Assembly: GCA_963742755.1 (NCBI GenBank)
Contig: CAVUMU010000002.1
Span: forward strand, 108,987 to 172,986
DNA length: 64,000 bases
Direction of reading: 5' to 3'
Source of the DNA: an uncultured Gemmatimonadales bacterium
GTDB lineage: Bacteria > Gemmatimonadota > Gemmatimonadetes > Gemmatimonadales > GWC2-71-9
Within the stretch, counting starts at the first letter, position 1, and each line of letters begins with the position of its first letter. Of this stretch, positions 1 to 64,000 are shown piece by piece. The notes beneath the pieces were generated by a model. The model was not told where the DNA came from. It saw only the letters and a program-made list of their open reading frames with translations, and did not search any database. A program made the translations under genes and the position numbers.

Positions 1-78
1 GGTCCTGCCGGGCCAGACCATCACCTGGACCCTGGAGAACGTCCTCCATCACTCCAGCCTAACGGTGTACTAAACCGC

Positions 79-1443
79 CTAGGGATTGCGGTCGAGACAC
101 CCCACTGAGTTCGGATTGTTCTGCTCCTCGATAGGTAGCGGGAGATTCACGTCCGATCCGTAGCTTCCCCCCTTGTGGTACGCACCATTGGGAAAAACCG
201 TATCTTCGATCCGGCCGTACCCCCCAGCGGCAACTGGCCGGAGGAGGCGGCGCATGTCGCCCAGGCGGTGGCCGGTGGCGTAGAGCCAGAACGCGCGCTC
301 CGCGAAGAGCAGGTCTGCTCCCGCCGCGGCGGTACCCGGTGCTGCCAGGGGATCCAGCGGCGGATCCAGGTCCGGGAATGCCGCGCGCAGGTCATTGAGC
401 GTGGTGGTCATGCCGCTGAGATCGCTGGCCTGGAGCTGTGCCTCGGCCTCGATGAGCCGGGCCTCGACCCCATCGGCGACCGTCACGTCCGCCGCGGCGT
501 CGGGGTACTTGAACAGGTTGACCTGAGTGGTGATGAGGTCGAGGCCGGTGTCGGCAACCCCATCGCCGTCGTCGTCCAGGGTATCCGCGGGAACGCGAGG
601 GTCCTGGGCGGAAAAGAAGGGCAGGCCCACGCCACCCTCAACATCGGCCACCGACCACAATCCCTGGTTGGTGTAAGCCCAGATGGCGTTCTGCAGCCGG
701 AGAGGAGATTCTGCGTGCTCGGTGGCGTACACGAACTCAGTCGGCACGGTCGCTACCGCGGCGGCTGCCTCGGCAAACCGTCCCAAATTGACCAAAGCGC
801 GAGCCCGCCCCACGGTGACCAGGTTGGTGATGGTCCCATCGTCATTCGCCAGCCCCGGCTCGGCCAGCGCCGCGTCGAAGGTGGCGACGGCACGGTCGAA
901 CATCTGGGCGGTGGTTTCGGGCCCGCCGAAGATCAGGCTGTCGCCGCTCACCCGGCTGAATGGCACGCCGGAGCAGAAGGTCTCGCCGAAGTACACGTAG
1001 GTGAATCCGGCCAGTGCCAGCGTCTCGGCGATATCCGGGGTGTCGTCCGGTGCCACGAGGAACTCCCGGAGGGCGGCGGCGGCCACTTCGAGACCCCTGC
1101 GCGCCTGGTGCAGGTTGCGGTAGACGTCCGAAAGCGTGGGGTTGATTACGGCGGTGGTCCGCTGGTCGACTTCCTGTTGTGACGGCGGCGTGGTGGAGTG
1201 AACGAATTCATCGGCCAACAGCCCGCTCGCGAGGATCAGTCCATCGTCGAACTGAGTCCCATCGCCATCCTTCGCGAAGGCGAAGTCGGCAATGGCGCCT
1301 TCGCGCAGCGCAATGGCGCCCTCGGGCGAGTTGATCTCGCCCGGGTCGATGATGTTCGGCTGGTCGGTGTCGAGCAGCCCGCAGCCTCCCAGGGGAAGCA
1401 GGAGGAGCAGGGCGGCTCGGAGGGAGCGTCGTGAGATGGTCAT
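79..1443 (-). CDS. SusD/RagB-family nutrient-binding outer-membrane lipoprotein
   Basis: 454-aa ORF with an N-terminal lipoprotein signal (LLLLLPLGGC). It lies 13 nt downstream of, and co-oriented with, a SusC-like receptor, which is the canonical SusC/SusD pairing. The family call rests on sequence character and context, not on a search. Confidence 0.75.
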   Translation of the reverse strand: MTISRRSLRAALLLLLPLGGCGLLDTDQPNIIDPGEINSPEGAIALREGAIADFAFAKDGDGTQFDDGLILASGLLADEFVHSTTPPSQQEVDQRTTAVINPTLSDVYRNLHQARRGLEVAAAALREFLVAPDDTPDIAETLALAGFTYVYFGETFCSGVPFSRVSGDSLIFGGPETTAQMFDRAVATFDAALAEPGLANDDGTITNLVTVGRARALVNLGRFAEAAAAVATVPTEFVYATEHAESPLRLQNAIWAYTNQGLWSVADVEGGVGLPFFSAQDPRVPADTLDDDGDGVADTGLDLITTQVNLFKYPDAAADVTVADGVEARLIEAEAQLQASDLSGMTTTLNDLRAAFPDLDPPLDPLAAPGTAAAGADLLFAERAFWLYATGHRLGDMRRLLRPVAAGGYGRIEDTVFPNGAYHKGGSYGSDVNLPLPIEEQNNPNSVGCLDRNP

Positions 1444-1455
1444 GATGGCACTCCC

Positions 1456-4400
1456 TCAGAAGCCGACGTTAAGACGCGCGGTCCAGTAGCGCACCTGGGC
1501 CTGCGACTCGAAGTCCGACGATGCGAAGTTGTCCTGGGCAAAGGCGTTTACCTCGGGGTCCACCCCGGTATAGTCGTCGATGGTCCAGAGGTTTCGGCCC
1601 GACAGCGTGAGGCTGAGACGATTGGCCCGAAACGCTCGAGCGATACGATCAGGGGCGAAAAACGTCAACGATAGCTCTCGCAGCTTGATGAACCAGCCCG
1701 GCTCGAGGAACGCCACCGAGTTTCCGCCGCCGGGCAGGAACAGGGCCTGGGCCCTCGCTTGCTCATCAATCGGGGCGGAGCGGTCATAGTTGCCGCGGCA
1801 ATTCTGCACCGAGAAGCAGCGGAACTGCTCCAACGAGTTGTCCACCTTGTGCCCGCCCCGATAATCGAACTGGGTGCCGAGCACCACCTGTCCGCCGAAG
1901 ATGGCGAGCTGACTGTTGAGCGAGGCCTCGCGGGTCGGGATGGCGGTGCCCTGGAAGACCGAGCTGTCACTCAGCGTCACCTCGGTCAGGTCTATGATCC
2001 CGTCGCTATTGGCGTCGGCAAATGTGTGGTTGGGAGCCCAGAACCCTCCCGCGGGGTAACCGCCCACGTGCCGCTGGTAAAAGCCCACGAAGATGTCGCT
2101 GACTCCCTCGCCCAGCTCCAGGACCTTGTTGTGCGCCGTGGAGCCGCTCAGCGTCAGATCCCAGGCCACGCTGCGGCTGTCGATGATCCTGGTGTTGATG
2201 GCCAACTCGACACCCCGGTTCCGAATGCGGGACAGGTTGACGAACTGGGACTGCGAGGCCCCCAGCGACGGAGCGATGTCGCGGGAAATCAGGGCATCCC
2301 GAGTGAGTTTGCTATAAAAGGTGAACTCCAGCGAGACGCGGTCATTGAACAGCCCGGCATCGAACCCGGCCTCGAACTCGCGGGACCGCTCGGGCTTGAG
2401 ATCGAAGTTGCCCAGACTCGCGAACGACACTCCAGTGGTCCCGATTCCAGCCCGCTTTCCGGGGACCGAGTTGTAAATCCGGAGCGCGTCGGCGGTGCCG
2501 GGCTGCTGTCCGGAGACGCCAAATGCGGCGCGGACGCGGAAGGTGTTCACCGAGCCGCTCGGCTTATCGGACACCAGCCAGGACACGCTCGCTTTGGGGT
2601 ACACGGTGGCGTCGAAATTCTGGCCGAAGGCGCTGTTGTCATCGAACCGCAGTGCGCCGGTGACGAAGAGCCGTTCGTTAAAGTTTACCTCCTGCTCGAC
2701 GTAGGTGCCGATGGATCGGGCCTCGACGGTGGTGTCGGCTGCCTCGATGGCGCTGGCGCCATTGATCGTGCCGGAGCCCGGCGGCAGGCCGCGCCCGCTG
2801 GCAAAGGTGCCGGTGGCGAGATCGCGGAAAAACTGCCCGCCGACTGAAGTGCGGGAGCCGACGGTAGATGAGAGGCGAAAGCGGGCGGAGGCTCCGAGAT
2901 CGATTGACGTCTGGGTGATGTCGAAGGCATTCTGGATCTTCACGCCGTCCCGATTCGCGAGGTAGGCAGCCACCTGGCCGGTCGGGAAGAACTGGAGATC
3001 GGTGCGGTCGACGAGGTCGTGCCCTACCACCGCCCGCGCTGTGAGCCACTCTCGGGGCCGCCAGGTCCCGCTGATGCCGGCAGTAAAGCGATTGGCCTTC
3101 TGATTGGCCAGCTCGGCAAACAGTTCGGCCGGAATGAAGAACCAGCCGCGATTGACTTCCGGCAGGCTCCCGCTGGCGGTACCGCTGCCGTTGACGGTCA
3201 GGAAGCTGTTGTCGTTCTCGACGAAACGGGTGTTGCTGGTGGAAAAGCCGAGCGAGCTGTTCAGCTCCAGCGTCTTCGACACGTTCGCGCCGATATTGGC
3301 CCGTAGCCCGAACTTCTCCAGCGCGTTGGGCCGCGCCTGGTTGTCCGGTACGATGCCGCCCCGCACCGAGGCCACCGAGTCGTATTCCGCGTCCGGAAGG
3401 CGGAAGGGGCCGATCTCATTTTCGTAGCTCCCGGACACATAGTAGGTCACGTCCGCACTGCCACCCGATACGCTGGCACCATACTGCTGCCGGAGTCCCG
3501 CCTTGTACGGGCGGCTGACCGGCTCGTTGAGCGGCTGAAACGTCTGCAGCGAGGTCTGGGTGCAGAGGCCATCGATCTCGCTCTGGATGCTGCAGAAGCC
3601 GTCGTACCCGTCGATGATGCCGGTTGCGGTGGTATCCCGCCCAAAGTAGTTGAGGGGATAGGTGTGTGGGTCCGATACCGTGCCCAGCTCGGAGAAGAGG
3701 CTCCATTGGGGCGGGCCGGCAACGCCGCGCTTGGTGGTCACCCGGATTACGCCGTTGGAAGCCTGGATCCCGTACAAGGTGGCGGCAGCCGGGCCCTTCA
3801 CAATCTCGATGTCCTGAACGTCATCGGGGTTGAGGTCATTGATGCGTGAGGGTCCGGCCCCGATTCCGGAGCCGAAGCCACCGATGTCGAGCGTGCTGGA
3901 TGTGGGATTGCTTTCCAGCCGGATACCGTCGAGGTAGTAGAGGGGCTCGTTGGACAGCGAGATGCTGTTGGAGCCGCGGATCCGGATGCGGGTCCCGGTG
4001 CCGGTGGTGCCGCTGCTCTTCAGGACCTGGACACCCGGGGCACGCCCCGAGATCAGGTTGGTAAACTCGGTGATCGGCGCCTGCTCGGCGATCTTTGCGG
4101 CATTGATGGTCGTGACCGCGTTCCCGATCTCCAGCTTTCGCTGCTCGCCGGTTGCGGTGGTCACCAGCTCGTCGAGCTGCACAACCGCCGGGACCAGACT
4201 GAAACTCAGCGCCGCGGTCTCGCCATCGGCCACCGTAAGGTTCTGGGTGGCGGGTTTATATCCCACCCGAAGAACCCGCACCTGATGGGTTCCCGGCGCG
4301 ACCTGCCGGAAGAGAAAGCGTCCATCGCGGTTGGTGGTTTCGATCTGCCCGGTTCCGGTGAGCACGACTCGGGCAGCCTCTAGCGGTGTTCCAGCCGCTT

Positions 4401-4521
4401 CATCGACCACCTGTCCACCGATGGCGGCTTGCTGGGCCTGCGCCGGACGGACAATCCCGGCAGTCAGGCACCACAGCACCAGGGTGGCACCGATCATACC
4501 CGGACGAATGCCAGCGCTCAT
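1456..4521 (-). CDS. SusC/RagA-type TonB-dependent outer-membrane receptor with N-terminal carboxypeptidase-regulatory-like domain
   Basis: 1021-aa ORF. Signal peptide ends PAQAQQ. CarboxypepD_reg-like segment (RDGRFLFRQVAPGTHQVRVLRVGYKP). Plug-type motif IEIVKGPAAATLYG. Barrel ends RLNVGF. SD GAAGGAGAAGG lies just upstream of ATG 4521. Confidence 0.9.
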   Translation of the reverse strand: MSAGIRPGMIGATLVLWCLTAGIVRPAQAQQAAIGGQVVDEAAGTPLEAARVVLTGTGQIETTNRDGRFLFRQVAPGTHQVRVLRVGYKPATQNLTVADGETAALSFSLVPAVVQLDELVTTATGEQRKLEIGNAVTTINAAKIAEQAPITEFTNLISGRAPGVQVLKSSGTTGTGTRIRIRGSNSISLSNEPLYYLDGIRLESNPTSSTLDIGGFGSGIGAGPSRINDLNPDDVQDIEIVKGPAAATLYGIQASNGVIRVTTKRGVAGPPQWSLFSELGTVSDPHTYPLNYFGRDTTATGIIDGYDGFCSIQSEIDGLCTQTSLQTFQPLNEPVSRPYKAGLRQQYGASVSGGSADVTYYVSGSYENEIGPFRLPDAEYDSVASVRGGIVPDNQARPNALEKFGLRANIGANVSKTLELNSSLGFSTSNTRFVENDNSFLTVNGSGTASGSLPEVNRGWFFIPAELFAELANQKANRFTAGISGTWRPREWLTARAVVGHDLVDRTDLQFFPTGQVAAYLANRDGVKIQNAFDITQTSIDLGASARFRLSSTVGSRTSVGGQFFRDLATGTFASGRGLPPGSGTINGASAIEAADTTVEARSIGTYVEQEVNFNERLFVTGALRFDDNSAFGQNFDATVYPKASVSWLVSDKPSGSVNTFRVRAAFGVSGQQPGTADALRIYNSVPGKRAGIGTTGVSFASLGNFDLKPERSREFEAGFDAGLFNDRVSLEFTFYSKLTRDALISRDIAPSLGASQSQFVNLSRIRNRGVELAINTRIIDSRSVAWDLTLSGSTAHNKVLELGEGVSDIFVGFYQRHVGGYPAGGFWAPNHTFADANSDGIIDLTEVTLSDSSVFQGTAIPTREASLNSQLAIFGGQVVLGTQFDYRGGHKVDNSLEQFRCFSVQNCRGNYDRSAPIDEQARAQALFLPGGGNSVAFLEPGWFIKLRELSLTFFAPDRIARAFRANRLSLTLSGRNLWTIDDYTGVDPEVNAFAQDNFASSDFESQAQVRYWTARLNVGF

Positions 4522-4641
4522 ATAGCCTTCTCCTTCGAGCGAGGACTGCGCGATGGAACGCGGTCTTGATTTTTCGATGAGGCGGTGGACGCACCGCCAA
4601 TGTGCAGAGGCCGCGGCCGGTTGTCAAAGCGAGTGGGCGGC

Positions 4642-4670
4642 TTGACGCTCTCAATTCGGGGCCGTATTTA
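4642..4670 (+). promoter_or_regulatory. Candidate sigma-70-type promoter for the downstream TonB receptor (TTGACG-17 nt-TATTTA)
   Basis: TTGACG at 4642-4647, a 17-nt spacer, then TATTTA at 4665-4670. It sits in the 250-nt divergent gap between the two receptor genes. Sequence match only. Confidence 0.35.
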
Positions 4671-4773
4671 AGTAACTGCCCCTGGCACCACCTTGCGTTT
4701 CCGCTCTTCATCAAAGCACTGTCCGTACCGGCAGTTGCCTGCCGGCCAGCAAACCGCGTCGCGTGGAGGACCT

Positions 4774-7557
4774 GTGATACGACACATTGTCAGCACGATA
4801 GCCTGCGCACTCTTGATCGGTGGCACCGCAGCACCCCTGTTCGCGCAGTCCGGAACGCTGCGGGGCACGGTGGCTGACAGCAGCGGTTCGCCGCTTCCCA
4901 ATGCCTCCATCAACATCGATGGCACCGGGCTCCGGACCACTTCGGGCAATCAGGGCGAGTACACCATCCGCGGTGTGCCGGCTGGAAACCGGGTGGTGCG
5001 GGTTCGCCTCATCGGCTTCCAGGCAGCCACTGCTCCGGTCATGGTAGCCGCCGCGGACGAGACCCGTCAGGACTTCACCATGGTCCGGAGCACCGTCCAG
5101 CTGGCGCCGATCGATGTCGTGATCGGATCCCGTGGCCGTCACACGGCCTCCGAAGAGCTTGCGGTCCCCGTGGATGTCTACACCGCCGAGGACATCCAGG
5201 AGCAGGGCAGCACCGAGACCAGCCGGATCCTCGCGACACTCGCGCCCTCGGTGAACTTTCCGGTGCAGACGGTGACCGACGGCACCGATATCGTCCGTCC
5301 GTTCACGCTGCGCGGCCTCTCGCCTGACCACACCCTGGTGCTGGTCAACGGCTGGCGACGCCACCAGACGGCATTGCTCAACACCTTTCCGCTGGGTTCC
5401 CCGGCGGGGTCGAGTGGGGTGGATCTGAACGCGATTCCGGGCGTCGCAATCGAACGGATCGAGGTACTGCGCGATGGCGCCTCCTCCCAGTATGGCTCCG
5501 ACGCGATCGCGGGGGTGGTCAACATCGTGATGAAGGAGGGGGAGTTCTCACCGTTCATTAACACGAGTGCCGGCCGGTACTTCACCGGCGGCTACCCGGA
5601 TGACGGCACCACCGCGGACGTGGGCGGTGGGGTCGGGTTCAAGCTGGGCCGGGGCTCCCTCGGACTCTTCGGGCAGTTCCTCAACCGCGAGCCCACCAAT
5701 CGCGCGTTTCCGGACGGCACTCTGGAGGACCTCAATGGGGTGACCGACGTCGTGGACACCGTCACCGGCGAAATCATTCAGAAGCGCAATGGCGTGCCTC
5801 AGCCGGTCAATCACCTCGGGGACGGTCTCGAGCGGGATCTGCTGTCATTCGCCAACCTGCGCATGCCCCTGAACGAAAGCGGCTCCAGCGAGTTCTACGC
5901 CTTCGGCGGCTTCAGCAACCGGATCGGCACCGGTAACGGCTATTATCGCAAGCCGCTCAACAACCGGAACTGGCCGGCGATCTATCCGAATGGGTTCCTG
6001 CCGGAGTTTCGTCCCAACGTAAACGACTACTCGGGGGGGGCTGGAATCCGCACCAGCGTGGCCGGCTGGGGCGTCGACGCGGGTGGCTCCTACGGCCGCA
6101 GCACCTTCGATTACCGGCTGCGCAACACCCTCAACCCGTCGCTGGGCCCCTGCCTGGTGACACCCTGCGCACCTGGCGCTGACGGTACCCTCGGCACCGC
6201 CGATGACCCAGGTATTACCAATCAGACCAGCTTCGACGCCGGCAGCGTGAAGCGGGGTGAGTTCAGCCTGGGGCTCAACTTTTCCAAGCCGCTCGAGCTC
6301 GGGCTGCGCAATCCGGTCACCCTGGCTTTCGGTGGGGCATACCGCCGAGAGGATTATCAGATCGTCGCGGGTGAGACGGCTTCGTGGATCAACGGCGGGC
6401 ACCTGTCTCAGGATAGCGTGGCCACTCCGGGAGATCTGGCGCCGGCCGGCTCATCGGTCTTCTCCGGTTTCTCCCCGACCGACGCCAGCAGCAACTCGCG
6501 GAACAACATCGGTGCCTACGTCGAGCTGGAATCGGATCTGACCCAGCAGGTTCTGCTCAACATCGCAGGCCGCTACGAGCACTACAGCGACTTCGGCTCT
6601 CGGGTGACAGGCAAGGCCGCACTGCGGGTCCAGCCCAGCAAGCAGCTGGTGTTCCGCGCTGCGGCCAGCACCGGCTTCCGCGCCCCAGGCCTGGCGCAGA
6701 GCTGGTTCAGTCACGTCACTACCAACTTCATTGCTGGCAGCCTGGTCGAGGTCGGCAACTTCCCGGTGAGCAACCGGGCGTCGCAGATTTTCGGGGCCCA
6801 ACCCCTGAAGGAAGAGACCTCCGTTAACCTGAGCGGAGGCGTGGTGTTTTCCGCAACGGACAACTTCACGATCGCCGTGGACGTATTCCGCATCACCATG
6901 GACGATCGCATTCTGCTCGGCGCGACGTATGACGCCGGCGACAGCGTGGTGGCGCGGATTCTGGCCGATTCCGGATTCACCACCATCGGCGGTGTGCAGT
7001 TCCCCACCAACGCGCTGGACACCAGGACTGACGGGATCGACATAACCGGTGATCTCCGCCTGCCGGCGGGTAACGGCAACCTGGACCTCACTGCCTCGGC
7101 CAACTACACCAAAAACAAGATCCGCCGCGTGGGAGGCCTGCCACCGATCCTCCAGGGCACCGGGACATCCTTCACCGGCGCCCTCGACCTGCTGACGACC
7201 CTGGCCATCACCGAGGAGCGTCCGGACTGGCGTGGCACACTCACGGCGAACTGGTCTTCCGGCCGGTTCCATACCCTGGGCCGTGCGTCGTACTATGGCT
7301 CCGGGCGTTCCGCCGAGTTCGGCGGGGTGGTGGGAGAGACGTTCGAGGCCAAGACCCTGTTCGATGCCGAGGTGGGGTATCGCTTCAACCAGGTGAACAT
7401 CTCGATTGGAGCGAAGAACATTTTCGACACCTATCCCTCCAGGCTCCTTGACCTCGACAATAACAACAGTTGGACCTTCCCCTGGGCGGTCACCTCGCCG
7501 TTCGGCTATAACGGGCGGTACATGTATGTCAGATCGGAGATGCAGCTCGGCTACTAG
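4774..7557 (+). CDS. TonB-dependent receptor with CarboxypepD_reg-like N-terminal domain
   Basis: The ORF track gives 4693..7557. I prefer GTG 4774, preceded by GGAGGA, which yields signal peptide VIRHIVSTIACALLIGGTAAPLFAQ. Regulatory-like domain (GEYTIRGVPAGNRVVRVRLIGFQ). Plug motif IERIEVLRDGASSQYGSDAIAGVVNIVMK. Barrel ends MQLGY. Confidence 0.85.
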   Translation: MIRHIVSTIACALLIGGTAAPLFAQSGTLRGTVADSSGSPLPNASINIDGTGLRTTSGNQGEYTIRGVPAGNRVVRVRLIGFQAATAPVMVAAADETRQDFTMVRSTVQLAPIDVVIGSRGRHTASEELAVPVDVYTAEDIQEQGSTETSRILATLAPSVNFPVQTVTDGTDIVRPFTLRGLSPDHTLVLVNGWRRHQTALLNTFPLGSPAGSSGVDLNAIPGVAIERIEVLRDGASSQYGSDAIAGVVNIVMKEGEFSPFINTSAGRYFTGGYPDDGTTADVGGGVGFKLGRGSLGLFGQFLNREPTNRAFPDGTLEDLNGVTDVVDTVTGEIIQKRNGVPQPVNHLGDGLERDLLSFANLRMPLNESGSSEFYAFGGFSNRIGTGNGYYRKPLNNRNWPAIYPNGFLPEFRPNVNDYSGGAGIRTSVAGWGVDAGGSYGRSTFDYRLRNTLNPSLGPCLVTPCAPGADGTLGTADDPGITNQTSFDAGSVKRGEFSLGLNFSKPLELGLRNPVTLAFGGAYRREDYQIVAGETASWINGGHLSQDSVATPGDLAPAGSSVFSGFSPTDASSNSRNNIGAYVELESDLTQQVLLNIAGRYEHYSDFGSRVTGKAALRVQPSKQLVFRAAASTGFRAPGLAQSWFSHVTTNFIAGSLVEVGNFPVSNRASQIFGAQPLKEETSVNLSGGVVFSATDNFTIAVDVFRITMDDRILLGATYDAGDSVVARILADSGFTTIGGVQFPTNALDTRTDGIDITGDLRLPAGNGNLDLTASANYTKNKIRRVGGLPPILQGTGTSFTGALDLLTTLAITEERPDWRGTLTANWSSGRFHTLGRASYYGSGRSAEFGGVVGETFEAKTLFDAEVGYRFNQVNISIGAKNIFDTYPSRLLDLDNNNSWTFPWAVTSPFGYNGRYMYVRSEMQLGY

Positions 7558-7570
7558 CCGGCTTCCTGCC

Positions 7571-7596
7571 TAGCGCCGTCCTCCGGGGCGGCGCTA
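7571..7596 (+). terminator. GC-rich hairpin after the TonB receptor gene
   Basis: TAGCGCCG (7571-7578) pairs with CGGCGCTA (7589-7596), 14 nt after the stop. There is no clear T-tract. Confidence 0.35.
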
Positions 7597-7623
7597 AGAT
7601 ACGCCTTCTTCTCCAAGGCGATC

Positions 7624-9228
7624 ATGTCAGCGTCCTACGACCTTATCATTGTGGGCGGCGGTCACAACGCACTCGTGACCGCCGCTTACGCGGCCCGCGC
7701 CGGCGTCAAGGTACTGGTCCTGGAGCGTCGCGAGCTCCTGGGCGGTGCCTGCGTCACCGAGGAGCTGTGGCCCGGCTACAAGGTCTCCACCGCGGCCTAC
7801 GTCAACAGCCTCCTCCGGCCTGAGATCATTCGGGACCTGGACCTCAAGCGGCACGGCTTCAAGATGCTGCCACGCAACCCGTCCTCGTTTACACCCTTCC
7901 CGGACGGTCGCTCCCTCATGCTGGGCCCCAACAAGGCCATGACCCACCGGGAGATCTCGAAATTCTCGGCCCGGGATGCGGAGGCGCTGCCGAAGTACGA
8001 GGCCATGCTGGAACGGGTGGCCGCGTTCATTGAGCCCACCCTCATGCAGACTCCACCCAACCCCTGGTCCTTCAAGCCCGGGAACCTGCTCCAGCTGGCG
8101 AAACTCGGGCTGGGATTCGCCAAGCTCGGCACCGACGGCCAGAAGGCCATCGAGATTCTGACTGGTGCCGCTACGCCAATCCTCGACCGCTGGTTCGAGT
8201 CGGAGCAGCTCAAGGTCACCCTGGCGACCGACGCCATTATCGGGGCCATGGCGTCGCCTTCCATGCCGGGGACGGCCTACGTGCTCTTTCATCACGTCAT
8301 GGGTGAGTGCGACGGCATCCGTGGTGTGTGGGGCTACGTCCGCGGTGGGATGGGGGGGATCAGCAATGCGATCGCCTCGGCTGCGCTCGAGGCGGGAGCG
8401 GAGATTCGCACCAGCTCGGAGGTCAGCCGGATCCTGGTGAAGAACGGTGAGGCGGCCGGGGTGGTGCTCAAGGACGGCACCGAGATCCGCGCGCGCCGAG
8501 TGGCCAGCGGAGCGGATGCCCAGGTGACCTTCCTGAAGCTGCTCGGGGGCCAGGATCTGCCCGACCACTTCGTCGAAGCGGTGCGCAACATCGACTACAG
8601 CAGCGCCAGCCTGAAAATCAACATCTCGCTCAGTGAGCTGCCCGATTTCAAGGCGGTGCCCGGCACCACGGCGGGGCTGCAGCACCGGGGCACGATTCAT
8701 ATTTCGCCCACCATGGACTACATCGAGCGGGCCTACGACAACGCCAAGTACGGCTGCCCCTCCGAGTACCCAATTATCGAAGCCACCATTCCCTCGGTGC
8801 TGGACGACACCCTGGCACCGCCGGGACACCACGTGATGTCGATGTTCACCCAGTACTTCCCTTATAAGCTGGCGCCGGGCCTCTCGCTCCAGGAAGAAAA
8901 AGAGAAATACGCGGAGCGCTGTTTCGATCTCATGAACGAGTATGCTCCCAACTTCAGGCGCTCCGTGATCGGCCGGCAGGTGCTGGCGCCTACCGATCTG
9001 GAGAAGCGCTTCGGGCTGACCGGCGGCAACATCATGCAGGGCTCCATGTCGCTGAGCAGCCTCTCGTTCATGCGGCCGGTGCCGGGCTATGCCGACTACC
9101 GCACGCCGATCCGCGGCCTGTACCTGTGCGGCGCCGCCACCCACCCGGGTGGCGGGGTCATGGGAGCGTGCGGCTACAACGCTGCCCGCGAGATCCTGCG
9201 CGACATGCGCCGCCGGGCAAAGTCCTGA
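7624..9228 (+). CDS. NAD(P)/FAD-dependent oxidoreductase, phytoene-desaturase (CrtI-like) family
   Basis: 534-aa ORF with an N-terminal dinucleotide fold, DLIIVGGGHNALVTAAYAARAGVKVLVLERRELLGG. Length and C-terminal GAATHPGGGVMG are typical of the CrtI-like amine/phytoene oxidoreductase family. Confidence 0.8.
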   Translation: MSASYDLIIVGGGHNALVTAAYAARAGVKVLVLERRELLGGACVTEELWPGYKVSTAAYVNSLLRPEIIRDLDLKRHGFKMLPRNPSSFTPFPDGRSLMLGPNKAMTHREISKFSARDAEALPKYEAMLERVAAFIEPTLMQTPPNPWSFKPGNLLQLAKLGLGFAKLGTDGQKAIEILTGAATPILDRWFESEQLKVTLATDAIIGAMASPSMPGTAYVLFHHVMGECDGIRGVWGYVRGGMGGISNAIASAALEAGAEIRTSSEVSRILVKNGEAAGVVLKDGTEIRARRVASGADAQVTFLKLLGGQDLPDHFVEAVRNIDYSSASLKINISLSELPDFKAVPGTTAGLQHRGTIHISPTMDYIERAYDNAKYGCPSEYPIIEATIPSVLDDTLAPPGHHVMSMFTQYFPYKLAPGLSLQEEKEKYAERCFDLMNEYAPNFRRSVIGRQVLAPTDLEKRFGLTGGNIMQGSMSLSSLSFMRPVPGYADYRTPIRGLYLCGAATHPGGGVMGACGYNAAREILRDMRRRAKS

Positions 9229-9238
9229 GGGGCCGTCC

Positions 9239-9568
9239 GTGCTCAAACACCACCTCACTGTCGGCCAGGGCCTGGCCCGGCTTCCCACCCCTGAAGGTGA
9301 GCGGTTCATCGAGCTTTTCAGGCACGGTACGCTGGCGGTGGAGCTCTATGCCCCGCGGGGCAACGATCCCCAGACACCCCACACCCGGGATGAGGTCTAC
9401 GTCGTGGCGCAGGGATCCGGCTATTTCCGGAACGGCAGCGACCGGCACCGCTTTGCTCCGGGTGACGTTCTCTTCGTGCCCGCGCAGGTGACGCACCGCT
9501 TCGAGGAGTTCTCCGACGACCTGGCGGTCTGGGTGTTTTTCTACGGCCCGGAGGGTGGAGAGAGCTGA
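9239..9568 (+). CDS. Cupin-domain protein
   Basis: In-frame GTG 9239, 11 nt after the upstream stop; the ORF track's longer 9089 start overlaps the preceding gene. Cupin-like core HTRDEVYVVAQGSGYF...GDVLFVPAQVTHRF. The stop overlaps the next ATG (TGATG). Confidence 0.7.
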   Translation: MLKHHLTVGQGLARLPTPEGERFIELFRHGTLAVELYAPRGNDPQTPHTRDEVYVVAQGSGYFRNGSDRHRFAPGDVLFVPAQVTHRFEEFSDDLAVWVFFYGPEGGES

Positions 9569-10665
9569 TGGAGCGCACGCTCGGCCGAGAGTTCTACTTC
9601 TCGGAGGAAATCTTTGGCCTCGAGAAGGAACGTATCTTCTGCCGCGAGTGGTTCTGCGCCGGCCGCGAAGAGGATCTGCCTCCGGCGGGCGACTACCTGG
9701 CCCTCGACGTCGCGGGGGAGAGCGTCCTCGTGGTGCGGACCCGGGACGGTACGCTCGCGGCCCACTACAACGTCTGCCGGCACCGCGGATCGCGCCTGGT
9801 GCCGGCGGGTTCCCGGGGCTCTCTGGGCGGCACCATTCGCTGCCCCTATCACTCCTGGACGTACACCCTGGACGGCGCCCTCCGCACTGCTCCTCACCTC
9901 GATGAAGAGGACGGCTTCACCAAGGCGCGCTTGGGACTCAACCCGGTGGGCATCGAGATCTGGGGCGGGTTCTTCTTCCTCAACCTCACTCCGGCCGAAG
10001 CATCCAGCCGCAATTACGGTCTGCTCTCCCAGCTGGGCGAGATACCGGGACGGCTTCGGAGATATCCGCTGGCCGAGCTGCGCTCCGGGCGGCGGATCGA
10101 GTACGAGGTGGAGGCGAACTGGAAGGTCTTACTGGAGAACTACAACGAGTGCTATCACTGCGGGCCGGTTCATCCCGAATTGTGCCGGCTGGTGCCCGCT
10201 TTCAAGCAACGGGGCGGGTCCGACCTGGATTGGGAACGGGGTATCCCGCACCGTGAGGGCGCCTGGACGTTCACCGAGACCGGAACGACTAACCGAAGGC
10301 CGTTCGAGGGGCTCGATGACGATGAGCGGATCCGCCACAAGGGCGAGCTGATCTACCCCAACTTCATGCTCAGTCTCTCGGCGGACCACGTCACTGCCTA
10401 CACGGTCTGGCCCCGAGACGCGGACCACACAACAGTGGTGTGCGATTTTCTCTTTCACCCCTCCGAGATCGCATCGAACGAGTTCGATCCTTCGGACGCG
10501 GTCGACTTCTGGGACCGGGTGAACCGGCAGGATTGGGCCATCTGCGAGAACGTGCAGCGCGGGATGCAGTCGAGGGTGTTCGAGTACGGGTATTACGCGC
10601 CGATGGAGAGCGCGAGTCTCGACATCCGCCGGTACATAAAAGAAAAGCTGGGAGGTGAGAAGTGA
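9568..10665 (+). CDS. Rieske [2Fe-2S] non-heme-iron oxygenase, alpha-subunit type
   Basis: 365 aa. Rieske motif CRHRGSRLV...CPYHSWTY. Mononuclear-iron motif NYNECYHCGPVHPEL. No beta subunit or reductase gene is adjacent. The last codons and the TGA are supplied by the heptamer repeat. Confidence 0.85.
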   Translation: MERTLGREFYFSEEIFGLEKERIFCREWFCAGREEDLPPAGDYLALDVAGESVLVVRTRDGTLAAHYNVCRHRGSRLVPAGSRGSLGGTIRCPYHSWTYTLDGALRTAPHLDEEDGFTKARLGLNPVGIEIWGGFFFLNLTPAEASSRNYGLLSQLGEIPGRLRRYPLAELRSGRRIEYEVEANWKVLLENYNECYHCGPVHPELCRLVPAFKQRGGSDLDWERGIPHREGAWTFTETGTTNRRPFEGLDDDERIRHKGELIYPNFMLSLSADHVTAYTVWPRDADHTTVVCDFLFHPSEIASNEFDPSDAVDFWDRVNRQDWAICENVQRGMQSRVFEYGYYAPMESASLDIRRYIKEKLGGEK

Positions 10666-10811
10666 GAGGTGAGAAGGAACAGGTGCATCGTGTCCCGGGT
10701 GACGAAATGGATCTCCGATCACTCGTGGTAGGTCCTTCGCTTCGCTCAGGATGAGGAGCCTTCTGCCTATTCTCAGCTCGTCCTTCTCCCTTCTCACTTC
10801 TTACTTTTCAC
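10655..10811. repeat. Heptamer-array inverted repeat, GTGAGAA family (arms 10655-10675 and 10784-10811, 108-nt insert)
   Basis: Left arm GTGAGAA GTGAGAG GTGAGAA. Right arm TTCTCCC TTCTCAC TTCTTAC TTTTCAC, the reverse complement of the same unit type. Read directly from the sequence. Confidence 0.9.
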
Positions 10812-10818
10812 GGCGTTC

Positions 10819-11985
10819 GTGAAGAGAGACTTCGAGTACATCGTTCTCGGCCTGGGAGGGTTCGGCAGCGCCGCGGCCTACTGGCTCTCCAAACGGGCCG
10901 GGGCCGAGGTGCTGGGGCTGGAGCAGTTCGAGCTGGGTCACGTACGCGGTGAGTCGCAGGACCACTCCCGCATTATCCGGCTGTCCTATCACACCCCCGC
11001 CTATGTCGAGCTCGCCAAACACGCCTTTCGCGCCTGGGCCCAACTGGAGAAAGATTCGGGCGAGCAGATCGTGCTCAAGACCGGCGGGCTCGACTTTGCA
11101 CCCCGGATCAGCGCCATTCCGCTGACCACCTACTCCGGAAGCATGGATGCGGCGGGCGTCAGCTACGAGGCGCTGGACGCGGCAGAGATCATGCGCCGCT
11201 GGCCTCCCTTTCGACTTAGCGAAGATATCCACGGGCTCTTCCAGCCGGAGAGCGGCATCGCGATGGCGGCCCGGGGGAATGCCGCCCACCAGCGGGTCGC
11301 GCGGGAGCTCGGTGCCACCCTGCGGGACCGGGCGCCGGTAGAAGCCATCCGGCCGCTGGAGGGGTACATCGAAGTCGACGCGGGTGGAGAGCGATACCGC
11401 TGCCGGCGGCTGGTGATCGCGGCCGGCTCGTGGTCCAACCGGGCGCTGGCCCCATTCGGGATTCAACTGCCACTCACCGTCACCCAGGAGCAGGTGACCT
11501 ATTTCGCCACGGCCCGGCCCGCGGACTTCCAGCCCGGCCGCTTCCCCATCTGGATCTGGATGGACGATCCCTGCTTTTACGGCTTCCCCATCTTCGGCGA
11601 GAAGGGGCCCAAGGTGGGGCAGGACGCAGGCGGAAAGGAGGTCACCGCCGATACCCGGACCTTCGAACCAGACCAGGATGCGCTCCGCCGGGTGCAGGAC
11701 TTTCTCGGGAAGTACATCCCCAGCGCACTCGGCCCCATCATTTACACCAAGTCCTGCCTCTACACGCTCACGCCGGACCGCGACTTCGTGCTCGATGCTG
11801 TTCCGGGACATCCGAATGTGGTTGTGGCCATCGGCGGCGGTCACGGATTCAAGTTCGCCTCATTGATCGGGCGGACCTTATCCGAACTGTCCATCGACGG
11901 CGGCACCGAGCGCAACCTCGGACCGTTCCGAATCGACCGTGCCGTGCTGCAGCTGGTCAATCCTCCCCGGAACTACATGGTGTGA
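10819..11985 (+). CDS. Monomeric sarcosine oxidase / N-methyl-L-amino-acid oxidase-like flavoprotein
   Basis: 388 aa. GxGxxG fold YIVLGLGGFGSAAAYWLSKR. The signature ESQDHSRIIRLSYH and C-terminal GGGHGFKF are typical of the MSOX/MTOX (SolA-like) family. Confidence 0.8.
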   Translation: MKRDFEYIVLGLGGFGSAAAYWLSKRAGAEVLGLEQFELGHVRGESQDHSRIIRLSYHTPAYVELAKHAFRAWAQLEKDSGEQIVLKTGGLDFAPRISAIPLTTYSGSMDAAGVSYEALDAAEIMRRWPPFRLSEDIHGLFQPESGIAMAARGNAAHQRVARELGATLRDRAPVEAIRPLEGYIEVDAGGERYRCRRLVIAAGSWSNRALAPFGIQLPLTVTQEQVTYFATARPADFQPGRFPIWIWMDDPCFYGFPIFGEKGPKVGQDAGGKEVTADTRTFEPDQDALRRVQDFLGKYIPSALGPIIYTKSCLYTLTPDRDFVLDAVPGHPNVVVAIGGGHGFKFASLIGRTLSELSIDGGTERNLGPFRIDRAVLQLVNPPRNYMV

Positions 11986-13415
11986 CGGTTTCCGCCACTC
12001 CCGCGGTCCCATTCCAGGAAGCGCCGGCACAGCTCCAGCGCGCGATGGGGTTTCGCGATCTGCTGCTGTTCTACCTGGTTACCGGTTTCACCGTGCGCTG
12101 GATCGGCACCGCGGCCGCGGCGGGGCCGAGCGCAATTGTCATCTGGCTGACGGCATGCCTGGCATTCTATGTCCCGCTGATGTTTACGGTTCTGGAGCTG
12201 TCGTCCCGCTATCCCAATGAGGGTGGCTGCTACGTATGGAGTAAACGCGCCTTTGGGGACTTCGCCGGGTTCATTACGGGTTGGACGTACTGGACCTGTA
12301 ACCTGCCGTACTTTCCCGGCCTGTTCTACTTCACCGCGGCGGCAGCGCTGTTCATCGGCGGGCCCAGGTGGCAGGCTCTGGCGGAGCGACCGCTGTACTT
12401 CATCGCCTTCTCTCTGCTGGCGCTGACCCTCGCGGCCGGGCTCAATGTGCGCGGGCTTGCCGTGGGGAAATGGCTTCACAATCTGGGAGCCCTCGGGCTT
12501 TGGGTGCCCGGAATTGTGCTTTTGGGGCTTGGCCTCGCCGCCTGGCTCCGATTCGGGTCGGCCACGGCCTTCACCTCAGGGACCATGGTCCCAAGCACCC
12601 ACCTCAAGGACATCGTATTCTGGTCTACCATCGCCTTCTCCCTCAGCGGCCTCGAGAGCGCATCCATGATGGGAGACGAGATCCAGAACCCGCGACGGAA
12701 CATTCCGCGAGCCCTGCTGCTGGCGGGATCCCTGATCACCGCGCTCTATGTTCTCTGTACCATCGCCATGCTCGTTGCCTTGCCGGCCACCGACATCCTC
12801 CACCTGCAGGGCTTCATGAAGGCCATTGCAACGGTCAGCGATCGCCTGGGGGTGGGGCAGCTGGTCCCGCTGATCGCGCTGCTGATCGTGATCGGAGGGC
12901 TGGGGCAGGCCGGAGCATGGTTCGCGGCCGGGGGCCGGCTTCCGTTTGTGGCCGGTCTCGACCGGTTCCTTCCGGCCGCATTCGGGAAGATTCATCCTCG
13001 CTACGGCTCGCCCCATGTCAGCCTCATCACCCAGGCTGTTATCGCGGCGCTGTTCATTCTTCTGGGTCAGGCCGGCACGACCGTGAAAGGCGCCTATGAC
13101 GTGCTGGTCAGCATGGCCATCATCTCCTACTTCATTCCCTACCTCTTCATGTTTGCCTCGATGATCCGGCTCCAGCGAGAGCCGGCCGGCCCGGGCGTCA
13201 TTCGGGTGCCCGGCGGCGGACCGGTGGCCATAGCGCTTGCCGCCCTGGGTTTCGTGGTCACCACCTTCTCGATCGGGCTGGCGCTCATCCCGGCGGAGGA
13301 CGAGCCGAACAAGGCGCTGGCCGTCACCAAGGTCGCCGGCCTCACGATCCTGCTGGTGGCCGGTGGTGCATTGGTCTACTTCCTCGGCACCCGGAGGGCG
13401 CATGCCCGCGGTTGA
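11982..13415 (+). CDS. APC-family amino acid/polyamine permease
   Basis: In-frame GTG 11982 overlaps the upstream stop (GTGA). The ORF-track start at 11430 would overlap the oxidase by 550 nt. Product is 477 aa and polytopic (multiple hydrophobic helices, e.g. YVWSKRAFGDFAGFITGWTYW). Confidence 0.8.
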   Translation: MTVSATPAVPFQEAPAQLQRAMGFRDLLLFYLVTGFTVRWIGTAAAAGPSAIVIWLTACLAFYVPLMFTVLELSSRYPNEGGCYVWSKRAFGDFAGFITGWTYWTCNLPYFPGLFYFTAAAALFIGGPRWQALAERPLYFIAFSLLALTLAAGLNVRGLAVGKWLHNLGALGLWVPGIVLLGLGLAAWLRFGSATAFTSGTMVPSTHLKDIVFWSTIAFSLSGLESASMMGDEIQNPRRNIPRALLLAGSLITALYVLCTIAMLVALPATDILHLQGFMKAIATVSDRLGVGQLVPLIALLIVIGGLGQAGAWFAAGGRLPFVAGLDRFLPAAFGKIHPRYGSPHVSLITQAVIAALFILLGQAGTTVKGAYDVLVSMAIISYFIPYLFMFASMIRLQREPAGPGVIRVPGGGPVAIALAALGFVVTTFSIGLALIPAEDEPNKALAVTKVAGLTILLVAGGALVYFLGTRRAHARG

Positions 13416-13680
13416 CTCCCGATTACGCGACCTCGACCGAGCCCGCTGGCGGATGGCCCTGACCCTCACGGGTGCGACGGTCTTGATCTACTTCGGGTTC
13501 ATCGCCCTGGTGGCGTTTGGGCGGTCGCTTCTGGCCATCCAGCTGCTACCAGGACTCAGCCTGGGAATCCTGCTGGGCGCGTTGGTGATCGTGGCCTCGT
13601 GGATCCTCACCTGGATCTATGTCCGGTGGGCCAACGCGGTTTACGACCCCCAGGTCCGGGCGCTGGAGTCGGACCGATGA
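13402..13680 (+). CDS. DUF485-type small inner-membrane protein (YjcH-like)
   Basis: 92 aa from ATG 13402, with two predicted helices. It sits immediately upstream of, and overlaps (ATGA), an ActP-like symporter, as in the yjcH-actP arrangement. Confidence 0.65.
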   Translation: MPAVDSRLRDLDRARWRMALTLTGATVLIYFGFIALVAFGRSLLAIQLLPGLSLGILLGALVIVASWILTWIYVRWANAVYDPQVRALESDR

Positions 13681-15230
13681 CCCAGGGCGCGGCCGATACC
13701 GCCATCGGGCAGCCCAACGCGGTGGCCATGGCATTTTTCTTCGTCTTCATCAGCATCACGCTCGGGATCACCTTCTGGGCGGCTAAGCGGACCCGGACCA
13801 CGGAGCAGTTCTACGCCGCGGGCCGGACCATCAGCGCCGGGCAAAACGGCTTTGCCCTGGCGGGCGACTACATGAGCGCGGCGTCATTCCTTGGGATCGC
13901 CGGTCTGGTCTCCACGACCGGGTTCGACGGGCTCATCTATTCGACCGGTTGGCTGGTCGGCTGGCCGGTGGTGCTCTTTCTGATCGCCGAGCCGCTGCGC
14001 AACCTGGGCCGCTACACCTTTGCCGATGTCGTGGCCATGCGGCTGCGACAGACCCCGGTGCGGATCGCCGCAGCGCTGGGCACCCTGGCCACGGTAACCC
14101 TTTACCTCATCGCCCAAATGGTTGGCGCCGGCGGACTGATCCGGCTGATGTTCGGCTTCAGCTATGAGCATGCCATCATCCTGGTCGGCATCGTCATGAT
14201 CGGGTACGTGCTCTTCGGCGGTATGATCGCGACGACCTGGGTTCAGATTGTGAAGGCTGTGCTGCTCATGAGCGGAGCGCTACTGCTCGCCCTGCTGGTC
14301 CTGCTCCGCTTTCACCTGAGCCCGGCCGCGCTCTTCGCCGCCGCCGCGGAGCGCTACGGTGCCGGGGTACTCGCGCCGGGGAAGCTGGTGTCGAACCCGC
14401 TCGATGCCGTCTCCCTGGGGATGGCCCTGATGTTCGGCACCGCCGGGCTGCCGCACATCCTGATGCGGTTCTACACTGTGCCGGACGCCCGGGCGGCCCG
14501 CACCTCGGTGTTCATTGCCACCGGCCTCATCGGGCTCTTCTATCTGCTGACGTTCATCCTGGGCTTTGGGGCGATGGTGCTGATCGGTCCAGCTGCCATC
14601 ACCGCGGTGGACAAGGGCGGCAACATGGCCGCGCCGCTCCTCGCCGAGCTGTTGGGCGGAACCCCATTTCTCGGCTTCATCGCTGCAGTGGCCTTCGCCA
14701 CCATTCTTGCCGTGGTTGCCGGTCTCACGCTCTCGGGTGCCGCGGCGCTGTCCCACGATCTCTGGGTCAGCGTGGTGCGTAAGGGGCACGCCGACGCTGG
14801 GGAGCAACTCCGGGTTGCCCGCATTGCCACCCTGGCGCTCGGTATCGTGGCGGTTGGGCTAGGCATCACTTTCAAGGGTCAGAACGTGGCCTTCATGGTG
14901 TCGCTGGCGTTCGCAATTGCGGCCAGTGCAAACTTTCCTGCCCTTGTCCTCGCCATCTTCTGGCGACGCTATACCACCGCCGGGGCGGTGACCAGCATGG
15001 CCACCGGCACCATCGCCACCCTGGGCTTGATCTACTTCTCGCCGACGATTCAGCTGGACATTCTGGGGCAGGGGAGCGCATGGTTCCCGCTCAAGAATCC
15101 GGCTCTGGTCACCATACCACTGTCCTTCCTCGCCGGCATCGTGGTGTCACTCCTGGCGCCTGAGCCCGAGGCCGCTCTGGGGTTCACGCGACTTGAGCGT
15201 CAGACCCATCTTGGAGCCGCCGCCGAGTGA
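13677..15230 (+). CDS. actP: Sodium:solute symporter family, cation/acetate symporter ActP-like
   Basis: 517 aa from ATG 13677. N-terminus AMAFFFVFISITLGITFWAAKRTRTTEQFYAAGR and GLPHILMRFYTVPDA are characteristic of ActP-type SSS transporters. Confidence 0.8.
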   Translation: MTQGAADTAIGQPNAVAMAFFFVFISITLGITFWAAKRTRTTEQFYAAGRTISAGQNGFALAGDYMSAASFLGIAGLVSTTGFDGLIYSTGWLVGWPVVLFLIAEPLRNLGRYTFADVVAMRLRQTPVRIAAALGTLATVTLYLIAQMVGAGGLIRLMFGFSYEHAIILVGIVMIGYVLFGGMIATTWVQIVKAVLLMSGALLLALLVLLRFHLSPAALFAAAAERYGAGVLAPGKLVSNPLDAVSLGMALMFGTAGLPHILMRFYTVPDARAARTSVFIATGLIGLFYLLTFILGFGAMVLIGPAAITAVDKGGNMAAPLLAELLGGTPFLGFIAAVAFATILAVVAGLTLSGAAALSHDLWVSVVRKGHADAGEQLRVARIATLALGIVAVGLGITFKGQNVAFMVSLAFAIAASANFPALVLAIFWRRYTTAGAVTSMATGTIATLGLIYFSPTIQLDILGQGSAWFPLKNPALVTIPLSFLAGIVVSLLAPEPEAALGFTRLERQTHLGAAAE

Positions 15231-16057
15231 GCCCCAGGATCGTGGCCCCTCCGCGTGTGGCGTTGCTCGGCGTCTGCTACGACGGCAGCTCCTCATATCT
15301 GCGGGGCACTGCCGGGGCTCCGCCCATGATCCGTGAGGCGCTCTGGTCCGAGGCGGGGAATCCATGGGCCGAGCTCGGCATCGACCTCAGTACCGCCGCG
15401 CTGGATGACGAGGGCGACCTGGCGCCGGCCCCGGACGAGGACCCGGCGCAGGTTCGCCTCTTGATCGAGCAGGCGGTCAGAAGAATCGCCGAATCCGGAC
15501 GACGACCACTGGTGCTGGGCGGGGATCACTCGATAACCTATCCGGTCCTGCGTGGCTTTCGGCCCTTCCATCCACGGCTGAGCATCCTCCACTTCGATGC
15601 TCACGGAGATCTCTGGGATGAGTTTGAGGGCGACCGGTACTCCCACGCCTGCCCGTTTGCCCGGATCATGGAGGAAGGCTTGACCGACCGACTGGTCCAG
15701 GTGGGTATCCGCACCATGAATGGGCATCAGCGGGAGCAGGCCAAACGCTTCGGGGTGGAAGTGATCGAGATGAAGGATTGGCGCGACGGGATCAAACTGG
15801 AGTTCGACACGCCGGTCTATGTGTCGTTTGATCTCGATGTCATCGAGCCCGGGCTGGCGCCGGGCATCTCCCATCGCGAAGCGGGTGGCTTCTCGGTGCG
15901 CCAGGCGCTAGCGGTGGTACAGTCGCTCACGGCACCGGTGGTCGGTGCCGACTTCGTCGAGTTCAATCCGGCCGCCGATCAAACCGGTGTAACCGCCGCC
16001 GTTAGCGGCAAGCTGGTCAAGGAGCTGGCCGCCCGCATGCTCATGGAGACGCTATGA
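15227..16057 (+). CDS. Agmatinase/arginase-family ureohydrolase (guanidino-compound hydrolase)
   Basis: 276 aa. Mn-binding motifs GGDHSITYP, HFDAHGDL and SFDLDVIEPGLAPG. GTGA overlap with actP. Confidence 0.85.
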   Translation: MSPRIVAPPRVALLGVCYDGSSSYLRGTAGAPPMIREALWSEAGNPWAELGIDLSTAALDDEGDLAPAPDEDPAQVRLLIEQAVRRIAESGRRPLVLGGDHSITYPVLRGFRPFHPRLSILHFDAHGDLWDEFEGDRYSHACPFARIMEEGLTDRLVQVGIRTMNGHQREQAKRFGVEVIEMKDWRDGIKLEFDTPVYVSFDLDVIEPGLAPGISHREAGGFSVRQALAVVQSLTAPVVGADFVEFNPAADQTGVTAAVSGKLVKELAARMLMETL

Positions 16058-17483
16058 CCTGCCTTGTCCGCCGGCTGGCTCGACTGGCCGCACTCCTGTG
16101 CGCTCTCGCGATGCCCGCCGCAGCGCAGGCGCCGGCGCTCGATTACGACCGCCTTCGCGACGAGACCGCCCAGCGGCTGTCCGAGTATATCCGGATCAAC
16201 AGCAGCAATCCGCCGGGCAACGAGCTGGCCACCGCCCGCTGGCTCAAGGAGGTGCTGGCCAGGGAGGGGATCGAGGGACAGATCCTCGACACCGCCGAGC
16301 TGGGAGCGGGACGGGCCAACTTCTACGCTCGGCTGAGGGGGAACGGCTCCGGGAAAGCGATCGCCCTGGTGCACCATATGGATGTGGTGCCGGTATCCCG
16401 GGAGTTCTGGACCGAGGATCCATTCGCGGGGCTGATCAAGGACGGCTATGTCTGGGGCCGCGGCGCCCTGGATATGAAGGGCCACGGCATCGTCCAACTG
16501 ATGACTCTGATCGCCATCAAGCGCGCGGGCATCCAGCTCAACCGCGACCTGGTGTACATCGGCAATGCTGATGAGGAGTCGGGTGGACTGGGAGCCAAGA
16601 CCTTCATCGTACGGCACCCTGATCTCATCAAGGACGTCGAGTATCTGCTGACCGAGAGCGGTGGAAGTCGGGTTGAGAAGGGAAAGTCCGATGGTTCGGC
16701 CTGAACGTGGGGGAGAAGCGGGCGTATTGGCAGAAGCTGGTGGTGAAGGGCAAGGCGTCCCATGGCTCCAGGCCAACTCCCTACAACCCGGTGCCTCGCC
16801 TCGCGCGAATACTGACGCGCGTTGCCGCATGGGAGACGCCGTTACGACTCACGCCCGCAGTGGATCGCTACCTCAGGGCGGCGGCGCTCGCCGAAACCGG
16901 TGAGCACCGCCGCTGGCTGGCCGACCCGGCACGGGCCCTCGAGTCTGCCCGGGGGCGAGCCTGGCTTCTCAGCGAGCCAGAGCGCAACGCGCTGTTGCGG
17001 AACACGATTTCTCCGACTGTCCTCGTCGGGTCCAACAAGACCAACACCATACCGCCCGAGGCCTCCGCGGAGCTCGATATCCGCCTGCTTCCCGACCAGG
17101 ACACGGTGGCTTTCCGGCGAGAGCTCCTTCGGGTGATCGGTGACACCGGCTTCACGCTAACATCGATCGGAGACATGGCACCTCCCTTCTCCGCGCCGCT
17201 GGATACCGAAATGTCCCGCGCCATCGAGCGTACCGCTGCGCGCCTCCTCCCGGGGGTTCCATTTGCGACCACGACCAGTACCGGTGCGACTGATCGGCCC
17301 TATTACGCGGGCGCGGGGATCATCTGTTATGGGATCGATCCGGCTCTCGTGGATATTGAAGAGGTCCGGCGAGGCGTCCACGGCAATGATGAGAGGGTCT
17401 CGATCGAGAACCTCGGTTTCGGGCTCAAGCTGTATGCGGGAGTGATTCAGGAGATGCAGGCGGTAAAAAAGCGTGAACGGTGA
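16054..17483 (+). pseudogene. M20-family metallopeptidase interrupted by one frameshift (ORFs 16054..16704 and 16707..17483)
   Basis: The N-terminal half carries VHHMDVVPV, GRGALDMKG and NADEESGG. The frame breaks in GAGAAGGGAAAG (about 16675-16690). The other frame continues as KVRWFGLNVGEKRAYWQKLVVKGKASHGSRP, the expected continuation of an M20 dimerisation-domain boundary. Confidence 0.75.
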
Positions 17484-17536
17484 AAAGTTAACGGTAAACG
17501 GGGGCGGTGGAGGCCGGTTCACTGTTCACTGTTCAC
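17473..17536. repeat. Heptamer-array inverted repeat, GTGAACR family (arms 17473-17500 and 17516-17536)
   Basis: Left arm GTGAACG GTGAAAA GTTAACG GTAAACG, loop GGGGCGGTGGAGGCC, right arm GGTTCAC TGTTCAC TGTTCAC. The stop codons of both convergent genes lie inside the arms. Confidence 0.9.
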
Positions 17537-18666
17537 ACCTTTGCACTTCCATGTCCTAATGCCTTCAGCACCTCTCGATCGAACTGAACCGACAGACTCT
17601 CCCGCTTGGAGTACGGCCCCGGCTGGTACGCCCGGGACTGCACCCCGAGCTGGCTCTGCTCGCAGATGTGCCAGTCCTGCCGGTTGGTCATGTCCCAGAA
17701 CGCGATCCCGTCTTCCGGGTCGTGAGCGGGATTGTTCAGACTGTCGGGATGAAAGAGCCAGGAACAGAGGATCCTGGTGCGATCCGGCGCCTCGGGCCAC
17801 AGGGTGTGGAACATCACATAGTCGGGGTGCAGGCTGAGCAGCATGTTGGGAAAGACGGCGTAATAGTAGACCCGGTTCAGGTCTTCCTCAGGCAGGTCGC
17901 CCACCATGACCCCGCATGACCGGCCACTCATGGTCAGGCTCTGGTGGCCCTCGTTGATCACCATGAAGCCCCCGGTGACCGGGCCGTTCACCAGGTCGTT
18001 CTCCCCGCTCGTGGGCGGAGTGAGCTTTGCGAGGGGCGGGTGTACCGGACCACAGTGATAGCACTCGGAGTAGTTCTGGAAGAGCAGCTTCCAGTTGGCC
18101 TTTACCTCGTATTCCATGGTGCGGGCCACCGTCAGATTCGACATGTTGAACCGGTCGAACCGGCCGATGAGCGATTGGCAGGCCTGAGCGAAGGGCTCGG
18201 CATCCTCCGCCAGATTGATGAAGAGAAATCCTTCCCAGCTCTGAATGCCGACGGAATGCAGCGGATAGTCCGCCTTGGCAAAGCCCTCGATCTCGGACGC
18301 CGAAGGCGCCCCGATCAGTCGGCCATCCAGGGCGTAGGTCCAGGCATGATAGGGGCACTGAATGGTCTCGGAAAACCGGCCGGTGTGCTGCTCACAGAGC
18401 CGGGTCCCGCGATGCCGACAGACGTTGTAGTAAGCTCGCAGGGTGCCGCCCTGATCCCGCAGCACGATGATGCTCTCGGTCCCGACCTGCTGGACCAGGT
18501 AGTCCCCGGGCCCCGCGATGCGGTCCTCTCGCCCCACGCACAGCCATCGACGGGTGAAGATTCGCTCGGTCTCCTCGGCGAAGATCTCCGGGGCAACGTA
18601 GTAGCGGCGGGGCAGGGTCTTGGCCCCGTCAATGGCAATTTGGGTGGTCTTGACGAACGATGTCAC
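17533..18666 (-). CDS. Rieske [2Fe-2S] non-heme-iron oxygenase, alpha-subunit type (paralogue of 9568..10665)
   Basis: 377 aa. CRHRGTRLC...CPYHAWTY and NYSECYHCGPVHPPL. Colinear similarity to the first Rieske protein (e.g. EVKANWKLLFQNYSECYHCGPVHP versus EVEANWKVLLENYNECYHCGPVHP). Confidence 0.85.
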   Translation of the reverse strand: MTSFVKTTQIAIDGAKTLPRRYYVAPEIFAEETERIFTRRWLCVGREDRIAGPGDYLVQQVGTESIIVLRDQGGTLRAYYNVCRHRGTRLCEQHTGRFSETIQCPYHAWTYALDGRLIGAPSASEIEGFAKADYPLHSVGIQSWEGFLFINLAEDAEPFAQACQSLIGRFDRFNMSNLTVARTMEYEVKANWKLLFQNYSECYHCGPVHPPLAKLTPPTSGENDLVNGPVTGGFMVINEGHQSLTMSGRSCGVMVGDLPEEDLNRVYYYAVFPNMLLSLHPDYVMFHTLWPEAPDRTRILCSWLFHPDSLNNPAHDPEDGIAFWDMTNRQDWHICEQSQLGVQSRAYQPGPYSKRESLSVQFDREVLKALGHGSAKV

Positions 18667-18847
18667 GCGTCGGGCTCGGCTGAAGTGGAATGCATGAATA
18701 ATGGCGCCCGGCTGAGCCGGATGGAAGATCGGAATTGACCGGGATTACACTACCTCGGTGATCCAGGAGGTGGACGGTGGACGCGGGAAGGCCCTAAAAT
18801 GGCCGGGATCGTCCTGGAGCTCTTTTCACCCAGACGGAGGTAATCGT

Positions 18848-19252
18848 ATGGCGCACAGATCAATGGCACGCGTCCGATGGGCCTTGGCGCTGGCTCTGGT
18901 CCTGCCGACGGCAGGGTGCGTGGCTGCGGCCGCCGCCGCAGGCGCAGGGGCGGGAATCTATCTCACCACCCGGGGGGCCGAGTCCCTGGTCGACAACTCG
19001 ATCGATAAGGTGGCCGAGCGGGTTCAGACCGTCATGAACGAGGAAGGAATCGTCCCCGACGCGTCCAGCACCGAGAGCGGCGGCGACAAGCGTGAGTTCA
19101 AGGGGAAAAAGGGCGACCTTGACGTGACCATTGAAATGGAACGAAAGAGCCCGACGAGCACTCGGGTCGAAGTCACCGCCCGCAAGAACGTGGCGGAGTG
19201 GGACAAGGAGTACGCCCAGCAGTTGTTGTCCAGGATCGTTGAGAAGAGCTGA
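18848..19252 (+). CDS. Small lipoprotein, DUF3568-like
   Basis: ATG 18848 preceded by GGAGGT. Lipobox LVLPTAGC. 134 aa, charged mature part. The family name is a tentative recollection. Confidence 0.55.
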   Translation: MAHRSMARVRWALALALVLPTAGCVAAAAAAGAGAGIYLTTRGAESLVDNSIDKVAERVQTVMNEEGIVPDASSTESGGDKREFKGKKGDLDVTIEMERKSPTSTRVEVTARKNVAEWDKEYAQQLLSRIVEKS

Positions 19253-19260
19253 GGGAGCGT

Positions 19261-19329
19261 CGGGAGTCAGGAGACAGGAGTCAGGAGCACTCTCGAACTC
19301 CCGACTCCGCCTCCCGACTCGACTACTCG
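19261..19329. repeat. Heptamer-array inverted repeat, GGAGTCA family (arms 19261-19287 and 19298-19329)
   Basis: CGGGAGTCAGGAGACAGGAGTCAGGAG, loop CACTCTCGAA, then CTCCCGACTCCGCCTCCCGACTCGACTACTCG. Lies between convergent genes. Confidence 0.85.
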
Positions 19330-19382
19330 CTGCGCATCAGCTGGTGGCAGTCGAATCGTTCCGGGGACGGGAACTAACCTCT

Positions 19383-20696
19383 TTACGCGGCGACGATCAC
19401 CCCCCGGCATTCGCCTAGCCCTATGCGGGCGGTGCCGGGCCGCTCGCAGTACCCCCGCATGATCACCTCGTCTCCATCCTCCAGAAACTTGCGAATTTCG
19501 CCCGTTGGCATCGTAATCGGCTCACTCCCCCGCATGGTCAGCTCCAGCAGGCAGCCTCGGGAGTCCTTGGTGGGTCCAGAGATGGTGCCGCTGGCAAAGA
19601 GGTCGCCCGGCTGAAGGTTGCAACCGTTGCTGGTATGGTGGGCGAACATCTGGGCGATGGTCCAGTACAGATCCGCCATCCGGCTGCGGCTCAGCTGATG
19701 AGGAGGCAGGCCTCTGTCCCGCATGCGCGCGGTGCGCAGTGAGACCTCGAGCGTGACGTCCACACCCCCGTGGCGGCGATCCTCGGGTGAGGTCAGGTAC
19801 GGAAGCGGGGGCGGGTCGCCGGCGGGCCGCTCGAATGCGGGGACCCGGAAAGGCTCCAGCGCCTCGAGCGTGACCACCCAGGGGGAAACCGTCGTGGCAA
19901 AGTTCTTGGACAGGAACGGACCGAGCGGCTGATACTCCCAGGTCTGAATGTCTCGGGCCGACCAATCGTTCACCAGACACAAGCCGAAGAGATGCTTCTC
20001 GGCTTCCGCGATCGGTACTGGCTCTCCCAGCGCGTTCCCCGGTCCAACAAAGCAGCCAACCTCCATCTCATAATCCAGGGCCCGGCTCGGGGCAAACAGC
20101 GGAGCCTCTGCATTGGGGTCCTTCAGCTGCCCCTCGGGCCGACGGACCTGGCTCCCGCTGGGGACGATCGAGGAGGCCCGCCCGTGATACCCGATGGGCA
20201 CCCACTTGTAATTGGGGAGGAGCGGATTGTCGGGCCGGAACATGCTGCCGACGTTGGTGGCGTGATGCACCGAGGCGTAGAAGTCGGTGTAATCGCCGAT
20301 CCGAGCCGGCAGGAGCAGCTCGACGTCAGACATCGGGACGAGGATGCGCTCTTCCAGTCGCCGATTGGCGCGGAATGCCGGTGAGTCGGAGCGGAGCAGG
20401 CTGCTGAGCTGAAGCCTGACCGCGGCCCAGTGATCCGGACCGAGCGCCATAAGCGGGTTCAATGATGGGGCGGTCCCCGCCCGGGCCGCCTGGGCCGCCA
20501 GCCCCGTGAAACCGGCAACCTCGCTGGAAGCGGCCAGGTCGAGGATCTGATCCCCTATCGCCACTCCGACCGTCGCCGAGCCCTTCGCTCCGTGTCTCCG
20601 GAAGACGCCGTAGGGAAGGTTCTGAATCGGGAAATCGGGGTGATTCTGGGCGGAGTCCACCCAGGAGGTCAGCCCCGGATCGTGGGTCTCGTTCAC
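19383..20696 (-). CDS. fahA: Fumarylacetoacetase
   Basis: I prefer GTG 20696 (437 aa), which overlaps the upstream stop as GTGA. The N-terminus SWVDSAQNHPDFPIQNLPYGVF and the FAH-fold C-terminal half are characteristic. Confidence 0.85.
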   Translation of the reverse strand: MNETHDPGLTSWVDSAQNHPDFPIQNLPYGVFRRHGAKGSATVGVAIGDQILDLAASSEVAGFTGLAAQAARAGTAPSLNPLMALGPDHWAAVRLQLSSLLRSDSPAFRANRRLEERILVPMSDVELLLPARIGDYTDFYASVHHATNVGSMFRPDNPLLPNYKWVPIGYHGRASSIVPSGSQVRRPEGQLKDPNAEAPLFAPSRALDYEMEVGCFVGPGNALGEPVPIAEAEKHLFGLCLVNDWSARDIQTWEYQPLGPFLSKNFATTVSPWVVTLEALEPFRVPAFERPAGDPPPLPYLTSPEDRRHGGVDVTLEVSLRTARMRDRGLPPHQLSRSRMADLYWTIAQMFAHHTSNGCNLQPGDLFASGTISGPTKDSRGCLLELTMRGSEPITMPTGEIRKFLEDGDEVIMRGYCERPGTARIGLGECRGVIVAA

Positions 20697-21598
20697 GGTC
20701 GTGGAACTCCGGGGGCGAGCAGCTGCAGGGACTCGAGGTCTGCGATCGGCTCGGTAAACGAGCAGGAGCCGAAGGAGATCATGCCTTGCCGTCGGGCGTC
20801 GCTCAGAGATCTCAGATCCAGGCGCCGGTTGCGCCAACTGAACCCTGACGCGTCAGCTTGGAAAGCATCGGGATCTCCTTCCTCCAACAGCTGGACAACC
20901 TCGACCTCTTCCATTCCGGATCGGAGAAACGCAGTAGCGAGCAGGAGATTGAGAAATCCGAACATGGTACCGCGGGGGCCGCCGTCCGCATAGGTCAGCG
21001 GGTATGTGGCCCGGAGCGGATGATGGAGCCCTGCGGTTGCCTTGAAAGGCACGGCGTACCGGACCGTTTCGCGAAGAAAGCGGACTAGATCCCGCGTCTC
21101 CGGGAAGGCATCCGGGGTCACACCACCGGTTCGCACCTTGGCCCGGCGCCCACCCCGCCCGATTGCCGCAACGAGGTGACCAGGGTCCCGGTCGATAGGA
21201 ACTTCGATGTAGGTCTGAAGGCCGGCCGGGACGAGGCTGAGGATCTCCCCGACGGCGTTTTCGGAGGTAGCTTTCACCTCGACGGTGTCGATGGGAGCTC
21301 TCGTGCTTCGGCGCCGATTAAAGCCGTCAATCAACTCCAGGTCGGCCGCGAGATCGGTTCCCAGGAGGGCCGCAAAGCACCAAGGACCTTCAGCCGGAAG
21401 CTGCGGAAGGCGCCCTAGCTGATCCTCGAGCTCGGACAGCCTGCTCACGGGAACAATGAAACGCCCCAAGGCCCAGGACGAGGACTCGCCAATGTAACGG
21501 ATATAGTTTTCCAGCGCGGCCTCCATGTCCAGCTCGGCCGGTGGAAAGAGACCCGCATAGTCGATACTTCGATGGAGCAACGTTCGGATCGCGCTCAT
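20693..21598 (-). CDS. Conserved-looking protein of unknown function, translationally coupled to fahA
   Basis: 301-aa ORF with ordinary, non-shadow composition and a 4-nt overlap with the fahA start. Notable motifs RAKVRTGG and FKATAGLHHPLR. I cannot place it in a named family. Confidence 0.6.
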   Translation of the reverse strand: MSAIRTLLHRSIDYAGLFPPAELDMEAALENYIRYIGESSSWALGRFIVPVSRLSELEDQLGRLPQLPAEGPWCFAALLGTDLAADLELIDGFNRRRSTRAPIDTVEVKATSENAVGEILSLVPAGLQTYIEVPIDRDPGHLVAAIGRGGRRAKVRTGGVTPDAFPETRDLVRFLRETVRYAVPFKATAGLHHPLRATYPLTYADGGPRGTMFGFLNLLLATAFLRSGMEEVEVVQLLEEGDPDAFQADASGFSWRNRRLDLRSLSDARRQGMISFGSCSFTEPIADLESLQLLAPGVPRP

Positions 21599-21762
21599 GG
21601 TGCAGGGAAAATAGGCTCGATCCGCCAGTCCCGCTGCCCGGCAGGCGGGTTCCTGTTTCCCTGCTGGGCTGCGAGGGCTCCTGGATCCACCGTCAGGTTT
21701 GGCGATCGTCCTGGCCGACCACGTGAAGTGAGCAACGCAGCGTAACGAAAGGCTTCCGCGTA

Positions 21763-23184
21763 ATGACCACCGCCGCCATCCATCCCAGCATCGCCAGCGT
21801 CAATCCAGCCACCGGCCAGGTTGTCCGCGCTTTCACTCCGCTATCGGAAGCCGAGCTCGACGCCCGCATCCAGCGGTCGGTCGACACTTACCGGCGATAC
21901 CGCTGCTCCCCGGTGGCGGAGCGCGCCCGACTGCTTCTCAAGGCCGCCGAGATCCTGGAGGCAGAGAAGGAGAGGTTCGGCAAGCTCATGGTCCTCGAGA
22001 TGGGCAAGACCATGAAGGCGGCCGTCGAGGAAGCGGTAAAGTGCGCCTGGGGCTGCCGCTACTATTCCGAGAACGCTGAGCGATTCCTGGCGGAGGATGT
22101 GATCCAGACCAGCGCCACCCGCAGCTACGTCGCCTATCAGCCCATCGGGCCGATTCTGGCGGTCATGCCCTGGAATTTCCCCTTTTGGCAAGTCTTTCGC
22201 TTCGCGGCCCCCGCTCTCGCGGCCGGCAACGTCGCCCTGCTCAAGCATGCCTCCAACGTACCGCAATGCGCCCTGGCCATTGAGGAAATTTTTCTGCGCG
22301 CCGGCTTTGCCGAAGGTTGTTTCCAGACCCTGCTGATCGAGACTGAGACTGTCCGCCGGGTGATCGAGGACCCACGGGTGATGGCGGTGACGCTGACCGG
22401 GAGCACAGGTGCCGGAAGCGCTGTCGCGAGCACCGCCGGAAAGCAGATCAAGAAGTCGGTACTGGAGCTGGGCGGAAGCGACCCGTTCATTGTGATGCCC
22501 AGTGCAGACCTCGAGGCGGCCTCCCGCACCGCGGTCAAAGCCCGGACGATCAACAATGGGCAGTCCTGCATCGCGGCCAAACGTTTTATCGTGGTGGGTG
22601 CCATCGCGGACGAGTTCGAGCGCCGGCTCGTGGCGGGAATGCGCGCGCTCGTCGTGGGCGACCCGATGGATCCCGCCACCGACGTCGGGCCGCTGGCAAA
22701 CGAGGCCCAGGTGAAGACGCTGACCGATCAAGTGGAGCGGTCGGTGCGAGGTGGGGCCCGGTTGCTGACCGGAGGGCACCCGCTGGACCAGCCAGGGTAT
22801 TACTTCGCGCCGGGGGTGCTGACCAACATCAGTCCCGATTCTCCTGCGTACCGCGAGGAGGTTTTTGGGCCGATCGCCCTGCTTTTCCGAGCCCGGGACA
22901 TCGACGAAGCCATCCAGATCGCCAACGATTCGCCCTTCGGGCTTGGTTCGAGCGCCTGGACCAACGACGAACGGGAGCGCGACCACTTCATCGGGGAGCT
23001 CGAGGCCGGTATGGTGTTCATCAACGGAATGGTGGCGTCCGATCCAAGACTCCCCTTCGGCGGGGTAAAGCAGTCAGGTCATGGCCGCGAGCTCGGGGTC
23101 TACGGAATGCGGGAGTTCGTGAACATCAAGACGGTATGGATCAACGGAGGAACCCCCGTCAAGGAGCTATCGAATGCGGAGTAG
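21763..23184 (+). CDS. gabD: NAD(P)-dependent succinate-semialdehyde dehydrogenase (aldehyde dehydrogenase superfamily)
   Basis: 473 aa. ALDH catalytic motifs LELGGSDP and NNGQSCIAAKR. N-terminus SVNPATGQ is typical of the SSADH subgroup. Confidence 0.8.
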   Translation: MTTAAIHPSIASVNPATGQVVRAFTPLSEAELDARIQRSVDTYRRYRCSPVAERARLLLKAAEILEAEKERFGKLMVLEMGKTMKAAVEEAVKCAWGCRYYSENAERFLAEDVIQTSATRSYVAYQPIGPILAVMPWNFPFWQVFRFAAPALAAGNVALLKHASNVPQCALAIEEIFLRAGFAEGCFQTLLIETETVRRVIEDPRVMAVTLTGSTGAGSAVASTAGKQIKKSVLELGGSDPFIVMPSADLEAASRTAVKARTINNGQSCIAAKRFIVVGAIADEFERRLVAGMRALVVGDPMDPATDVGPLANEAQVKTLTDQVERSVRGGARLLTGGHPLDQPGYYFAPGVLTNISPDSPAYREEVFGPIALLFRARDIDEAIQIANDSPFGLGSSAWTNDERERDHFIGELEAGMVFINGMVASDPRLPFGGVKQSGHGRELGVYGMREFVNIKTVWINGGTPVKELSNAE

Positions 23185-23331
23185 CACAAGCTACTACTAA
23201 TTGTATGTGGTTTTATGGTCGACTCGTGCCGTAGATCACCTGGCTTCGCGCGGTATCCCCGCTTTCCCACGCACCCCTTTTATACTAGACTGTTACCGGA
23301 CAGGTACCGTGTGGCCTCAGCAGGGGACCCT

Positions 23332-23487
23332 ATGTACATCGACCCGACAACGGGCAGCTTGGTTCTGCAGTTCGTCGCCGCTGGCGTGCTTTCAGTACTC
23401 GCTATGGCGTCCCGGGCGCGAGAGGCGCTCAAGACCTTCTTCAAGCTTCTGGTCCCGCGCCGAGGCCGGTGGGCTGGCAAGCCGTAG
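23332..23487 (+). CDS. Possible 51-aa single-helix membrane protein
   Basis: ATG 23332. Sequence MYIDPTTGSLVLQFVAAGVLSVLAMA followed by a basic tail. It sits directly before, and overlaps by 19 nt, the methyltransferase gene. Short, so uncertain. Confidence 0.35.
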   Translation: MYIDPTTGSLVLQFVAAGVLSVLAMASRAREALKTFFKLLVPRRGRWAGKP

Positions 23488-24860
23488 AGGGATCGTTCCG
23501 CGACCCTAGCGGCTTTGTTTATACCCGGGACGGCATCCTCTACCGGCAGGTCAATACCAGCTTTCGTGAGCCCTTCGAAGCGTTTCTCGCTTCGGGGCTC
23601 TACGATGAGCTTGCCCAGGAGGGTTTGCTTGTCGCCCACCGGCAGGTCGGCCTGGATCTCTCCGCCAGTCCCGACGCCTATGCTGTGCTCCAGCCCGAGC
23701 GGGTTGGCTTCATCTCCTACCCCTACGAGTGGTCATTCAGTCAGCTGCAGGATGCGGCTACTCTGACGCTGGACCTCCAGCGGCGCGCCCTGGCGCGAGG
23801 TTTCACGCTGCGGGACAGCAGCGCCTACAACGTCCAGTTCCAAGGGGGTCGCCCGCTCTTCATTGACAGCCTCTCCTTCGAGCCTCTGGAAGACGGGAAG
23901 CCCTGGACGGCCTACAAGCAGTTCTGCCAGCATTTCCTTCTGCCGCTGATGCTCATGAGCACGCGAGACGTCCGTTTCGGCCAGCTGCTGCGTTCGTACA
24001 TCGACGGTATCCCCCTCGACCTCGGTAGCGCGCTCCTGCCTCGCCGTACCTGGGCCAGACTGAGCACCCTGTTGCACATCCATATGCATGCCTGGGCTCT
24101 GGGACGCTATTCCGATACCGCCGTAGGCTCCGCCACGAAGGGTCGGAGGATGAGCCGTCAAGCGTTGCTGACTCTGGTGAAGAACCTGAGTGACGCGACC
24201 CGGCGGTTATCCTGGCGGGCGTCAGGCACTGAGTGGGCGGAATACGTCGACGACAACAATTACACGGCGGCCGCCAGCCAGAACAAGCGCACCATGGTGA
24301 TAGGTCACCTGCGGAGGGTTAATCCATGCACCGTCTGGGACCTCGGCGCCAACACCGGGGAATACAGTCGAGCGGCTCGGGAGGTAGCAGCGCAGGTGAT
24401 CTCCTTCGACGTCGATCCCGCCGCGGTGGAGCGGAACTACCGGCGAGTGCGTGCCGAGGGGGAGGCCGGCCTCCTTCCCCTCTTGCTTGATCTTACCAAC
24501 CCCTCCCCGGCGCAAGGCTGGGGCGGCCGCGAACGACTGTCACTGGAGGAGCGGGGACCGGCGGACGCTGTCCTGGCTCTTGCCCTGGTCCATCATCTGG
24601 CGATCGGACACAACCTGCCGCTGGAACAGATCGCCCACTATTTCGCCCGGATCGGCAGGCATCTCGTTATCGAGTTCGTCCCCAAGAGCGACTCCCAGGT
24701 CAAGCGCCTCCTGCTCAGTCGGCCCGACATCTTTCCGCACTACACCAAGGACGGGTTCGAACAGGCGTTTGCCCGTCACTTCACGATCGAGTCCTCATCG
24801 CCGATCCAGGATTCTGATCGTTGGCTTTACGCCATGTCTTCCCGTGGAGCGGGTGGGTGA
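23469..24860 (+). CDS. Class I SAM-dependent methyltransferase with a roughly 270-aa N-terminal extension
   Basis: 463 aa. SAM motif I VWDLGANTGEYS, followed by ISFDVDPAAVE. Confidence 0.75.
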   Translation: MGWQAVEGSFRDPSGFVYTRDGILYRQVNTSFREPFEAFLASGLYDELAQEGLLVAHRQVGLDLSASPDAYAVLQPERVGFISYPYEWSFSQLQDAATLTLDLQRRALARGFTLRDSSAYNVQFQGGRPLFIDSLSFEPLEDGKPWTAYKQFCQHFLLPLMLMSTRDVRFGQLLRSYIDGIPLDLGSALLPRRTWARLSTLLHIHMHAWALGRYSDTAVGSATKGRRMSRQALLTLVKNLSDATRRLSWRASGTEWAEYVDDNNYTAAASQNKRTMVIGHLRRVNPCTVWDLGANTGEYSRAAREVAAQVISFDVDPAAVERNYRRVRAEGEAGLLPLLLDLTNPSPAQGWGGRERLSLEERGPADAVLALALVHHLAIGHNLPLEQIAHYFARIGRHLVIEFVPKSDSQVKRLLLSRPDIFPHYTKDGFEQAFARHFTIESSSPIQDSDRWLYAMSSRGAGG

Positions 24861-26422
24861 TCGGCCGGTTGCGCCTGCTGTACCCCTTCGTCTTCGCGGT
24901 GTTGCCGCTGCTGAATGTTCTGTCCCGCAGTCCCGGCGGATCGGACCTGTGGGACATGGGACTGATGATTGCCGCCATGCTGGCGATGTGCGGACTGCTG
25001 TACGGACTGGTGCTCCTGCTGGTCAAAGGCCGCCTGGCGAAGCCCGTGGTATCGCTGATCGTGTTCCTGATCATCTTCTGGTTCTACGGCTACAGCCCGC
25101 TGACGCAGGCGGTCCAGGCCGGATCCCCCGGTATGGCGGCCCTGGCGGTCGTGGCGGCGGCCGTGGCGCTGACCATCGGTATGGCCTGGTGGCTGGCGCG
25201 GCGGCCGGCGTTTCTCGATCGGGCCACGACTTTCCTGGCACTCACCTGCACACTTGTGGCTGGATGGATGCTGGCCCAGGCAGCATTACACGGATTCCGG
25301 GCGAGGGGGGCCACTGAGGAGAGTGCGCTCGTCCGAAGGCTGGGGCAGCCCCTGGCCGGCTCACCTGCCAGCACGCCGCGGGCCGGGTCGAGGCAGCGGG
25401 ACATCTATCTGATCATCCTGGATGAGTATGCCAATGGCGCGGTTCTGCGCGAGCGCTTCGGGTTCAACAATCGGGTGTTCGAGGACAGCCTCGCCCGCCT
25501 AGGATTTACCGTGCCCCGGCTGGTCCGGAGCAACTATGTGCACACGCTCCTCTCGCTGCCTTCGCTGCTGAACTTTACCCATCTGACTGTGCTCGCCAGT
25601 GAAGTTGGCCCGCTCGAGACCGACCCCACTCTCCCGAACTACCTGGTCGAGAACAACCGCGTAGCCGCGTTTCTGAAGGCGCAAGGTTACAAGTTTCTGT
25701 TCTTCCCTTCCCAGTGGTGGATCTCTACCCGGCGGAGCCGGAATGCCGACTCCGAGTTCAGGGCGTGGCGCGGATTCCATCCGTTGCGCGACGCCACCCG
25801 CTCCGACCTGCGCCGCTGGCTGGTCCGGGTGACCGCATTACCGTCGAACTACAGCTATGACGCGGACCATGTGAAGCGGACGCTCGAGGGAGTGCGGCAG
25901 GTCGCATCGACGGCTGAGCCGACCTTTGTCTTCGCCCACGTGTTGAATCCCCACCGGCCTATCGTCTTTAACGCCGGCAACTGCCCCGGGCTCCGGCGCC
26001 GGTCGGCGGAAATCGGGGCACCGGGCAAGCAGGACGCGTACATACGGCAGGTCGAGTGTCTCAACGACCTCCTGATCTCTCTGGTCACCGACCTGCTGCG
26101 GAACTCGTCGCCTGCCCCAATCATCCTGCTGGTTGGCGACCATGGAACCAATACGCTGCGCTACTCCAGCGCGAAGGGCGCCGAAACCGTCTCCCCAGCC
26201 CAGGCGCGGGAGCGATTCGGCGCATTCGGCGCGTTCTACTTACCTGAAGCGGGCGGCCGCATCCTGGCAGACTCGGTCACGCTGGTGAACGTGATTCCCA
26301 GGGTGCTCAACCACTATTTCGCCGCACAGATTCCGCTCGCTCCAGATAGTCTCTACATGTCGCTGGAGCAGACCCCGTATCTCTTTGCACCGGTGGACCC
26401 GGCCGCGCTGGATGGAGACTAG
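24857..26422 (+). CDS. Membrane-anchored sulfatase-like / alkaline-phosphatase-superfamily protein (LTA-synthase-like transferase)
   Basis: GTG 24857 overlaps the upstream stop (GTGA). About 5 N-terminal TM helices, then a soluble domain with IYLIILDEYANG and LLVGDHGTN. Confidence 0.7.
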   Translation: MIGRLRLLYPFVFAVLPLLNVLSRSPGGSDLWDMGLMIAAMLAMCGLLYGLVLLLVKGRLAKPVVSLIVFLIIFWFYGYSPLTQAVQAGSPGMAALAVVAAAVALTIGMAWWLARRPAFLDRATTFLALTCTLVAGWMLAQAALHGFRARGATEESALVRRLGQPLAGSPASTPRAGSRQRDIYLIILDEYANGAVLRERFGFNNRVFEDSLARLGFTVPRLVRSNYVHTLLSLPSLLNFTHLTVLASEVGPLETDPTLPNYLVENNRVAAFLKAQGYKFLFFPSQWWISTRRSRNADSEFRAWRGFHPLRDATRSDLRRWLVRVTALPSNYSYDADHVKRTLEGVRQVASTAEPTFVFAHVLNPHRPIVFNAGNCPGLRRRSAEIGAPGKQDAYIRQVECLNDLLISLVTDLLRNSSPAPIILLVGDHGTNTLRYSSAKGAETVSPAQARERFGAFGAFYLPEAGGRILADSVTLVNVIPRVLNHYFAAQIPLAPDSLYMSLEQTPYLFAPVDPAALDGD

Positions 26423-26670
26423 CTGACCTTTGAGGCGCGGGGGCGACTCTTCCGCTTGACCGCCCGTTTGATCTTCGGCGTCCGCTTCCGGATGGCCTTG
26501 GAGATCTTCTTGCCGGCCGTCTTGGCCTTTTTTTTCAGGGCTTTGCCTACGGCCTTTGCCTTGCGGCGCACTCGAGGGTCCTCTGCGGCTTTCCGAATCA
26601 CCTTCTCCAGCAACGCGGTCGTTGCGATTGCAGCGGCGGTCTTCGCCAGATTCCTCTGCTTGCGCGCCAT
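26419..26670 (-). CDS. Small lysine/arginine/alanine-rich basic protein (histone-H1-like composition)
   Basis: ATG 26670, 83 aa: MARKQRNLAKTAAAIATT...KAKAVGKALKKKAKTAGKKISKAIRKRTPKIKRAVKRK. Overlaps the convergent sulfatase-like gene by 4 nt. Confidence 0.5.
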   Translation of the reverse strand: MARKQRNLAKTAAAIATTALLEKVIRKAAEDPRVRRKAKAVGKALKKKAKTAGKKISKAIRKRTPKIKRAVKRKSRPRASKVS

Positions 26671-26777
26671 GCGATCTCCAGGAAGTGGGTGTATCCGAAT
26701 CTCGCATTCGCCGGGCCAGCCGGACGTGAGGACTGTCACAGGGAGGACTATGGGCTACGGGCTCCGACCGGGACCAG

Positions 26778-27716
26778 GTGATTCGAGATGAATTGCACTC
26801 AGCTCTGGCCATGACGCTGCGCGGATTGTGGGCGGTGCTCGGACGTGCGGTCGCCGGGTGGTGGAACGACAACGTCCCCCACCTGGGCGCCGCACTGTCC
26901 TATTACACCCTCTTCTCGCTGGCCCCGATTCTCGTGGTGGCTATTGCGATCGGGGGTCTGGTCTTCGGAGCCGAGGCAGTACGGGGCGAGATCGTCGGCC
27001 AGATCGACGAGCTGGTTGGGCATGATGGGGCCGTAGCGGTACAGGCCATGCTCGAGGGCGCCGCGAAGCCCTCGTCCAGCGTGCCCGCAACCATCATCGG
27101 GATAGTCACCTTCTTCCTGGGAGCGACCGGCGCGTTTCTGGAGCTGCAGACCGCGCTCAACGCCATCTGGCGGGTGAAGCCCAAGGCGAGCAGCAGCTTT
27201 CTTCGATCAGTGTTGATCGACCGCATGATCTCGTTTGGGCTGGTGGTCGGAGTCGGCTTTCTGATGCTCACCTCACTGCTGGTGAGCGCGGGCCTGGCGG
27301 CCCTGCACACCTACATGGGGGAGACCTTCCCCGGCGGAGTGGTTCTGTGGGAAGCGGTGAACGTGATCGTCTCCCTTGGCGTCATCAGCATTCTGTTCGG
27401 TACGGTCTTCAAGGTGTTGCCGGACGTGGAGCTGGCGTGGAGCGATGTGTGGGTCGGCGGGTTGGTGACGGCTGGACTCTTTACGGTGGGAAAGCTGCTG
27501 ATCGGGCTCTATCTGGGCACCAGCGCCCTGGCCTCCTCCTACGGCGCGGCAGGCTCCGTCATCGTTCTCCTGGTGTGGGTCTACTACTCGGCCCAGATCA
27601 TTCTGCTCGGCGCCGAGTTCACCCGGGAATACGTCAAGCAGTTCGGCCGCCGTCCGACTCCCTCCGAGTTTGCCACCAAGGATCCGAGGCCGCCTACCGA
27701 TTCGTTCGGCCCATAA
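26778..27716 (+). CDS. YihY/BrkB-family membrane protein
   Basis: 312 aa. N-terminal hallmark GAALSYYTLFSLAPILVV and C-terminal VWVYYSAQIILLGAEFT. Confidence 0.85.
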   Translation: MIRDELHSALAMTLRGLWAVLGRAVAGWWNDNVPHLGAALSYYTLFSLAPILVVAIAIGGLVFGAEAVRGEIVGQIDELVGHDGAVAVQAMLEGAAKPSSSVPATIIGIVTFFLGATGAFLELQTALNAIWRVKPKASSSFLRSVLIDRMISFGLVVGVGFLMLTSLLVSAGLAALHTYMGETFPGGVVLWEAVNVIVSLGVISILFGTVFKVLPDVELAWSDVWVGGLVTAGLFTVGKLLIGLYLGTSALASSYGAAGSVIVLLVWVYYSAQIILLGAEFTREYVKQFGRRPTPSEFATKDPRPPTDSFGP

Positions 27717-28275
27717 ACTTCTCACCTTCCGAGGGGGTAAAGGCACGCATCCGCTGGAGCAGGGCGCCGGGGCTCGACTCCACGATGATGGCGTTCCGAT
27801 GCGCCTCGGTCAGGAATCCCTCCCGTACGGCGTGGTCCAGAAACCCGGTCAGCCCGTTGAAGTAACCCTCAACGTTGAGAATTCCCGAGGGCTTGGCGTG
27901 AATCCCAAGCTGCCCCCAGGTGAGAATCTCGAAGAAGCCTTCCAGGGTCCCGATTCCGCCGGGCAGGGCGATAAATCCATCAGACAGGTCGGCCATCTGG
28001 GATTTTCGCTGATGCATCGAAGCCACGACGATGAGGTTGCGGATGCCGGTATGCGCCGCCTCCTTCTCCACGAGCTGCTGGGGGATGATCCCGGTGACGT
28101 GGCCGCCGTGCTCCTGGACTGAGTCGGCCAGTTGGCCCATGATCCCCACACTCGCTCCGCCGTACACCAGCTCGATTCCCTCTTGTGCAAGGACCTGCCC
28201 CAGCTGGCGGGCAGCGGCCCCATAGGCCGGCCGCGATCCAGGGTTGGTGCCGCAGAACACACAGATCCGGTTCAT
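27694..28275 (-). CDS. LOG-family cytokinin riboside 5'-monophosphate phosphoribohydrolase-like protein
   Basis: 193 aa. ICVFCGTNPG...LVYGGASVGIMG...PGGIGTLEGFFE motifs. Confidence 0.9.
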   Translation of the reverse strand: MNRICVFCGTNPGSRPAYGAAARQLGQVLAQEGIELVYGGASVGIMGQLADSVQEHGGHVTGIIPQQLVEKEAAHTGIRNLIVVASMHQRKSQMADLSDGFIALPGGIGTLEGFFEILTWGQLGIHAKPSGILNVEGYFNGLTGFLDHAVREGFLTEAHRNAIIVESSPGALLQRMRAFTPSEGEKFMGRTNR

Positions 28276-28308
28276 CTCTCAGTACCCATCCGGTGGCCTC
28301 GTTCGGGA

Positions 28309-28418
28309 GAGTCTAGGGTCGAGGGTCTGGAGTCTACGCTCAAACCTGCGGATTGCATACATTGCGACTCTTGAATCCTGGCTCTACACCTCGACTCTAG
28401 ACGCTAGACTCTGGACCA
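28309..28418. repeat. Heptamer-array inverted repeat, GAGTCTA/GGGTCTR family (arms 28309-28336 and 28384-28418, 47-nt spacer)
   Basis: Left arm GAGTCTA GGGTCGA GGGTCTG GAGTCTA. Right arm CTACACC TCGACTC TAGACGC TAGACTC TGGACCA. Lies in the divergent LOG/AKR gap. Confidence 0.9.
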
Positions 28419-28437
28419 GAATATACGGAGATCGCAG

Positions 28438-29424
28438 ATGCAAAGGCGTACGCTGGGCCGTGAAGGGTTGACGGTCACGCCCCTGGGTCTCGGTTGCATG
28501 GGAATGTCGGAATTCTATACCGGCCGGGACGACGAGGAGTCGATCGCGACCATCCAGCGGGCGCTCGACCTCGACGTCGACTTCCTCGATACCGCGGACA
28601 TGTACGGCCCCTTCAGCAACGAGCGCCTGGTAGGCCGGGCCATTCGGGGGCGCCGGGACCGGGTGGTGCTCGCCACAAAGTTCGGGAACCAGCGGGGCGA
28701 GGACGGCAGCTTCCTCGGGGTGAACGGGCGGCCGGACTACGTGCGCAAGTCCTGCGACGGGTCGCTGCAGCGCCTTGGGGTGGACCACATCGATCTATAC
28801 TATCAGCACCGGGTGGACCGCACCGTCCCGATAGAGGAGACGGTCGGCGCCATGGCCGATCTCGTGCGGGCCGGGAAAGTTCGCTACCTCGGGCTTTCCG
28901 AGGCCGCTCCCGGCACCATTCGCCGGGCCAACCAGGAGTACCCTATCAGCGCGCTTCAGACCGAGTACTCCCTGTGGACCCGCGATCCCGAGGACGATGT
29001 CCTGCCGCTCTGCCGAGAGCTCGGTATCGGGTTCGTGGCCTACAGCCCGCTGGGGCGCGGCTTTCTCACTGGACGGTTCCGCACCTTCGAGGACCTTCCG
29101 GAAGGGGACTACCGGCGCAACTCGCCCCGCTTTCAGGGCGAGAACTTTCAGAAGAACCTCGATCTGGTAGACCGGGTGGAGGAGATCGCCAGGCGGAAGC
29201 ACTGCACTCCGGCACAACTCGCCCTGGCGTGGCTGCTGGCTCAGGGGGACGACATCGTCCCCATCCCGGGCACCAAGCAGCGGCGGTATCTGGAGGAAAA
29301 CCTTCGGTCCCTCGAGGTCGGGCTGTCGCCGGCCGACCTGGAGGAGATCGAGGAAGTGGCACCGAAGGGGGCGGCTGCCGGCGACCGCTACCACGAAGCT
29401 GGAATGAAGACCATCAACGGATGA
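28438..29424 (+). CDS. Aldo/keto reductase
   Basis: 328 aa. [32 protein letters not shown] and [13 protein letters not shown] motifs. Confidence 0.9.
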
Positions 29425-29436
29425 CCGGCTCGGTGT

Positions 29437-29883
29437 CTAACCTGGGAGGTCACTCCTCGGCTCGGAGATGGCCTCCACGATGCGGCCAACTTCCCGGTCG
29501 CTCGCGGCACCGTCCTCCCGGGCAATGTCCGCCTGCGCGACGATCCCCACGAGCAGGCCATCGACATCGACGACCGGAACCCGGCGCACCTGTTGCTCGA
29601 TCATAACCTGCCGCACATCCTCGATTTCGTCTTCCGGCATGGAAGTGATGGGATCGTTGGTCATGAGGGCACGGACCGGCGCGTCGGGCCCCAGTCCGGC
29701 TGCCAGGCCTCGGATGGCCAGATCGCGGTCGGTCACCGTTCCCACCAGACGATTGGTGGCGGTGTTCTCGACCACCGGGATGGAGCCGCAGTCGTTGTCG
29801 CGCATGAGGATTGCCACCTCTCGGGCGGTTCGCTCCGGTGTACAGCTGACCGGGTTCGGGGTCATGATCTGCTTTACTCTCAC
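29437..29883 (-). CDS. CBS-domain pair protein
   Basis: GTG 29883, preceded by GGAGGA at 5-nt spacing. 148 aa, with two CBS repeats (VKQIMTPNPVSC..., ALMTNDPITS...). Confidence 0.8.
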   Translation of the reverse strand: MRVKQIMTPNPVSCTPERTAREVAILMRDNDCGSIPVVENTATNRLVGTVTDRDLAIRGLAAGLGPDAPVRALMTNDPITSMPEDEIEDVRQVMIEQQVRRVPVVDVDGLLVGIVAQADIAREDGAASDREVGRIVEAISEPRSDLPG

Positions 29884-30023
29884 TGTGTCCTCCCGATTGT
29901 AAGATCCCCCCAATTTGGTGTGCTGCTGCACCCGCGCGGTGACCTGCGTAACTTTGGGGCGCCATCAGTTACCTGGTGAGCCGAGGCGCCGGCTTCCCGT
30001 GGGTCTTGGAGGAGTGAGTCTGG

Positions 30024-30506
30024 ATGAGCCTTCCCGGCGAGGTCCTTCAGGGCATTCTGGCGCGCGGGGCGTTGGTGCTCTTGCGGGTGTACCTGGGGGT
30101 GATCTTCCTCGTCGCCACACTGCCGAAGCTACAGCACGATTTCACGCCTCATCTCATAGGATTCGTCCAGCAGGTCGGACTGGAAAGAGGCCATCCCTTC
30201 TACCAGCAGTTCCTCGAGCGGGTGGTACTGCCCAACGCCGCGTTTTTCGCGGCTCTGGTCACCGGTTCCGAGCTGTTCGTCGGGGTGACCCTCATCCTGG
30301 GCCTGATGACCCGAGTCTCTGCGTCGGTGGCGCTGACCCTCGCCCTGAATTACATGTTCGCCAAAGGGGCATGGTTCTGGACCCCATCCAGCAACGACGC
30401 GGCCTTGGTCGCCATTGCCCTGGCCCTGCTCATAGGGGCGGCGGGGCGAACGCTGGGACTGGACTCCTTCCTGGCCCGCCGGTGGCCGCGGTCGCCGCTC
30501 TGGTAA
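30024..30506 (+). CDS. DoxX-family membrane protein
   Basis: 160 aa with four hydrophobic helices. LRVYLGVIFLVATLPKL is a typical DoxX N-terminus. Confidence 0.7.
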   Translation: MSLPGEVLQGILARGALVLLRVYLGVIFLVATLPKLQHDFTPHLIGFVQQVGLERGHPFYQQFLERVVLPNAAFFAALVTGSELFVGVTLILGLMTRVSASVALTLALNYMFAKGAWFWTPSSNDAALVAIALALLIGAAGRTLGLDSFLARRWPRSPLW

Positions 30507-30603
30507 GTGAGAAGTAAGAAGTAAGAAGTGAGAAGTGAGAAGTGAGAAGGGTGGCTGGGGGGCCCTCTCACTGCTCACCTCTCACTTCTCACTTCTCACT
30601 TCC
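30507..30603. terminator. Heptamer-array hairpin (GTGAGAA family) filling the whole convergent gap; probable bidirectional terminator
   Basis: Six units GTGAGAA/GTAAGAA (30507-30548), loop GGGTGGCTGGGGGGCCC, and five units TTCTCAC-type (30566-30599). By hand pairing, about 33 Watson-Crick pairs over about 38 positions. Confidence 0.7.
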
Positions 30604-30604
30604 G

Positions 30605-32773
30605 CTACGCAACCCCGAGCACATCCAGCATAAACGCATACTTGAACGCGATCTCACGCAGAAAATCGAAACGCCCGGACGCTCCGCCGTGCCCCGCTCC
30701 CATGTTAGTTCGCAGGAGGAGCCGGGCGCCGTTAGTCTTGGTGGCGCGCAACTTCGCGGTCCACTTGGCGGGCTCCCAGTAGGCCACGCGCGGGTCGTTG
30801 AGCCCGGCCGTCACCAGCATGTGGGGGTAGTCCTTGGGCTCGATGTTGTCGTACGGGGAGTAGGAGCGGATGTACTCGTAGGCCGTCCGCTCGTTCGGGT
30901 TCCCCCACTCGTCGTACTCGATCACCGTCAGGGGCAGCGTGGCATCGAGCATGGTGTTCACCACGTCGACGAAGGGGACCTCCGCCAGCACGACCCGGAA
31001 CAGGTCGGGCCTCAGATTGGTCACCGCGCCCATCAGCAAGCCACCGGCGCTGCCTCCGTTGATGGCCAGCCGATCGGCGGAGGTGTAACCTGCTCCGACC
31101 AGGTGCTCGGCGCTGGCGATGAAATCGGTGAAGGTGCTGCGCTTGTTCAGCAGCTTGCCCCCTTCATACCACGGCCGTCCCATCTCTTCCCCGCCGCGGA
31201 CGTGGGCAATGGCCACCACGAAGCCGCGATCGAGAAGGCTCAGCGTGTTCGACGAAAACGCGGGGTCATAGCTCAGGCCATACGCTCCGTATCCGTTGAG
31301 CAGGAGTGGCCGCGCCCCATCCAGCTGGAGTGGAGCCCGGTAGACCAGGGAGATCGGCACGCGCTTTCCATCGGCCGCGCTGGCCAACACCCTCTCGCTC
31401 TGGTACAGCGACGGATCGTAGCCGCCCAGCACTTCGGTCTGCTTGCGCACCATCCAGGTTCGCTCCCCCATGTCGTACTCGACGACCGAGCTGGGAGTCA
31501 CCAGGGAGGTATAGGTGAAACGCAGGAGCGTGGTCTCGAACTCCGGATTTTCGTGGGCACGAAAGGTGTACACCGGCTCCGGGAAGCGGACGAGATGCTC
31601 CTCGTTCGACGCCAGTTCGACCACCCGGATCTGGCGCAGTCCTGCTTGACGCTCGTACACCACCAGATGGGACCGAAAGGCGTCCGTTTCGTCCAGCTTG
31701 ACGTCCGGCCGGTAGGGCAGGACCGGCGACCAGTTGGCTTTCGAGGGGCTCGACACTGGAGCCTGGACCAGTCGAAAGTTTGGCGCGGAGTCATTCGTGG
31801 TGATGAAGAAGCGCTCATCGTGGTGCTCTACGCTGTACTCGACACCAGGCTCTCGTGGCTGGACGACCCGAAACTCGCCCTCGGGCTCATCGGCATTCAG
31901 AAAACGGACCTCGGACGTCGAGTGGCTGGTGATGTCGAGAAGCAGATACCGGCGGCTCCGGGTGCGATTGATGTCCAGGAAGAACGACTCATCCGGTTCG
32001 AAGTACGCCAGCGCATCTGTAGTTGGACTGGCCCAGACCGTGTGGCGGTAGAGCCGGGCGGGGCGATGAGCATGATCCAGTAGGGTGTAGAAGAGCGTGC
32101 GGCTGTCGTTAGCCCAGGTGACTCCTGACGTCCTTCCAATGCTCTCCGCCAGCAAGCGTCCGGTGGTCAAGTCCTTGATGTAGAGCGTGAACTCCTCGGA
32201 CCCCGAGGTATCGACCGAGTAGGCGAGGAGCCGATGGTCCGGGCTTACCTCGCTGACCCCGATCTTGAAGTAGGCGTGGTCGGCCGCGAGCGGATTCTGG
32301 TCGAGCAGGACTTCCTCCAGAGCCTCCAGACTCCCATGCCTCCGGCAAAAGATGGGGTATTGCCCGCCGGTCTCCGTTCGGGTGTAGTAGAAGTAATCGT
32401 CCACCCGCTCGGGCACCGACAGATCCGTCTCTTTGATCCGCCCCCGCATTTCCTGGTAGAGCTGTTCCTGGAGTCCCTCGGTATGCTTCATGACCTCGCC
32501 GGTGTAGCGATTCTCTGCCTCGAGATAAGCCATGACCGCGGGATCGTTCCGGTCGCGGAGCCAGAAGTAATCATCGATTCTGGTCTCACCATGCAGCGCG
32601 TGGATCCGCGGCTCCACTCGGGCGACCGGCGGAACGAGCTCCTCGGCCACCAGGCGCGGCGGTCGGTCGGTCTCGTATTCGATGGGTGGGGCCGAGGGAC
32701 GATAGGGCGATGCCAGTTTATGGCTGGGATTCGACGACATTGCGGTTTTCTGTCCTTGGCGGCCTGGGTCCAC
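30605..32773 (-). CDS. ptrB: S9A prolyl-oligopeptidase-family serine peptidase, oligopeptidase B-like
   Basis: 722 aa. N-terminal beta-propeller region (DDYFWLRDRNDP) and catalytic serine motif INGGSAGGLLMG. The true start may be the internal Met (MSSNPSHK). Confidence 0.85.
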   Translation of the reverse strand: MDPGRQGQKTAMSSNPSHKLASPYRPSAPPIEYETDRPPRLVAEELVPPVARVEPRIHALHGETRIDDYFWLRDRNDPAVMAYLEAENRYTGEVMKHTEGLQEQLYQEMRGRIKETDLSVPERVDDYFYYTRTETGGQYPIFCRRHGSLEALEEVLLDQNPLAADHAYFKIGVSEVSPDHRLLAYSVDTSGSEEFTLYIKDLTTGRLLAESIGRTSGVTWANDSRTLFYTLLDHAHRPARLYRHTVWASPTTDALAYFEPDESFFLDINRTRSRRYLLLDITSHSTSEVRFLNADEPEGEFRVVQPREPGVEYSVEHHDERFFITTNDSAPNFRLVQAPVSSPSKANWSPVLPYRPDVKLDETDAFRSHLVVYERQAGLRQIRVVELASNEEHLVRFPEPVYTFRAHENPEFETTLLRFTYTSLVTPSSVVEYDMGERTWMVRKQTEVLGGYDPSLYQSERVLASAADGKRVPISLVYRAPLQLDGARPLLLNGYGAYGLSYDPAFSSNTLSLLDRGFVVAIAHVRGGEEMGRPWYEGGKLLNKRSTFTDFIASAEHLVGAGYTSADRLAINGGSAGGLLMGAVTNLRPDLFRVVLAEVPFVDVVNTMLDATLPLTVIEYDEWGNPNERTAYEYIRSYSPYDNIEPKDYPHMLVTAGLNDPRVAYWEPAKWTAKLRATKTNGARLLLRTNMGAGHGGASGRFDFLREIAFKYAFMLDVLGVA

Positions 32774-33011
32774 CGGGCAGGTGTTAAACGAGTGGACCCC
32801 AAAGTAGGCCCTGGGGGTGAATTACGATCCCCCGGGCCCCCAAGTCAAGTATGAGTTAAGTGTAAGAGCTACAATCTGTTAGGAAGGCAATTGTAACCGA
32901 GGATAGGCCTCAGATTTCGGGCCAGGCCGACCGAAGCCCGGATCTTGGGTCCCAGTTTGAAGATACAGACCCTGCGTGGTCCGCAACCCTTGCCCGGGAC
33001 GATTTAGGGCT

Positions 33012-33623
33012 CTAGCGGCAACCCCGCATCTCCTTGCGCTCCAAGAAGCTGGGGCTTTTTGCGTCGGCAGCGGGCACCACGACCACGTCCACCGGCTGGG
33101 TCAAAGAGGCAGTAGTCATACAGTTTGGCCCCGGGGTGCGTTCCACAACCTCCACTGTCAGCTGGCCGTCATTCTGAGTTACCCGGTCGATCACGATCTC
33201 GTAGCCTCCGGTCGGGCGTTGGCCTGCAGCCACCGCGATGACCACATCCCGGTTGAAGTCTACCGACGGCCGATCTCCCACTCCCAACTCCGACCAGAAC
33301 TGGGCCCAACCGTTGGCGTCCCGGATAACAAGCCGCCGAGATTCACCGATGCCGGTCCGGGTCCATTGCCCAATTCGGCGGATGTCCAGGGTTCGGTTGT
33401 TCCCGTAGGAGGCATAGCCCTGCTCCGAGGGGGCGGCGGCTACCGATGCGGTATCGGATCCCGGGGCCACGGCAGGGGACGGCTCCTGCGACGGGGTGGG
33501 GGCCAACGCCACCGGGTCCCTGGCGGTGCCATCGCCGCCCTCGGACACGCGGATGGTGCGCCCGGCGCCACAGCCGCTCAGCGCCGCAATCGAGATAACC
33601 AATGCGAAGGTTCGGGGGATCAT
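33012..33623 (-). CDS. Lipoprotein with PrcB-C-terminal-like domain
   Basis: 203 aa. Lipobox IAALSGC. C-terminal segment AGQRPTGGYEIVIDRV...LTVEVVERTPGPNCM resembles the PrcB_C fold family. The family call is tentative. Confidence 0.5.
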   Translation of the reverse strand: MIPRTFALVISIAALSGCGAGRTIRVSEGGDGTARDPVALAPTPSQEPSPAVAPGSDTASVAAAPSEQGYASYGNNRTLDIRRIGQWTRTGIGESRRLVIRDANGWAQFWSELGVGDRPSVDFNRDVVIAVAAGQRPTGGYEIVIDRVTQNDGQLTVEVVERTPGPNCMTTASLTQPVDVVVVPAADAKSPSFLERKEMRGCR

Positions 33624-33718
33624 GGGGGCTCCGTCTTCCGTCGGATGGATGGGATTGTGACTCCGATAAAGCTAAGCGAATCGGCTGCTCGCCGCGGACG
33701 TCGGCATCCCGTTGTCAC

Positions 33719-33734
33719 TGTGATCCAGATCACA
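33719..33734. promoter_or_regulatory. CRP/FNR-type operator: TGTGATCCAGATCACA
   Basis: Perfect 7-bp arms TGTGATC/GATCACA. This is the TGTGA-N6-TCACA geometry and differs at one central base from the classical symmetric CRP consensus TGTGATCTAGATCACA. Located in a 228-nt divergent gap. Confidence 0.5.
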
Positions 33735-33851
33735 CACGGTGATTAGGGTCACAGCCTCCCGACAGGGCGATTGATAGGGTGTAGCCGCTCTACCAACACG
33801 AAGCACGGGCCCAGGTGCAGTTGGGCGTGTTCACTCATACCGAGGGTGCTT

Positions 33852-34604
33852 ATGACGAAGCTCAGAGGACTTTACGCCGGCCTGTTAGCCGGCGGCGCGG
33901 TACTTCTCGCGGGTGCTTGCAAGGACAACCGTGACACTGGTGCAGTGAACACCAAGACGGCGGAGGGCACTTCCAGCGCCCCCGCGGGCGATATGGCGGA
34001 GAACCGGGATATTGCGCTCGTCCGGGTCATCAATGCGATTCCAGCGGGCGGGCCGGTGGCCATCCTGGCGGGCGACAGCGCGGCCTTTTCCGGCGTGGAC
34101 TACAAGACGGCTACCCCGTTTCGGGAAATCCGGGACGATCGGCTCAACTTCAAGCTCGGCTCGGCCGAAAATCCCCTGGCTGAAAACCGGGAGAATCTGA
34201 ATGGCGGCGGCCACTATACGATTGTCGCCATGCCGGACGCGGGCGGAGCCGACAAGCGGAACCTGCGCGTCCTCGATGACGACCTGAAGCCCGTGACGCC
34301 GGAAAAGGCCCGGGTCCGGGTGATCAATGCGGTCCCGGGAGACCTGGAAATCAGCGTCTTTGTCAGAGGCCGGGAAGACGCGCTGTTCGACGGCGTGAAC
34401 TTCAAGAGCGAGGCTGGCTGGGATGAGATCGATCCGGTCGCCGGTACCTTGGAGATCCGTCCAGAAGGCAAGAAGAATGTTCTGGCCAGCCTGCCAAATG
34501 TGAAGTTTGAGGGTGGGAAGAGCTACACCTTCGTGGTGGCCGGCACGCCGGCCAAGCCGGAAATCATTAAGGTCGAGGATGATGTAGCCCAGAGCACGAT
34601 GTAA
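33852..34604 (+). CDS. DUF4397-domain secreted/lipoprotein
   Basis: ATG 33852, 250 aa. Lipoprotein-type signal (LLAGAC). Two repeats of the DUF4397-type pattern (VRVINAIPAGGPVAI..., VRVINAVPGDLEISV...). Confidence 0.7.
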   Translation: MTKLRGLYAGLLAGGAVLLAGACKDNRDTGAVNTKTAEGTSSAPAGDMAENRDIALVRVINAIPAGGPVAILAGDSAAFSGVDYKTATPFREIRDDRLNFKLGSAENPLAENRENLNGGGHYTIVAMPDAGGADKRNLRVLDDDLKPVTPEKARVRVINAVPGDLEISVFVRGREDALFDGVNFKSEAGWDEIDPVAGTLEIRPEGKKNVLASLPNVKFEGGKSYTFVVAGTPAKPEIIKVEDDVAQSTM

Positions 34605-34608
34605 CAAA

Positions 34609-34635
34609 GACGGAGAAGACGGAGAAGGCGGAGGG
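34609..34635 (+). repeat. Purine-rich 9-mer tandem array (GACGGAGAA GACGGAGAA GGCGGAGGG), 5 nt after the stop codon
   Basis: Read directly. Same unit family as 54926-54990 and 57844-57879. Confidence 0.85.
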
Positions 34636-34661
34636 GTCCGGCGCGGCCCCCCCGCTTTTTT
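34633..34661 (+). terminator. Intrinsic terminator (GC stem + T6)
   Basis: GGGGTCCG gcg CGGCCCC stem (one bulge), followed by CCCGCTTTTTT. It overlaps the end of the 9-mer array. Confidence 0.65.
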
Positions 34662-34779
34662 CTGTTCTGGCCCCCGTCCCCACCATCCCTTCTCCCCTCT
34701 TCCCGTCCGCGCTTTCCGGCCGCATCATATGTCGCGTCTTATGGAACCTCCCAGCGCAGTTGTCCTCAAGGAGATCGCG

Positions 34780-35367
34780 ATGAACCTCGTCGAACGCGTC
34801 AAGCGGATCCTGCTGTCACCTCAGAGCGAGTGGGAGGTTATTGCTGCAGAGCCCACTACTACGGCCGACCTGTATACGAAGTACATCGCTCCACTCGCGG
34901 CGATCGGACCGGTCGCGCAATTGATCGGCTTCTCGGTTTTCGGCGTTTCCCTCCCCGGACCCAATTACCGCGTTCCAATCGGAGCCGGTCTCACCTCAGC
35001 GATCGTGAGTTTCGCGTTGGCCCTGGCGGGTACCTACGTGCTGGCCCTGATCATTGATGCCTTGGCCCCCACGTTTAACGGCCAGCGGAGCCAGGCTCAG
35101 GCCTTGAAAGTCGCCGCGTACTCCAGCACCCCCTACTGGCTGGCCGGGATCTTTGCGCTCTTGCCGGGGTTGTGGATTCTTTCGCTACTGGGACTCTACA
35201 GCGTCTACCTGCTGTATCTCGGCCTTCCGGTGCTGATGAAGGCCCCGCGCGACCGGGCGTTGGCCTACACCGGAGTCGTCATCATTGCGGGAATCGTGCT
35301 GGGCATCGTCATCAGCACCATAGCTGGCTTCTTCCTGAGGGTGCCGGGGTACGGCATGACGATGTGA
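34780..35367 (+). CDS. Yip1-domain (DUF1282-like) membrane protein
   Basis: ATG 34780, preceded by AAGGAGA. 195 aa. N-terminus MNLVERVKRILLSPQSEWEVI plus five hydrophobic helices. Confidence 0.7.
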   Translation: MNLVERVKRILLSPQSEWEVIAAEPTTTADLYTKYIAPLAAIGPVAQLIGFSVFGVSLPGPNYRVPIGAGLTSAIVSFALALAGTYVLALIIDALAPTFNGQRSQAQALKVAAYSSTPYWLAGIFALLPGLWILSLLGLYSVYLLYLGLPVLMKAPRDRALAYTGVVIIAGIVLGIVISTIAGFFLRVPGYGMTM

Positions 35368-35470
35368 TCGCGAGTGTCGGGCGGGGACGGGGATCACAGC
35401 CCCGGCGCCCGTCCTGCATAAGATTCCTCCATTGCCCCGTCATGTGGACCCGTGAACCGAGGATCATCCG

Positions 35471-36976
35471 ATGACTCGTCGTTCAGCCCCTAAGCTGTTA
35501 CGCCTGCCCGCTTTTGCGCTCTTTCCTTCGCTCCTGATCGCAGGCCTCGGGGCCGGCCTGGTGGCCGGCCCTCTGGGCTGCGCACGCAACCCGGTCACCG
35601 GCAAGAGTGAGCTGTCTCTGGTCTCCGAGTCCCAGGAGATTCAGATGGGGCAGGAGGGGGCCAAGGAGGTGGCCCGGTCTATCGGCTTTTACGATGACGC
35701 GAAGGTGCAGTCGTACGTTGCGGATATCGGCAAGCGGATGGCGGCCCAATCCGAGCGGCCCAATCTGCCGTGGGAGTTCCACGTGGTGGATGACGCCTCG
35801 GTCAACGCCTTTGCCATCCCAGGCGGCTTCATCTACGTCACCCGTGGGCTGATGGGCTCCATTAACACCGAGGCGGAGCTTGCTACGGTGGTGGGACACG
35901 AGATCGCTCACGTCACCAATCGCCATTCCGTCCAACAGATCAGCAAGGCGCAGCTGGCTCAGCTTGGTCTGGGTATTGGCAGCATTCTCTCCTCCGACAT
36001 CGCCAAGTTCGGGCAGTTGGCGGGCGCAGGGCTCGGCCTGCTGTTCCTCAAGTACGGCCGGGATGCGGAGAACCAGGCCGACGCGGGCGGCTTCCGCTAT
36101 GCGCTGGGTCAGAATTACGACGTGAGAGAAATGCCGAAGGTGTTTCAGACCCTGGATCGGATCAGCGGGACAAGCGGCGGAGGGAGGCTGCCGGAGTGGC
36201 TCGCTACTCACCCGAATCCGGGTAACCGGATCAAGCACATCGAGCAGATGCTCGATACGACGGCGCTGGCTCAAAAGAAACTGATCGTTGACCGGGAGGA
36301 TTACCTCCAGCACGTGCAGGGCATGTCGTTCGGGGAGGATCCGCGCCAGGGCTACTTCGAGGGGAATACCTTCTACCATCCGAAGATGCGGTTTCAGCTG
36401 AAGTTCCCGGATCAGTGGAAGAAGCAGAACATGCCCCAGGCGGTTGTGGCGGTCAGCCCGAGCGAGGATGCCATCATCCAGCTCGCGCTGGCGGGCCAGG
36501 CATCGCCCGAACAGGCCGCGACGCAGTTCCTCTCCCAGGAGGGAGTGCAGGCCGGGAATGCCTCACGGAGCAGCATCAATGGCTTGCCCGCGGCGTCGAG
36601 CTACTTCCAGGCCCAGACCGAGCAGGGCCGGATCGAGGGGCTGGTTTCGTTCATCTCGTACGGTGGGCAGACCTTTGGTCTGATGGGCTACACGCCGGCG
36701 GGGAAGTTGAGCAGCTATGACCAGGTCTTCCAGGGCACTATCCGCAGCTTCACCGAGCTTCGGGACCAGTCGAAGATCAATGTTCAGCCGGCCCGGATCG
36801 AGCTGGTGAAGGTGCCGCGTCAGGTGACTCTAGCTCAGTTCTATTCTCAATACCCCTCATCGATTCCGATCGAGGAGGTGGCGATCATCAACGAGCTGGA
36901 AGGGCCGGACTCCGTGATTCCCGCGGGACGGACGGTAAAGCGGGTGGTGGGGGGACGTCCGGCAGGATCGTCCTGA
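35471..36976 (+). CDS. M48-family zinc metalloprotease (periplasmic/lipoprotein type)
   Basis: 501 aa. Signal/lipobox (GPLGC) and HExxH motif VVGHEIAHVTNRH. Confidence 0.85.
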   Translation: MTRRSAPKLLRLPAFALFPSLLIAGLGAGLVAGPLGCARNPVTGKSELSLVSESQEIQMGQEGAKEVARSIGFYDDAKVQSYVADIGKRMAAQSERPNLPWEFHVVDDASVNAFAIPGGFIYVTRGLMGSINTEAELATVVGHEIAHVTNRHSVQQISKAQLAQLGLGIGSILSSDIAKFGQLAGAGLGLLFLKYGRDAENQADAGGFRYALGQNYDVREMPKVFQTLDRISGTSGGGRLPEWLATHPNPGNRIKHIEQMLDTTALAQKKLIVDREDYLQHVQGMSFGEDPRQGYFEGNTFYHPKMRFQLKFPDQWKKQNMPQAVVAVSPSEDAIIQLALAGQASPEQAATQFLSQEGVQAGNASRSSINGLPAASSYFQAQTEQGRIEGLVSFISYGGQTFGLMGYTPAGKLSSYDQVFQGTIRSFTELRDQSKINVQPARIELVKVPRQVTLAQFYSQYPSSIPIEEVAIINELEGPDSVIPAGRTVKRVVGGRPAGSS

Positions 36977-37634
36977 TTCGTTCGAAGACCCCGTGCCACA
37001 TGGCTCGGGTGAGCCGCCCGGTATTGGTGTTCTGCCGACTGGGATGAAACGAGGAGATCAGGATGGTGCCGTCTTCCAGCCTGGTCTCCTCGCCGTGCGC
37101 GAAACGTGGCCGATGGCGCGGACCGAGCCGGTCCCACCAACCCGCGGCGCGCAGCCACTGCTCCCACCCGATCCTCCCCAGCGCCAGCACCACCCGCACC
37201 GATCGTAGCTGCGCCAGCTCGGCCTCGAGAAAGGGCCGGCAACGGGCCAGCTCTTCAGGAGTGGGCCGATTATCCGGCGGGGCACAGCGCCCCGCTGACG
37301 TGATGTAGCAATCGGTAAGTATCAAGCCGTCATCGCGAGAGCGTGAAACAGGAAGATTGGACCAGCCATACTGATGGAGCACCCCGTACAGCCATTCGCC
37401 ACTGGCATCGCCGGTAAATGCCCGGCCAGTGCGGTTGCTGCCGTGGGCTCCAGGTGCCAGGCCCACGAGAAGGAGCCGGGCCTCCGGATCACCGAACCCC
37501 GGCACCGGCCGCCCCCAGTACTCCTCAGTCGAAAAGGCTCGCTTTCGAGCGAGTGATATCTCCCGGCAGTGGTCTCGCAGCCGGGGGCAGAGCGCGCAGC
37601 TGGTGATGCGGTCGGCCAGGAGGGAGAGCGACAT
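36888..37634 (-). CDS. Uracil-DNA glycosylase superfamily protein (family 4/5, UdgB-like)
   Basis: 248 aa. CALCPRL, GLAPGAHGSNRTGRAFTGD and SFHPSRQNTNTG motifs. Confidence 0.8.
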   Translation of the reverse strand: MSLSLLADRITSCALCPRLRDHCREISLARKRAFSTEEYWGRPVPGFGDPEARLLLVGLAPGAHGSNRTGRAFTGDASGEWLYGVLHQYGWSNLPVSRSRDDGLILTDCYITSAGRCAPPDNRPTPEELARCRPFLEAELAQLRSVRVVLALGRIGWEQWLRAAGWWDRLGPRHRPRFAHGEETRLEDGTILISSFHPSRQNTNTGRLTRAMWHGVFERIRTILPDVPPPPALPSVPRESRSPALPAR

Positions 37635-37649
37635 CTAGGTCTCGCCCCC

Positions 37650-38111
37650 CTAGTCTGGCAGGCGAAGCAGTAGGCGATCCCGGCTGCCTGCCGCTATTGG
37701 TTCGATCTGGGCAAAGATGGTCAGCGGTTCTCCCCGATCCGGTGCGCAGGCGAATGGGACCAGGCCCCGCACCTCGATCGTGGCACCGTCCTGCTCCATG
37801 ATCCAGGATCCAGCCCGCCGCCCCTCTCCTCGCGCCGCACACCGTCCGGCCACGCGCACCCGACGGCCCAGCAGGCTGTCTGTCGTCAGCGCCTCGCGCA
37901 GCTGCACCAGTGGAGCCTGCTCGGCCCGGACCGGCACCCGCCGCACCGGAGTCTCGGATGTTCTCCGGCGTGACCCTCCCCCCTCGGCTACCACCCCGGG
38001 TTCGGACCGCGGGTCGGGCACCGGCCTGGTGCTTCCCGTCCCGGGAGTTGAGCCGGTTCGGGGGCTGCAGCTGCCAAGGGAGAGGAGGATGAAAGGGACA
38101 AGATTTCGCAT
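37650..38111 (-). CDS. Hypothetical lipoprotein
   Basis: 153 aa. Signal plus lipobox (ILLSLGSC), a low-complexity linker, then a compact C-terminal domain. No family recognised. Confidence 0.45.
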   Translation of the reverse strand: MRNLVPFILLSLGSCSPRTGSTPGTGSTRPVPDPRSEPGVVAEGGGSRRRTSETPVRRVPVRAEQAPLVQLREALTTDSLLGRRVRVAGRCAARGEGRRAGSWIMEQDGATIEVRGLVPFACAPDRGEPLTIFAQIEPIAAGSRDRLLLRLPD

Positions 38112-38131
38112 GGCGGCTCCAGGCAGCGCGG

Positions 38132-39421
38132 CTAGGACACGCGCCGGGTCTTTCGCTTCATGAAGTCCATGAGAATGAACTGTCCGAGCGTCATAGTGTT
38201 GGTGAAGTACGCCTTGCCCCGGCAGATGGACGCCACCTGCTTGACGAATTCGACCAGGCTTCGATCCCGGGCCAGCATGAAGGTATTGATCATGATGCCG
38301 CTGCGACGGCAGTTCGACACCTCGCGATACGTAGCCTGCAGAATCTGGGGATCCAGGCCCATCGAGTTCACATAAATCCGGCCGTCGGGCATGGTGAGTG
38401 CCGACGGCTTGCCGTCTGTGATCATGATGATCTGCCGCATGTCCTTCTTCTGCCCCAGCAGCAGGCGACGGGCCAGCTTGAGCCCTTCGGCGGTATTGGT
38501 GTGATAGGGACCCACCTGGGCCGTGGCCAGGGCGCTCAGCGGAATTTCCTCGGCGGAATCATGGAAGAGTACGACCCGCAGACTGTCGCCGGGGAACTGG
38601 GTGCGAATCAGATGGGTGAGCGCCAGCGCGACCTTCTTTGCTGGAGTGAACCGGTCCTCGCCGTAGAGAATCATCGAGTGGGAGCAGTCCAGCATCAGCA
38701 CCGTTGCCGCGGAGGAGCGATACTCGGACTGGTTCACCATCAGGTCGCTGTACTCGATGTTGAGCGGGACACCCAGGCCCTCCCGCGCGATCGCGTTGGT
38801 CAGCGTGGCCGGTACATCGAGGTTGAGGACGTCACCGAACTCGTAATGCTTGCTGACGCCCTCGGCCTCGACTCCGGTGGCGAGGTAGGGCGTATCATGG
38901 GCCCCGAAGCTCGACTTGCCCACGCTGCCGAGCAGGTTCTTGAGCGTCTTATAGCCGAGGAAGTCGATGCCTTTTTCGGTCAGATTGAACTGCACCTGCT
39001 GGGCAGCCGAATGCGCTTGACCGCCAGGCCCGAACATCGACTGGTAGCCCTGGGGCACCTGGGGAGCCTGGCTGATGTTCAGGTAGCCCTCCGCCATCAG
39101 GCGCTGAACGATCTTGTCGAGCAGATCGCTCAGCTCGCCCTCGATCTCCTTATCCCGGGCCTCGTCACCGGTAGACTCTCCTCTGAGGACCTTCAGCATG
39201 TCGGGCGTCAGCTGGCCCGAATCCATGAGGGCCTGGAGAATGGCCTGACGCAGGGCCTCCAGCGAACGCTCGCTCTCCCCCATATCGTCGTGCCAGAAGG
39301 ACGGCGAATTCCCCGCGAACCCAGATTGCAGCAGAAAATCGCTCAGCTGGTCGAGGAGCCCCTGCAGATTGACCTGATCCGCGAGCTCGGGGTGGTATTT
39401 GGAGTAGGTGGTGAAGCGCAT
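38132..39421 (-). CDS. VWA-domain protein of the type normally paired with ChlI-like AAA+ ATPases
   Basis: 429 aa. C-terminal VWA with MIDAS-type LMLDCSHSM...ITDGKP. N-terminus MRFTTYSKYHPE. Confidence 0.8.
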   Translation of the reverse strand: MRFTTYSKYHPELADQVNLQGLLDQLSDFLLQSGFAGNSPSFWHDDMGESERSLEALRQAILQALMDSGQLTPDMLKVLRGESTGDEARDKEIEGELSDLLDKIVQRLMAEGYLNISQAPQVPQGYQSMFGPGGQAHSAAQQVQFNLTEKGIDFLGYKTLKNLLGSVGKSSFGAHDTPYLATGVEAEGVSKHYEFGDVLNLDVPATLTNAIAREGLGVPLNIEYSDLMVNQSEYRSSAATVLMLDCSHSMILYGEDRFTPAKKVALALTHLIRTQFPGDSLRVVLFHDSAEEIPLSALATAQVGPYHTNTAEGLKLARRLLLGQKKDMRQIIMITDGKPSALTMPDGRIYVNSMGLDPQILQATYREVSNCRRSGIMINTFMLARDRSLVEFVKQVASICRGKAYFTNTMTLGQFILMDFMKRKTRRVS

Positions 39422-39424
39422 TTA

Positions 39425-39609
39425 GAAAGGTCTAGGGTCTAGTGTCAGGGATCGAAGCATAACCTTCATTTGTATTGATAACGTCTAGGAGACGGGTTCA
39501 CCATGGTGCGCCGGTTAAGTCCAGATCCTAGACTCCTGGACCCTGGACCCTGGACCCTGGACCCTGGACCCTAGGCCCTAGACTCCAGACTTTAGACTCT
39601 AGACCTTTC
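39425..39609. repeat. Heptamer-array inverted repeat, GGTCTAG/CCTGGAC family (left arm 3 units 39429-39449, right arm 12 units 39521-39604)
   Basis: The right arm includes five perfect CCTGGAC copies (39535-39569). Terminal 18-bp inverted repeat 39425-39442 / 39592-39609 (11 perfect bp GAAAGGTCTAG/CTAGACCTTTC, then 5 Watson-Crick and 2 G-T). AT-richer 70-nt centre. Confidence 0.9.
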
Positions 39610-39613
39610 CGCC

Positions 39614-40882
39614 GTGCTGCCTTCCTCTGCCCGCGCCGTCTTCGCCGCTCTCAAGCACCGGAACTTCCGGCTCTTCCTAACCGGCCAGTTCATTTCTCTC
39701 TGCGGCACCTGGATGCAGACCATCGCCCAGGGGTGGCTGGTGCTGCGTCTCACCGACTCGGCCTTTGCGGTCGGCCTGGTCACCGCCCTGGGATCGCTCC
39801 CGATCCTGCTGTTTACGTTGTATGGCGGGGTGATCGCGGATCGGGTGAACAAGCGGCGATTCATCATGGTGCTCCAGAGCCTGATGCTGCTCGAGGCCCT
39901 GACGCTGGGGGTGTTGACTGCCCTGGATTTGATCACGGTCGAGTGGGTAATGGGGCTTGCGGTGTTCTTTGGCCTCCTCACCGCCTTCGAGGTGCCGGTG
40001 CGGCAGGCGTTTGTGGCTGAGATCGTGGATCGGGATGACCTGATGAACGCCATTGCCCTGGGGTCGAGCGCATTCAACCTGGCCCGGGTCATTGGTCCCG
40101 CGCTGGCCGGAGTTCTCATTGCCACGCTGGGGCTGCCGGCATGTTTCTTTGCCAACGCGGCCAGTTACCTGGCGGTCATCGCGAGTTTGGTGCGAATGCA
40201 GGTCCCGCAGACAGTGGCGCACCGCGCTGCTTCTCTGTGGACCGCCTTGGGGGAAGGGGTGAGCTATATCCTCGGCAGGCGTTGGCCACGCGCCCTGGTC
40301 ATCATCGTTACGACATTCAGCATCTTCGGCTTTTCCTTCATGCCACTGATGCCGGTGTTCGCCCGTGATGCGCTGGGGCTCAACGCAAGCGGTTACGGTG
40401 TGATGGTGGCCTCGATTGGGGCTGGCGCCCTGGCGGCCGCCTTTTTCATGGCGGCGTTTGGCGGCCGGGTGCGGCAATCCCGTCTGGTTCTGGGATCCTC
40501 CATCGTCTTCGGCACGGTGCTCGTTGCCGCCGCGCTGGCCCCGAATTTCTGGTCGGCTGCAATCCTGTTCACGCTCTGTGGCGGTGTGATGGCCCTCAAT
40601 GGAATCGCGGCCAACACCATGCTTCAGACTGAGGCACCCGATGAGATGCGCGGCCGGGTAATGGGATTCTACTCCTTCATGGTGCTGGGCCTGGCTCCCG
40701 TTGGGTCGCTGCAGGCGGGCTGGGTCGCCGAGCATTTCGGCGTGCGGATAGCCTTTGCGGTGGGCGGGCTGGTCTGCCTAACCGTGGCGGCTGGGGTGGC
40801 CTGGTGGATGGGGCGCGCGGTTCGGGACCGGCGTGACGAACGCGAGCGGGTAGCGGCGCTGGAACGAAGGGAGAGACCATGA
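39614..40882 (+). CDS. MFS transporter (EntS/MFS_3-like)
   Basis: 422 aa, about 12 TM helices. N-terminus ALKHRNFRLFLTGQFISLCGTWMQ is typical of this MFS subgroup. Confidence 0.85.
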   Translation: MLPSSARAVFAALKHRNFRLFLTGQFISLCGTWMQTIAQGWLVLRLTDSAFAVGLVTALGSLPILLFTLYGGVIADRVNKRRFIMVLQSLMLLEALTLGVLTALDLITVEWVMGLAVFFGLLTAFEVPVRQAFVAEIVDRDDLMNAIALGSSAFNLARVIGPALAGVLIATLGLPACFFANAASYLAVIASLVRMQVPQTVAHRAASLWTALGEGVSYILGRRWPRALVIIVTTFSIFGFSFMPLMPVFARDALGLNASGYGVMVASIGAGALAAAFFMAAFGGRVRQSRLVLGSSIVFGTVLVAAALAPNFWSAAILFTLCGGVMALNGIAANTMLQTEAPDEMRGRVMGFYSFMVLGLAPVGSLQAGWVAEHFGVRIAFAVGGLVCLTVAAGVAWWMGRAVRDRRDERERVAALERRERP

Positions 40883-41544
40883 TCATCACGATATCCCGGC
40901 AATATGGCGCCGGCGGGTCTGAGGTTGCCCGCCGGGTGGCCGCCGCGCTCAACTGGCGGGTAGTCGATAACGAGCTGGTCGAGGAAGTTGCCGCACGAGC
41001 CGGGCTACCGGCTTCGGATGTCGCGGAGCGCGAGGAGCGGGTACCCAGCTTTGCCGAACGGCTGGCGCGCACGCTGGCGGCCTCCACGCCTGAACTTTTC
41101 GCTGCGCCGGTCCCCGGCGGTACCGTGCCCAGATTGCAGGAGACTGATCTGGTGCGGATCACCGAAACGGTGGTGGCCGAGGTGGCCGCGAAGGGCCGGG
41201 CTGTGCTGGTGGGCCGAGCTGCGCCGGCGGTACTGGCCCGGGAAAGCAACGGTCTTCACGTTCAACTCGTTGCTCCCCGGGCTTGGCGAATCCAGGCGGC
41301 CGCCGAACGACTCGGCGTGGATCAGGCGAAGGCCGCGGAAATTCTGGATGAGACCGACCGCACCCGGGCGAACTATCTTCGCCAGTACTATCGGCGCGAT
41401 TGGTACGACCCGGTGAACTATCACCTGGTGCTGAACACTGGAGTCCTGGGATTGGACGGAGCAACCGAGGTGATCGTGGGAGAGGCGAGGCGACGGGGGT
41501 GGATTGAGGGCGGCCCCGCTGCCCCGCTGGTCACCCGAAGCTGA
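40879..41544 (+). CDS. Cytidylate-kinase-like family protein
   Basis: 221 aa. MIITISRQYGAGGSEVARRVA P-loop-like N-terminus. ATGA overlap with the MFS gene. Confidence 0.75.
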   Translation: MIITISRQYGAGGSEVARRVAAALNWRVVDNELVEEVAARAGLPASDVAEREERVPSFAERLARTLAASTPELFAAPVPGGTVPRLQETDLVRITETVVAEVAAKGRAVLVGRAAPAVLARESNGLHVQLVAPRAWRIQAAAERLGVDQAKAAEILDETDRTRANYLRQYYRRDWYDPVNYHLVLNTGVLGLDGATEVIVGEARRRGWIEGGPAAPLVTRS

Positions 41545-42997
41545 TCCCGCCCCCCTTCCCGTACCCCGGCTCTCTCCGCTCCGGCTTCGCCCGGGTATAG
41601 CCGAGCTCCTCGCTCCGGCTAATCCGCTTTTGGGCCGCGAGACCTTCGAGCACCAGCTCGCACGCGGCCACCTGCCGGGGAGCGTCCTTGTTCGTGGCCA
41701 GGCCGAATTCGGTGACCAGCTCCAGCAGGCCGGGCACGACGCCAAAGCCCTTGAGACAGAGATCGGAGCGTTCGTCGCCGGAGACCTTGAGCGCACCGCC
41801 CTGATCGAACCAGGCCACGATCTTTCCCATGTCGGCGCCTCCCATGCGCTCCTCCATCACCCGTCCGGCTGCCCGGCGAATCAAGTCCCGGGCGATGGTG
41901 TCTCCTCCCTGGAGCTCGCCTTCGTACTCCAGCTCCAGCTTGCCGGTAATGGACGGCACGGCCGCGTAGACATCGCTTACCCGGGGCACCACGCGCTCTT
42001 CGCCCAGCGCCACAGTGCGCCGTTCCGCGTTGGAAACGGCATTCTCGAGTGCGCTGATCGGCAGGCGCTGGCTTACCCCTGATCGCTTGTCTACCCGCTT
42101 GTCCTCACGCGCCTCAAACGCCACTCGCTCGATCACCTCGAGCACGAAATCGGGGACATCGACTGGCGGCCCGCCGCGCTCGGTCCAGGCCTCCTGGGTG
42201 GTGATCTCCATGCCGAGCTGCACGGTGCGGGGATAGTGGGTGATGACCTCGGATCCAATCCGGTCCTTCAGCGGGGTGATGATCTTGCCCCGGGCGGTGT
42301 AGTCCTCGGGATTGGCGGTGAAGGCGAGGAGCACGTCCAGCGGAAGGCGCACGGGGTAGCCTTTGATCTGGACGTCGCCCTCCTGCATGATGTTGAAGAG
42401 GCCGACTTGCACCTTGCCACTCAGGTCCGGTAGCTCGTTGATGGCAAAGATGCCCCGGTTGGCTCGAGGCAGCAGCCCGAAATGCATGGTGAGCTCATCG
42501 GACAGCAGGTGCCCGCCGCGGGCAGCCTTGATCGGGTCCACGTCCCCGATAAGGTCTGCGATGGTAACGTCGGGAGTGGCGAGCTTCTCGACGAAGCGCT
42601 GGTCCCGCCGCAGCCAGGCCAGTGGAGTGGCGTCGCCGCACTCCGTCAGCAGCTCGCGGGCGTACTTGGAGATCGGCGCGAAAGGATCGTCGTTCACCTC
42701 GCTTCCCGCGACGATCGGGATGCGCTCGTCCAGCAGACCAGTGAGCTCTCGCAGGATTCGGCTCTTGGCCTGACCCCGAAGCCCCAAGAGGATGAAATGG
42801 TGCCGGGCGAGGAGCGCGTTGACTATCTGAGGGAGAATGGTGTCCTCGTAGCCGAGGATGCCGGGGAAGAGCGGCTCGCCCGACCCGAGTCTGGCCAGGA
42901 GGTTGCGTCGAATCTCTTCCCGGACGGTGCGGCCCCTGAGGGGGGTCTCGGCCCACCGGCTGTTCTTGAGTTCACCCAACGTGCGTGGTTCGATCAT
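41531..42997 (-). CDS. AAA+ ATPase, Mg-chelatase ChlI-like (often mis-labelled sigma-54-interacting)
   Basis: 488 aa. Walker A-like LLGLRGQAKS and Walker B/sensor region GIFAINELPDL...FNIMQEGDVQIKG. Confidence 0.8.
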   Translation of the reverse strand: MIEPRTLGELKNSRWAETPLRGRTVREEIRRNLLARLGSGEPLFPGILGYEDTILPQIVNALLARHHFILLGLRGQAKSRILRELTGLLDERIPIVAGSEVNDDPFAPISKYARELLTECGDATPLAWLRRDQRFVEKLATPDVTIADLIGDVDPIKAARGGHLLSDELTMHFGLLPRANRGIFAINELPDLSGKVQVGLFNIMQEGDVQIKGYPVRLPLDVLLAFTANPEDYTARGKIITPLKDRIGSEVITHYPRTVQLGMEITTQEAWTERGGPPVDVPDFVLEVIERVAFEAREDKRVDKRSGVSQRLPISALENAVSNAERRTVALGEERVVPRVSDVYAAVPSITGKLELEYEGELQGGDTIARDLIRRAAGRVMEERMGGADMGKIVAWFDQGGALKVSGDERSDLCLKGFGVVPGLLELVTEFGLATNKDAPRQVAACELVLEGLAAQKRISRSEELGYTRAKPERREPGYGKGGGISFG

Positions 42998-43236
42998 GGC
43001 TTGATTCGCTTCGAATGCGGGATCCAGGGTGCGGAACTTAAGGTCTTTGGCAGCAATATGTTAGCGTCTAATGGGCGGTCACCAGCCGACTCAGTCGCGG
43101 ACGGTCGCGGCGAAGGTCTGCAAGTTCCCTCACCTTGCACAAACCAAAACAGCGACGTACCTTCGCCCCCACGTCTGCCCGGCGCGAACGGCTCAGACCC
43201 GAATTCCACCACCAACTGTCCCCTGATGGAGAGACG

Positions 43237-43401
43237 ATGAAGACGATCCTGTTGATGACCGCGGTGCTGGTGCTTGCTGCCTGTGGTGAGAAGAAGGGAA
43301 CCACGTCGGGCGCCGATACGTCCGGCATGGCTCCGACCATGGCTGACACCTCAAGCATGATGCACTCCGACTCCACGATGACGCGGGACACGGCCAAGTA
43401 A
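43237..43401 (+). CDS. Possible 54-aa Met-rich mini-lipoprotein
   Basis: ATG 43237, preceded by GGAGAG. Lipobox LVLAAC. The mature 38 aa contain 6 Met plus 1 His (GMAPTMADTSSMMHSDSTM). Followed by a good terminator. Confidence 0.45.
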   Translation: MKTILLMTAVLVLAACGEKKGTTSGADTSGMAPTMADTSSMMHSDSTMTRDTAK

Positions 43402-43429
43402 CAGGGCCATGCGTCTCGCAGTCCGACGG

Positions 43430-43461
43430 GCCCCGAGCATCGCTCGGGGCTCGTTCGTTTC
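43430..43461 (+). terminator. Intrinsic terminator
   Basis: GCCCCGAG catcg CTCGGGGC (8-bp perfect stem), followed by TCGTTCGTTTCC. Confidence 0.55.
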
Positions 43462-43466
43462 CGGCA

Positions 43467-44453
43467 TCACCCGTCCAGGTCCTCAGGACCAAACGGCAGG
43501 GCGACTACTGTAGCCGGCCGCCCGCCAGCCACAAGCTCCTCGCCCACGCTGACCTCCCGACGGATCAACCCCAATCCAATGGCGCGATCGTCGAGGCTAA
43601 GCGTGGACCGGACGCTCCCGACCTCGCGCTCCCCCTTATTAATGGTCCGGCCATCGAGCGGCTCGGCTCGTCGCCACCTGAGTCCGCGCAGCTCGCGGTT
43701 GGTGTGGCCCCTGAAGTGCAACCGGGCCACCGTCTCCTGTCCGGTGTAGCAACCTTTGGTGTACGACACGCCCCCGATCTGATCGTACCGTACCTCCTGC
43801 GGTAGCGTCCGGTCGTCGATCTCGGCGCCCAAGGCCGGCCAGCCGCAGAGGATTCGAGCCGCGTGAAGGTCGTCCTCCCGGCCCGGAAGCGCACCGGCCG
43901 ACAGCAACCGGGAGCTCAGCGCCGCCACCGCCGGCTCGGCCCCCACGGCCAGCGCCACGAAGGGCGCGGCCTCGGGTGCGAGGGCCAGGGCCACGGGACT
44001 CACCTCTCCACCGACCGAGGCGACTCGGCCTGAGGACTCCGGCATGGCGACTCCCGATTTGGCCAGTGTCTGGAATCCGTGGGCACCAATCAGCCAGGCT
44101 ACCCTGGCCTCCCCCGTCAGGTCGGTCACCCGGGCCAGGCGCGGAGGGAGCTGTCGGCGGAAGAGATCCAGCGAGGCTTCATGTCCCGAACGAGGAGCAA
44201 TGAGCGTGATGGCATCCGCCTGCCGGATGACCCAGTAGTCCACCACCAGGGCGCCCTTGGGAGTGAGCAGGGCGCCGTAGACCAGGCTGTTATCGCCAGG
44301 CTTCACCAGGTCATTGGTGAGCAGCCCCTGTAAGCATGCCAGGGCGCCCGGACCCTGCACCCGGAAGACCGCTGGCTCGCTGGTCACCAGTACCGCGCCG
44401 TGACGAACCTCCGAGAGTCGATCTCGATCGAGGGTCAGATCGAATTCAGACAT
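43467..44453 (-). CDS. YgfZ/GcvT-like folate-binding protein
   Basis: ATG 44453, 328 aa. The signature KGCYTGQETVARLHFRGH is typical of YgfZ. Confidence 0.8.
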   Translation of the reverse strand: MSEFDLTLDRDRLSEVRHGAVLVTSEPAVFRVQGPGALACLQGLLTNDLVKPGDNSLVYGALLTPKGALVVDYWVIRQADAITLIAPRSGHEASLDLFRRQLPPRLARVTDLTGEARVAWLIGAHGFQTLAKSGVAMPESSGRVASVGGEVSPVALALAPEAAPFVALAVGAEPAVAALSSRLLSAGALPGREDDLHAARILCGWPALGAEIDDRTLPQEVRYDQIGGVSYTKGCYTGQETVARLHFRGHTNRELRGLRWRRAEPLDGRTINKGEREVGSVRSTLSLDDRAIGLGLIRREVSVGEELVAGGRPATVVALPFGPEDLDG

Positions 44454-45108
44454 GAGCCCAAGGGAGCTCGGCGGCATCATGACCCACGAAATCCTGCCAG
44501 ACCAGATCGGCGTTGCTCAGCATGTCTTCAGGGTGGGAAGTGGCCAGTACGGCGCAGCGAAGACCGGCAGCGCGGGCGGCGTTCAGCCCGGGTATCGAGT
44601 CCTCCACGACGACGCAGCGCCGGGGTGCGAGCTCCAGCTTCTCCCGCGCCCGATTGTAGCCCTGAGGATCGGGTTTGCACGCGCCCACGTCTTCCGCGGC
44701 GACAATCTCGGCAAAATGGGGTCGCAGCCCGGCCAGCTGCAGCACCAGATCGATCTCGCTTCTGAGCGCGCCGGAGACGATAGCGAGCTGAAAGCCATCC
44801 AGCGCCGCGTTCTCAATGAAATCGGCCACCCCTGGAACCAGGCGCATGGAGCCACGGATGGATCGCTCGTACTCGGCATGCTTGCGGGCGATTGCCTCCC
44901 GGAGCGCGGCCTCGTCCTGGGGTCGGCCCATGCGCTCGAAGGTGAACCGGAAGCACTCCCGGTCGTCGAAGCCGAGATACTCGCGATAATAGGTGTCCCG
45001 GTCCAGCGCGTACCCGTATCCCGCCAGGGTGGCGATCAGCGCATCGCAGTGTTGTGACTCATCGTCCACGATGACGCCATTGAAGTCGAACAGGATGCCG
45101 GAGGTCAT
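44446..45108 (-). CDS. HAD-superfamily hydrolase (beta-phosphoglucomutase-like subfamily IA)
   Basis: ATG 45108, 220 aa. Motif I ILFDFNGVIVDDE. VVEDSIPGLNAA. The ORF-track extension to 45204 merely translates the heptamer repeat. Confidence 0.8.
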   Translation of the reverse strand: MTSGILFDFNGVIVDDESQHCDALIATLAGYGYALDRDTYYREYLGFDDRECFRFTFERMGRPQDEAALREAIARKHAEYERSIRGSMRLVPGVADFIENAALDGFQLAIVSGALRSEIDLVLQLAGLRPHFAEIVAAEDVGACKPDPQGYNRAREKLELAPRRCVVVEDSIPGLNAARAAGLRCAVLATSHPEDMLSNADLVWQDFVGHDAAELPWAHV

Positions 45109-45125
45109 GGAGAAGGTATAACTGG

Positions 45126-45213
45126 GTAAGAGGTGAGAAGTAAGAAGTAAGAGAGAAAACGGAGAAGGCGGTTGCCAATTGTCCTTCTCACCTCTCACTT
45201 TCATTTCTTATCC
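45126..45213. repeat. Heptamer-array inverted repeat, GTGAGAA/GTAAGAA family (arms about 45126-45168 and 45183-45213)
   Basis: Left arm GTAAGAG GTGAGAA GTAAGAA GTAAGAG ...GGAGAAGG, loop CGGTTGCCAATTGT, then CCTTCTCAC CTCTCAC TTTCATTTCTTATCC. The glcF stop (TAA 45210..45208) lies in the right arm. Confidence 0.85.
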
Positions 45214-46485
45214 GTAAAACCCCGCCTCATCATACGAGAGATCCAGCAGCTCCACCGGATGAGCGACGCCGATGGGAAGGCGGGCAGCTCGAAGGCCGGC
45301 TCCGATCTGCATCAGGCAGCCGGGGTTGCCGCTGACGATCAGATCGGGCCGGGGTCGGGCTTCCGCCACACTCGCGATCTTGCTCTCGAGCACCGCGCGG
45401 GCCATAGCGGGACGCAGGACGGAATAGATCCCCGCGCTGCCGCAGCAGCGGTCCGAGCCCGGCAGGATCCGAAGTCGTAAACCGGGAACCGCCTCCAGCA
45501 TGGCGAGCGGGGCCCGGTGGACGCGCTGGGCGTGCTGAAGGTGACAAGGGGCGTCGTACGCTACATCCAGGCCGATCGGTGCGCCGGGCCGGGGGCCTCT
45601 CTCGGCCAGTAGCTCGGAGATGTCACGGACCCGGGCCGCCAGTCTTGCCGGCGCACCTGGGCCCAACAGACGTCCGTAGTCCTTGAGCAGCGCCCCGCAC
45701 CCGGCGCTATTCACCACGATGAAGTCTGCCTTCCCCTCGAGAGCCGCGACATTCGCCGCTGCCAGAGACCGAGCGCCACCCACATCTCCCGCATGCTCGT
45801 GCAACGCCCCACAACAGGCCTGGCCCCCGGCCTCGATGACCCGATACCCGTTCACTCGCAGGGTTCGCTTGGTGGCTTCGTGCACGTGGCTGAAAAGCGT
45901 GTTCATCACGCAGCCGCGGAAGAGGACGACAGTCGGAGAGGACGGAGATGGCGGTGAGGATCGGTAGGGATCAGAAGTCGGAGACGGCGCGGCCTTTCTC
46001 TGCTCCGCCTGCTCGGTCATCTCGGACGAGGACGCGAGCATGCCCATCCCGAACCCAAGCCGCCCTTTGCCGGCCAGGACGCTGGGCAGACCAGTGGAGC
46101 GGAGCCCCCGCGCCACGGTAAACAGGGGGCGCCAGAGCTTTCCGTAGCGAAAGACACCAAGGACCAGCCGCGCCAACGAGGAGAGGCCTCGGGCGTGGTA
46201 GATCTGTTCCCGTGCGGCCTCCAGGCCGCGACCATAGCCCACGCCGGAGGGGCAGACCGGCTCGCACCCGCGGCAGCCGAGACATCCCTCGAGGTGATCC
46301 AGCAACCCCGGATCGTGAGGACTCATCTCCCCACGTTCCAGGGCCCGCATCAGCACAATACGACCGCGGGGGCTGTCCCCCTCGTCGCCAGTGACCAGGT
46401 ATGTCGGGCAGGCCGGCAGACAGAACCCGCAATGCACACAGGGATCCAGGGCGGAGTAGCCGTTCCCTGGTTCCACCTTAAGCAT
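45208..46485 (-). CDS. glcF: Glycolate oxidase iron-sulfur subunit
   Basis: 425 aa. Two ferredoxin-type clusters, CVHCGFCLPACPTY and CLGCRGCEPVCPSGV, plus two CCG domains. Confidence 0.85.
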   Translation of the reverse strand: MLKVEPGNGYSALDPCVHCGFCLPACPTYLVTGDEGDSPRGRIVLMRALERGEMSPHDPGLLDHLEGCLGCRGCEPVCPSGVGYGRGLEAAREQIYHARGLSSLARLVLGVFRYGKLWRPLFTVARGLRSTGLPSVLAGKGRLGFGMGMLASSSEMTEQAEQRKAAPSPTSDPYRSSPPSPSSPTVVLFRGCVMNTLFSHVHEATKRTLRVNGYRVIEAGGQACCGALHEHAGDVGGARSLAAANVAALEGKADFIVVNSAGCGALLKDYGRLLGPGAPARLAARVRDISELLAERGPRPGAPIGLDVAYDAPCHLQHAQRVHRAPLAMLEAVPGLRLRILPGSDRCCGSAGIYSVLRPAMARAVLESKIASVAEARPRPDLIVSGNPGCLMQIGAGLRAARLPIGVAHPVELLDLSYDEAGFYG

Positions 46486-47695
46486 CGTTCACCCCTTCCA
46501 GCGCCACACTCAGGCATTGCCCGGGGTCGAAGGTGTCACGCAACCGGCCGACGATCTGGCCAACGCCTTCCCGGTAGGCCCCAAAGTGCCCGATCGCCCG
46601 CCGGACCGCCCAGGGCGCCCTCTCGAGCGTCATGGGGATTTCACGCGCCGCCGCGGCGCGGCGCAGCGCCCGGAGCTGCTCGAGCGGCGCATTGCCTGTC
46701 CAACGGATCATCCCCAGTCCCGCGCCGGCCGAGACCAGGCCCTCGTCGAGGTCATGGGCCAGGAGATCGATCGCTTCGTCGATCCCATCGCCGAGGACGC
46801 CGAGCCGTAGGGTAATGGGGCCGCCAAGACTTCCACGCGCGGCCACGCTCCAGAACGCCGCGGTGCGATCGGCCGGCAACGGCTGCCAGAGCTGCTCGCC
46901 CACCGAGCCCAGCCGACGCACATCGGCCTGGACCGCGGCGTCGGTGCCGACGAATCGGGCGGCAAGCACCCAGTCCGCCTCGGCGGCGAGGGCGGGTGAG
47001 ATCAGCTCCAGGGCGCTGGGCAACAGGTGCGCCGACATCAGCTCGCGCGCGGCGGCCGTCAGTGCGTCGCGAGCGCCCCGCGCCACCAGGGTCACATCGG
47101 CCCGGGGCAGGGCACGGAGCCGGAGATGAACGTCCGCGATGATCCCGAACCCGCCGAAGCCTCCCACCTGGAGCTTGGTGAGATCGTAGCCCGCGACGTT
47201 CTTCACCACCCGGCCGCCGGCGTTGACCAGCCGCCCGTCTCCGGTGGCGACGGTGCAGCCGAGCACGTGGTCTCGCACCGGGCCGTAGCCGTGACGGAGA
47301 GGTCCAGCCGTCGCAGTGGCAATCACCGAGCCGATGCTCCGATCAGGGCGCCCCGGCGGGTCAATAGCGAGCCACATCCCATAATCGGCCAGCCGGCGCC
47401 GCAGCGCCTCGAGCGATGCGCCGCCCTGGACGGTGGCGACCAGGTCGGCCGGGCTGACCGACACGATCTGCTCCAGGGCGCGGGTGCTGACCACCAGGTC
47501 GGCGGGCGCATCCGGGGCCAGCCAGGTCCCTCGGCCTTCCACCCGGATCTTCCAGCTCTCCTCATGCGCCAGACGGCACACGAGCGACAGGGCGTCGCTG
47601 GTGTCCGGGCTGGCGCGGGCCACGCCGTTGGCGTCGCGGTCGACGCCGGCAGTGCCGAGCAGGGCACGAAGACGGGCGTAGATGGCATCGTTCAT
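46478..47695 (-). CDS. glcE: Glycolate oxidase FAD-binding subunit
   Basis: ATG 47695 overlaps the glcD stop (ATGA). FAD_binding_4-type domain. Positioned between glcD and glcF. Confidence 0.8.
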   Translation of the reverse strand: MNDAIYARLRALLGTAGVDRDANGVARASPDTSDALSLVCRLAHEESWKIRVEGRGTWLAPDAPADLVVSTRALEQIVSVSPADLVATVQGGASLEALRRRLADYGMWLAIDPPGRPDRSIGSVIATATAGPLRHGYGPVRDHVLGCTVATGDGRLVNAGGRVVKNVAGYDLTKLQVGGFGGFGIIADVHLRLRALPRADVTLVARGARDALTAAARELMSAHLLPSALELISPALAAEADWVLAARFVGTDAAVQADVRRLGSVGEQLWQPLPADRTAAFWSVAARGSLGGPITLRLGVLGDGIDEAIDLLAHDLDEGLVSAGAGLGMIRWTGNAPLEQLRALRRAAAAREIPMTLERAPWAVRRAIGHFGAYREGVGQIVGRLRDTFDPGQCLSVALEGVNDA

Positions 47696-49113
47696 TGGCG
47701 GGCGCTCCTCACCGCGTGCCATTCACGGCAGGCGTGCACCGGATAAACCTTACCGGGATTCGCTCGTTCTTCCGGGTCGAACACCCGGCGGACAGCGCGC
47801 ATGGCGCCCAGGGTCTGCCCGTCGAAAATCCAGGGCATGTAGTCGAGCTTATCCGACCCGACTCCGTGCTCGCCGGTGATGCTGCCTCCCGCGGCTACGC
47901 AGGCGGCCATGATCTCGCGGCAGGCCAGCTGGACCCGTGCAGTGACCACCGGATCGCGCCGGTCGAAGCTGATGTTCGGGTGAAGATTGCCGTCTCCGGC
48001 ATGGAAGACGTTGCTGATCGTGAGATCGTGATGCTGCCGGATTGCTTCTATCTGGTCCATGATCGCTGGGAGGGCGGAGCGTGGGACCACGGCGTCCTGC
48101 ACCGCGAGGTCCGGAGCGATCCGGCCCATCGCCCCAAATGCCTTCTTCCGCCCCTGCCAGAGTCGTCCCCTGTCAACAGCGGTGGATGCGCTCCTCACCT
48201 CGCGGGCGCCGCACTCGAGGAGGATGTCCTTGACGGTGTGCGCCTCGGCCCCGACGGCATCGGTCTGGCCGTCGAGCTCGACCAGCAGGACCGCCGCCGC
48301 ATCCGTCGGGTAGCCGGCGGCGTAGATGGAAGCTTCTACTGCCGCGACACAGGCCTTATCCATCATCTCGAGTGCTGCGGGTACGATTCCGGCCGCGATG
48401 ATGGCTGATACGGCCTCACTGGCGGCCCGAACGGTGGTAAAGTCGGCTAGCATCGTCCGCACGCTTTCGGGGATCTGCTCCAGCCGGACCGTAATCTCGG
48501 TGGCAATCCCGAACATCCCTTCGCTTCCCACGAACAACCCCACGAGGTCGGGCCCCCAGGCCTCGCCCTGGTCGGATCCGAGCCGCAGCACCGAGCCGTC
48601 GGGGAGAACCACCTCCAGTGCCACGATGTGATTAGTGGTCACTCCGTATTTGAGGCAGTGCGGTCCACCGGCGTTCTCGGCCACGTTGCCTCCGACCGTG
48701 CACGCCGCCTGGCTCGACGGATCCGGTACGTACTGGAGCCCGAGCGGGGCCACGGCTTCGGACAGCCGGGCATTCACGACCCCAGGTTGGACCACTGCCC
48801 TCCGTTGGATCGGATCCACCCGGAGGATGCGATTGAGGCGGGTGAGGGTGATGAGCACCGCGTCCGACTCGGCAAGCGCTCCCCCCGATAACCCGGTGCC
48901 GGCGCCCCGGGCGACGAACGGCACCTGAATGAGGTGCAGCAGGCGGACGATCTCCCGCACCTCGGCGGGGCTCCCCGGCATGATCACGAGGCCGGGCATC
49001 GATTCGTGAGTGGGGAGGCCGTCCATGGCGTAGGTGGCCAGATCGGCACGCCGGTGGCGCACCCACTGGGGTCCAACGATCCGGACCAGCGCATCGATCA
49101 AGGAGGAGTTCAT
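47692..49113 (-). CDS. glcD: Glycolate oxidase subunit GlcD (FAD-linked oxidase)
   Basis: ATG 49113, preceded by AAGGAGGAG. 473 aa. PCMH FAD-binding domain (VPFVARGAGTGLSGGA) and C-terminal GSITGEHGVG. Confidence 0.9.
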   Translation of the reverse strand: MNSSLIDALVRIVGPQWVRHRRADLATYAMDGLPTHESMPGLVIMPGSPAEVREIVRLLHLIQVPFVARGAGTGLSGGALAESDAVLITLTRLNRILRVDPIQRRAVVQPGVVNARLSEAVAPLGLQYVPDPSSQAACTVGGNVAENAGGPHCLKYGVTTNHIVALEVVLPDGSVLRLGSDQGEAWGPDLVGLFVGSEGMFGIATEITVRLEQIPESVRTMLADFTTVRAASEAVSAIIAAGIVPAALEMMDKACVAAVEASIYAAGYPTDAAAVLLVELDGQTDAVGAEAHTVKDILLECGAREVRSASTAVDRGRLWQGRKKAFGAMGRIAPDLAVQDAVVPRSALPAIMDQIEAIRQHHDLTISNVFHAGDGNLHPNISFDRRDPVVTARVQLACREIMAACVAAGGSITGEHGVGSDKLDYMPWIFDGQTLGAMRAVRRVFDPEERANPGKVYPVHACREWHAVRSARQ

Positions 49114-49778
49114 TGGTCCGCGACGATATCGGGGGCGGCGCCGCCTTTGCCGTTGGTGTGTGCCCGTTGGTGAATCTTGAGCGCCCCCTCGACTGCACTG
49201 GTGAGCACCGGCAGCAGCAACAGCAGCGCCTGGAATCGCCGGGTGGTCGATCGTTCCGCGAGCAGCCGGTGCTTCACGCCGGGGTCGCACTCGATTGCTC
49301 CAGCCACCTGAAAGGAGAGACTCAAGGGATCATCGGGCAGCGCCGGCTCTTCCGGTTCCACGTCATTCAGCTGACGCAATCCAGCGAAGTACCGGCTAAA
49401 GAGCGCTCGCAAAATACTCGTCTCTTCTGCTGCAGGCTCGGTGTCCGGATCATCGTCGAAGGTCTGAACCTGGGCAACGAGATACGGGAGAGACTCATTG
49501 AGGAGGCGGCGGAGCACGAATCGCGAGCCGCCCACGACGACGATGTTCGAGCGGCCATCCGGCAGCTCCTGGTTGACGCGCACCTCCGCGACGCAGCCTA
49601 CCGTTCCCGGCTCCGGGACCTCGCGCGCCGGCCCCACCGGGGTGATGCCAAAGCGCCGGTCCGCGGCGAGACAGTCCACCAGCATTCGCTTGTACCGCGG
49701 CTCGAAGATGTGCAGCGGAAGCGGCGTACCAGGGAACAGCACCGCTGTGAGTGGAAAGATGGGAAGCCGGGAAGACAT
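49110..49778 (-). CDS. LON substrate-binding (LonN) domain-only protein
   Basis: 222 aa. LPIFPLTAVLFPGTPLPLHIFEPRYKRM. No AAA or protease domain. 4-nt overlap with the glcD start. Confidence 0.8.
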   Translation of the reverse strand: MSSRLPIFPLTAVLFPGTPLPLHIFEPRYKRMLVDCLAADRRFGITPVGPAREVPEPGTVGCVAEVRVNQELPDGRSNIVVVGGSRFVLRRLLNESLPYLVAQVQTFDDDPDTEPAAEETSILRALFSRYFAGLRQLNDVEPEEPALPDDPLSLSFQVAGAIECDPGVKHRLLAERSTTRRFQALLLLLPVLTSAVEGALKIHQRAHTNGKGGAAPDIVADQ

Positions 49779-49789
49779 GCCGGAATGTA

Positions 49790-49896
49790 GCGGGGCAGCG
49801 GGGCGGCGGGGCAGAAAGGCGATCGGTATCGGAAATCGAAAGGCCGGCTGGATTCCGCCGGCCCTCTTGTCACTGCCCCGCGGCCCCGCCGCTCGC
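49790..49896. repeat. Octamer-array inverted repeat, GCGGGGCA family (arms 49790-49814 and 49873-49896) enclosing a terminator-like hairpin
   Basis: GCGGGGCA GCGGGGCG GCGGGGCA G ... CTGCCCCG CGGCCCCG CCGCTCGC. An inner hairpin GGCCGGC/GCCGGCC (49842-49863) is followed on the minus strand by TTTCGATTTCC, which makes it the likely terminator of the sigma gene. Confidence 0.85.
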
Positions 49897-49901
49897 TTCC
49901 C

Positions 49902-50800
49902 TCAGGCCGCGCCCCAGAACCCCCGGAGCGAGCGCACATCCGGGGAATCTCGCAGCTTCTCGAACGCGCGCTCCCGGATCTGCCGGATGCGCTCGCGAGT
50001 GACCCCAGCAGCGCGCCGATCTTTTCCAGCGTCAGGGCTTCGGATCCCTCCTCGAGACCGTAGTACAGATGAAGAATTTTTCTCTCGCGAGGCGTGAGGT
50101 GCCGTTGAACAGCCGTGTCGATAAATTCGCGCATGAAGTGGAACATCGGTTATCTCCTCGATCTCGATACCGCCGGTTACGCCGGCGAAACGCTCGCCAA
50201 GTGTGCTGGCCTCCCGATCGGACCGCTCCACCGGTGCGTCGAGCGAGATTCGGTTGCGATGTCATGCATGAGCGGAGCGGAACGCCTCGAGCGTATCGTT
50301 GAGCGCGATGGCAATCTCGGCGTCGGTGGGCTCCCGCCTGAGCTCCTGGGCCAGAGAAGCTCTTGGCCCGGGACAGCTGGACCAGCGCGGAATTCTGATT
50401 CAACGGGATCCGGACTGCTGCGAGTCTGCTCCGCAAGGGCCTTCAGCACCGCCTGGCGGACCCACCAGACCGCATAGGAGATGAATTTTACCCCGTGGTC
50501 GGGATCGAATTTCTTGACCGCCTTGAGCAGGCCTTCGTTGCCGATGGCGACCAGTTCGGACAGGTCGAGCCCGTGTCCCTGGTACTTCTTCACGTAGGAG
50601 ATCACGAACCGCAGGTTGGCCGTGACCAGCCGCTCGGCCGCGACCTCGTCACCCGCCAGCGCGCATCTGGCCAGCCGCTTCTCCTCGTCGGGATCGGAGA
50701 TCATCGGGAGCTTCTGGATATCGAGCAGGTATTGATCGAACGCGCCGGAAGGAGTAGAGCGGGCAAACGGCCGGGCTTTCCCGGTACGGACGACGGTCAT
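49902..50800 (-). pseudogene. Sigma-70-family RNA polymerase sigma factor, disrupted by at least 4 frameshifts and an in-frame TGA
   Basis: Conserved sigma regions are readable only by hopping frames. Region 2 (LRFVISYVKKY, FISYAVWWVRQAV) runs 50800 to about 50417. VRIPLNQNSALVQLSRAKSF runs to about 50356. LAQELRREPTDAEIAIALNDTLEAFRSAHA is followed by TGA at 50262-50264. ISLDAPVERSDREASTLGERF...IEEITD runs to about 50145. LTPRERKILHLYYGLEEGSEALTLEKIGALLG runs to about 50005. VTRERIRQIRERAFEKL reaches the stop at 49902. Confidence 0.8.
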
Positions 50801-50873
50801 AGACAACCCCGGCAGAGTTGAAATGCGCTGCGATTATGGCTGCGGTGACCAGACTATTCGGAGAGGATGAGGC

Positions 50874-50902
50874 AATATAGGAATAGCGTTGCGCGCGGTC
50901 AA
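50874..50902 (-). promoter_or_regulatory. Near-consensus sigma-70 promoter (TTGACC-17 nt-TATATT) with an upstream A/T tract
   Basis: On the minus strand: TTGACC (50902..50897), a 17-nt spacer, TATATT (50879..50874), preceded by AAAGATTTTTTTGC. It lies about 75 nt upstream of the sigma gene ATG 50800. Confidence 0.55.
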
Positions 50903-51047
50903 GCAAAAAAATCTTTCCACATCACAAAATGTTACCGGATACAGGCTTCGTGGTTTTATCCACTTTGTGCAGAAACGCCCGGAGTCGCCGGTGGGGCCCC
51001 AATGAGCTGCAAGAGGCTGCAGCCCAACCACATAGCTTCCGTCGGAT

Positions 51048-52145
51048 TCACTCCACCGCTGCGATTGCCGAGCTGATAGCCTCCACCTCAACCGCGGTGG
51101 TCCAGCCGGCCGCCTGATGCATTTCTCCCACCTGAACGGGCAGAGCGAAGTGAACCTGTCCGTTACGATTCTTCTTGTCGATGGCCATGTTCCCGAGCAG
51201 TACGCCCCGGTCCAGGCGGGGAAGCCGCGCAGGCAGACGGAACCGACCGAGCAGAGCGGCAACTCGGTTCCGAAGGCCGGGTGGCGCGATGCCAAGCTGC
51301 TCCGCCAGTTGACACTCGACCACCAGCCCCAGGGCGACGGCCTCGCCGTGGGAGAGCTCGTATCCCGACGCCCGTTCGAGCGCGTGCGCCACGGTATGAC
51401 CGGCGTTGAGAATGGCGCGCTGCCCCGACTCGCGCTCGTCCCCGCTCACGACCCCGGCCTTGATCTCCACACTTCGCCTGATGAGGCGGGTCAGCGGGTC
51501 CATGCCGCGTGAGGAGATCTCGAGCGCGTTGGCCTCCATCCACTCGAAGTATTCCCGATCCGCGATGAGGCCATGCTTCACGGCCTCCGCTAATCCGGCG
51601 CGGAAGTCCCTGTCCGGGAGTGTGGCCAGCGTTTGAGGATCGGCAACCACGGCGGCAGGCGGGTGAAAGGCTCCAACCAGATTCTTGCCTTGGGGCGTAT
51701 CCACTCCCGTCTTGCCGCCGACCGACGCGTCGACCATGGCCAGCAGGGTGGTGGGTACCTGGAGGTACGGCACTCCCCGCATGTACGTGGCAGCCACGAA
51801 GCCTGCAAGATCGCCGGTAACTCCTCCTCCCAACGCGACCAGGCCACTGTCGCGCCCAAAGCCGCGCTCCACGAGCGAATCGGTGAGGAGAGCCCATGAT
51901 TCCCGGGTCTTGGATTTCTCTCCGGCCCCGAAGGTGATCGTCTCTCCGTTCCAGGGGGCTGCTCCCAGCCGACCGTTCCGGTAGAGTTGATGGACCATGT
52001 CGTCCGCGATCATCGCCACGCGCCGCCCTGGCAGGTGCTGGTCCACCAGCTGGTCCAGCCGTGCGAGTGCACCCGGTTCGACGTATACGGGGTAGCGTCC
52101 CAGGGCATGGCTCACCACGACCGGTTGGATCATGTGCTTCCTCAC
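51048..52145 (-). CDS. aroB: 3-dehydroquinate synthase
   Basis: 365 aa. GGGVTGDLAGFVAATYMRG, and NAGHTVAHALE metal site. GTGA overlap with the upstream gene; an internal ATG at 52133 is an alternative start. Confidence 0.9.
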   Translation of the reverse strand: MRKHMIQPVVVSHALGRYPVYVEPGALARLDQLVDQHLPGRRVAMIADDMVHQLYRNGRLGAAPWNGETITFGAGEKSKTRESWALLTDSLVERGFGRDSGLVALGGGVTGDLAGFVAATYMRGVPYLQVPTTLLAMVDASVGGKTGVDTPQGKNLVGAFHPPAAVVADPQTLATLPDRDFRAGLAEAVKHGLIADREYFEWMEANALEISSRGMDPLTRLIRRSVEIKAGVVSGDERESGQRAILNAGHTVAHALERASGYELSHGEAVALGLVVECQLAEQLGIAPPGLRNRVAALLGRFRLPARLPRLDRGVLLGNMAIDKKNRNGQVHFALPVQVGEMHQAAGWTTAVEVEAISSAIAAVE

Positions 52146-52687
52146 CAGGCCGCATCGCTCACGCCGGCGCGGGAGTTCGCCAGCCGAGCGAGGGTGAAGA
52201 GCAAGTCGGAAAGCCGGTTGAGGTAGACCACGAAGAGCTCAGGCACATCGCTCTCGTGCGCCAGGTGCACGACGCTTCGCTCGGCGCGGCGGCAGACCGT
52301 CCGTCCCAGATGTAGCGCCGACGCTTTGGGGGTTCCGGCGGGAAGCACAAAGGCCCTGAGCGGCTGGAGCTCCTGGTCTGCCTCATCGATTGCTCGCTCG
52401 AACTCGCTCACTCGTTCCGGTGAGAGCGTCGCCTTCTCCAGGGCCTTGCGCACCCGCTCAGGATCCGGCGTGGCCAGGTGCCCGCCGATGGAGAAGAGGT
52501 CGCGCTGGATCGACTCGAGCAGCGGATCAAAGAGGGTGACAGGCTCGGTGGCGCGGATAACTCCGATGACAGAATTCAGCTCATCTACATCCCCGTAAGC
52601 CGCGACTCGAGCATGATCCTTGGGCACTCGTCCGCCACCGAACAGCCCAGTCTCGCCGGTGTCACCCGTCCTGGTATAGATCCTCAC
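52142..52687 (-). CDS. PduO-type ATP:cob(I)alamin adenosyltransferase
   Basis: GTG 52687 (GTGA overlap), 181 aa. N-terminus RIYTRTGDTGETGLFGG is diagnostic of the family. Confidence 0.85.
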   Translation of the reverse strand: MRIYTRTGDTGETGLFGGGRVPKDHARVAAYGDVDELNSVIGVIRATEPVTLFDPLLESIQRDLFSIGGHLATPDPERVRKALEKATLSPERVSEFERAIDEADQELQPLRAFVLPAGTPKASALHLGRTVCRRAERSVVHLAHESDVPELFVVYLNRLSDLLFTLARLANSRAGVSDAAW

Positions 52688-53829
52688 TGGCAGGGCGCCT
52701 CCACCTCGGCCGCCGCGACGACCACATTCCCCGCCGGCTGAATGATGCCCCAGATCACACTGCCCTCGGCCACATCGACCTGCTCCATCCACAGGTTATC
52801 ACGGTCAAATCCAAAGTCGCTGATCGGTTGGAGCCGGCGCCAGAAGATGCTGCGTCGGAGGGCGCCATAGGGGGCGAGGCGGCCGCGGCGGAACGAGAGC
52901 ACGGCCGGACGAAAGATGGTCTGTTGCCAGGCGCCTGCGCTGTCCCATGCCATGACGGTGGACGCCAGCAGCGTGTCGTCCCCCGCCGTTATACGTCGCT
53001 CCCGCAGTGAGACAGCAAAGCGGACTCTGCCGGGCGCCGGGCGGAAGGCCATCACGTCTGCGGCATCCACGTCCGATAAAGTGTTGGTCTCGATCCTCGA
53101 ATCAGCCGGACCCCTCAGCACCAGCGACGGAAAGCGGCCGGCGAGCACCGAGTCCATGACCCTGCCGGTTCGGGCGATCAGCTCGTCTGCCAGGCCGGGA
53201 CCGGGGGGCGCGAGCGGCTCCCGCCGGCGAGAGACGACCTTCTTGTCAGGAGCCGAGGAATCGCCGCGCGTCAGAGACCCCAGCACCGGGCCTTGCAGCG
53301 GGGGACCTCGAGCGCTGCGGTCGTGATCCACGATGATCTCCACTTGGGCACCACGCCAGCCACAGGAGCCTCCGCGCAGCAGGATAGCTCGGGGGACGAC
53401 TCCCGTCTGCCCCAGCGGGGAGCCGACCGTCGCCCGCCCGACCTTGGGCGAGCCTGTGGTCCGACGACCCCCGGCGGATCCCAGCGTCACGACACCCTCG
53501 CGCGCCAGCGGTCCCCAGGGCTGGTCAGCCTGGAGGAGGTCTCGTCGGTAGCGCCGCACCAGTCCGGCCACGAGTCCCGTGTCGCTCGAGAGGAGGTGAA
53601 CCGCCCGGCTGGTACCCTCCCCCACGAAGCTTCCCACCAGGTACCCCAGCGAGTCGATCCGCACGTCGCTGGCAACGCTCATCGAGTCCAGCGGCGAGGG
53701 CGGGCGCTCGCGAAACAGCTCGCCCAGAAAACGTCCCGCACTACGGCAGCTGCTCAGGCCTACGGCGGTGCCGAGGACCAGCGGCGCAACGACCAGCAAC
53801 CGGATGTGTCGCGGGGGCATGGCCGTCAA
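52684..53829 (-). CDS. Hypothetical lipoprotein
   Basis: 381 aa. Signal plus lipobox (GTAVGLSSC). First gene of a three-gene overlapped operon. No family recognised. Confidence 0.5.
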   Translation of the reverse strand: MTAMPPRHIRLLVVAPLVLGTAVGLSSCRSAGRFLGELFRERPPSPLDSMSVASDVRIDSLGYLVGSFVGEGTSRAVHLLSSDTGLVAGLVRRYRRDLLQADQPWGPLAREGVVTLGSAGGRRTTGSPKVGRATVGSPLGQTGVVPRAILLRGGSCGWRGAQVEIIVDHDRSARGPPLQGPVLGSLTRGDSSAPDKKVVSRRREPLAPPGPGLADELIARTGRVMDSVLAGRFPSLVLRGPADSRIETNTLSDVDAADVMAFRPAPGRVRFAVSLRERRITAGDDTLLASTVMAWDSAGAWQQTIFRPAVLSFRRGRLAPYGALRRSIFWRRLQPISDFGFDRDNLWMEQVDVAEGSVIWGIIQPAGNVVVAAAEVEAPCQ

Positions 53830-53897
53830 TGTGCCGAGTCCCGGTGCGAAGCGAAAGGGCTTAGATTTTGGCCAGCCAACAGCCCAGAGGAGACGCA

Positions 53898-54926
53898 GTG
53901 GCCGAGCAGGAGCTGAAAGACATATCCATCATCGGCGGAGGCCCAACCGGCCTGTTTGCCGCATTCTACGCGGGCATGCGTGGGGCGTCGGCGCGCATCA
54001 TCGACGCACTCCCGGCGCTGGGCGGCCAGCTGATGGCCCTCTACCCAGAGAAGTACATCTTCGATGTAGCGGGCTTTCCCAAGGTACTGGCCAAGGATCT
54101 GGTCAGGGACATGGCGACGCAGGCGCTGCAGTTCGGAGCCACTACCCACCTGGGCGAGATCGTGACCGGACTCCGGCGGGTGGAGGAGAACGGAGCCAGT
54201 CACTTCGTGCTCGAGACTTCGGAGTCCGAGTATCCCACGCGGACGATCGTAATTGCCGCGGGTATCGGCGCGTTCGAGGCTCGGAAGCTGGGCATCGAGG
54301 GCGAGGATGGTTTCGAGGAGAAAGGGCTCTACTTCAAGGTGCTGGACCCGAAACAGTTCCAGGGTCAGCGGGTGCTTCTGGTGGGCGGCGGCGATTCCGC
54401 GTTCGACTGGGCGGTGAACCTGCAGGGCATTGCGAAGTCCATCACCCTCATCCACCGGCGCGACGGGTTCCGGGCCCACCAGGCAACAATCAGCCAGGTG
54501 CAGGAATTTCAGCGCGCCGGGAAATGCGATCTGCGCACCTTCTGGGAGGTCAGAGCCCTACACGGCAACGGCAAGGTCGAGCGGGTCACCATCTTCAACA
54601 GCAAGACCAAGCAAGAGGAGACGCTCGATATGGACGCGGTCATCCCACTGCTCGGGTTCCACTCCGACCTCGGGGCTATCAAGGAATGGGGGCTCGATAC
54701 CGAGAAGGCCGACATCAAAGTGGATCAGGTCATGGCCACCAACGTGCCCGGGATCTACGCCGCGGGGGACATCACCAACTATCCCGGTAAGCTCAAGTTG
54801 ATCGCCACCGGCGCGGGCGAGGCCTGCATCGCGGTGAACAATGCGGTGCACTGGATCAATCCCAAGGCCAAGGTGAATCCGGGACATTCATCCAATATGG
54901 CGCTCTTCGGGCAGAAGGACGATTAG
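53898..54926 (+). CDS. Thioredoxin-reductase-like ferredoxin-NADP(+) reductase
   Basis: GTG 53898, preceded by AGAGGAGA. 342 aa. ISIIGGGPTGLFAAFYAGMRG, ALGGQL, GGGDSAFDWA and AAGDI motifs. Confidence 0.85.
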   Translation: MAEQELKDISIIGGGPTGLFAAFYAGMRGASARIIDALPALGGQLMALYPEKYIFDVAGFPKVLAKDLVRDMATQALQFGATTHLGEIVTGLRRVEENGASHFVLETSESEYPTRTIVIAAGIGAFEARKLGIEGEDGFEEKGLYFKVLDPKQFQGQRVLLVGGGDSAFDWAVNLQGIAKSITLIHRRDGFRAHQATISQVQEFQRAGKCDLRTFWEVRALHGNGKVERVTIFNSKTKQEETLDMDAVIPLLGFHSDLGAIKEWGLDTEKADIKVDQVMATNVPGIYAAGDITNYPGKLKLIATGAGEACIAVNNAVHWINPKAKVNPGHSSNMALFGQKDD

Positions 54927-54990
54927 CGGGAGAGCGGAAAGGCGGGAAAGGCGGGAAAGGCGGGAAAGGCGGGAAGGACGGGAAGGAGGG
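54926..54990 (+). repeat. Purine-rich 9-mer tandem array, about 7 units (GGCGGGAAA core x3 perfect), starting at the stop codon
   Basis: GCGGGAGA GCGGAAA GGCGGGAAA GGCGGGAAA GGCGGGAAA GGCGGGAAG GACGGGAAG GAGGG. Read directly. I could find no convincing inverted partner. Confidence 0.9.
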
Positions 54991-55020
54991 CCGCGAGTCA
55001 TCCCGAGCCCTTCGCCCTGC

Positions 55021-56298
55021 TCAGGGTAAACTCTGCGAGGGATCGCTCATCGTGACGTCTGCTCGAGATCGTAGGGATACCTGCCCCCATGCCAGGCTCA
55101 ACCCAAACAGAAGCAGCATCACCCACGCAAAGACACTGTAACCGGCCAGGTAGTGATGGAGACGACTGCCGATCAGATCGCGCCCCAGTCCCAGGACCAG
55201 GATGCCTCCCCACGCCAGTCCCAGCGCTATCCGCCCCGCTCGTCCGAACCGAGTAAAATCCAGCGCGAAGAAGGCATAGAAAACGAACAGGAGCGTGACC
55301 AGGTGCGCCTTCCAGGTGATTCCTGACAACAGGTGGCCTGCCAGGAAAACGCTGGAGATCTCGAGCGCTCCGATTTGCCGCTTTGCGAGCCTCAACCGCA
55401 CCAGATGGGTCAGGAAGGCTGCCAGTAATCCCAATGCCAGCACCCGATAGATCCTGGGGGCGGCTGGGGCGAGGGATGGCACGTAGGCGTATTCGTAGGG
55501 CGGCACATCTTCGGCTGCTGCCGGAACGGCGGCCCGGTAGACCAGAGCGGCAAGATTCTGGTTCCGATAATTCGTAAGCACCCCTCCCGAAGCGAACTGC
55601 TGAAGAAAACTTCCATAGTAGTCCTTCAGGTCCGCCGACCCCTGCGCCACTCCTCGCTGAGCGACCGGCAGCACCAGGCACAGCACCCCAGCTACGGCGA
55701 TGGCTGCGACAGTGCGCCGGCTTCCGCGAATCACGGCCCAAACGAGAAAGAAGACGGGTGTGAGCTTGATGGCGGTTGCCGCCGCGAGCCAGCCTCCGGC
55801 CGCCGCCTTCTGCCTCGACACGAACGCCTGTACTCCCAGGAGGCAGAGAACGAAGATCACCAGATTCACCTGAACGTGTGCCAGGTTGTCCAGCATGAAT
55901 CCGGCAGAGCAGAGCACAGCCAGGGCCAGCGGGAGCGCGCCCGGCCGTGGTGGCGGCTGCAACCGCTGGACGATGTCGCGGGATAGCCCAACCGCGAGGA
56001 GGATGAGTCCGACACTCGCCACGTAGAAAAACAGCGCCGCCGTTTTCAGCGGAAAGAGGCCGAGGATCTGGAAGACCTGAGCTGCGAAAGGCGGATAGTT
56101 GAAGTGGCGGGCGCCGGGAAGCGACTGGTAGAGCGGCAGTCCGTGGGCAAAATCGTAGCCTGCCTGCCAGAACACATGGAAATCGGTGCCAACGTCCTGC
56201 TTGGCGGCTCGACGGGCCGCCGCAGCGATGATCACCACTCCAAGGAGGAGGGCTCCGAGGGCTCGGCTCCAGTACCACGGCCCCCTCTTATCGCTCAC
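55021..56298 (-). CDS. GT87/DUF2029-family polytopic membrane glycosyltransferase-like protein
   Basis: 425 aa, about 10 TM helices. N-terminal TDFHVFWQAGYDFAHGLPLYQ...FNYPPFAA is typical of DUF2029 mannosyltransferase-like proteins. Confidence 0.7.
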   Translation of the reverse strand: MSDKRGPWYWSRALGALLLGVVIIAAAARRAAKQDVGTDFHVFWQAGYDFAHGLPLYQSLPGARHFNYPPFAAQVFQILGLFPLKTAALFFYVASVGLILLAVGLSRDIVQRLQPPPRPGALPLALAVLCSAGFMLDNLAHVQVNLVIFVLCLLGVQAFVSRQKAAAGGWLAAATAIKLTPVFFLVWAVIRGSRRTVAAIAVAGVLCLVLPVAQRGVAQGSADLKDYYGSFLQQFASGGVLTNYRNQNLAALVYRAAVPAAAEDVPPYEYAYVPSLAPAAPRIYRVLALGLLAAFLTHLVRLRLAKRQIGALEISSVFLAGHLLSGITWKAHLVTLLFVFYAFFALDFTRFGRAGRIALGLAWGGILVLGLGRDLIGSRLHHYLAGYSVFAWVMLLLFGLSLAWGQVSLRSRADVTMSDPSQSLP

Positions 56299-56334
56299 CG
56301 CCTACGCTTTTCCCGGCCGGGCGTCTCTCGACTC

Positions 56335-57843
56335 TCACCGCACGCCTTTCGCCATTTCCACAACCACACTGTCGATCACACCCAGAATCGACCGGGAGGA
56401 CTGGGCGTGGTGGTTCGCCTGCACGGAGAAGGTCAGGAATCTTCCCCGATCGAGCTCGACGTAGCCGGAGAGGGTGTTGACCCGGGAGATGCTTCCGGTT
56501 TTCCCTCGTACCCGGCCGGCGAGCGAGGTCCCCACGAATCGGGTTCGGAGCGAGCCGGTGGCGCCTGCCTGCGGGAGCCCGGCCGCAAACGTGGGATAGT
56601 GCCGGTGCCGCCGGATGAAGCGGAGAATCTGGGTGAATGCCAGGGGGCTTACCAGGTTGGTGCTGGAGAGACCGGAGCCGTCGCTCAGCGATATTTGGGT
56701 CGAGTCCACCCGCACCGAATCGATCAGAAAGCGCCGCTCCACCTCCAGGCCTTCGGGCCAGGAGCCGCCCCGGCCGAACTGCTTGCCGAGCTGCTTCAAC
56801 AACATCTCCGCGAACCAGTTCTGACTGGTGTTCAGAATGGGAAAGATCCAGTCGCGCAGCGGGCGGGAGAATACCTCCGCCAGTGGGGGGGTCGCCCGTA
56901 AACCGGCGTAAAGAGTGGAGTCGGTGGTGGAACGGGTGGTGCCTGCAACCGAGATACCTGCGTCTGCCAGTGCCTGACGCAGGGCTCGCGCGGCGTACAG
57001 GTTGGGATCCGGCAGCGCGAACGACTCGATGCGCCGCGGATTGTCCATGGCCACGGTGCCTTCGGCCCAGATTCGGAGGGTCCCAGGATGCCGGAAGAAG
57101 CGGTCCCCGATGTCCGACTCCCCCCCGGGCGGGACCGTGACCGTGCGGTTCTCGAAGGCGATGTCTCCGAGATCCGGACTCATCGAGATCACGGCGGGTG
57201 CACCGGGCCCGGGCCCCGGCTGCCAGGTGAAGTCGACGCTATTGTCGTGGAAGCCGAGCCCCGAGACCGGCGCGGCATACCACCAGTTGAGATCAAACTG
57301 CTCCCAATTCGGGTGGATCAAGGTGGGCTCGAAGTAGCTGCCGTCCCCTACCACGTCTCCGGCAATCAGCTGCACCCCCAGGCTTCGGAGCGAGTCGGCC
57401 AGCTGCCGCAGCCGGCCGAGCGGATCGGTGTCGCACACGCCGACGAGGGTGGAGTCGGTGGCGTAACAGCGGCGATCCATGGTCGGATCGCCCCGGCCGT
57501 AGAGCAGCAAATCCCCCAGGAGGACGCCGCCCACCACCGGCCCGCCGTAGACACTGGTCTTCACCCGCCAGTCGGGTGGGAGAAGCGCGGAGGCAACAGC
57601 GCTGACAACCAGCTTGGTGTTGCTGGCGGGAATGAAGAGACGATCCGCATTCCGGCCGTAGACCAGCCGCCCACTCTGGTCCGCCAGTGCCACGCCCCAG
57701 AGCTGCCGGTTGAACGGTGGACGGTCCAGGCGAGCATCGAGGCGCTTGGCCAGGGATTGGGCGGCTGCGCCGGCCGAGAGGACGGAGAGGACGCAGAGGG
57801 CACAGAAGGCTCGCAGCAACCCCCGTCTCCATCCTGTCACCAC
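56335..57843 (-). CDS. dacB: D-alanyl-D-alanine carboxypeptidase/endopeptidase, PBP4 (S13) family
   Basis: GTG 57843 (or 57840). Signal peptide LCVLSVLSAGAAAQ. SxxK motif FIPASNTKL. The ORF-track extension to 57915 only translates the 9-mer array (EDGEGGEGGEDGK). Confidence 0.85.
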   Translation of the reverse strand: MVTGWRRGLLRAFCALCVLSVLSAGAAAQSLAKRLDARLDRPPFNRQLWGVALADQSGRLVYGRNADRLFIPASNTKLVVSAVASALLPPDWRVKTSVYGGPVVGGVLLGDLLLYGRGDPTMDRRCYATDSTLVGVCDTDPLGRLRQLADSLRSLGVQLIAGDVVGDGSYFEPTLIHPNWEQFDLNWWYAAPVSGLGFHDNSVDFTWQPGPGPGAPAVISMSPDLGDIAFENRTVTVPPGGESDIGDRFFRHPGTLRIWAEGTVAMDNPRRIESFALPDPNLYAARALRQALADAGISVAGTTRSTTDSTLYAGLRATPPLAEVFSRPLRDWIFPILNTSQNWFAEMLLKQLGKQFGRGGSWPEGLEVERRFLIDSVRVDSTQISLSDGSGLSSTNLVSPLAFTQILRFIRRHRHYPTFAAGLPQAGATGSLRTRFVGTSLAGRVRGKTGSISRVNTLSGYVELDRGRFLTFSVQANHHAQSSRSILGVIDSVVVEMAKGVR

Positions 57844-57879
57844 CTTTCCGTCTTCACCGCCCTCCCCGCCTTCTCCGTC
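57844..57879 (-). repeat. Purine-rich 9-mer tandem array x4 (minus-strand sense GACGGAGAA GGCGGGGAG GGCGGTGAA GACGGAAAG)
   Basis: Occupies essentially the whole 37-nt spacer between the ABC permease stop (57881-57883) and the dacB GTG (57843). Confidence 0.9.
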
Positions 57880-57880
57880 C

Positions 57881-58801
57881 TCAATCATACGCCACTCTTG
57901 GATCCACCCGCGCATACAGCAGGTCGGTCAGCAGGTTCACCATCACGAAGACCAGGCTGAGAAAGAGAATGCTCCCCTGTACCGCAGGGAGGTCACGCTT
58001 GTCGATGGCGGTGAGGACATAGCGGCCAACTCCAGGCCAGGAGAAAATGGTCTCAGTCAGAATGGAGCCGGTCAGATAACTGCCGAAGTCGAGCCCCAGT
58101 ACGGTGACAACGGGCAGAAGGGCATTTCGAAATCCGTGCGACAGTACCACCCGGCCTTCGTGCAATCCTTTGGCACGTGCTGTGCGAATAAAGTCGCTCT
58201 GGAGCACCTCCTGCATGGCCGCGCGCGTCATCCGCGACAAGAAGGCAACCGATCTCATACCCAGGGTGATGGCGGGAAGGATCAGGTAGATGAGCCCGGC
58301 CGATCCCGACGGTGGCAGCCAGCGCAAATGCACCGCGAAGATCAGGATCAGGATCAGGCCCACCCAATAGACCGGGAACGAGACCCCCAGGTAGGCGCCG
58401 AAAGTCGCGAACCGGTCGGCCCAGCTGCCCGGCCGCCAGGCTCCAAAGATGCCGACCGCGATGCCGACAACCGCGGCGAAGAGCATCGCGGCGCCGGCCA
58501 GCCGGAGCGTCGCGGGAAATCGCTCGAGCAGGTCCCGCAGGATCGGACGCCGGGTGATGTAACTGGTGCCGAGATCGCCCTGGAGAACGCCGCCGATGTA
58601 GTGCCCGAACTGCTGGTAGAGCGGGTCGTCCAGCCGCAGCTCGGCCCGGAGGCGGGCGAGCGTCTCGGCGTCGGCTCGCTCTCCGACCATCGCTTGCACC
58701 GGGTCTCCCGGGGCGACATAGAGCAGCAGGAAGGTGACCAGCAGCACGCCAAACAGGGTGGGGACGAGCAGCGCGAGCCGGTACAGGATGAACCGGCTCA
58801 C
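57881..58801 (-). CDS. ABC transporter permease, peptide/nickel (DppB/OppB-like)
   Basis: 306 aa. N-terminus FILYRLALLVPTLFGVLLVTFLLLYVAPGDP and an EAA-type loop region. Confidence 0.9.
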   Translation of the reverse strand: MSRFILYRLALLVPTLFGVLLVTFLLLYVAPGDPVQAMVGERADAETLARLRAELRLDDPLYQQFGHYIGGVLQGDLGTSYITRRPILRDLLERFPATLRLAGAAMLFAAVVGIAVGIFGAWRPGSWADRFATFGAYLGVSFPVYWVGLILILIFAVHLRWLPPSGSAGLIYLILPAITLGMRSVAFLSRMTRAAMQEVLQSDFIRTARAKGLHEGRVVLSHGFRNALLPVVTVLGLDFGSYLTGSILTETIFSWPGVGRYVLTAIDKRDLPAVQGSILFLSLVFVMVNLLTDLLYARVDPRVAYD

Positions 58802-60330
58802 CGGGTACGCGCTGCCTCCATCCAGCGCTGCCCGGTGAAGACCAGCGGAATCCGCCAGCCCTTGACGTCGGGCTGACTGGCCCAGATGTCCACCGGAAAC
58901 CAGAGAAAGATCCAGGGCGCCAGCTCGAAGACCCGGGCGTCGATCTGGCGCGATAGCCGGGTTTTCTCGGCTTCATCCGTCGTGGCACGGGCGCGGAGAA
59001 TCATGGAGTCAATTCCGGCGTCGGAGAGGAACGCGTAATTGCCGCCCGGACCTTTGTTGCGGGAGTGGAAGAGCGGGAAGTTGAAGTTCTCGGGGTCGGG
59101 GTAGTCCGCCCACCAGTCGGTGAGGAAGAGGTCGGCCTCGCCATTGCGCACCGCGGCGCGAGCGCTCGACGCATCCCGCTCCACAATCTCGGCCCGGATG
59201 CCGACCTCGGTCAGGTTCTGCTGAATGGACTGGGCCAGCCGGGCCAGCTCGGCGCGTTGCGTCCGCCAGAGCTTGATCGAGAAGCCGTTGGGGTAGCCTG
59301 CCTCGGCCAGAAGGTGCTTCGCCTTGGCAGGATCATACCCGTACGGCGCTCGGGTGGAGTCGTAACCCGCTATTCCCGGCGGCAGGGAGCCGGCCGCGAG
59401 CACCCCGCGATCGGACATGACGGTTCCGAGTAAGGTCCGGACATCCACCGCATGATTGAGGGCGCGGCGGACGCGCAGGTCCTTGAGAGGCCCCCGGGTG
59501 GTGTTGATCGCAACGTACAGGTCACGGAGCGCGGGCCGGCGCTGGAGCTCGTCGGCATGGGTCTGCTCCCAGCGCCGGGTCTCGCCTACCGGCACCTCGA
59601 CGACACTCAGCTGGCCGGCTTCGTACTCGGCCGCCTGAGTCAGAGGCTCCGGAATGATCCGGATTCTGAGGGTGTCGGATTTCGGCGCCCCGCCCCAGTA
59701 GCTCTCGTTCCTGGCCAGGATGATCGCATCGTCGTGTGACCAGGAGACGAACTTCCACGGTCCGCTTCCGGTGGGACCCTGATCGAAGTTGGGCGGGGTT
59801 GGTGTTGGAACGATGGCTGCTACCGGCATCGCCAGCAGCTTGGGAAAGACGTTGAGCGGTTCCTCCAGGGTCAGGACCAGGGACGAATCGTCGCGCACGA
59901 CGATTCCGGCTACATCCTTCGCCGACCCGGCGGCGTAGGCCCGGGCGCCGTGGATCGGGTACAAGGGCCAGCTCCGGCCGCCGGTGCTGCCCGGCGCCAG
60001 GGCCCGCAGCAAGGACGCGCGCACGTCCGCCGCCTTGATCGGGCGGCCGTCGTGAAATGTGGCGTTCTGGCGGAGACGAAAAGTGTAGACCCGGCCGGCG
60101 GCATCGGTCTCCCAGCTTCGGGCCAGCCCCGGCTTCAGCTGGGCGTCGGCATCAAACTGCGTCAGATTGTCGAACAGCTGGGAAACGACCTCGCCGGTGG
60201 GCACGTCGGTGGACAAAGCCGGGTCCAGTGATCGAGGGTCGTAGGTGAAATAGTAGTTGAGGGTTTCGTCGCTGCCCTGATCGCCGCAGGCAGAGATGAT
60301 TAAAGCAGTCGCGATAAGAAATTGGCGCAT
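58798..60330 (-). CDS. ABC transporter substrate-binding protein, family 5 (peptide/nickel), lipoprotein
   Basis: ATG 60330, 510 aa. Lipobox LIISAC. The mature part begins with the typical SBP_bac_5 pattern (YFTYDPRSLDPA...). Confidence 0.85.
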   Translation of the reverse strand: MRQFLIATALIISACGDQGSDETLNYYFTYDPRSLDPALSTDVPTGEVVSQLFDNLTQFDADAQLKPGLARSWETDAAGRVYTFRLRQNATFHDGRPIKAADVRASLLRALAPGSTGGRSWPLYPIHGARAYAAGSAKDVAGIVVRDDSSLVLTLEEPLNVFPKLLAMPVAAIVPTPTPPNFDQGPTGSGPWKFVSWSHDDAIILARNESYWGGAPKSDTLRIRIIPEPLTQAAEYEAGQLSVVEVPVGETRRWEQTHADELQRRPALRDLYVAINTTRGPLKDLRVRRALNHAVDVRTLLGTVMSDRGVLAAGSLPPGIAGYDSTRAPYGYDPAKAKHLLAEAGYPNGFSIKLWRTQRAELARLAQSIQQNLTEVGIRAEIVERDASSARAAVRNGEADLFLTDWWADYPDPENFNFPLFHSRNKGPGGNYAFLSDAGIDSMILRARATTDEAEKTRLSRQIDARVFELAPWIFLWFPVDIWASQPDVKGWRIPLVFTGQRWMEAARTR

Positions 60331-60344
60331 TGTTGTCAATCGGA

Positions 60345-60435
60345 CAGCGGGGCAGGGGGCAGGGGGCAGGGGGCAGTAAAAGTTCACTGAGCCGGCTGAA
60401 CCGGGCAACCGCCCCGCGGCCCCGCGGCCCCGCTG
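60345..60435. repeat. GC-rich 7/8-mer-array inverted repeat, GGGGGCA / GCGGCCCC family (arms 60345-60376 and 60409-60435)
   Basis: CAGCGGGGCA GGGGGCA GGGGGCA GGGGGCA G ... CCGCCCC GCGGCCCC GCGGCCCC GCTG. The outer 9 bp CAGCGGGGC/GCCCCGCTG are perfectly complementary. Confidence 0.85.
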
Positions 60436-60622
60436 ACGTTGACACCACGGCGTAAGGTGGTCAAACTACCGGGCTTACGGCGCGCCGTCAATCGGCTCTC
60501 GGTTTCCCCGGTGGGCGTAAGATCCTCCTTCTGGAGTGTGGCATTTTACCTCACCGACCGCGGCTCCGTCCGTCCCCTGCGACCATCGGGAGTTTGTTCC
60601 TGGCCGGCGCATCCTGCCGCCG

Positions 60623-62731
60623 ATGAACTCCGTGCTCCGGCTGGTCTGCCTGGTCGGGGTCCTGGTCTCGACCGTCCCGCTTTCCGCCCAGGAGCGGCAG
60701 CTGGTCGTTCGCCAGCTCGACTTCAGCGGCAACAGCGCAATCTCGGACGAGGTGCTCGCCAGCGCCATCTCCACCACCAATTCCAGCGTGTTCGCGCGGA
60801 GCTTCTTTTTCCGCTGGATGGGCTTGGGCGCCAAGCGGTATTTCGATGAGCAGGAGTTTCGCCGTGACGTGGTCCGGCTCGGGGTTTTGTACAAGCGGAG
60901 CGGGTACAACGACGCCGTCATCGATACGCTGGTCCAGCGTACGCCTGAGGACGTCTACATTACGTTCACTATCCAGGAAGGTGCGCCGATCATAGTTGCG
61001 ACGCTCACCATCACTGGACTGGACTCACTGCGGGACCGGGCGCGCCGGGCAGCGCTGGAGGACTTGCCGCTGCAGCGGGGTGATCCGTTCAACCGGTACG
61101 CCATGCAGGCGAGCGCGGACAGCATCTCACGGCGGCTTCGGGACCGGGGCTATCCCTCGGCAACCGTTTTTACCGGCTTCGAGGTCGAGAAGCCGGCGCG
61201 AAGAGCCACGGTGACGCTCGAGGTTGCACCGGGCCGCAGAGCGGTGATCGGGCGGGTCACGGTGGTAGGTGCCGCGCGGGTGGATTCCTCCCTGGTCCGC
61301 AAGCTGTTAGTGGCGAGGCCGGGCCGGCGGTACTCGCAGGAGGAGCTGTTTCAGAGCCAGCGAAACCTCTACGAGTCAGATCTCTTCCGATTCGCCTCGG
61401 TCAACATCGACTCGACCACGTTCCAGCCGGGGGCCGACTCGGTGCCCCTCCTGGTCCAGGTAAACGAGGGCAAGCGGCGCCGGATACGGGGGGGCCTCGG
61501 TTACGCCACCAACGATTGCTTCCGCGGCTCGCTGGGCTGGACGTCGCGCGACTTTCTGGGAGGCGGCAGGATCCTCGACCTCACCAGCCGTATCTCGAAA
61601 GTTGGGGTGGGTGCCCCGCTCGACTGGGGCCTGGCGGACAACATCTGCGGCGCCTCCCGAGACGACGCCGTCGGATCGGCCAAGGTGAACTTCTACCTCG
61701 GCGCTTCGGTGCGCCGGCCGGCGTTCCTCTCCCCCAACAATGCGGTCACGGTTTCGGTTTTCACCGAACGCCGCTCCGAGTACAAGGTGTACCTGAGGCA
61801 GGAGACCGGCGCCAGCATAGCATTTACCCGCACCACACCCAGGCGGCGCAACCCCTTGTCGCTGGCCTACACCCTGACGTACGGCCGGACCGAGGCGACG
61901 CCCCAGAGCTTTTGCGCGTTCTTCAACGCCTGTACCGCCGATGTCATCGATGCACTGAGGCAGCGCCGGGTCCTGGCGACGATCACGGCCCTGGGAAACT
62001 TCCCCCGGGTTAACAGCCAGATCGATCCGACCCGGGGATCGATCGCCTCCCTCGAGGTGACCCACAGCTCCAAGTACATCGGCTCCTCCTCACTGCAGCA
62101 GTTCACCCGGTTCGGGGGAGCGATGGCGTGGTACCGGCCACTTTCCCGAAATGTGGTCTTGAGCTGGCGGGTCAAGGGCGGGTTTATCGTCTCGCCCAAC
62201 GTGGACATCGCCTCGGAGAGCGGTGCCTTCATTCCGCCGGAGCAGCGGTTCTATGCCGGTGGTCCGAATGACGTGCGCGGTTTCGATCGAAACGAGCTCG
62301 GACCGGTGGTGTACGTGATACCCCAGACCGCAGTAAGCAATCCAGACAGCATCAATGCGGACTCGGTGCGGGTCGCCGCGACCGGTGGCAACAGCATCGC
62401 GGTGGCCAACGTCGAGGTCCGGGTGCCCTCGCCGGTCCTGAGCTCCCGGCTTCGCCTGGCGGCATTCGTGGACGCTGGAGGAGTCTGGACGCGGGGCGGC
62501 AACGAACGTACAGCGGTGATCCGGGTGACCCCGGGCCTCGGTCTGCGAATAGCGACTCCGTTGGGCCCTGCCCGGCTGGACGTGGCCTACAACCCCTACA
62601 AGCTGCAGCCGGGGACGCTGTTCGAGTTTGATGATCAGGGCAATCTCACTCCGGTTCAGGGACAGGGTTCCTACATCTTGCCACGTAAAGGCAAGTTCAC
62701 TTTTCACATCGCCGTGGGGCAGGCGTTCTGA
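60623..62731 (+). CDS. bamA: Omp85-family outer-membrane protein assembly factor (BamA/TamA-like, POTRA + barrel)
   Basis: ATG 60623, 702 aa. Signal peptide ending LSAQE. POTRA-like repeats (VRQLDFSGNSAISDEVL...). C-terminal barrel with GGPNDVRGF, ending VGQAF. Confidence 0.8.
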   Translation: MNSVLRLVCLVGVLVSTVPLSAQERQLVVRQLDFSGNSAISDEVLASAISTTNSSVFARSFFFRWMGLGAKRYFDEQEFRRDVVRLGVLYKRSGYNDAVIDTLVQRTPEDVYITFTIQEGAPIIVATLTITGLDSLRDRARRAALEDLPLQRGDPFNRYAMQASADSISRRLRDRGYPSATVFTGFEVEKPARRATVTLEVAPGRRAVIGRVTVVGAARVDSSLVRKLLVARPGRRYSQEELFQSQRNLYESDLFRFASVNIDSTTFQPGADSVPLLVQVNEGKRRRIRGGLGYATNDCFRGSLGWTSRDFLGGGRILDLTSRISKVGVGAPLDWGLADNICGASRDDAVGSAKVNFYLGASVRRPAFLSPNNAVTVSVFTERRSEYKVYLRQETGASIAFTRTTPRRRNPLSLAYTLTYGRTEATPQSFCAFFNACTADVIDALRQRRVLATITALGNFPRVNSQIDPTRGSIASLEVTHSSKYIGSSSLQQFTRFGGAMAWYRPLSRNVVLSWRVKGGFIVSPNVDIASESGAFIPPEQRFYAGGPNDVRGFDRNELGPVVYVIPQTAVSNPDSINADSVRVAATGGNSIAVANVEVRVPSPVLSSRLRLAAFVDAGGVWTRGGNERTAVIRVTPGLGLRIATPLGPARLDVAYNPYKLQPGTLFEFDDQGNLTPVQGQGSYILPRKGKFTFHIAVGQAF

Positions 62732-64000
62732 TGCGCCGCCAGCGTGCGATGCGCCGCCAACTGGCTCGGTTCCTGTTCGTCTTCGTGATCGGGAGCGCCG
62801 CGATGATCCTGGGGGTGATCACCTCCATGACCCTCACCCCGCCCGGCCGCGACCTGCTGGCCCGAACCGTCTCGAGGTTCCTCGACCGCATCGTCATCGG
62901 CCAGATCCGGGTGGGGTCAATCTCCGGCTCATTCCTGTACGACCTCACGCTCGAAAATCTGGTAGTGCGCGACACCAGCGGAGAGCTGCTGGCAAACCTG
63001 CCCCGGGTGCGGGTCGCCTACCGGCTGCCGAACTTCATCGCCGGCCAGGTGGTGCTGAGCGCGATACAGATGGATAGTCCCACCATCCAGCTGATCAAGC
63101 ATCGCAACGGCCGGATGAACTACGAAGAGGTGCTCGGGATCGGGAAGGGGTCCAAAGGCGGAAAGTCTCCGCTGGTCGAGTTCCACAACGTCAAGATGAC
63201 GGACGGGATGCTTCGGATTGCGCTGCCGTGGAATCCTCCCCGCACCGCCCGCACCGAGACCAGCGTCGACTCGGCACTCAGCGCCGAGCGGGCGAAGCCG
63301 GGCCGCATCGTGGAACAGACTCCCGAAGGTCTTCGGCGGGTGATCGTTCTGGCTGATCTCGCCACCCGGATGTCCCGAATGCGCATCGCCACTCCTGACC
63401 GGCTGCCATTCACCATCGATCTCGACTCCCTCGCCACCCGGGTCAACGACCCCGGAGTGACGCTCACGCACGCGGTCGGCCGAGTGCGAATCCGGGGGGA
63501 CAGTGCCGTGTTCAGCCTCTCCCGGGGCGCGTTGCCGGATACCCGATTCTCCGGTGGTGGGGCGGTCACCTGGCCCCGGGACACGATCCTCTTTGATTTC
63601 CAGGTCATCTCGCCTCACGTCAATCTGGAGGACCTGCGCTGGGTCTCGCCCAAATTCCCCTCGATGACGGGGCGCGGGGTCCTCACCGCCCGGTCCGAGA
63701 CCGGCGTGCGGACGGCCTACGACATCCGCGACCTCCACCTCACTGGTCCCGAGGGGCAGGTTGATGGCGACTTGGTGACGATCACCGATCGTCGGCGCGG
63801 ACTCGGGGTCCGTGACATGAACGTGAGACTGGGGGAGCTGGATCTCGATGCCGCGCGCCGCTTTCTGGACAGCCTCCCCTTCTACGGAACCGTCACCGGC
63901 AAGCTGGCGGGTTCGGGATTTCTGAATGCCCTCGACCTCAGCATCGAGTGGGCCTTCAGGGACGCGGCCGTGCCGGGAAATCCCCTGACGACCATTGCCG
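62731..64000 (+). CDS. tamB: TamB-like translocation-and-assembly-module protein, 5' part (runs off the window)
   Basis: Not in the ORF track because it has no stop. I translated it by hand from ATG 62731 (TGATG overlap with the upstream stop): MRRQRAMRRQLARFLFVFVIGSAAMILGVITSM...IRVGSISGSFLYDLTLENLVVRD. It has an N-terminal anchor helix and repetitive beta-rich sequence, and stays open to 64000. Confidence 0.7.
   Translation, partial: MRRQRAMRRQLARFLFVFVIGSAAMILGVITSMTLTPPGRDLLARTVSRFLDRIVIGQIRVGSISGSFLYDLTLENLVVRDTSGELLANLPRVRVAYRLPNFIAGQVVLSAIQMDSPTIQLIKHRNGRMNYEEVLGIGKGSKGGKSPLVEFHNVKMTDGMLRIALPWNPPRTARTETSVDSALSAERAKPGRIVEQTPEGLRRVIVLADLATRMSRMRIATPDRLPFTIDLDSLATRVNDPGVTLTHAVGRVRIRGDSAVFSLSRGALPDTRFSGGGAVTWPRDTILFDFQVISPHVNLEDLRWVSPKFPSMTGRGVLTARSETGVRTAYDIRDLHLTGPEGQVDGDLVTITDRRRGLGVRDMNVRLGELDLDAARRFLDSLPFYGTVTGKLAGSGFLNALDLSIEWAFRDAAVPGNPLTTIA

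Follow-up and report, generated by a model that had tools for sequence, protein, structure and literature searches.

The window analysed here, a stretch of 64,000 nucleotides from an uncultured soil bacterium of the Gemmatimonadales (contig CAVUMU010000002.1 of assembly GCA_963742755.1), carries on its minus strand, from 50800 to 49902, a gene of the sigma-70 family whose length of 899 nt equals 3n+2. An ATG at 50800 starts the frame that encodes regions 1.2 and 2; past codon 128 this frame is lost, other frames carry regions 3 and 4, and frame +2 is the one that reaches the stop codon at 49904-49902. That sigma regions 2, 3 and 4 appear in order but in changing frames had been described in a sequence-only reading of the DNA, and the description holds for the frames as well as for the conceptually repaired protein, on which Pfam places Sigma70_r2 at residues 58-127, Sigma70_r3 at 139-196 and Sigma70_r4 at 233-283. 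As encoded, only r2 is kept in the first open reading frame, together with a fragment of r4 in the last. The intact form of the encoded protein is a sigma-70 factor of the 297-residue type. The coordinates of the gene, its lesions and its presumptive expression signals are collected in Table 1.

Table 1. Features of the sigma factor locus in the window, with the bases found there and in relatives at polymorphic insertions
Feature	Position	Strand	Basis or remark	Window	Relatives
Sigma-70-type promoter, TTGACC-17 nt-TATATT	50874..50902	-	Sole match in the region, 10/12		
5' leader (~73 nt) and ribosome-binding region before the ATG	50801..50873	-	Near-identical to closest orthologue (L098)		
Intact 5' coding sequence (regions 1.2 and 2, aa 1-128), frame a	50417..50800	-	Sigma70_r2 at aa 58-127		
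Aberrant central stretch (region 3, 3.2 linker, start of region 4)	50008..50416	-	Holds all indels		
Lesion 1, +A	50416	-	Found in none of 18 clade relatives or 9 more distant orthologues	CGCAGC[A]GTCC	
Lesion 2, +1	50355..50356	-		TT[C][T]CTGG	TTC or TTT
Lesions 3-4, compensated -1 (50268) and +1 (~50257)	50247..50269	-	Alignment to relatives; alternative placement of the +1 as +2 at 50258-7 and -1 at 50249		CAT CGG ATG ACN TCN ACC GAR GTC TCG
In-frame +3, GTA before ACC	50178..50180	-	Clade alignment		
Lesion 5, extra T	50133..50135	-	Frameshift alignment, coding-sequence alignment, blastn	CT[T]CATG	
Compensated pair, +A at 50116 and -1 at ~50105-8	50105..50116	-	blastn against 7 syntenic relatives		
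Lesion 6, Gly codon without its third base	50007..50008	-		CTG GG- GTC	C, T or G at the site
Intact 3' coding sequence (region 4.2, C-terminus, stop codon), frame a+2	49902..50006	-	No base unseen in relatives		
Possible weak terminator, GC-rich hairpin followed by TTTCGATTT	49842..49863	-	Stem GGCCGGC/GCCGGCC in the minimum-free-energy structure		
Tandem alleles, TT[C|T]	50355			TTC-T	TTC or TTT
Tandem alleles, TC[G|C|A]	50258-6		All three relatives' alleles (G, C, A) present	TC-G-C-A-ACC	TCG, TCC or TCA
Tandem alleles, [GTA|ACC]	50180-75		Both codons present	GTA-ACC	GTN (Val; clade B and L081) or ACC (Thr; clade A)
Tandem alleles, CT[T|C]	50133			CT-T-C	CTC or CTG

For comparison, orthologous DNA was assembled from 80 loci of GTDB representative genomes, from 21 JGI metagenome contigs retrieved by a degenerate pattern for the lineage-specific N-terminus, and from the two contigs on which the nearest proteins are encoded. 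No contig of the same species was found in the scans of the GTDB representatives and JGI data, the best match having 88% DNA identity. Eighteen orthologues with 80-88% DNA identity form the window's own clade, hereafter clade A; an open reading frame of 894 nt is present in 17 of them, alignment of the coding sequences revealed no indels among the 18, and the more distant orthologues examined all have open frames of 891-897 nt. Clade A reads ...ALVRMSRAKSF...ERQDRGASTFGERVAG... where a second group, clade B, reads ...QLIKLARAETV...DRSDREASTLGERFAGV..., the two clades diverging most in the central region of the gene. The gene order Cob-adenosyltransferase, aroB, sigma, LonN, glcD/E/F is common to the window, clade A, clade B and distant loci, and the clade A and clade B genes are therefore positional orthologues, as is the gene of the window.

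Several relatives have peculiarities of their own. In the orthologue of the close relative L084 (JGI Ga0136617_10000303, at ~7060-7065), an in-frame TGA stands where region 4.2 otherwise has the invariant Arg of IRQIRERAFEKL, and everything downstream is perfectly conserved; this TGA may represent a true nonsense allele or be erroneous. L081 (JGI Ga0157216_10098812, at ~820-890; protein P0003) has ~60 nt of the acidic linker of region 3.2 swapped in frame for the unrelated AEVAHFGSKATLAFPELIKQSD; the replacement brings with it 26 unique differences, and 23 of these fall at codon positions 1-2. L082 (GCA_033612695.1; protein P0008) joins an N-terminus of clade A type (MTHVRTGKARPFARSTPSG...RCALAGDE) to a remainder of clade B type, and is either the product of natural recombination between the clades or a short contig of chimeric origin.

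Gemmatimonadales orthologues of the window sigma are intact and 80-92% identical to it. A first conceptual repair matched thousands of ~297-residue Gemmatimonadales proteins labelled RpoD/SigA over their full length, with 76-87% identity; after a better repair, 273 of 297 residues are identical to those of the closest orthologue, L098. Against the NCBIfam model TIGR02393 (RpoD_Cterm), whose cut-off for a bona fide primary sigma RpoD is 354 bits, the repaired protein scores 197 bits, below that cut-off as are the intact orthologues P0002 (211 bits) and P0008 (202 bits), and two other RpoD-like paralogues of Gemmatimonadales outscore the window type with 268 and 233 bits. Because the window type scores lower than both paralogues and is the least RpoD-like of the three, we dropped the argument that this is a housekeeping sigma whose essentiality would require it to be intact. 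On these scores we regard the gene as a strongly conserved alternative sigma factor of the RpoD-like type, despite the database label RpoD/SigA, and as probably not the essential housekeeping, or primary, sigma factor. At least three types of RpoD-like sigma paralogue occur in Gemmatimonadales genomes (L023, L026, L039 and L030, compared with the window gene); the 289-residue type, found in L030, has the top score on RpoD models, and one type is 300-350 residues long with a Lys/Ala-rich N-terminus.

Upstream of the gene, both promoter hexamers are unchanged in eight relatives, and the leader consists of long invariant blocks in nine sequences from genomes that are otherwise ~80-85% identical. 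The larger segment 50801-50960 on the minus strand, which comprises an upstream block TTTTGTGATGTGGAAAG and a T-run, the promoter and the leader, differs hardly at all from its counterpart in L098 and is almost invariant across nine genomes, and this near-invariance suggests a conserved regulatory leader; a search of Rfam gave no credible match in or around the sigma gene, leader included. The hairpin beyond the 3' end of the gene has a z-score of just -0.9 and is absent from the terminator-scan list.

Lesions particular to the window were placed by protein-guided frameshift alignment and by alignment to the 18 orthologous coding sequences, with blastn against seven syntenic relatives also used. 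The gene contains at least eight frame-breaking indels and one in-frame insertion of three bases, all inside 50416-50008, a stretch of ~410 bases; the sequence-only reading had counted four to five indels and had put the fourth at 50143-50147, whereas the alignments set it at ~50133 (CTTC instead of CTC). The TGA at 50262-50264, which that reading took to be in frame, is ATG-ACN read out of frame between a -1 and a +1 that compensate each other, an alternative that it had itself offered and that alignments to relatives bear out. Undoing the second compensated pair, at 50116 and 50105-8, changes DTAVQ to DRLFQ, which is the family consensus according to residue counts over 120 homologues. The reading frame is thus disrupted, as would be expected of a genuine pseudogene.

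The concentration of these lesions in one gene is a striking local excess, as had been claimed from the letters alone. A frame HMM based on codon usage, combined with Pfam on ~55 open reading frames, revealed one other split gene in 63 kb, an M20 peptidase, and at this background of one per 63 kb the Poisson probability of at least six lesions in 899 nt is 1e-14. Across the 16 kb covered by syntenic relatives, no other window-specific coding indel of a length other than 3n was found. Absence from orthologues is here combined with a strong local excess over the contig, the combination expected of an artefact. Further candidates from the frame HMM, at 13.4-15.2, 36.8-38.2, 19.4-21.8 and 52.1-53.9 kb among others, were rejected when Pfam identified them as separate intact genes. 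The split M20/M25/M40 peptidase, on the plus strand, is represented by the frames 16006-16704 (M20 profile positions 2-81) and 16677-17483 (M20_dimer and M20 positions 112-205), the probable cause of the split being the loss of one base in GGAAAG-TCC near 16690. In the same part of the window, two paralogous alpha subunits of Rieske ring-hydroxylating oxygenases lie 7 kb apart, at 9568-10665 (plus strand) and 17533-18666 (minus strand), with a cluster of amine oxidase, DAO, permease, DUF485-SSF, arginase-family and M20 genes between them.

Within the sigma gene, the changes are sharply confined. When the gene was aligned to a profile of 17 clade A sequences, with a base present in any relative counted as a match, 42 unseen events emerged (29 substitutions, nine inserted bases and four deleted bases), of which 40 fall in 50416-50008, that is, in 409 of the 899 nt (P = 6e-12). 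This central segment holds 27 of the 29 substitutions unseen in the 17 closest relatives, contrary to the earlier statement that the gene has no degenerate stretches. The 5' 384 nt contain just two unseen bases, both at third positions (P = 4e-14 at the central rate), and the 3' 103 nt contain none (P = 4e-5 at the central rate). Thirteen indel bases, in ~10 events, stand against 27-29 substitutions, a ratio of roughly 1:2-3 in which about one third of the differences are indel bases, and such a ratio is far outside natural coding or pseudogene divergence. At codon positions 1 and 2, the relatives diverge by 0.018 centrally and by 0.017-0.021 in the flanks, as against 0.096 centrally and 0.004-0.03 in the flanks for the window, and residues never or rarely seen in 120 homologues all lie at positions 141-230. 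Constraint is therefore not relaxed over the whole gene and its signals, as it would be in a genuine pseudogene, since the flanks, the promoter and the leader are conserved. Among 5.8e9 proteins, identity to the repaired central segment nowhere exceeds 81%, in a search that returned mostly fragments and few candidates sharing words with it, and no protein matches the frameshifted tail; the idea of a natural lineage carrying the central segment of the window was rejected on this best match of just 81%.

The substitutions in the central segment are not randomly placed with respect to the variation among relatives. Of 26 window-unique substitutions, 22 occur at the 71 columns that discriminate clade A from clade B and four at the other 175 (odds ratio 19, P = 5e-10), and 17 of these 22 carry the clade B base (P = 3e-5). 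In the flanks none of 63 clade-discriminating columns is changed, and in the intact 5' part none of 47. Along the gene the clade states run AAAA...B...B...BBBBAABB...B...A, with B-like patches 1-45 bases long, so that a second template appears to have marked the central segment in patches of 1-45 nt. The longest of these patches, a B-like tract of ~45 nt at 50222-50181, retains clade A-like bases at some synonymous sites; single codons mix the two states (CAG between CGG and AAG, AGG between GGG and AAG, CTC between GTC and CCC), and whole codons are swapped (AAT to GCG, CAG to TCC). At four insertions the window holds in tandem the alternative alleles of its relatives (Table 1), the deletion at 50007/8 hits a polymorphic third position and the deletion at 50268 adjoins one. 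Alleles of a second lineage, and both alleles side by side at indels, are the signature expected of mixed templates. When 105 loci were searched for exact 14-mers of a possible donor, a single one, from L007, was obtained. Apart from this word, the odd patches have no long exact matches in the sampled clade B, and the putative second template would therefore belong to an unsampled lineage.

Taken together, these observations make it likely, in our judgement, that the frameshifts are errors of assembled consensus or polishing that arose from mixed templates over an intact gene, and that the organism most likely keeps an intact alternative factor of the sigma-70 family, of 297-298 residues, between aroB and the gene for a Lon N-domain protein. 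Mutation within one genome has no access to the alleles of other lineages, and a mixed pile-up does, which favours a consensus artefact. The course of events would be that, while a long-read consensus was being called, polished or collapsed, reads or contigs of at least two related populations were piled onto this highly conserved gene, the templates being the genome's own clade A type and a clade-B-like orthologue of a related population. Where the templates agree, in the 5' third, the 3' end and the promoter, the consensus would come out clean; where they differ, in region 3, the 3.2 linker and the start of region 4, a column-wise consensus would produce a fine mosaic, and ambiguous alignments would leave stray bases inserted or lost, in many cases so that a polymorphic site shows its alternative alleles next to each other. 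The lesions, their confinement, the second-lineage signal, the tandem alleles and the clean background are observed, and the pile-up itself and the sequencing platform are inferred.

Mixing of this kind has precedents, as the merging of related strains into a single consensus by long-read assemblers has been reported (PMC8302730), and so have indel frameshifts in long-read assemblies (PMC9262707). Like the window, strain-collapsed long-read metagenome assemblies show frameshifting indels in conserved genes, errors where templates differ and mosaics of haplotypes (PMC8302730, PMC9262707); the lesions of the window differ in lying mostly outside homopolymers. Among the loci compared here, the long-read metagenome contigs L001, L019, L104 and L105 have aroB, LonN, glcD/E and sigma each in several pieces, as generic frameshift noise. 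The neighbours of the sigma gene are split in these Nanopore loci, whereas the remaining 63 kb of the window are nearly free of errors. This very cleanness speaks against an artefact, in that the error process would have had to act very locally. The clade A-like synonymous sites within the B-like tract and the lack of sampled sequences matching the putative second template also count against it, and so does the steadiness of relative identity along the gene, where a contig join would show as a switch. Since relative identity to L102 and L086 does not shift anywhere in the gene, a chimera of contigs from two organisms joined within it was rejected; the strongly template-like character of the substitutions led us to reject random noise from raw reads and a gap filled at low quality as well. 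Three explanations had been listed in the sequence-only reading without commitment to any; the consensus or assembly hot spot caused by mixed strains is favoured by the second-lineage patches, the tandem alleles and the pristine flanks, whereas locally elevated indel mutagenesis is unsupported, the substitutions being template-like, and recent inactivation in the form of uniform decay is rejected, since the lesions are sharply confined to 50416-50008.

Inactivation could have come about in another way, and we consider this the foremost, if unlikely, alternative to an artefact of mixed templates: a ~410-nt tract of a diverged and decayed homologue, from a second copy or foreign DNA, would have replaced the middle of the gene by recombination or conversion and left the cell with a truncated fragment of regions 1.2-2 alone. 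The lesions do stand in the sequence, and they form a contiguous tract with second-lineage, clade-B-like states; as the gene probably does not encode the essential primary sigma, its real loss is biologically possible, and a score below the RpoD cut-off together with two more RpoD-like paralogues in the order indicates that such a loss may be tolerated. The nonsense codon in the L084 orthologue and the resemblance of L082 to a natural recombinant of clades A and B point in the same direction. However, the A and B states alternate base by base inside codons, unlike recombination tracts, the insertions at the junctions duplicate both alleles, and the donor itself would have to carry ~3% indels; moreover, no such donor or intermediate lineage occurs among 5.8e9 proteins, and the promoter and leader are still perfectly conserved.

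Comparison with known systems bears on the same question. Pseudogenes of sigma factors are exemplified by attenuated rpoS alleles and by the sigma pseudogenes of reduced genomes, and real pseudogenes accumulate changes over their whole length, with substitutions far exceeding indels. The window gene resembles the pseudogenes of dispensable sigma factors in that the frame of a regulator is interrupted by frameshifts and its domains remain recognizable, but its changes are limited to 409 nt, about one third of them are indel bases, and flanks and promoter are untouched. Interspecies mosaic genes such as the pbp genes of Streptococcus and Neisseria consist of in-frame blocks that are hundreds of bases long. 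With these mosaics the window gene has in common that it combines two orthologue lineages in a patchwork, but its patches are 1-45 nt long, switch inside codons and break the frame at their junctions. With these points weighed, it is doubtful that the lesions are real and that a one-step import of a short diverged, decayed or mosaic tract inactivated a conserved alternative sigma gene; in that event a promoter-driven fragment with sigma region 2 only would remain and might still bind core RNA polymerase.

An improbable explanation is that the central segment is naturally divergent and in frame, through acceleration of region 3 and the linker, and that unrelated errors, for example from a patch of low coverage, added the indels. 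The enrichment of substitutions at clade-variable sites is as in functional divergence, and clades A and B differ most in the central region. Yet relatives with larger synonymous distances hold this segment nearly invariant, two whole-codon triple changes are unlikely at such divergence, and neither the exact coincidence of the indels with the substituted stretch (P ~4e-4 to 4e-3) nor the duplication of known alleles by the insertions is explained.

Far less credible still is that an old pseudogene decayed neutrally and uniformly, or that error-prone repair struck locally in a burst (hypermutation), in spite of the many lesions within one gene. The flanks are pristine, including the 103 nt past the last frameshift, which are expected to be untranslated (P = 4e-5) and should have decayed too, so that uniform decay of an old pseudogene is ruled out; the substitutions are template-like and not random (P = 5e-10 and 3e-5), and, as regards hypermutation, a change density of ~10% exceeds known polymerase error rates by orders of magnitude. 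Since the changes include indels and are not specific to adenine, mutagenesis of the diversity-generating retroelement (DGR) type was also rejected.

Programmed ribosomal frameshifting or recoding that restores the protein can be practically dismissed: nothing favours it beyond a gene readable across frames, and it would require at least eight shifts in both directions, without a common slippery motif, at sites that are shifted in 0 of 27 orthologous loci examined and so lack the conservation expected of them. In prfB and dnaX a single conserved slippery site is common to orthologues. As in these genes, a conserved protein is spread over more than one frame in the window; unlike them, the window has at least eight shift sites, all unique to its sequence.

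If the lesions are an artefact of mixed templates, the appropriate annotation would be an intact alternative sigma factor of the RpoD-like type instead of a pseudogene, 50416-50008 would be flagged as low-confidence consensus, and the locus would illustrate the damage that a mixture of related populations can do to one conserved gene when the contig around it is clean. Were they real, a regulator under strong purifying selection in every other sampled Gemmatimonadales lineage would have been lost, and the window would hold the sole known loss of a sigma factor that is otherwise universal and syntenic in Gemmatimonadales, a matter of modest specialist interest that would raise the question of which regulon the organism has given up.

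Follow-up and report, generated by a model that had tools for sequence, protein, structure and literature searches.

Tandem arrays of purine-rich 9-nt units stand beside stop codons at three places in the window, i.e., the whole stretch of 64,000 nt of Gemmatimonadales DNA that was analysed. We asked whether these arrays represent a separate class of post-stop elements, as a preliminary description of the sequence had it, and which role they may play. We found that all three are the purine arms of one clade-wide, fast-evolving population of slippage-prone 7–9-nt tandem arrays in soil Gemmatimonadales.

Purine-Rich Arrays of the Window

The presence of the arrays at the three positions was confirmed by TRF and by motif search across the 64-kb window. 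Two consecutive GRCGGRRAR units, with at most one mismatch, were matched 11 times at four sites in the window against 0.06 expected, far beyond chance, and the arrays adjoin stop codons with gaps of 0–4 nt. As had also been described, the purine-rich strand is the sense strand of the upstream gene, with 86–90% purine at loci 1, 2 and 3. Rfam 15 covariance models gave nothing at the gathering score across the whole window; around locus 1 there was nothing at E ≤ 1, and locus 2 returned only sub-threshold matches to generic miRNA hairpins. A consensus terminator scan of the window showed no enrichment (6 vs. 7.1 and 11 vs. 7.9 expected).

A Lone Array Between Convergent Genes

Locus 1 and its surroundings comprise the following features.

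53898–54926, plus strand: FNR-like flavoprotein gene (Pfam domain Pyr_redox_2), its TAG adjoining locus 1
54926–54990, plus strand: locus 1, purine-rich period-9 array of about 7 units, 5 of them clean (TRF, motif search)
54997–55050, no strand assigned: REP-like palindromic element GTCATCCCGAGC...GCGAGGGATC, 6 nt past the array
55021–56298, minus strand: GT87 glycosyltransferase gene, convergent with the FNR-like gene

The array fills part of the 94-nt spacer between the two convergent genes. TRF reports it at 54936–54984 with period 9, 5.4 copies, 95% matches and a score of 84. Five clean units of the form GGCGGGAAR/GACGGGAAG occupy 54941–54985 (5 matches vs. 0.13 expected), and degenerate units precede them as far as the last base of the TAG (54924–54926). 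No inverted partner and no significant fold (z +1.36) were found at this locus. Its units contain six G3 tracts with 6-nt loops, which form a canonical G-quadruplex motif at 54944–54990 (G4Hunter 1.34).

Exact-protein look-ups with the window's permease and FNR-like protein gave no record, and strain variation was therefore read from the relatives L001 and L002 and from homologs of the DUF4397 protein. The FNR-like proteins of L001 and L002 are both 97% identical to that of the window; in the same spacer, L001 carries a degenerate tract and L002 has 15 nt, against about 7 units in the window. We infer that locus 1 is an arm that expanded recently relative to these two relatives, without a demonstrable role of its own. 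Across genomes, the spacer behind the FNR-like gene holds differing 7–9-mer arrays, in most cases with an inverted copy. The 5′ half of the neighbouring REP-like element is kept in both L001 and L002. Its GTCATCCCGAGC motif occurs in 55 copies in 2.0 Mb, 10 of which have a purine tract at most 70 nt upstream; a literature search on this element found nothing.

An Array Built Into a Terminator-Like Stem

Behind the DUF4397 gene, the second array is part of a larger structure.

33846–34604, plus strand: DUF4397 gene, upstream of locus 2
34609–34636, plus strand: locus 2, three purine-rich 9-mers GACGGAGAA, GACGGAGAA, GGCGGAGGG (TRF, GRCGGRRAR search)
34623–34661, plus strand: intrinsic-terminator-like hairpin (match of the hairpin plus T-run scan)
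34677–34710, plus strand: pyrimidine-rich partner tract of the locus 2 array, closing with it an outer hairpin of about 100 nt

The units begin at 34609, 4 nt past the TAA at 34602–34604 (TRF: 34607–34633, period 9, 3.0 copies), and the last of them is the 5′ arm (34623–34635) of the terminator stem, the 3′ arm of which lies at 34648–34660 and the T-run at 34656–34661. The 13 pairs of this stem are kept in seven orthologous spacers, two of the pairs with compensatory changes. The locus folds with an MFE of −53.7 kcal/mol (z −2.73; matched by 1 of 200 shuffles), and at the position of the pyrimidine-rich tract orthologs carry (TTCCCGTCC)n and similar arrays. A GC-rich hairpin followed by a T-run past the stop was found at locus 2 only, and not at loci 1 and 3. 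In the locus 2 array, the 5′ arm of an intrinsic terminator has probably been duplicated. Yip1, the gene that follows, begins with ATG at 34780 and has an AAGGAG Shine-Dalgarno sequence 6 nt before it. Strains with an identical upstream DUF4397 protein have two or three units here; together with L001 and L002 at locus 1, this makes unit number variable between strains.

An Array Probably Read as Codons at the Permease-PBP4 Junction

The third array lies at the junction of two genes of the minus strand.

57881–58801, minus strand: ABC-transporter permease gene upstream of locus 3, its product ending in ...DPRVAYD before the stop codon
57844–57880, minus strand: locus 3, four purine-rich 9-mers just past the permease TGA (GRCGGRRAR search)
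57772–57808, minus strand: inverted partner of locus 3, period 9, pyrimidine-rich in the mRNA sense, encoding CALCVLSVLS
56335–57888, minus strand: Peptidase_S13 ORF (PBP4-like D-Ala-D-Ala carboxypeptidase; Pfam)

Four units fit GRCGGRRAR at 57879–57844, 1 nt past the TGA (57883–57881), and are seen weakly by TRF (period 18, 1.9 copies). The ATG of the PBP4-like ORF (57888) overlaps the permease stop (ATGATTGA), and in its frame the array reads D-G-E-G-G-E-G-G-E-D-G-K; the predicted N-terminal peptide is MIEDGEGGEGGEDGK... The inverted partner (TRF: 57776–57799, period 9, 2.7 copies) consists of the core codons of the signal peptide, and orthologs encode LPVLPV or LSVLSV at this position. The two arms are 31 nt long and 77% complementary (pair I6), and the RNA hairpin has −58.5 kcal/mol (z −2.87); the ortholog hairpins reach −62 to −92 kcal/mol with z-scores of −4 to −8.7.

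From genome to genome both arms switch their unit together; although the unit changes, at least 12 of 19 genomes retain an array or hairpin at the junction. The frame from ATG 57888 into the PBP4-like gene is open in 18 of the 19, genomes with 8-nt units included (binomial P ~3e-8), the one out of frame being L006. It is therefore likely that locus 3 is translated, and the array appears to form an in-frame N-terminal extension of the PBP4-like protein. Since it lies inside an ORF whose ATG overlaps the upstream stop, locus 3 is probably not a 3′-UTR. As RNA, the array would pair with the signal-peptide codons of its own ORF, and translation of PBP4 is probably coupled to that of the permease gene, at the end of which ribosomes would open the stem from its base.

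The idea of a partnerless second class of 3′-UTR elements thus holds for locus 1 only and fails for the other two loci, where the inverted partner had been overlooked. As two of the three loci have such partners, the arrays do not stand apart from the heptamer elements from which they had been separated. Nor is a distinct period-9 class supported, because relatives carry units of the GGACGGRA type both as 8-mers and as 9-mers, and periods 7 and 8 dominate among intergenic arrays.

Layout of Arrays Across the Clade

The census covers the window and 80 related loci, in total 1.39 Mb of Gemmatimonadales DNA with 1,080 gene calls, made by a purpose-made codon-bias caller, so that start codons are approximate; the counts are not independent, because the 80 loci are orthologous neighbourhoods. 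Intergenic arrays number 46 of period 7, 53 of period 8 and 7 of period 9, the 99 arrays of the two shorter periods lying within the roughly 8% of the DNA that is not called as genes. Units are diverse: the 67 arrays of 7-mers comprise 38 distinct units, and the 69 arrays of 8-mers comprise 29.

Where an array is paired with an inverted partner (n = 104), the 5′ arm is purine-rich in 97 cases and pyrimidine-rich in 6, with no 5′ arm at a purine fraction of 0.3 or less. An independent metagenome scan for three consecutive GRCGGRRAR units gave the same order, with the partner downstream in at least 42 arrays (24 contigs) and upstream in none among the matches listed. In the standard layout, a purine-rich array is thus followed by a loop and then by its pyrimidine-rich inverted counterpart; one arm alone also occurs. 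This layout is identical when read from either strand, and an array beside any stop codon is therefore purine-rich in the sense of that gene.

Relative to stop codons, most element edges fall between −4 and +8 nt. On the purine strand, the 5′ end hugs a gene boundary (median distance 6 nt vs. 80 nt on the 3′ side; 99 vs. 26), a trend repeated in the metagenome contigs. The predicted preference in orientation and position is thus strong in the 1.39 Mb. Yet, the sense-strand rule follows from the general layout given above and does not support a 3′-UTR function peculiar to these arrays. The 5′ end of the purine strand adjoins starts of opposite-strand genes about as frequently (67 cases) as it adjoins stops (58); the mRNA sense of such start-adjoining arrays is pyrimidine-rich. 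Of 96 convergent spacers, 19 contain pairs, against 58 of 753 co-directional and 8 of 150 divergent ones, which makes convergent spacers enriched 2.6-fold over co-directional ones. Three array pairs were found in divergent spacers of the window.

The repeat hairpins of the clade average about −80 kcal/mol, and most pairs have no T-run. In the 8-nt tail of pairs the mean number of T is 2.3 in sense and 1.1 in antisense, a weak difference from small, non-independent samples. When mismatches in the hairpins of co-directional spacers were counted on the sense strand, G.U (86) was not in excess over A.C (79), hence these hairpins bear no strand-specific signature of selection on RNA pairing; the complementarity of the arms could arise at the level of DNA alone. 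In the 1.39 Mb, only 16 sites past stops of the called genes tested combine a hairpin with a T-run. Their G-first bias is mild (10 vs. 6), and the polarity could thus not be derived from ordinary terminators.

Possible Origin and Role of the Arrays

As a whole explanation, we favour, at a probability of about 55%, that the arrays are purine arms of fast-evolving tandem-repeat hairpins which act as stem-loops behind ORFs. Replication slippage would change the number of units, intrastrand template switching between the arms would keep them complementary, and the effect would be a very stable RNA stem-loop straight behind the upstream ORF; the lone arm of locus 1 could fold as a G-quadruplex instead. 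Pairs in divergent spacers (8 of 150, three in the window) make little sense under a terminator role, and this explanation does not account for the purine-first polarity as such.

The main competitor, which we consider possible and clearly less probable, is that the arrays are a neutral by-product, i.e., functionless long-unit microsatellites that arise by slippage and template switching and are kept only where they do no harm, in spacers and in tolerant signal-peptide codons. Polarity and boundary-hugging would then reflect a mutational bias. The great diversity of units and their turnover at orthologous spacers fit such an origin, as do the unequal copy number in near-identical strains, the entry of arrays into coding sequence where nearly any hydrophobic residues suffice, the missing G.U bias and the occurrence of arrays in every type of spacer. 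Rehm et al. (2015; PMC4692102) likewise report no function for the arrays of Xanthomonas or Nostoc. Mutation alone accounts less readily for a polarity that is near-absolute (97 vs. 6 in the census; at least 42 vs. 0 among the metagenome matches listed), for the 2.6-fold enrichment of convergent spacers, for the retention of an array or hairpin in at least 12 of 19 genomes at the permease-PBP4 junction, and for the locus 2 unit that belongs to a conserved terminator stem.

A G-quadruplex in the non-template DNA or at the 3′ end of the mRNA, with GGCGGGAAA as the candidate unit, would block or terminate polymerases or protect the RNA end. The G3 tracts of locus 1 described above suit it, other partnerless arrays in relatives are G4-capable as well (L025, GGCGGTCG/GGCGGGGC; L035, GTGGGACA), and formation in vitro was demonstrated for the Xanthomonas and Nostoc units (PMC4692102). 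As a general role we nevertheless regard it as unlikely: the canonical G3 motif is absent from the locus 2 and 3 arrays, most units of the clade, such as GTGAGAA, GGACGGAA and AGCTATT, lack a G3 tract, the window shows no enrichment of quadruplex motifs (12 vs. 10.8 expected), and a partnered stem of −50 to −90 kcal/mol would outcompete the quadruplex. An insulator related to Rho appears still less probable. It would mean, purely by reasoning from the layout, that with the purine arm first the nascent RNA stays G-rich, and hence a poor substrate for Rho, up to the immediate pairing of the C-rich arm. A lone purine arm would present a C-rich, rut-like tract only to antisense polymerases entering the gene; at locus 1 it would stop read-through from the convergent GT87 gene. 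Indeed, the polarity is alike for transcription from either side, the minus-strand transcript at locus 1 would have a 63-nt C-rich, G-poor tract that starts about 30 nt past the GT87 stop, and the rarity of hairpin plus T-run terminators (16 among the called genes tested) makes factor-dependent termination probably important in the clade. Lone sense-pyrimidine arrays, however, stand just before many start codons, where a rut would attenuate the gene's own expression.

Ribosome capture or re-initiation, one of the roles originally put forward, supposes that SD-like GGAG, AGGA and GGAA cores retain terminating ribosomes or 30S subunits and pass them on to a downstream start. The organism does use a canonical SD, as before the Yip1 ATG, GGAG or AGGA occurs within array units, and at locus 3 the last unit (GGAAAGG) is followed by GTG codons at 57843 and 57840. 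Yet, convergent locus 1 has no co-directional gene downstream, at locus 2 the next start lies about 145 nt away, behind the terminator hairpin, and at locus 3 the conserved frame favours translation through the array from the overlapping ATG; moreover, the same family of units stands as often before starts, on the opposite strand and pyrimidine-rich in the mRNA. We thus hold this role for very improbable, and the least credible of all is triplex or H-DNA formation by the polypurine.polypyrimidine tracts. Although one strand is 86–90% purine, a C interrupts every unit, and H-DNA is unlikely because the longest purine runs are short (8–11 nt) and the units are not mirror repeats; many units of the same system are merely 55–70% purine. 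A CsrA sponge, conceivable from a GGA every 9 nt, was dropped because GGA is missing from most units of the family.

Gemmatimonadales offer a good test ground for the function of such repeats, since canonical terminators are rare and repeat hairpins of about −80 kcal/mol stand behind many stops. For annotation, the permease-PBP4 junction, where both hairpin arms appear to lie in coding sequence, imposes a constraint on calling starts and signal peptides in MAGs. A bolder proposal, which we offer as a doubtful conjecture, is that purine-first repeat hairpins take the place of classical terminators in Gemmatimonadota, and by analogy also in Xanthomonas, as a self-renewing system independent of sequence. 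Very long stems directly behind ORFs would then be created and homogenised continually by slippage and by template switching between the arms, and they would end or insulate transcripts both ways without a U-tract. The purine-first order would be required to keep any C-rich Rho-loading tract from being exposed on the nascent RNA. If the second arm falls in coding sequence that tolerates it, for which the permease-PBP4 junction is the example, both arms would be translated, and an 8-nt unit gained or lost would switch the downstream gene on or off.

Comparison With Known Systems

Translational coupling via an RNA structure that occludes the downstream start is classical in operons and RNA phages. 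Locus 3 resembles these systems in that its stem starts 1 nt past the stop of the upstream gene, with the beginning of the next ORF enclosed in it, and differs in that the stem is made of tandem repeats with both arms apparently coding; the coupling itself is a prediction from this arrangement. With intrinsic terminators the arrays share a stable hairpin behind the stop, and at locus 2 a GC-rich stem with an A-rich stretch before it and a T-run behind it is conserved among orthologs. In contrast, the tandem-unit stems are far longer (about −80 kcal/mol on average) and mostly without a T-run, as loci 1 and 3 are.

REPs occur as scattered copies of a single conserved sequence that RAYT transposases mobilise. 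Like REP, BIME and REPIN elements, the arrays form imperfect palindromes in spacers, often past stops and between convergent genes. Unlike them, each array has a locus-specific unit and an internal tandem structure, and there is no single conserved palindrome. The REP-like element that adjoins locus 1 is distinct from the array and may itself qualify.

The cyanobacterial STRR heptamers and the TAACTGA direct repeats are also tandem heptamers in spacers close to ORF boundaries, and their function is unknown (MacGregor, 2015; PMC4679880). The TAACTGA repeats consist of one fixed unit placed just upstream of starts on the coding strand and are nearly always direct, with one indirect set in 170; they do not display the purine-first inverted pairing of the Gemmatimonadales arrays (PMC4679880). 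Our literature search found nothing on repeats of Gemmatimonadetes or Gemmatimonas, and no follow-up of the Xanthomonas repeat work considered below.

The closest known systems are the G-rich heptameric SSR arrays of Xanthomonas (GGGAATC) and Nostoc [GGGGA(C/T)T] (Rehm et al., 2015, PLoS One; PMC4692102). These arrays are G-rich on the coding strand 0–50 bp past stops, some overlapping the stop, and G-rich on the non-coding strand 0–50 bp before starts; they hug the 5′ neighbour ORF in either orientation and are under-represented between divergent ORFs (PMC4692102). Many convergent inverted pairs, i.e., in G-first order, occur among them, lengths vary among close relatives with the single or paired type being kept, and a G-quadruplex role was proposed for the GGGAATC and GGGGAYT repeats (PMC4692102).

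The Gemmatimonadales arrays agree with them in their head-to-tail, G-rich units of 7–9 nt and over-representation in non-coding DNA, in a lower share in divergent spacers, in a purine strand that hugs the 5′ neighbour ORF (median 6 vs. 80 nt), in the frequency of purine-first inverted pairs (97 of 104; loci 2 and 3 in the window) and in a unit number that varies among relatives at loci 1, 2 and 3. In turn, the arrays of Xanthomonas and those of Nostoc are each built on a single consensus unit, which has a G3–4 tract and is preferably repeated four times, whereas the Gemmatimonadales arrays have dozens of unrelated units, mostly without G3, in periods 7 and 8 with a tail of 9, belong to another phylum, Gemmatimonadota, and can have one arm inside coding sequence. 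In the arrays of Rehm et al. each unit has a tract of at least three G, by which four or more units would form a G-quadruplex; the corresponding motif is present at locus 1 only and absent from the arrays of loci 2 and 3 and from most units of the clade. As the layout rules of this repeat type were published in 2015, the arrays described here open no new category; rather, the same rules, i.e., purine- or G-first pairs, hugging of ORF boundaries and fast change of length, hold in a distant phylum. That they do so with dozens of unrelated units argues for a general process or constraint and not for one motif or a G-quadruplex.

Purine-Rich Arrays of the Window

We found that all three purine-rich arrays which the preliminary description had placed behind stop codons are present in the sequence, but a fourth site, the inverted copy of the third array, had been overlooked. 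The arrays and their neighbours, as classified by Pfam, are:

54936–54984, plus strand: locus 1; TRF period 9, 5.4 copies, 95% matches, score 84; flanked by a Pyr_redox_2 (FNR-like) gene and, converging on it, a GT87 glycosyltransferase gene
34607–34633, plus strand: locus 2; TRF period 9, 3.0 copies, first unit 4 nt past a TAA; with a DUF4397 gene upstream and a Yip1 gene downstream
57879–57844, minus strand: locus 3; four units, 1 nt past a TGA (57883–57881); flanked by genes for an ABC permease and a Peptidase_S13 (PBP4-like) protein
57772–57798, plus strand: inverted copy of locus 3

Locus 1 comprises five clean units (54941–54985), preceded by degenerate ones that begin at the terminal G of the TAG codon (54924–54926), and TRF reported locus 3 only as period 18 with 1.9 copies. 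Scanning the window (65% G+C) for two consecutive GRCGGRRAR units with at most one mismatch gave 11 matches at the four sites against 0.06 expected; the consensus common to the three arrays is not due to chance. No Rfam family was matched in the regions of loci 1–3. Soil Gemmatimonadales MAGs encode orthologs of the FNR-like protein with 97% identity. Downstream of locus 2, the start of the Yip1 gene is ATG 34780 rather than one of the longer ORF starts (34729/34741). Within 34768–34782 a perfect AAGGAG precedes this ATG; thus the organism uses canonical Shine-Dalgarno sequences.

Paired Arrays Across the Clade

Our census covered the window and 80 related Gemmatimonadales loci (1.39 Mb), with arrays detected by TRF and genes called approximately by a codon-bias model of our own; being orthologous neighbourhoods, the 80 loci are not independent. 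Intergenic arrays mostly have periods of 7 (46 arrays) or 8 (53), less often 9 (7) or 10 (5), and never 6, a sharp preference more in keeping with slippage being mechanically constrained than with a motif being selected. Among 104 pairs of an array and its inverted partner, 97 begin with a purine-rich and six with a pyrimidine-rich 5′ arm, the purine fraction of this arm averaging 0.74 and never being 0.3 or lower. As the purine-loop-pyrimidine layout is identical on both strands, any gene ending beside such an element meets purines first. This layout alone suffices to explain the earlier rule that the purine-rich strand is the sense strand of the upstream gene, which holds at loci 1–3 but is contradicted, among the metagenome matches listed, by contigs L196 and L130.

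Element edges lie mostly between -4 and +8 nt relative to stops, and pairs are present in 19 of the 96 spacers between convergent genes, 58 of the 753 between co-directional genes and 8 of the 150 between divergent genes. When all skewed arrays are oriented by their purine strand, the gene boundary lies at a median of 6 nt from the 5′ end versus 80 nt at the 3′ end (99 versus 26). These observations establish the architecture, the polarity and the gene-boundary closeness of the elements. The boundary nearest the 5′ end is formed by a stop codon in 58 cases and by an opposite-strand start codon in 67.

In the window, heptamer array pairs (GGTCTAG/CCTGGAC and others) occupy divergent spacers at 39425–39609, 28308–28412 and 60349–60433, filling them nearly from start codon to start codon with no obvious room for a promoter, an arrangement at odds with a role as terminators. 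In this clade, intrinsic terminators of the classical type seem rare: a hairpin and T-run within 90 nt past a stop was found at only 16 called genes or sites in the whole 1.39 Mb, and a consensus terminator scan revealed no enrichment of canonical terminators in the window. This scarcity leaves room for another kind of 3′-end structure, without proving one.

Array Turnover at Locus 1

The reported lack of an inverted partner stood for locus 1, but loci 2 and 3 have partners at 34677–34710 and 57772–57808, respectively. Locus 1 shows no significant RNA fold (z +1.36) and its unit does not recur elsewhere within the window. Behind the FNR-like genes of the relatives, the array in the orthologous spacer differs from genome to genome (AGCTATT, GTGAGAG, GTCTAGA, GGTGAAC, GATGGGCG, GGACGGAA, GGCGGTCA or GTGGGACA); an inverted copy accompanies most of these arrays and is absent for some, and very short spacers carry no array. 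In the two closest relatives (L001 and L002) the flanks are alignable but the array, of about seven units in the window, is a degenerate purine tract in L001 and 15 nt (cgggaaggacggggg) in L002; the array at locus 1 has thus expanded in a lineage-specific manner. A G-quadruplex, absent from the roles proposed earlier, is possible for locus 1 alone, which has six G3 tracts and a G4Hunter score of 1.34.

In the related locus L035, a purine-rich (AGTGGGAC)n array past the FNR-like stop (11020–11091) is separated by about 510 nt from its inverted partner (11603–11759), much above the usual distance, which could reflect an insertion into the loop. Beside locus 1 (54997–55050) lies a REP-like element, (T)GTCATCCCGAGCGnAGCGAGGGATC, often found as an inverted doublet, with other copies in L036 (11142 and, on the minus strand, 9837), L096, L125, L012 (11051) and L001 (7900). 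We counted 55 copies in 2.0 Mb of DNA, 10 with a purine tract at most 70 nt upstream; in L036 the element is nested between the purine and the pyrimidine arm. A literature search gave no match to its string.

A Duplicated Terminator-Like Arm at Locus 2

As RNA, the locus 2 spacer folds into a hairpin of about 100 nt (-53.7 kcal/mol, z -2.73), whose arms are the purine array and its pyrimidine-rich partner. Six contigs encode an identical DUF4397 protein, and the array behind the gene changes in copy number, with two units (GGACGGAGAA-GGCGGAGAGG) in L202 and L206 and three, through one extra GGCGGAGAA, in L203, L204, L205 and L207. In seven orthologous spacers, the last unit together with the preceding AGAA pairs with CTCTCCGC-TTTTT, forming a conserved terminator-like stem (13 pairs conserved, two with compensatory changes), and the consensus terminator scan also picks this site; the locus 2 array thus represents a duplication of the 5′ arm in a predicted intrinsic terminator. 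Pyrimidine arrays farther downstream in the orthologs, e.g., (TTCCCGTCC)4, are able to lengthen the stem.

A Probably Translated Array at Locus 3

Locus 3 forms with its partner an RNA structure of -58.5 kcal/mol (z -2.87), and five of eight folded orthologs reach -62 to -92 kcal/mol (z -4 to -8.7). In all genomes compared the permease ends in ...DPRVAYD* with the purine array directly 3′, its unit being GGACGGGAA, GGCGGAGAA, GGACGGAGA or GGAAGGAC depending on the genome, while a matching pyrimidine array, which encodes LPVLPV, LSVLSV or the like, sits within the part of the PBP4-like gene that specifies the signal peptide. Between genomes, both arms co-vary. In 18 of 19 genomes (chance probability ~3e-8), the ATG inside TAT-GAy-TGA, 5 nt before the permease stop codon, begins a frame that stays open into the mature PBP4 motif. 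This frame is conserved even with 8-nt units (L003, L005, L025, L030), and in array-less genomes (L035, L043, L009) a normal signal peptide begins from or just past the same ATG. The simplest reading of these sequences is a translated in-frame insertion, with the predicted window product MIEDGEGGEGGEDGK preceding the signal peptide. Given also that the codon-bias gene caller chose ATG 57888 as the PBP4-like start, locus 3, although geometrically after a stop, is probably not untranslated. The junction ATG is out of frame only in L006 (12590–12720), where gain or loss of one 8-10-nt unit could switch the gene off in a phase-variation-like manner; assembly collapse could also be responsible.

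Metagenomic Distribution

A scan of metagenome contigs for three GRCGGRRAR units gave at least 120 stretches, a pattern-selected sample. The matches listed come chiefly from soil contigs of 60–74% G+C, and about a quarter are ordinary coding tripeptide repeats. Among the matches listed, an inverted partner lies downstream of the purine array in 42 cases (24 contigs) and upstream in none. Lone arrays just past stops with the purine-rich strand as sense (L133, L183, L167, L189) are at most as numerous as those lying 5–30 nt ahead of an opposite-strand start codon (L109, L174, L188, L158, L121, L124, L197). Pyrimidine-rich period-9 arrays were also seen in N-terminal coding regions of unrelated contigs, encoding the hydrophobic cores LSVLSVLSV (L085, 3843–3878), FSAFSAFSA (L136, 9015–9050) and LPRLPRLPR (L164, 1069–1095), which suggests that repeats invade signal-peptide or membrane-anchor codons again and again. 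In contig L141 (~2230–2303, reverse-complement coordinates), a GACGGAGAA-type array begins about 10 nt beyond the apparent 3′ terminus of a tRNA gene (GGTTCGAGTCCCGTCGCCCGC); the boundary-hugging rule may extend to RNA genes.

Possible Mechanism and Alternatives

Slippage would give rise to the arrays and alter their size, and arm-to-arm template switching would maintain complementarity. The RNA stems may terminate or protect transcripts at locus 2 and at paired elements in tail-to-tail and head-to-tail spacers, and the locus 3 stem would couple PBP4 translation to ribosomes completing the permease gene. This mechanism is tempered by the lack of G.U excess over A.C among sense-strand hairpin mismatches (86 vs 79), the pairs in divergent spacers, the weak sense-strand T excess behind stems and the partnerless locus 1. 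That the purine-first order avoids naked C-rich, Rho-binding RNA is our best guess, and only a guess.

As to the roles proposed previously, triplex or H-DNA formation was rejected as unlikely, given purine runs of just 8–11 nt without mirror symmetry. Ribosome capture is possible at locus 3 only, and even there translation through the array fits better. Sequence-specific 3′-UTR protein binding is unlikely because the units are highly diverse, with 38 different 7-mers and 29 different 8-mers in the census (commonest 8-mer, GGACGGAA). The purine arrays are a real feature, but not a separate second repeat class, and were partly mis-described; the clade-wide repeat system is a reasonable experimental target.

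Relation to Known Repeats

For Gemmatimonadota, our literature search turned up no work on repeats of this type. The arrays belong to a known kind of bacterial long-unit microsatellite, since their rules equal those of the G-rich heptamer arrays of Xanthomonas and Nostoc (Rehm et al., 2015; PMC4692102). The latter lie closest to the 5′ neighbour ORF, whatever its orientation: arrays past stops are on the coding strand, up to 50 bp away and in some cases overlapping the stop codon, and arrays ahead of starts are on the non-coding strand, again up to 50 bp away. Each Xanthomonas genome has 70–75 convergent inverted pairs. Between divergent ORFs the arrays are under-represented, and they differ in length among close relatives; they form G4 structures in vitro, and no function was found (PMC4692102). 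The Gemmatimonadales arrays follow the same positional and pairing rules, but differ in their many unit sequences, periods of up to 9 and, mostly, the lack of a G3 tract.
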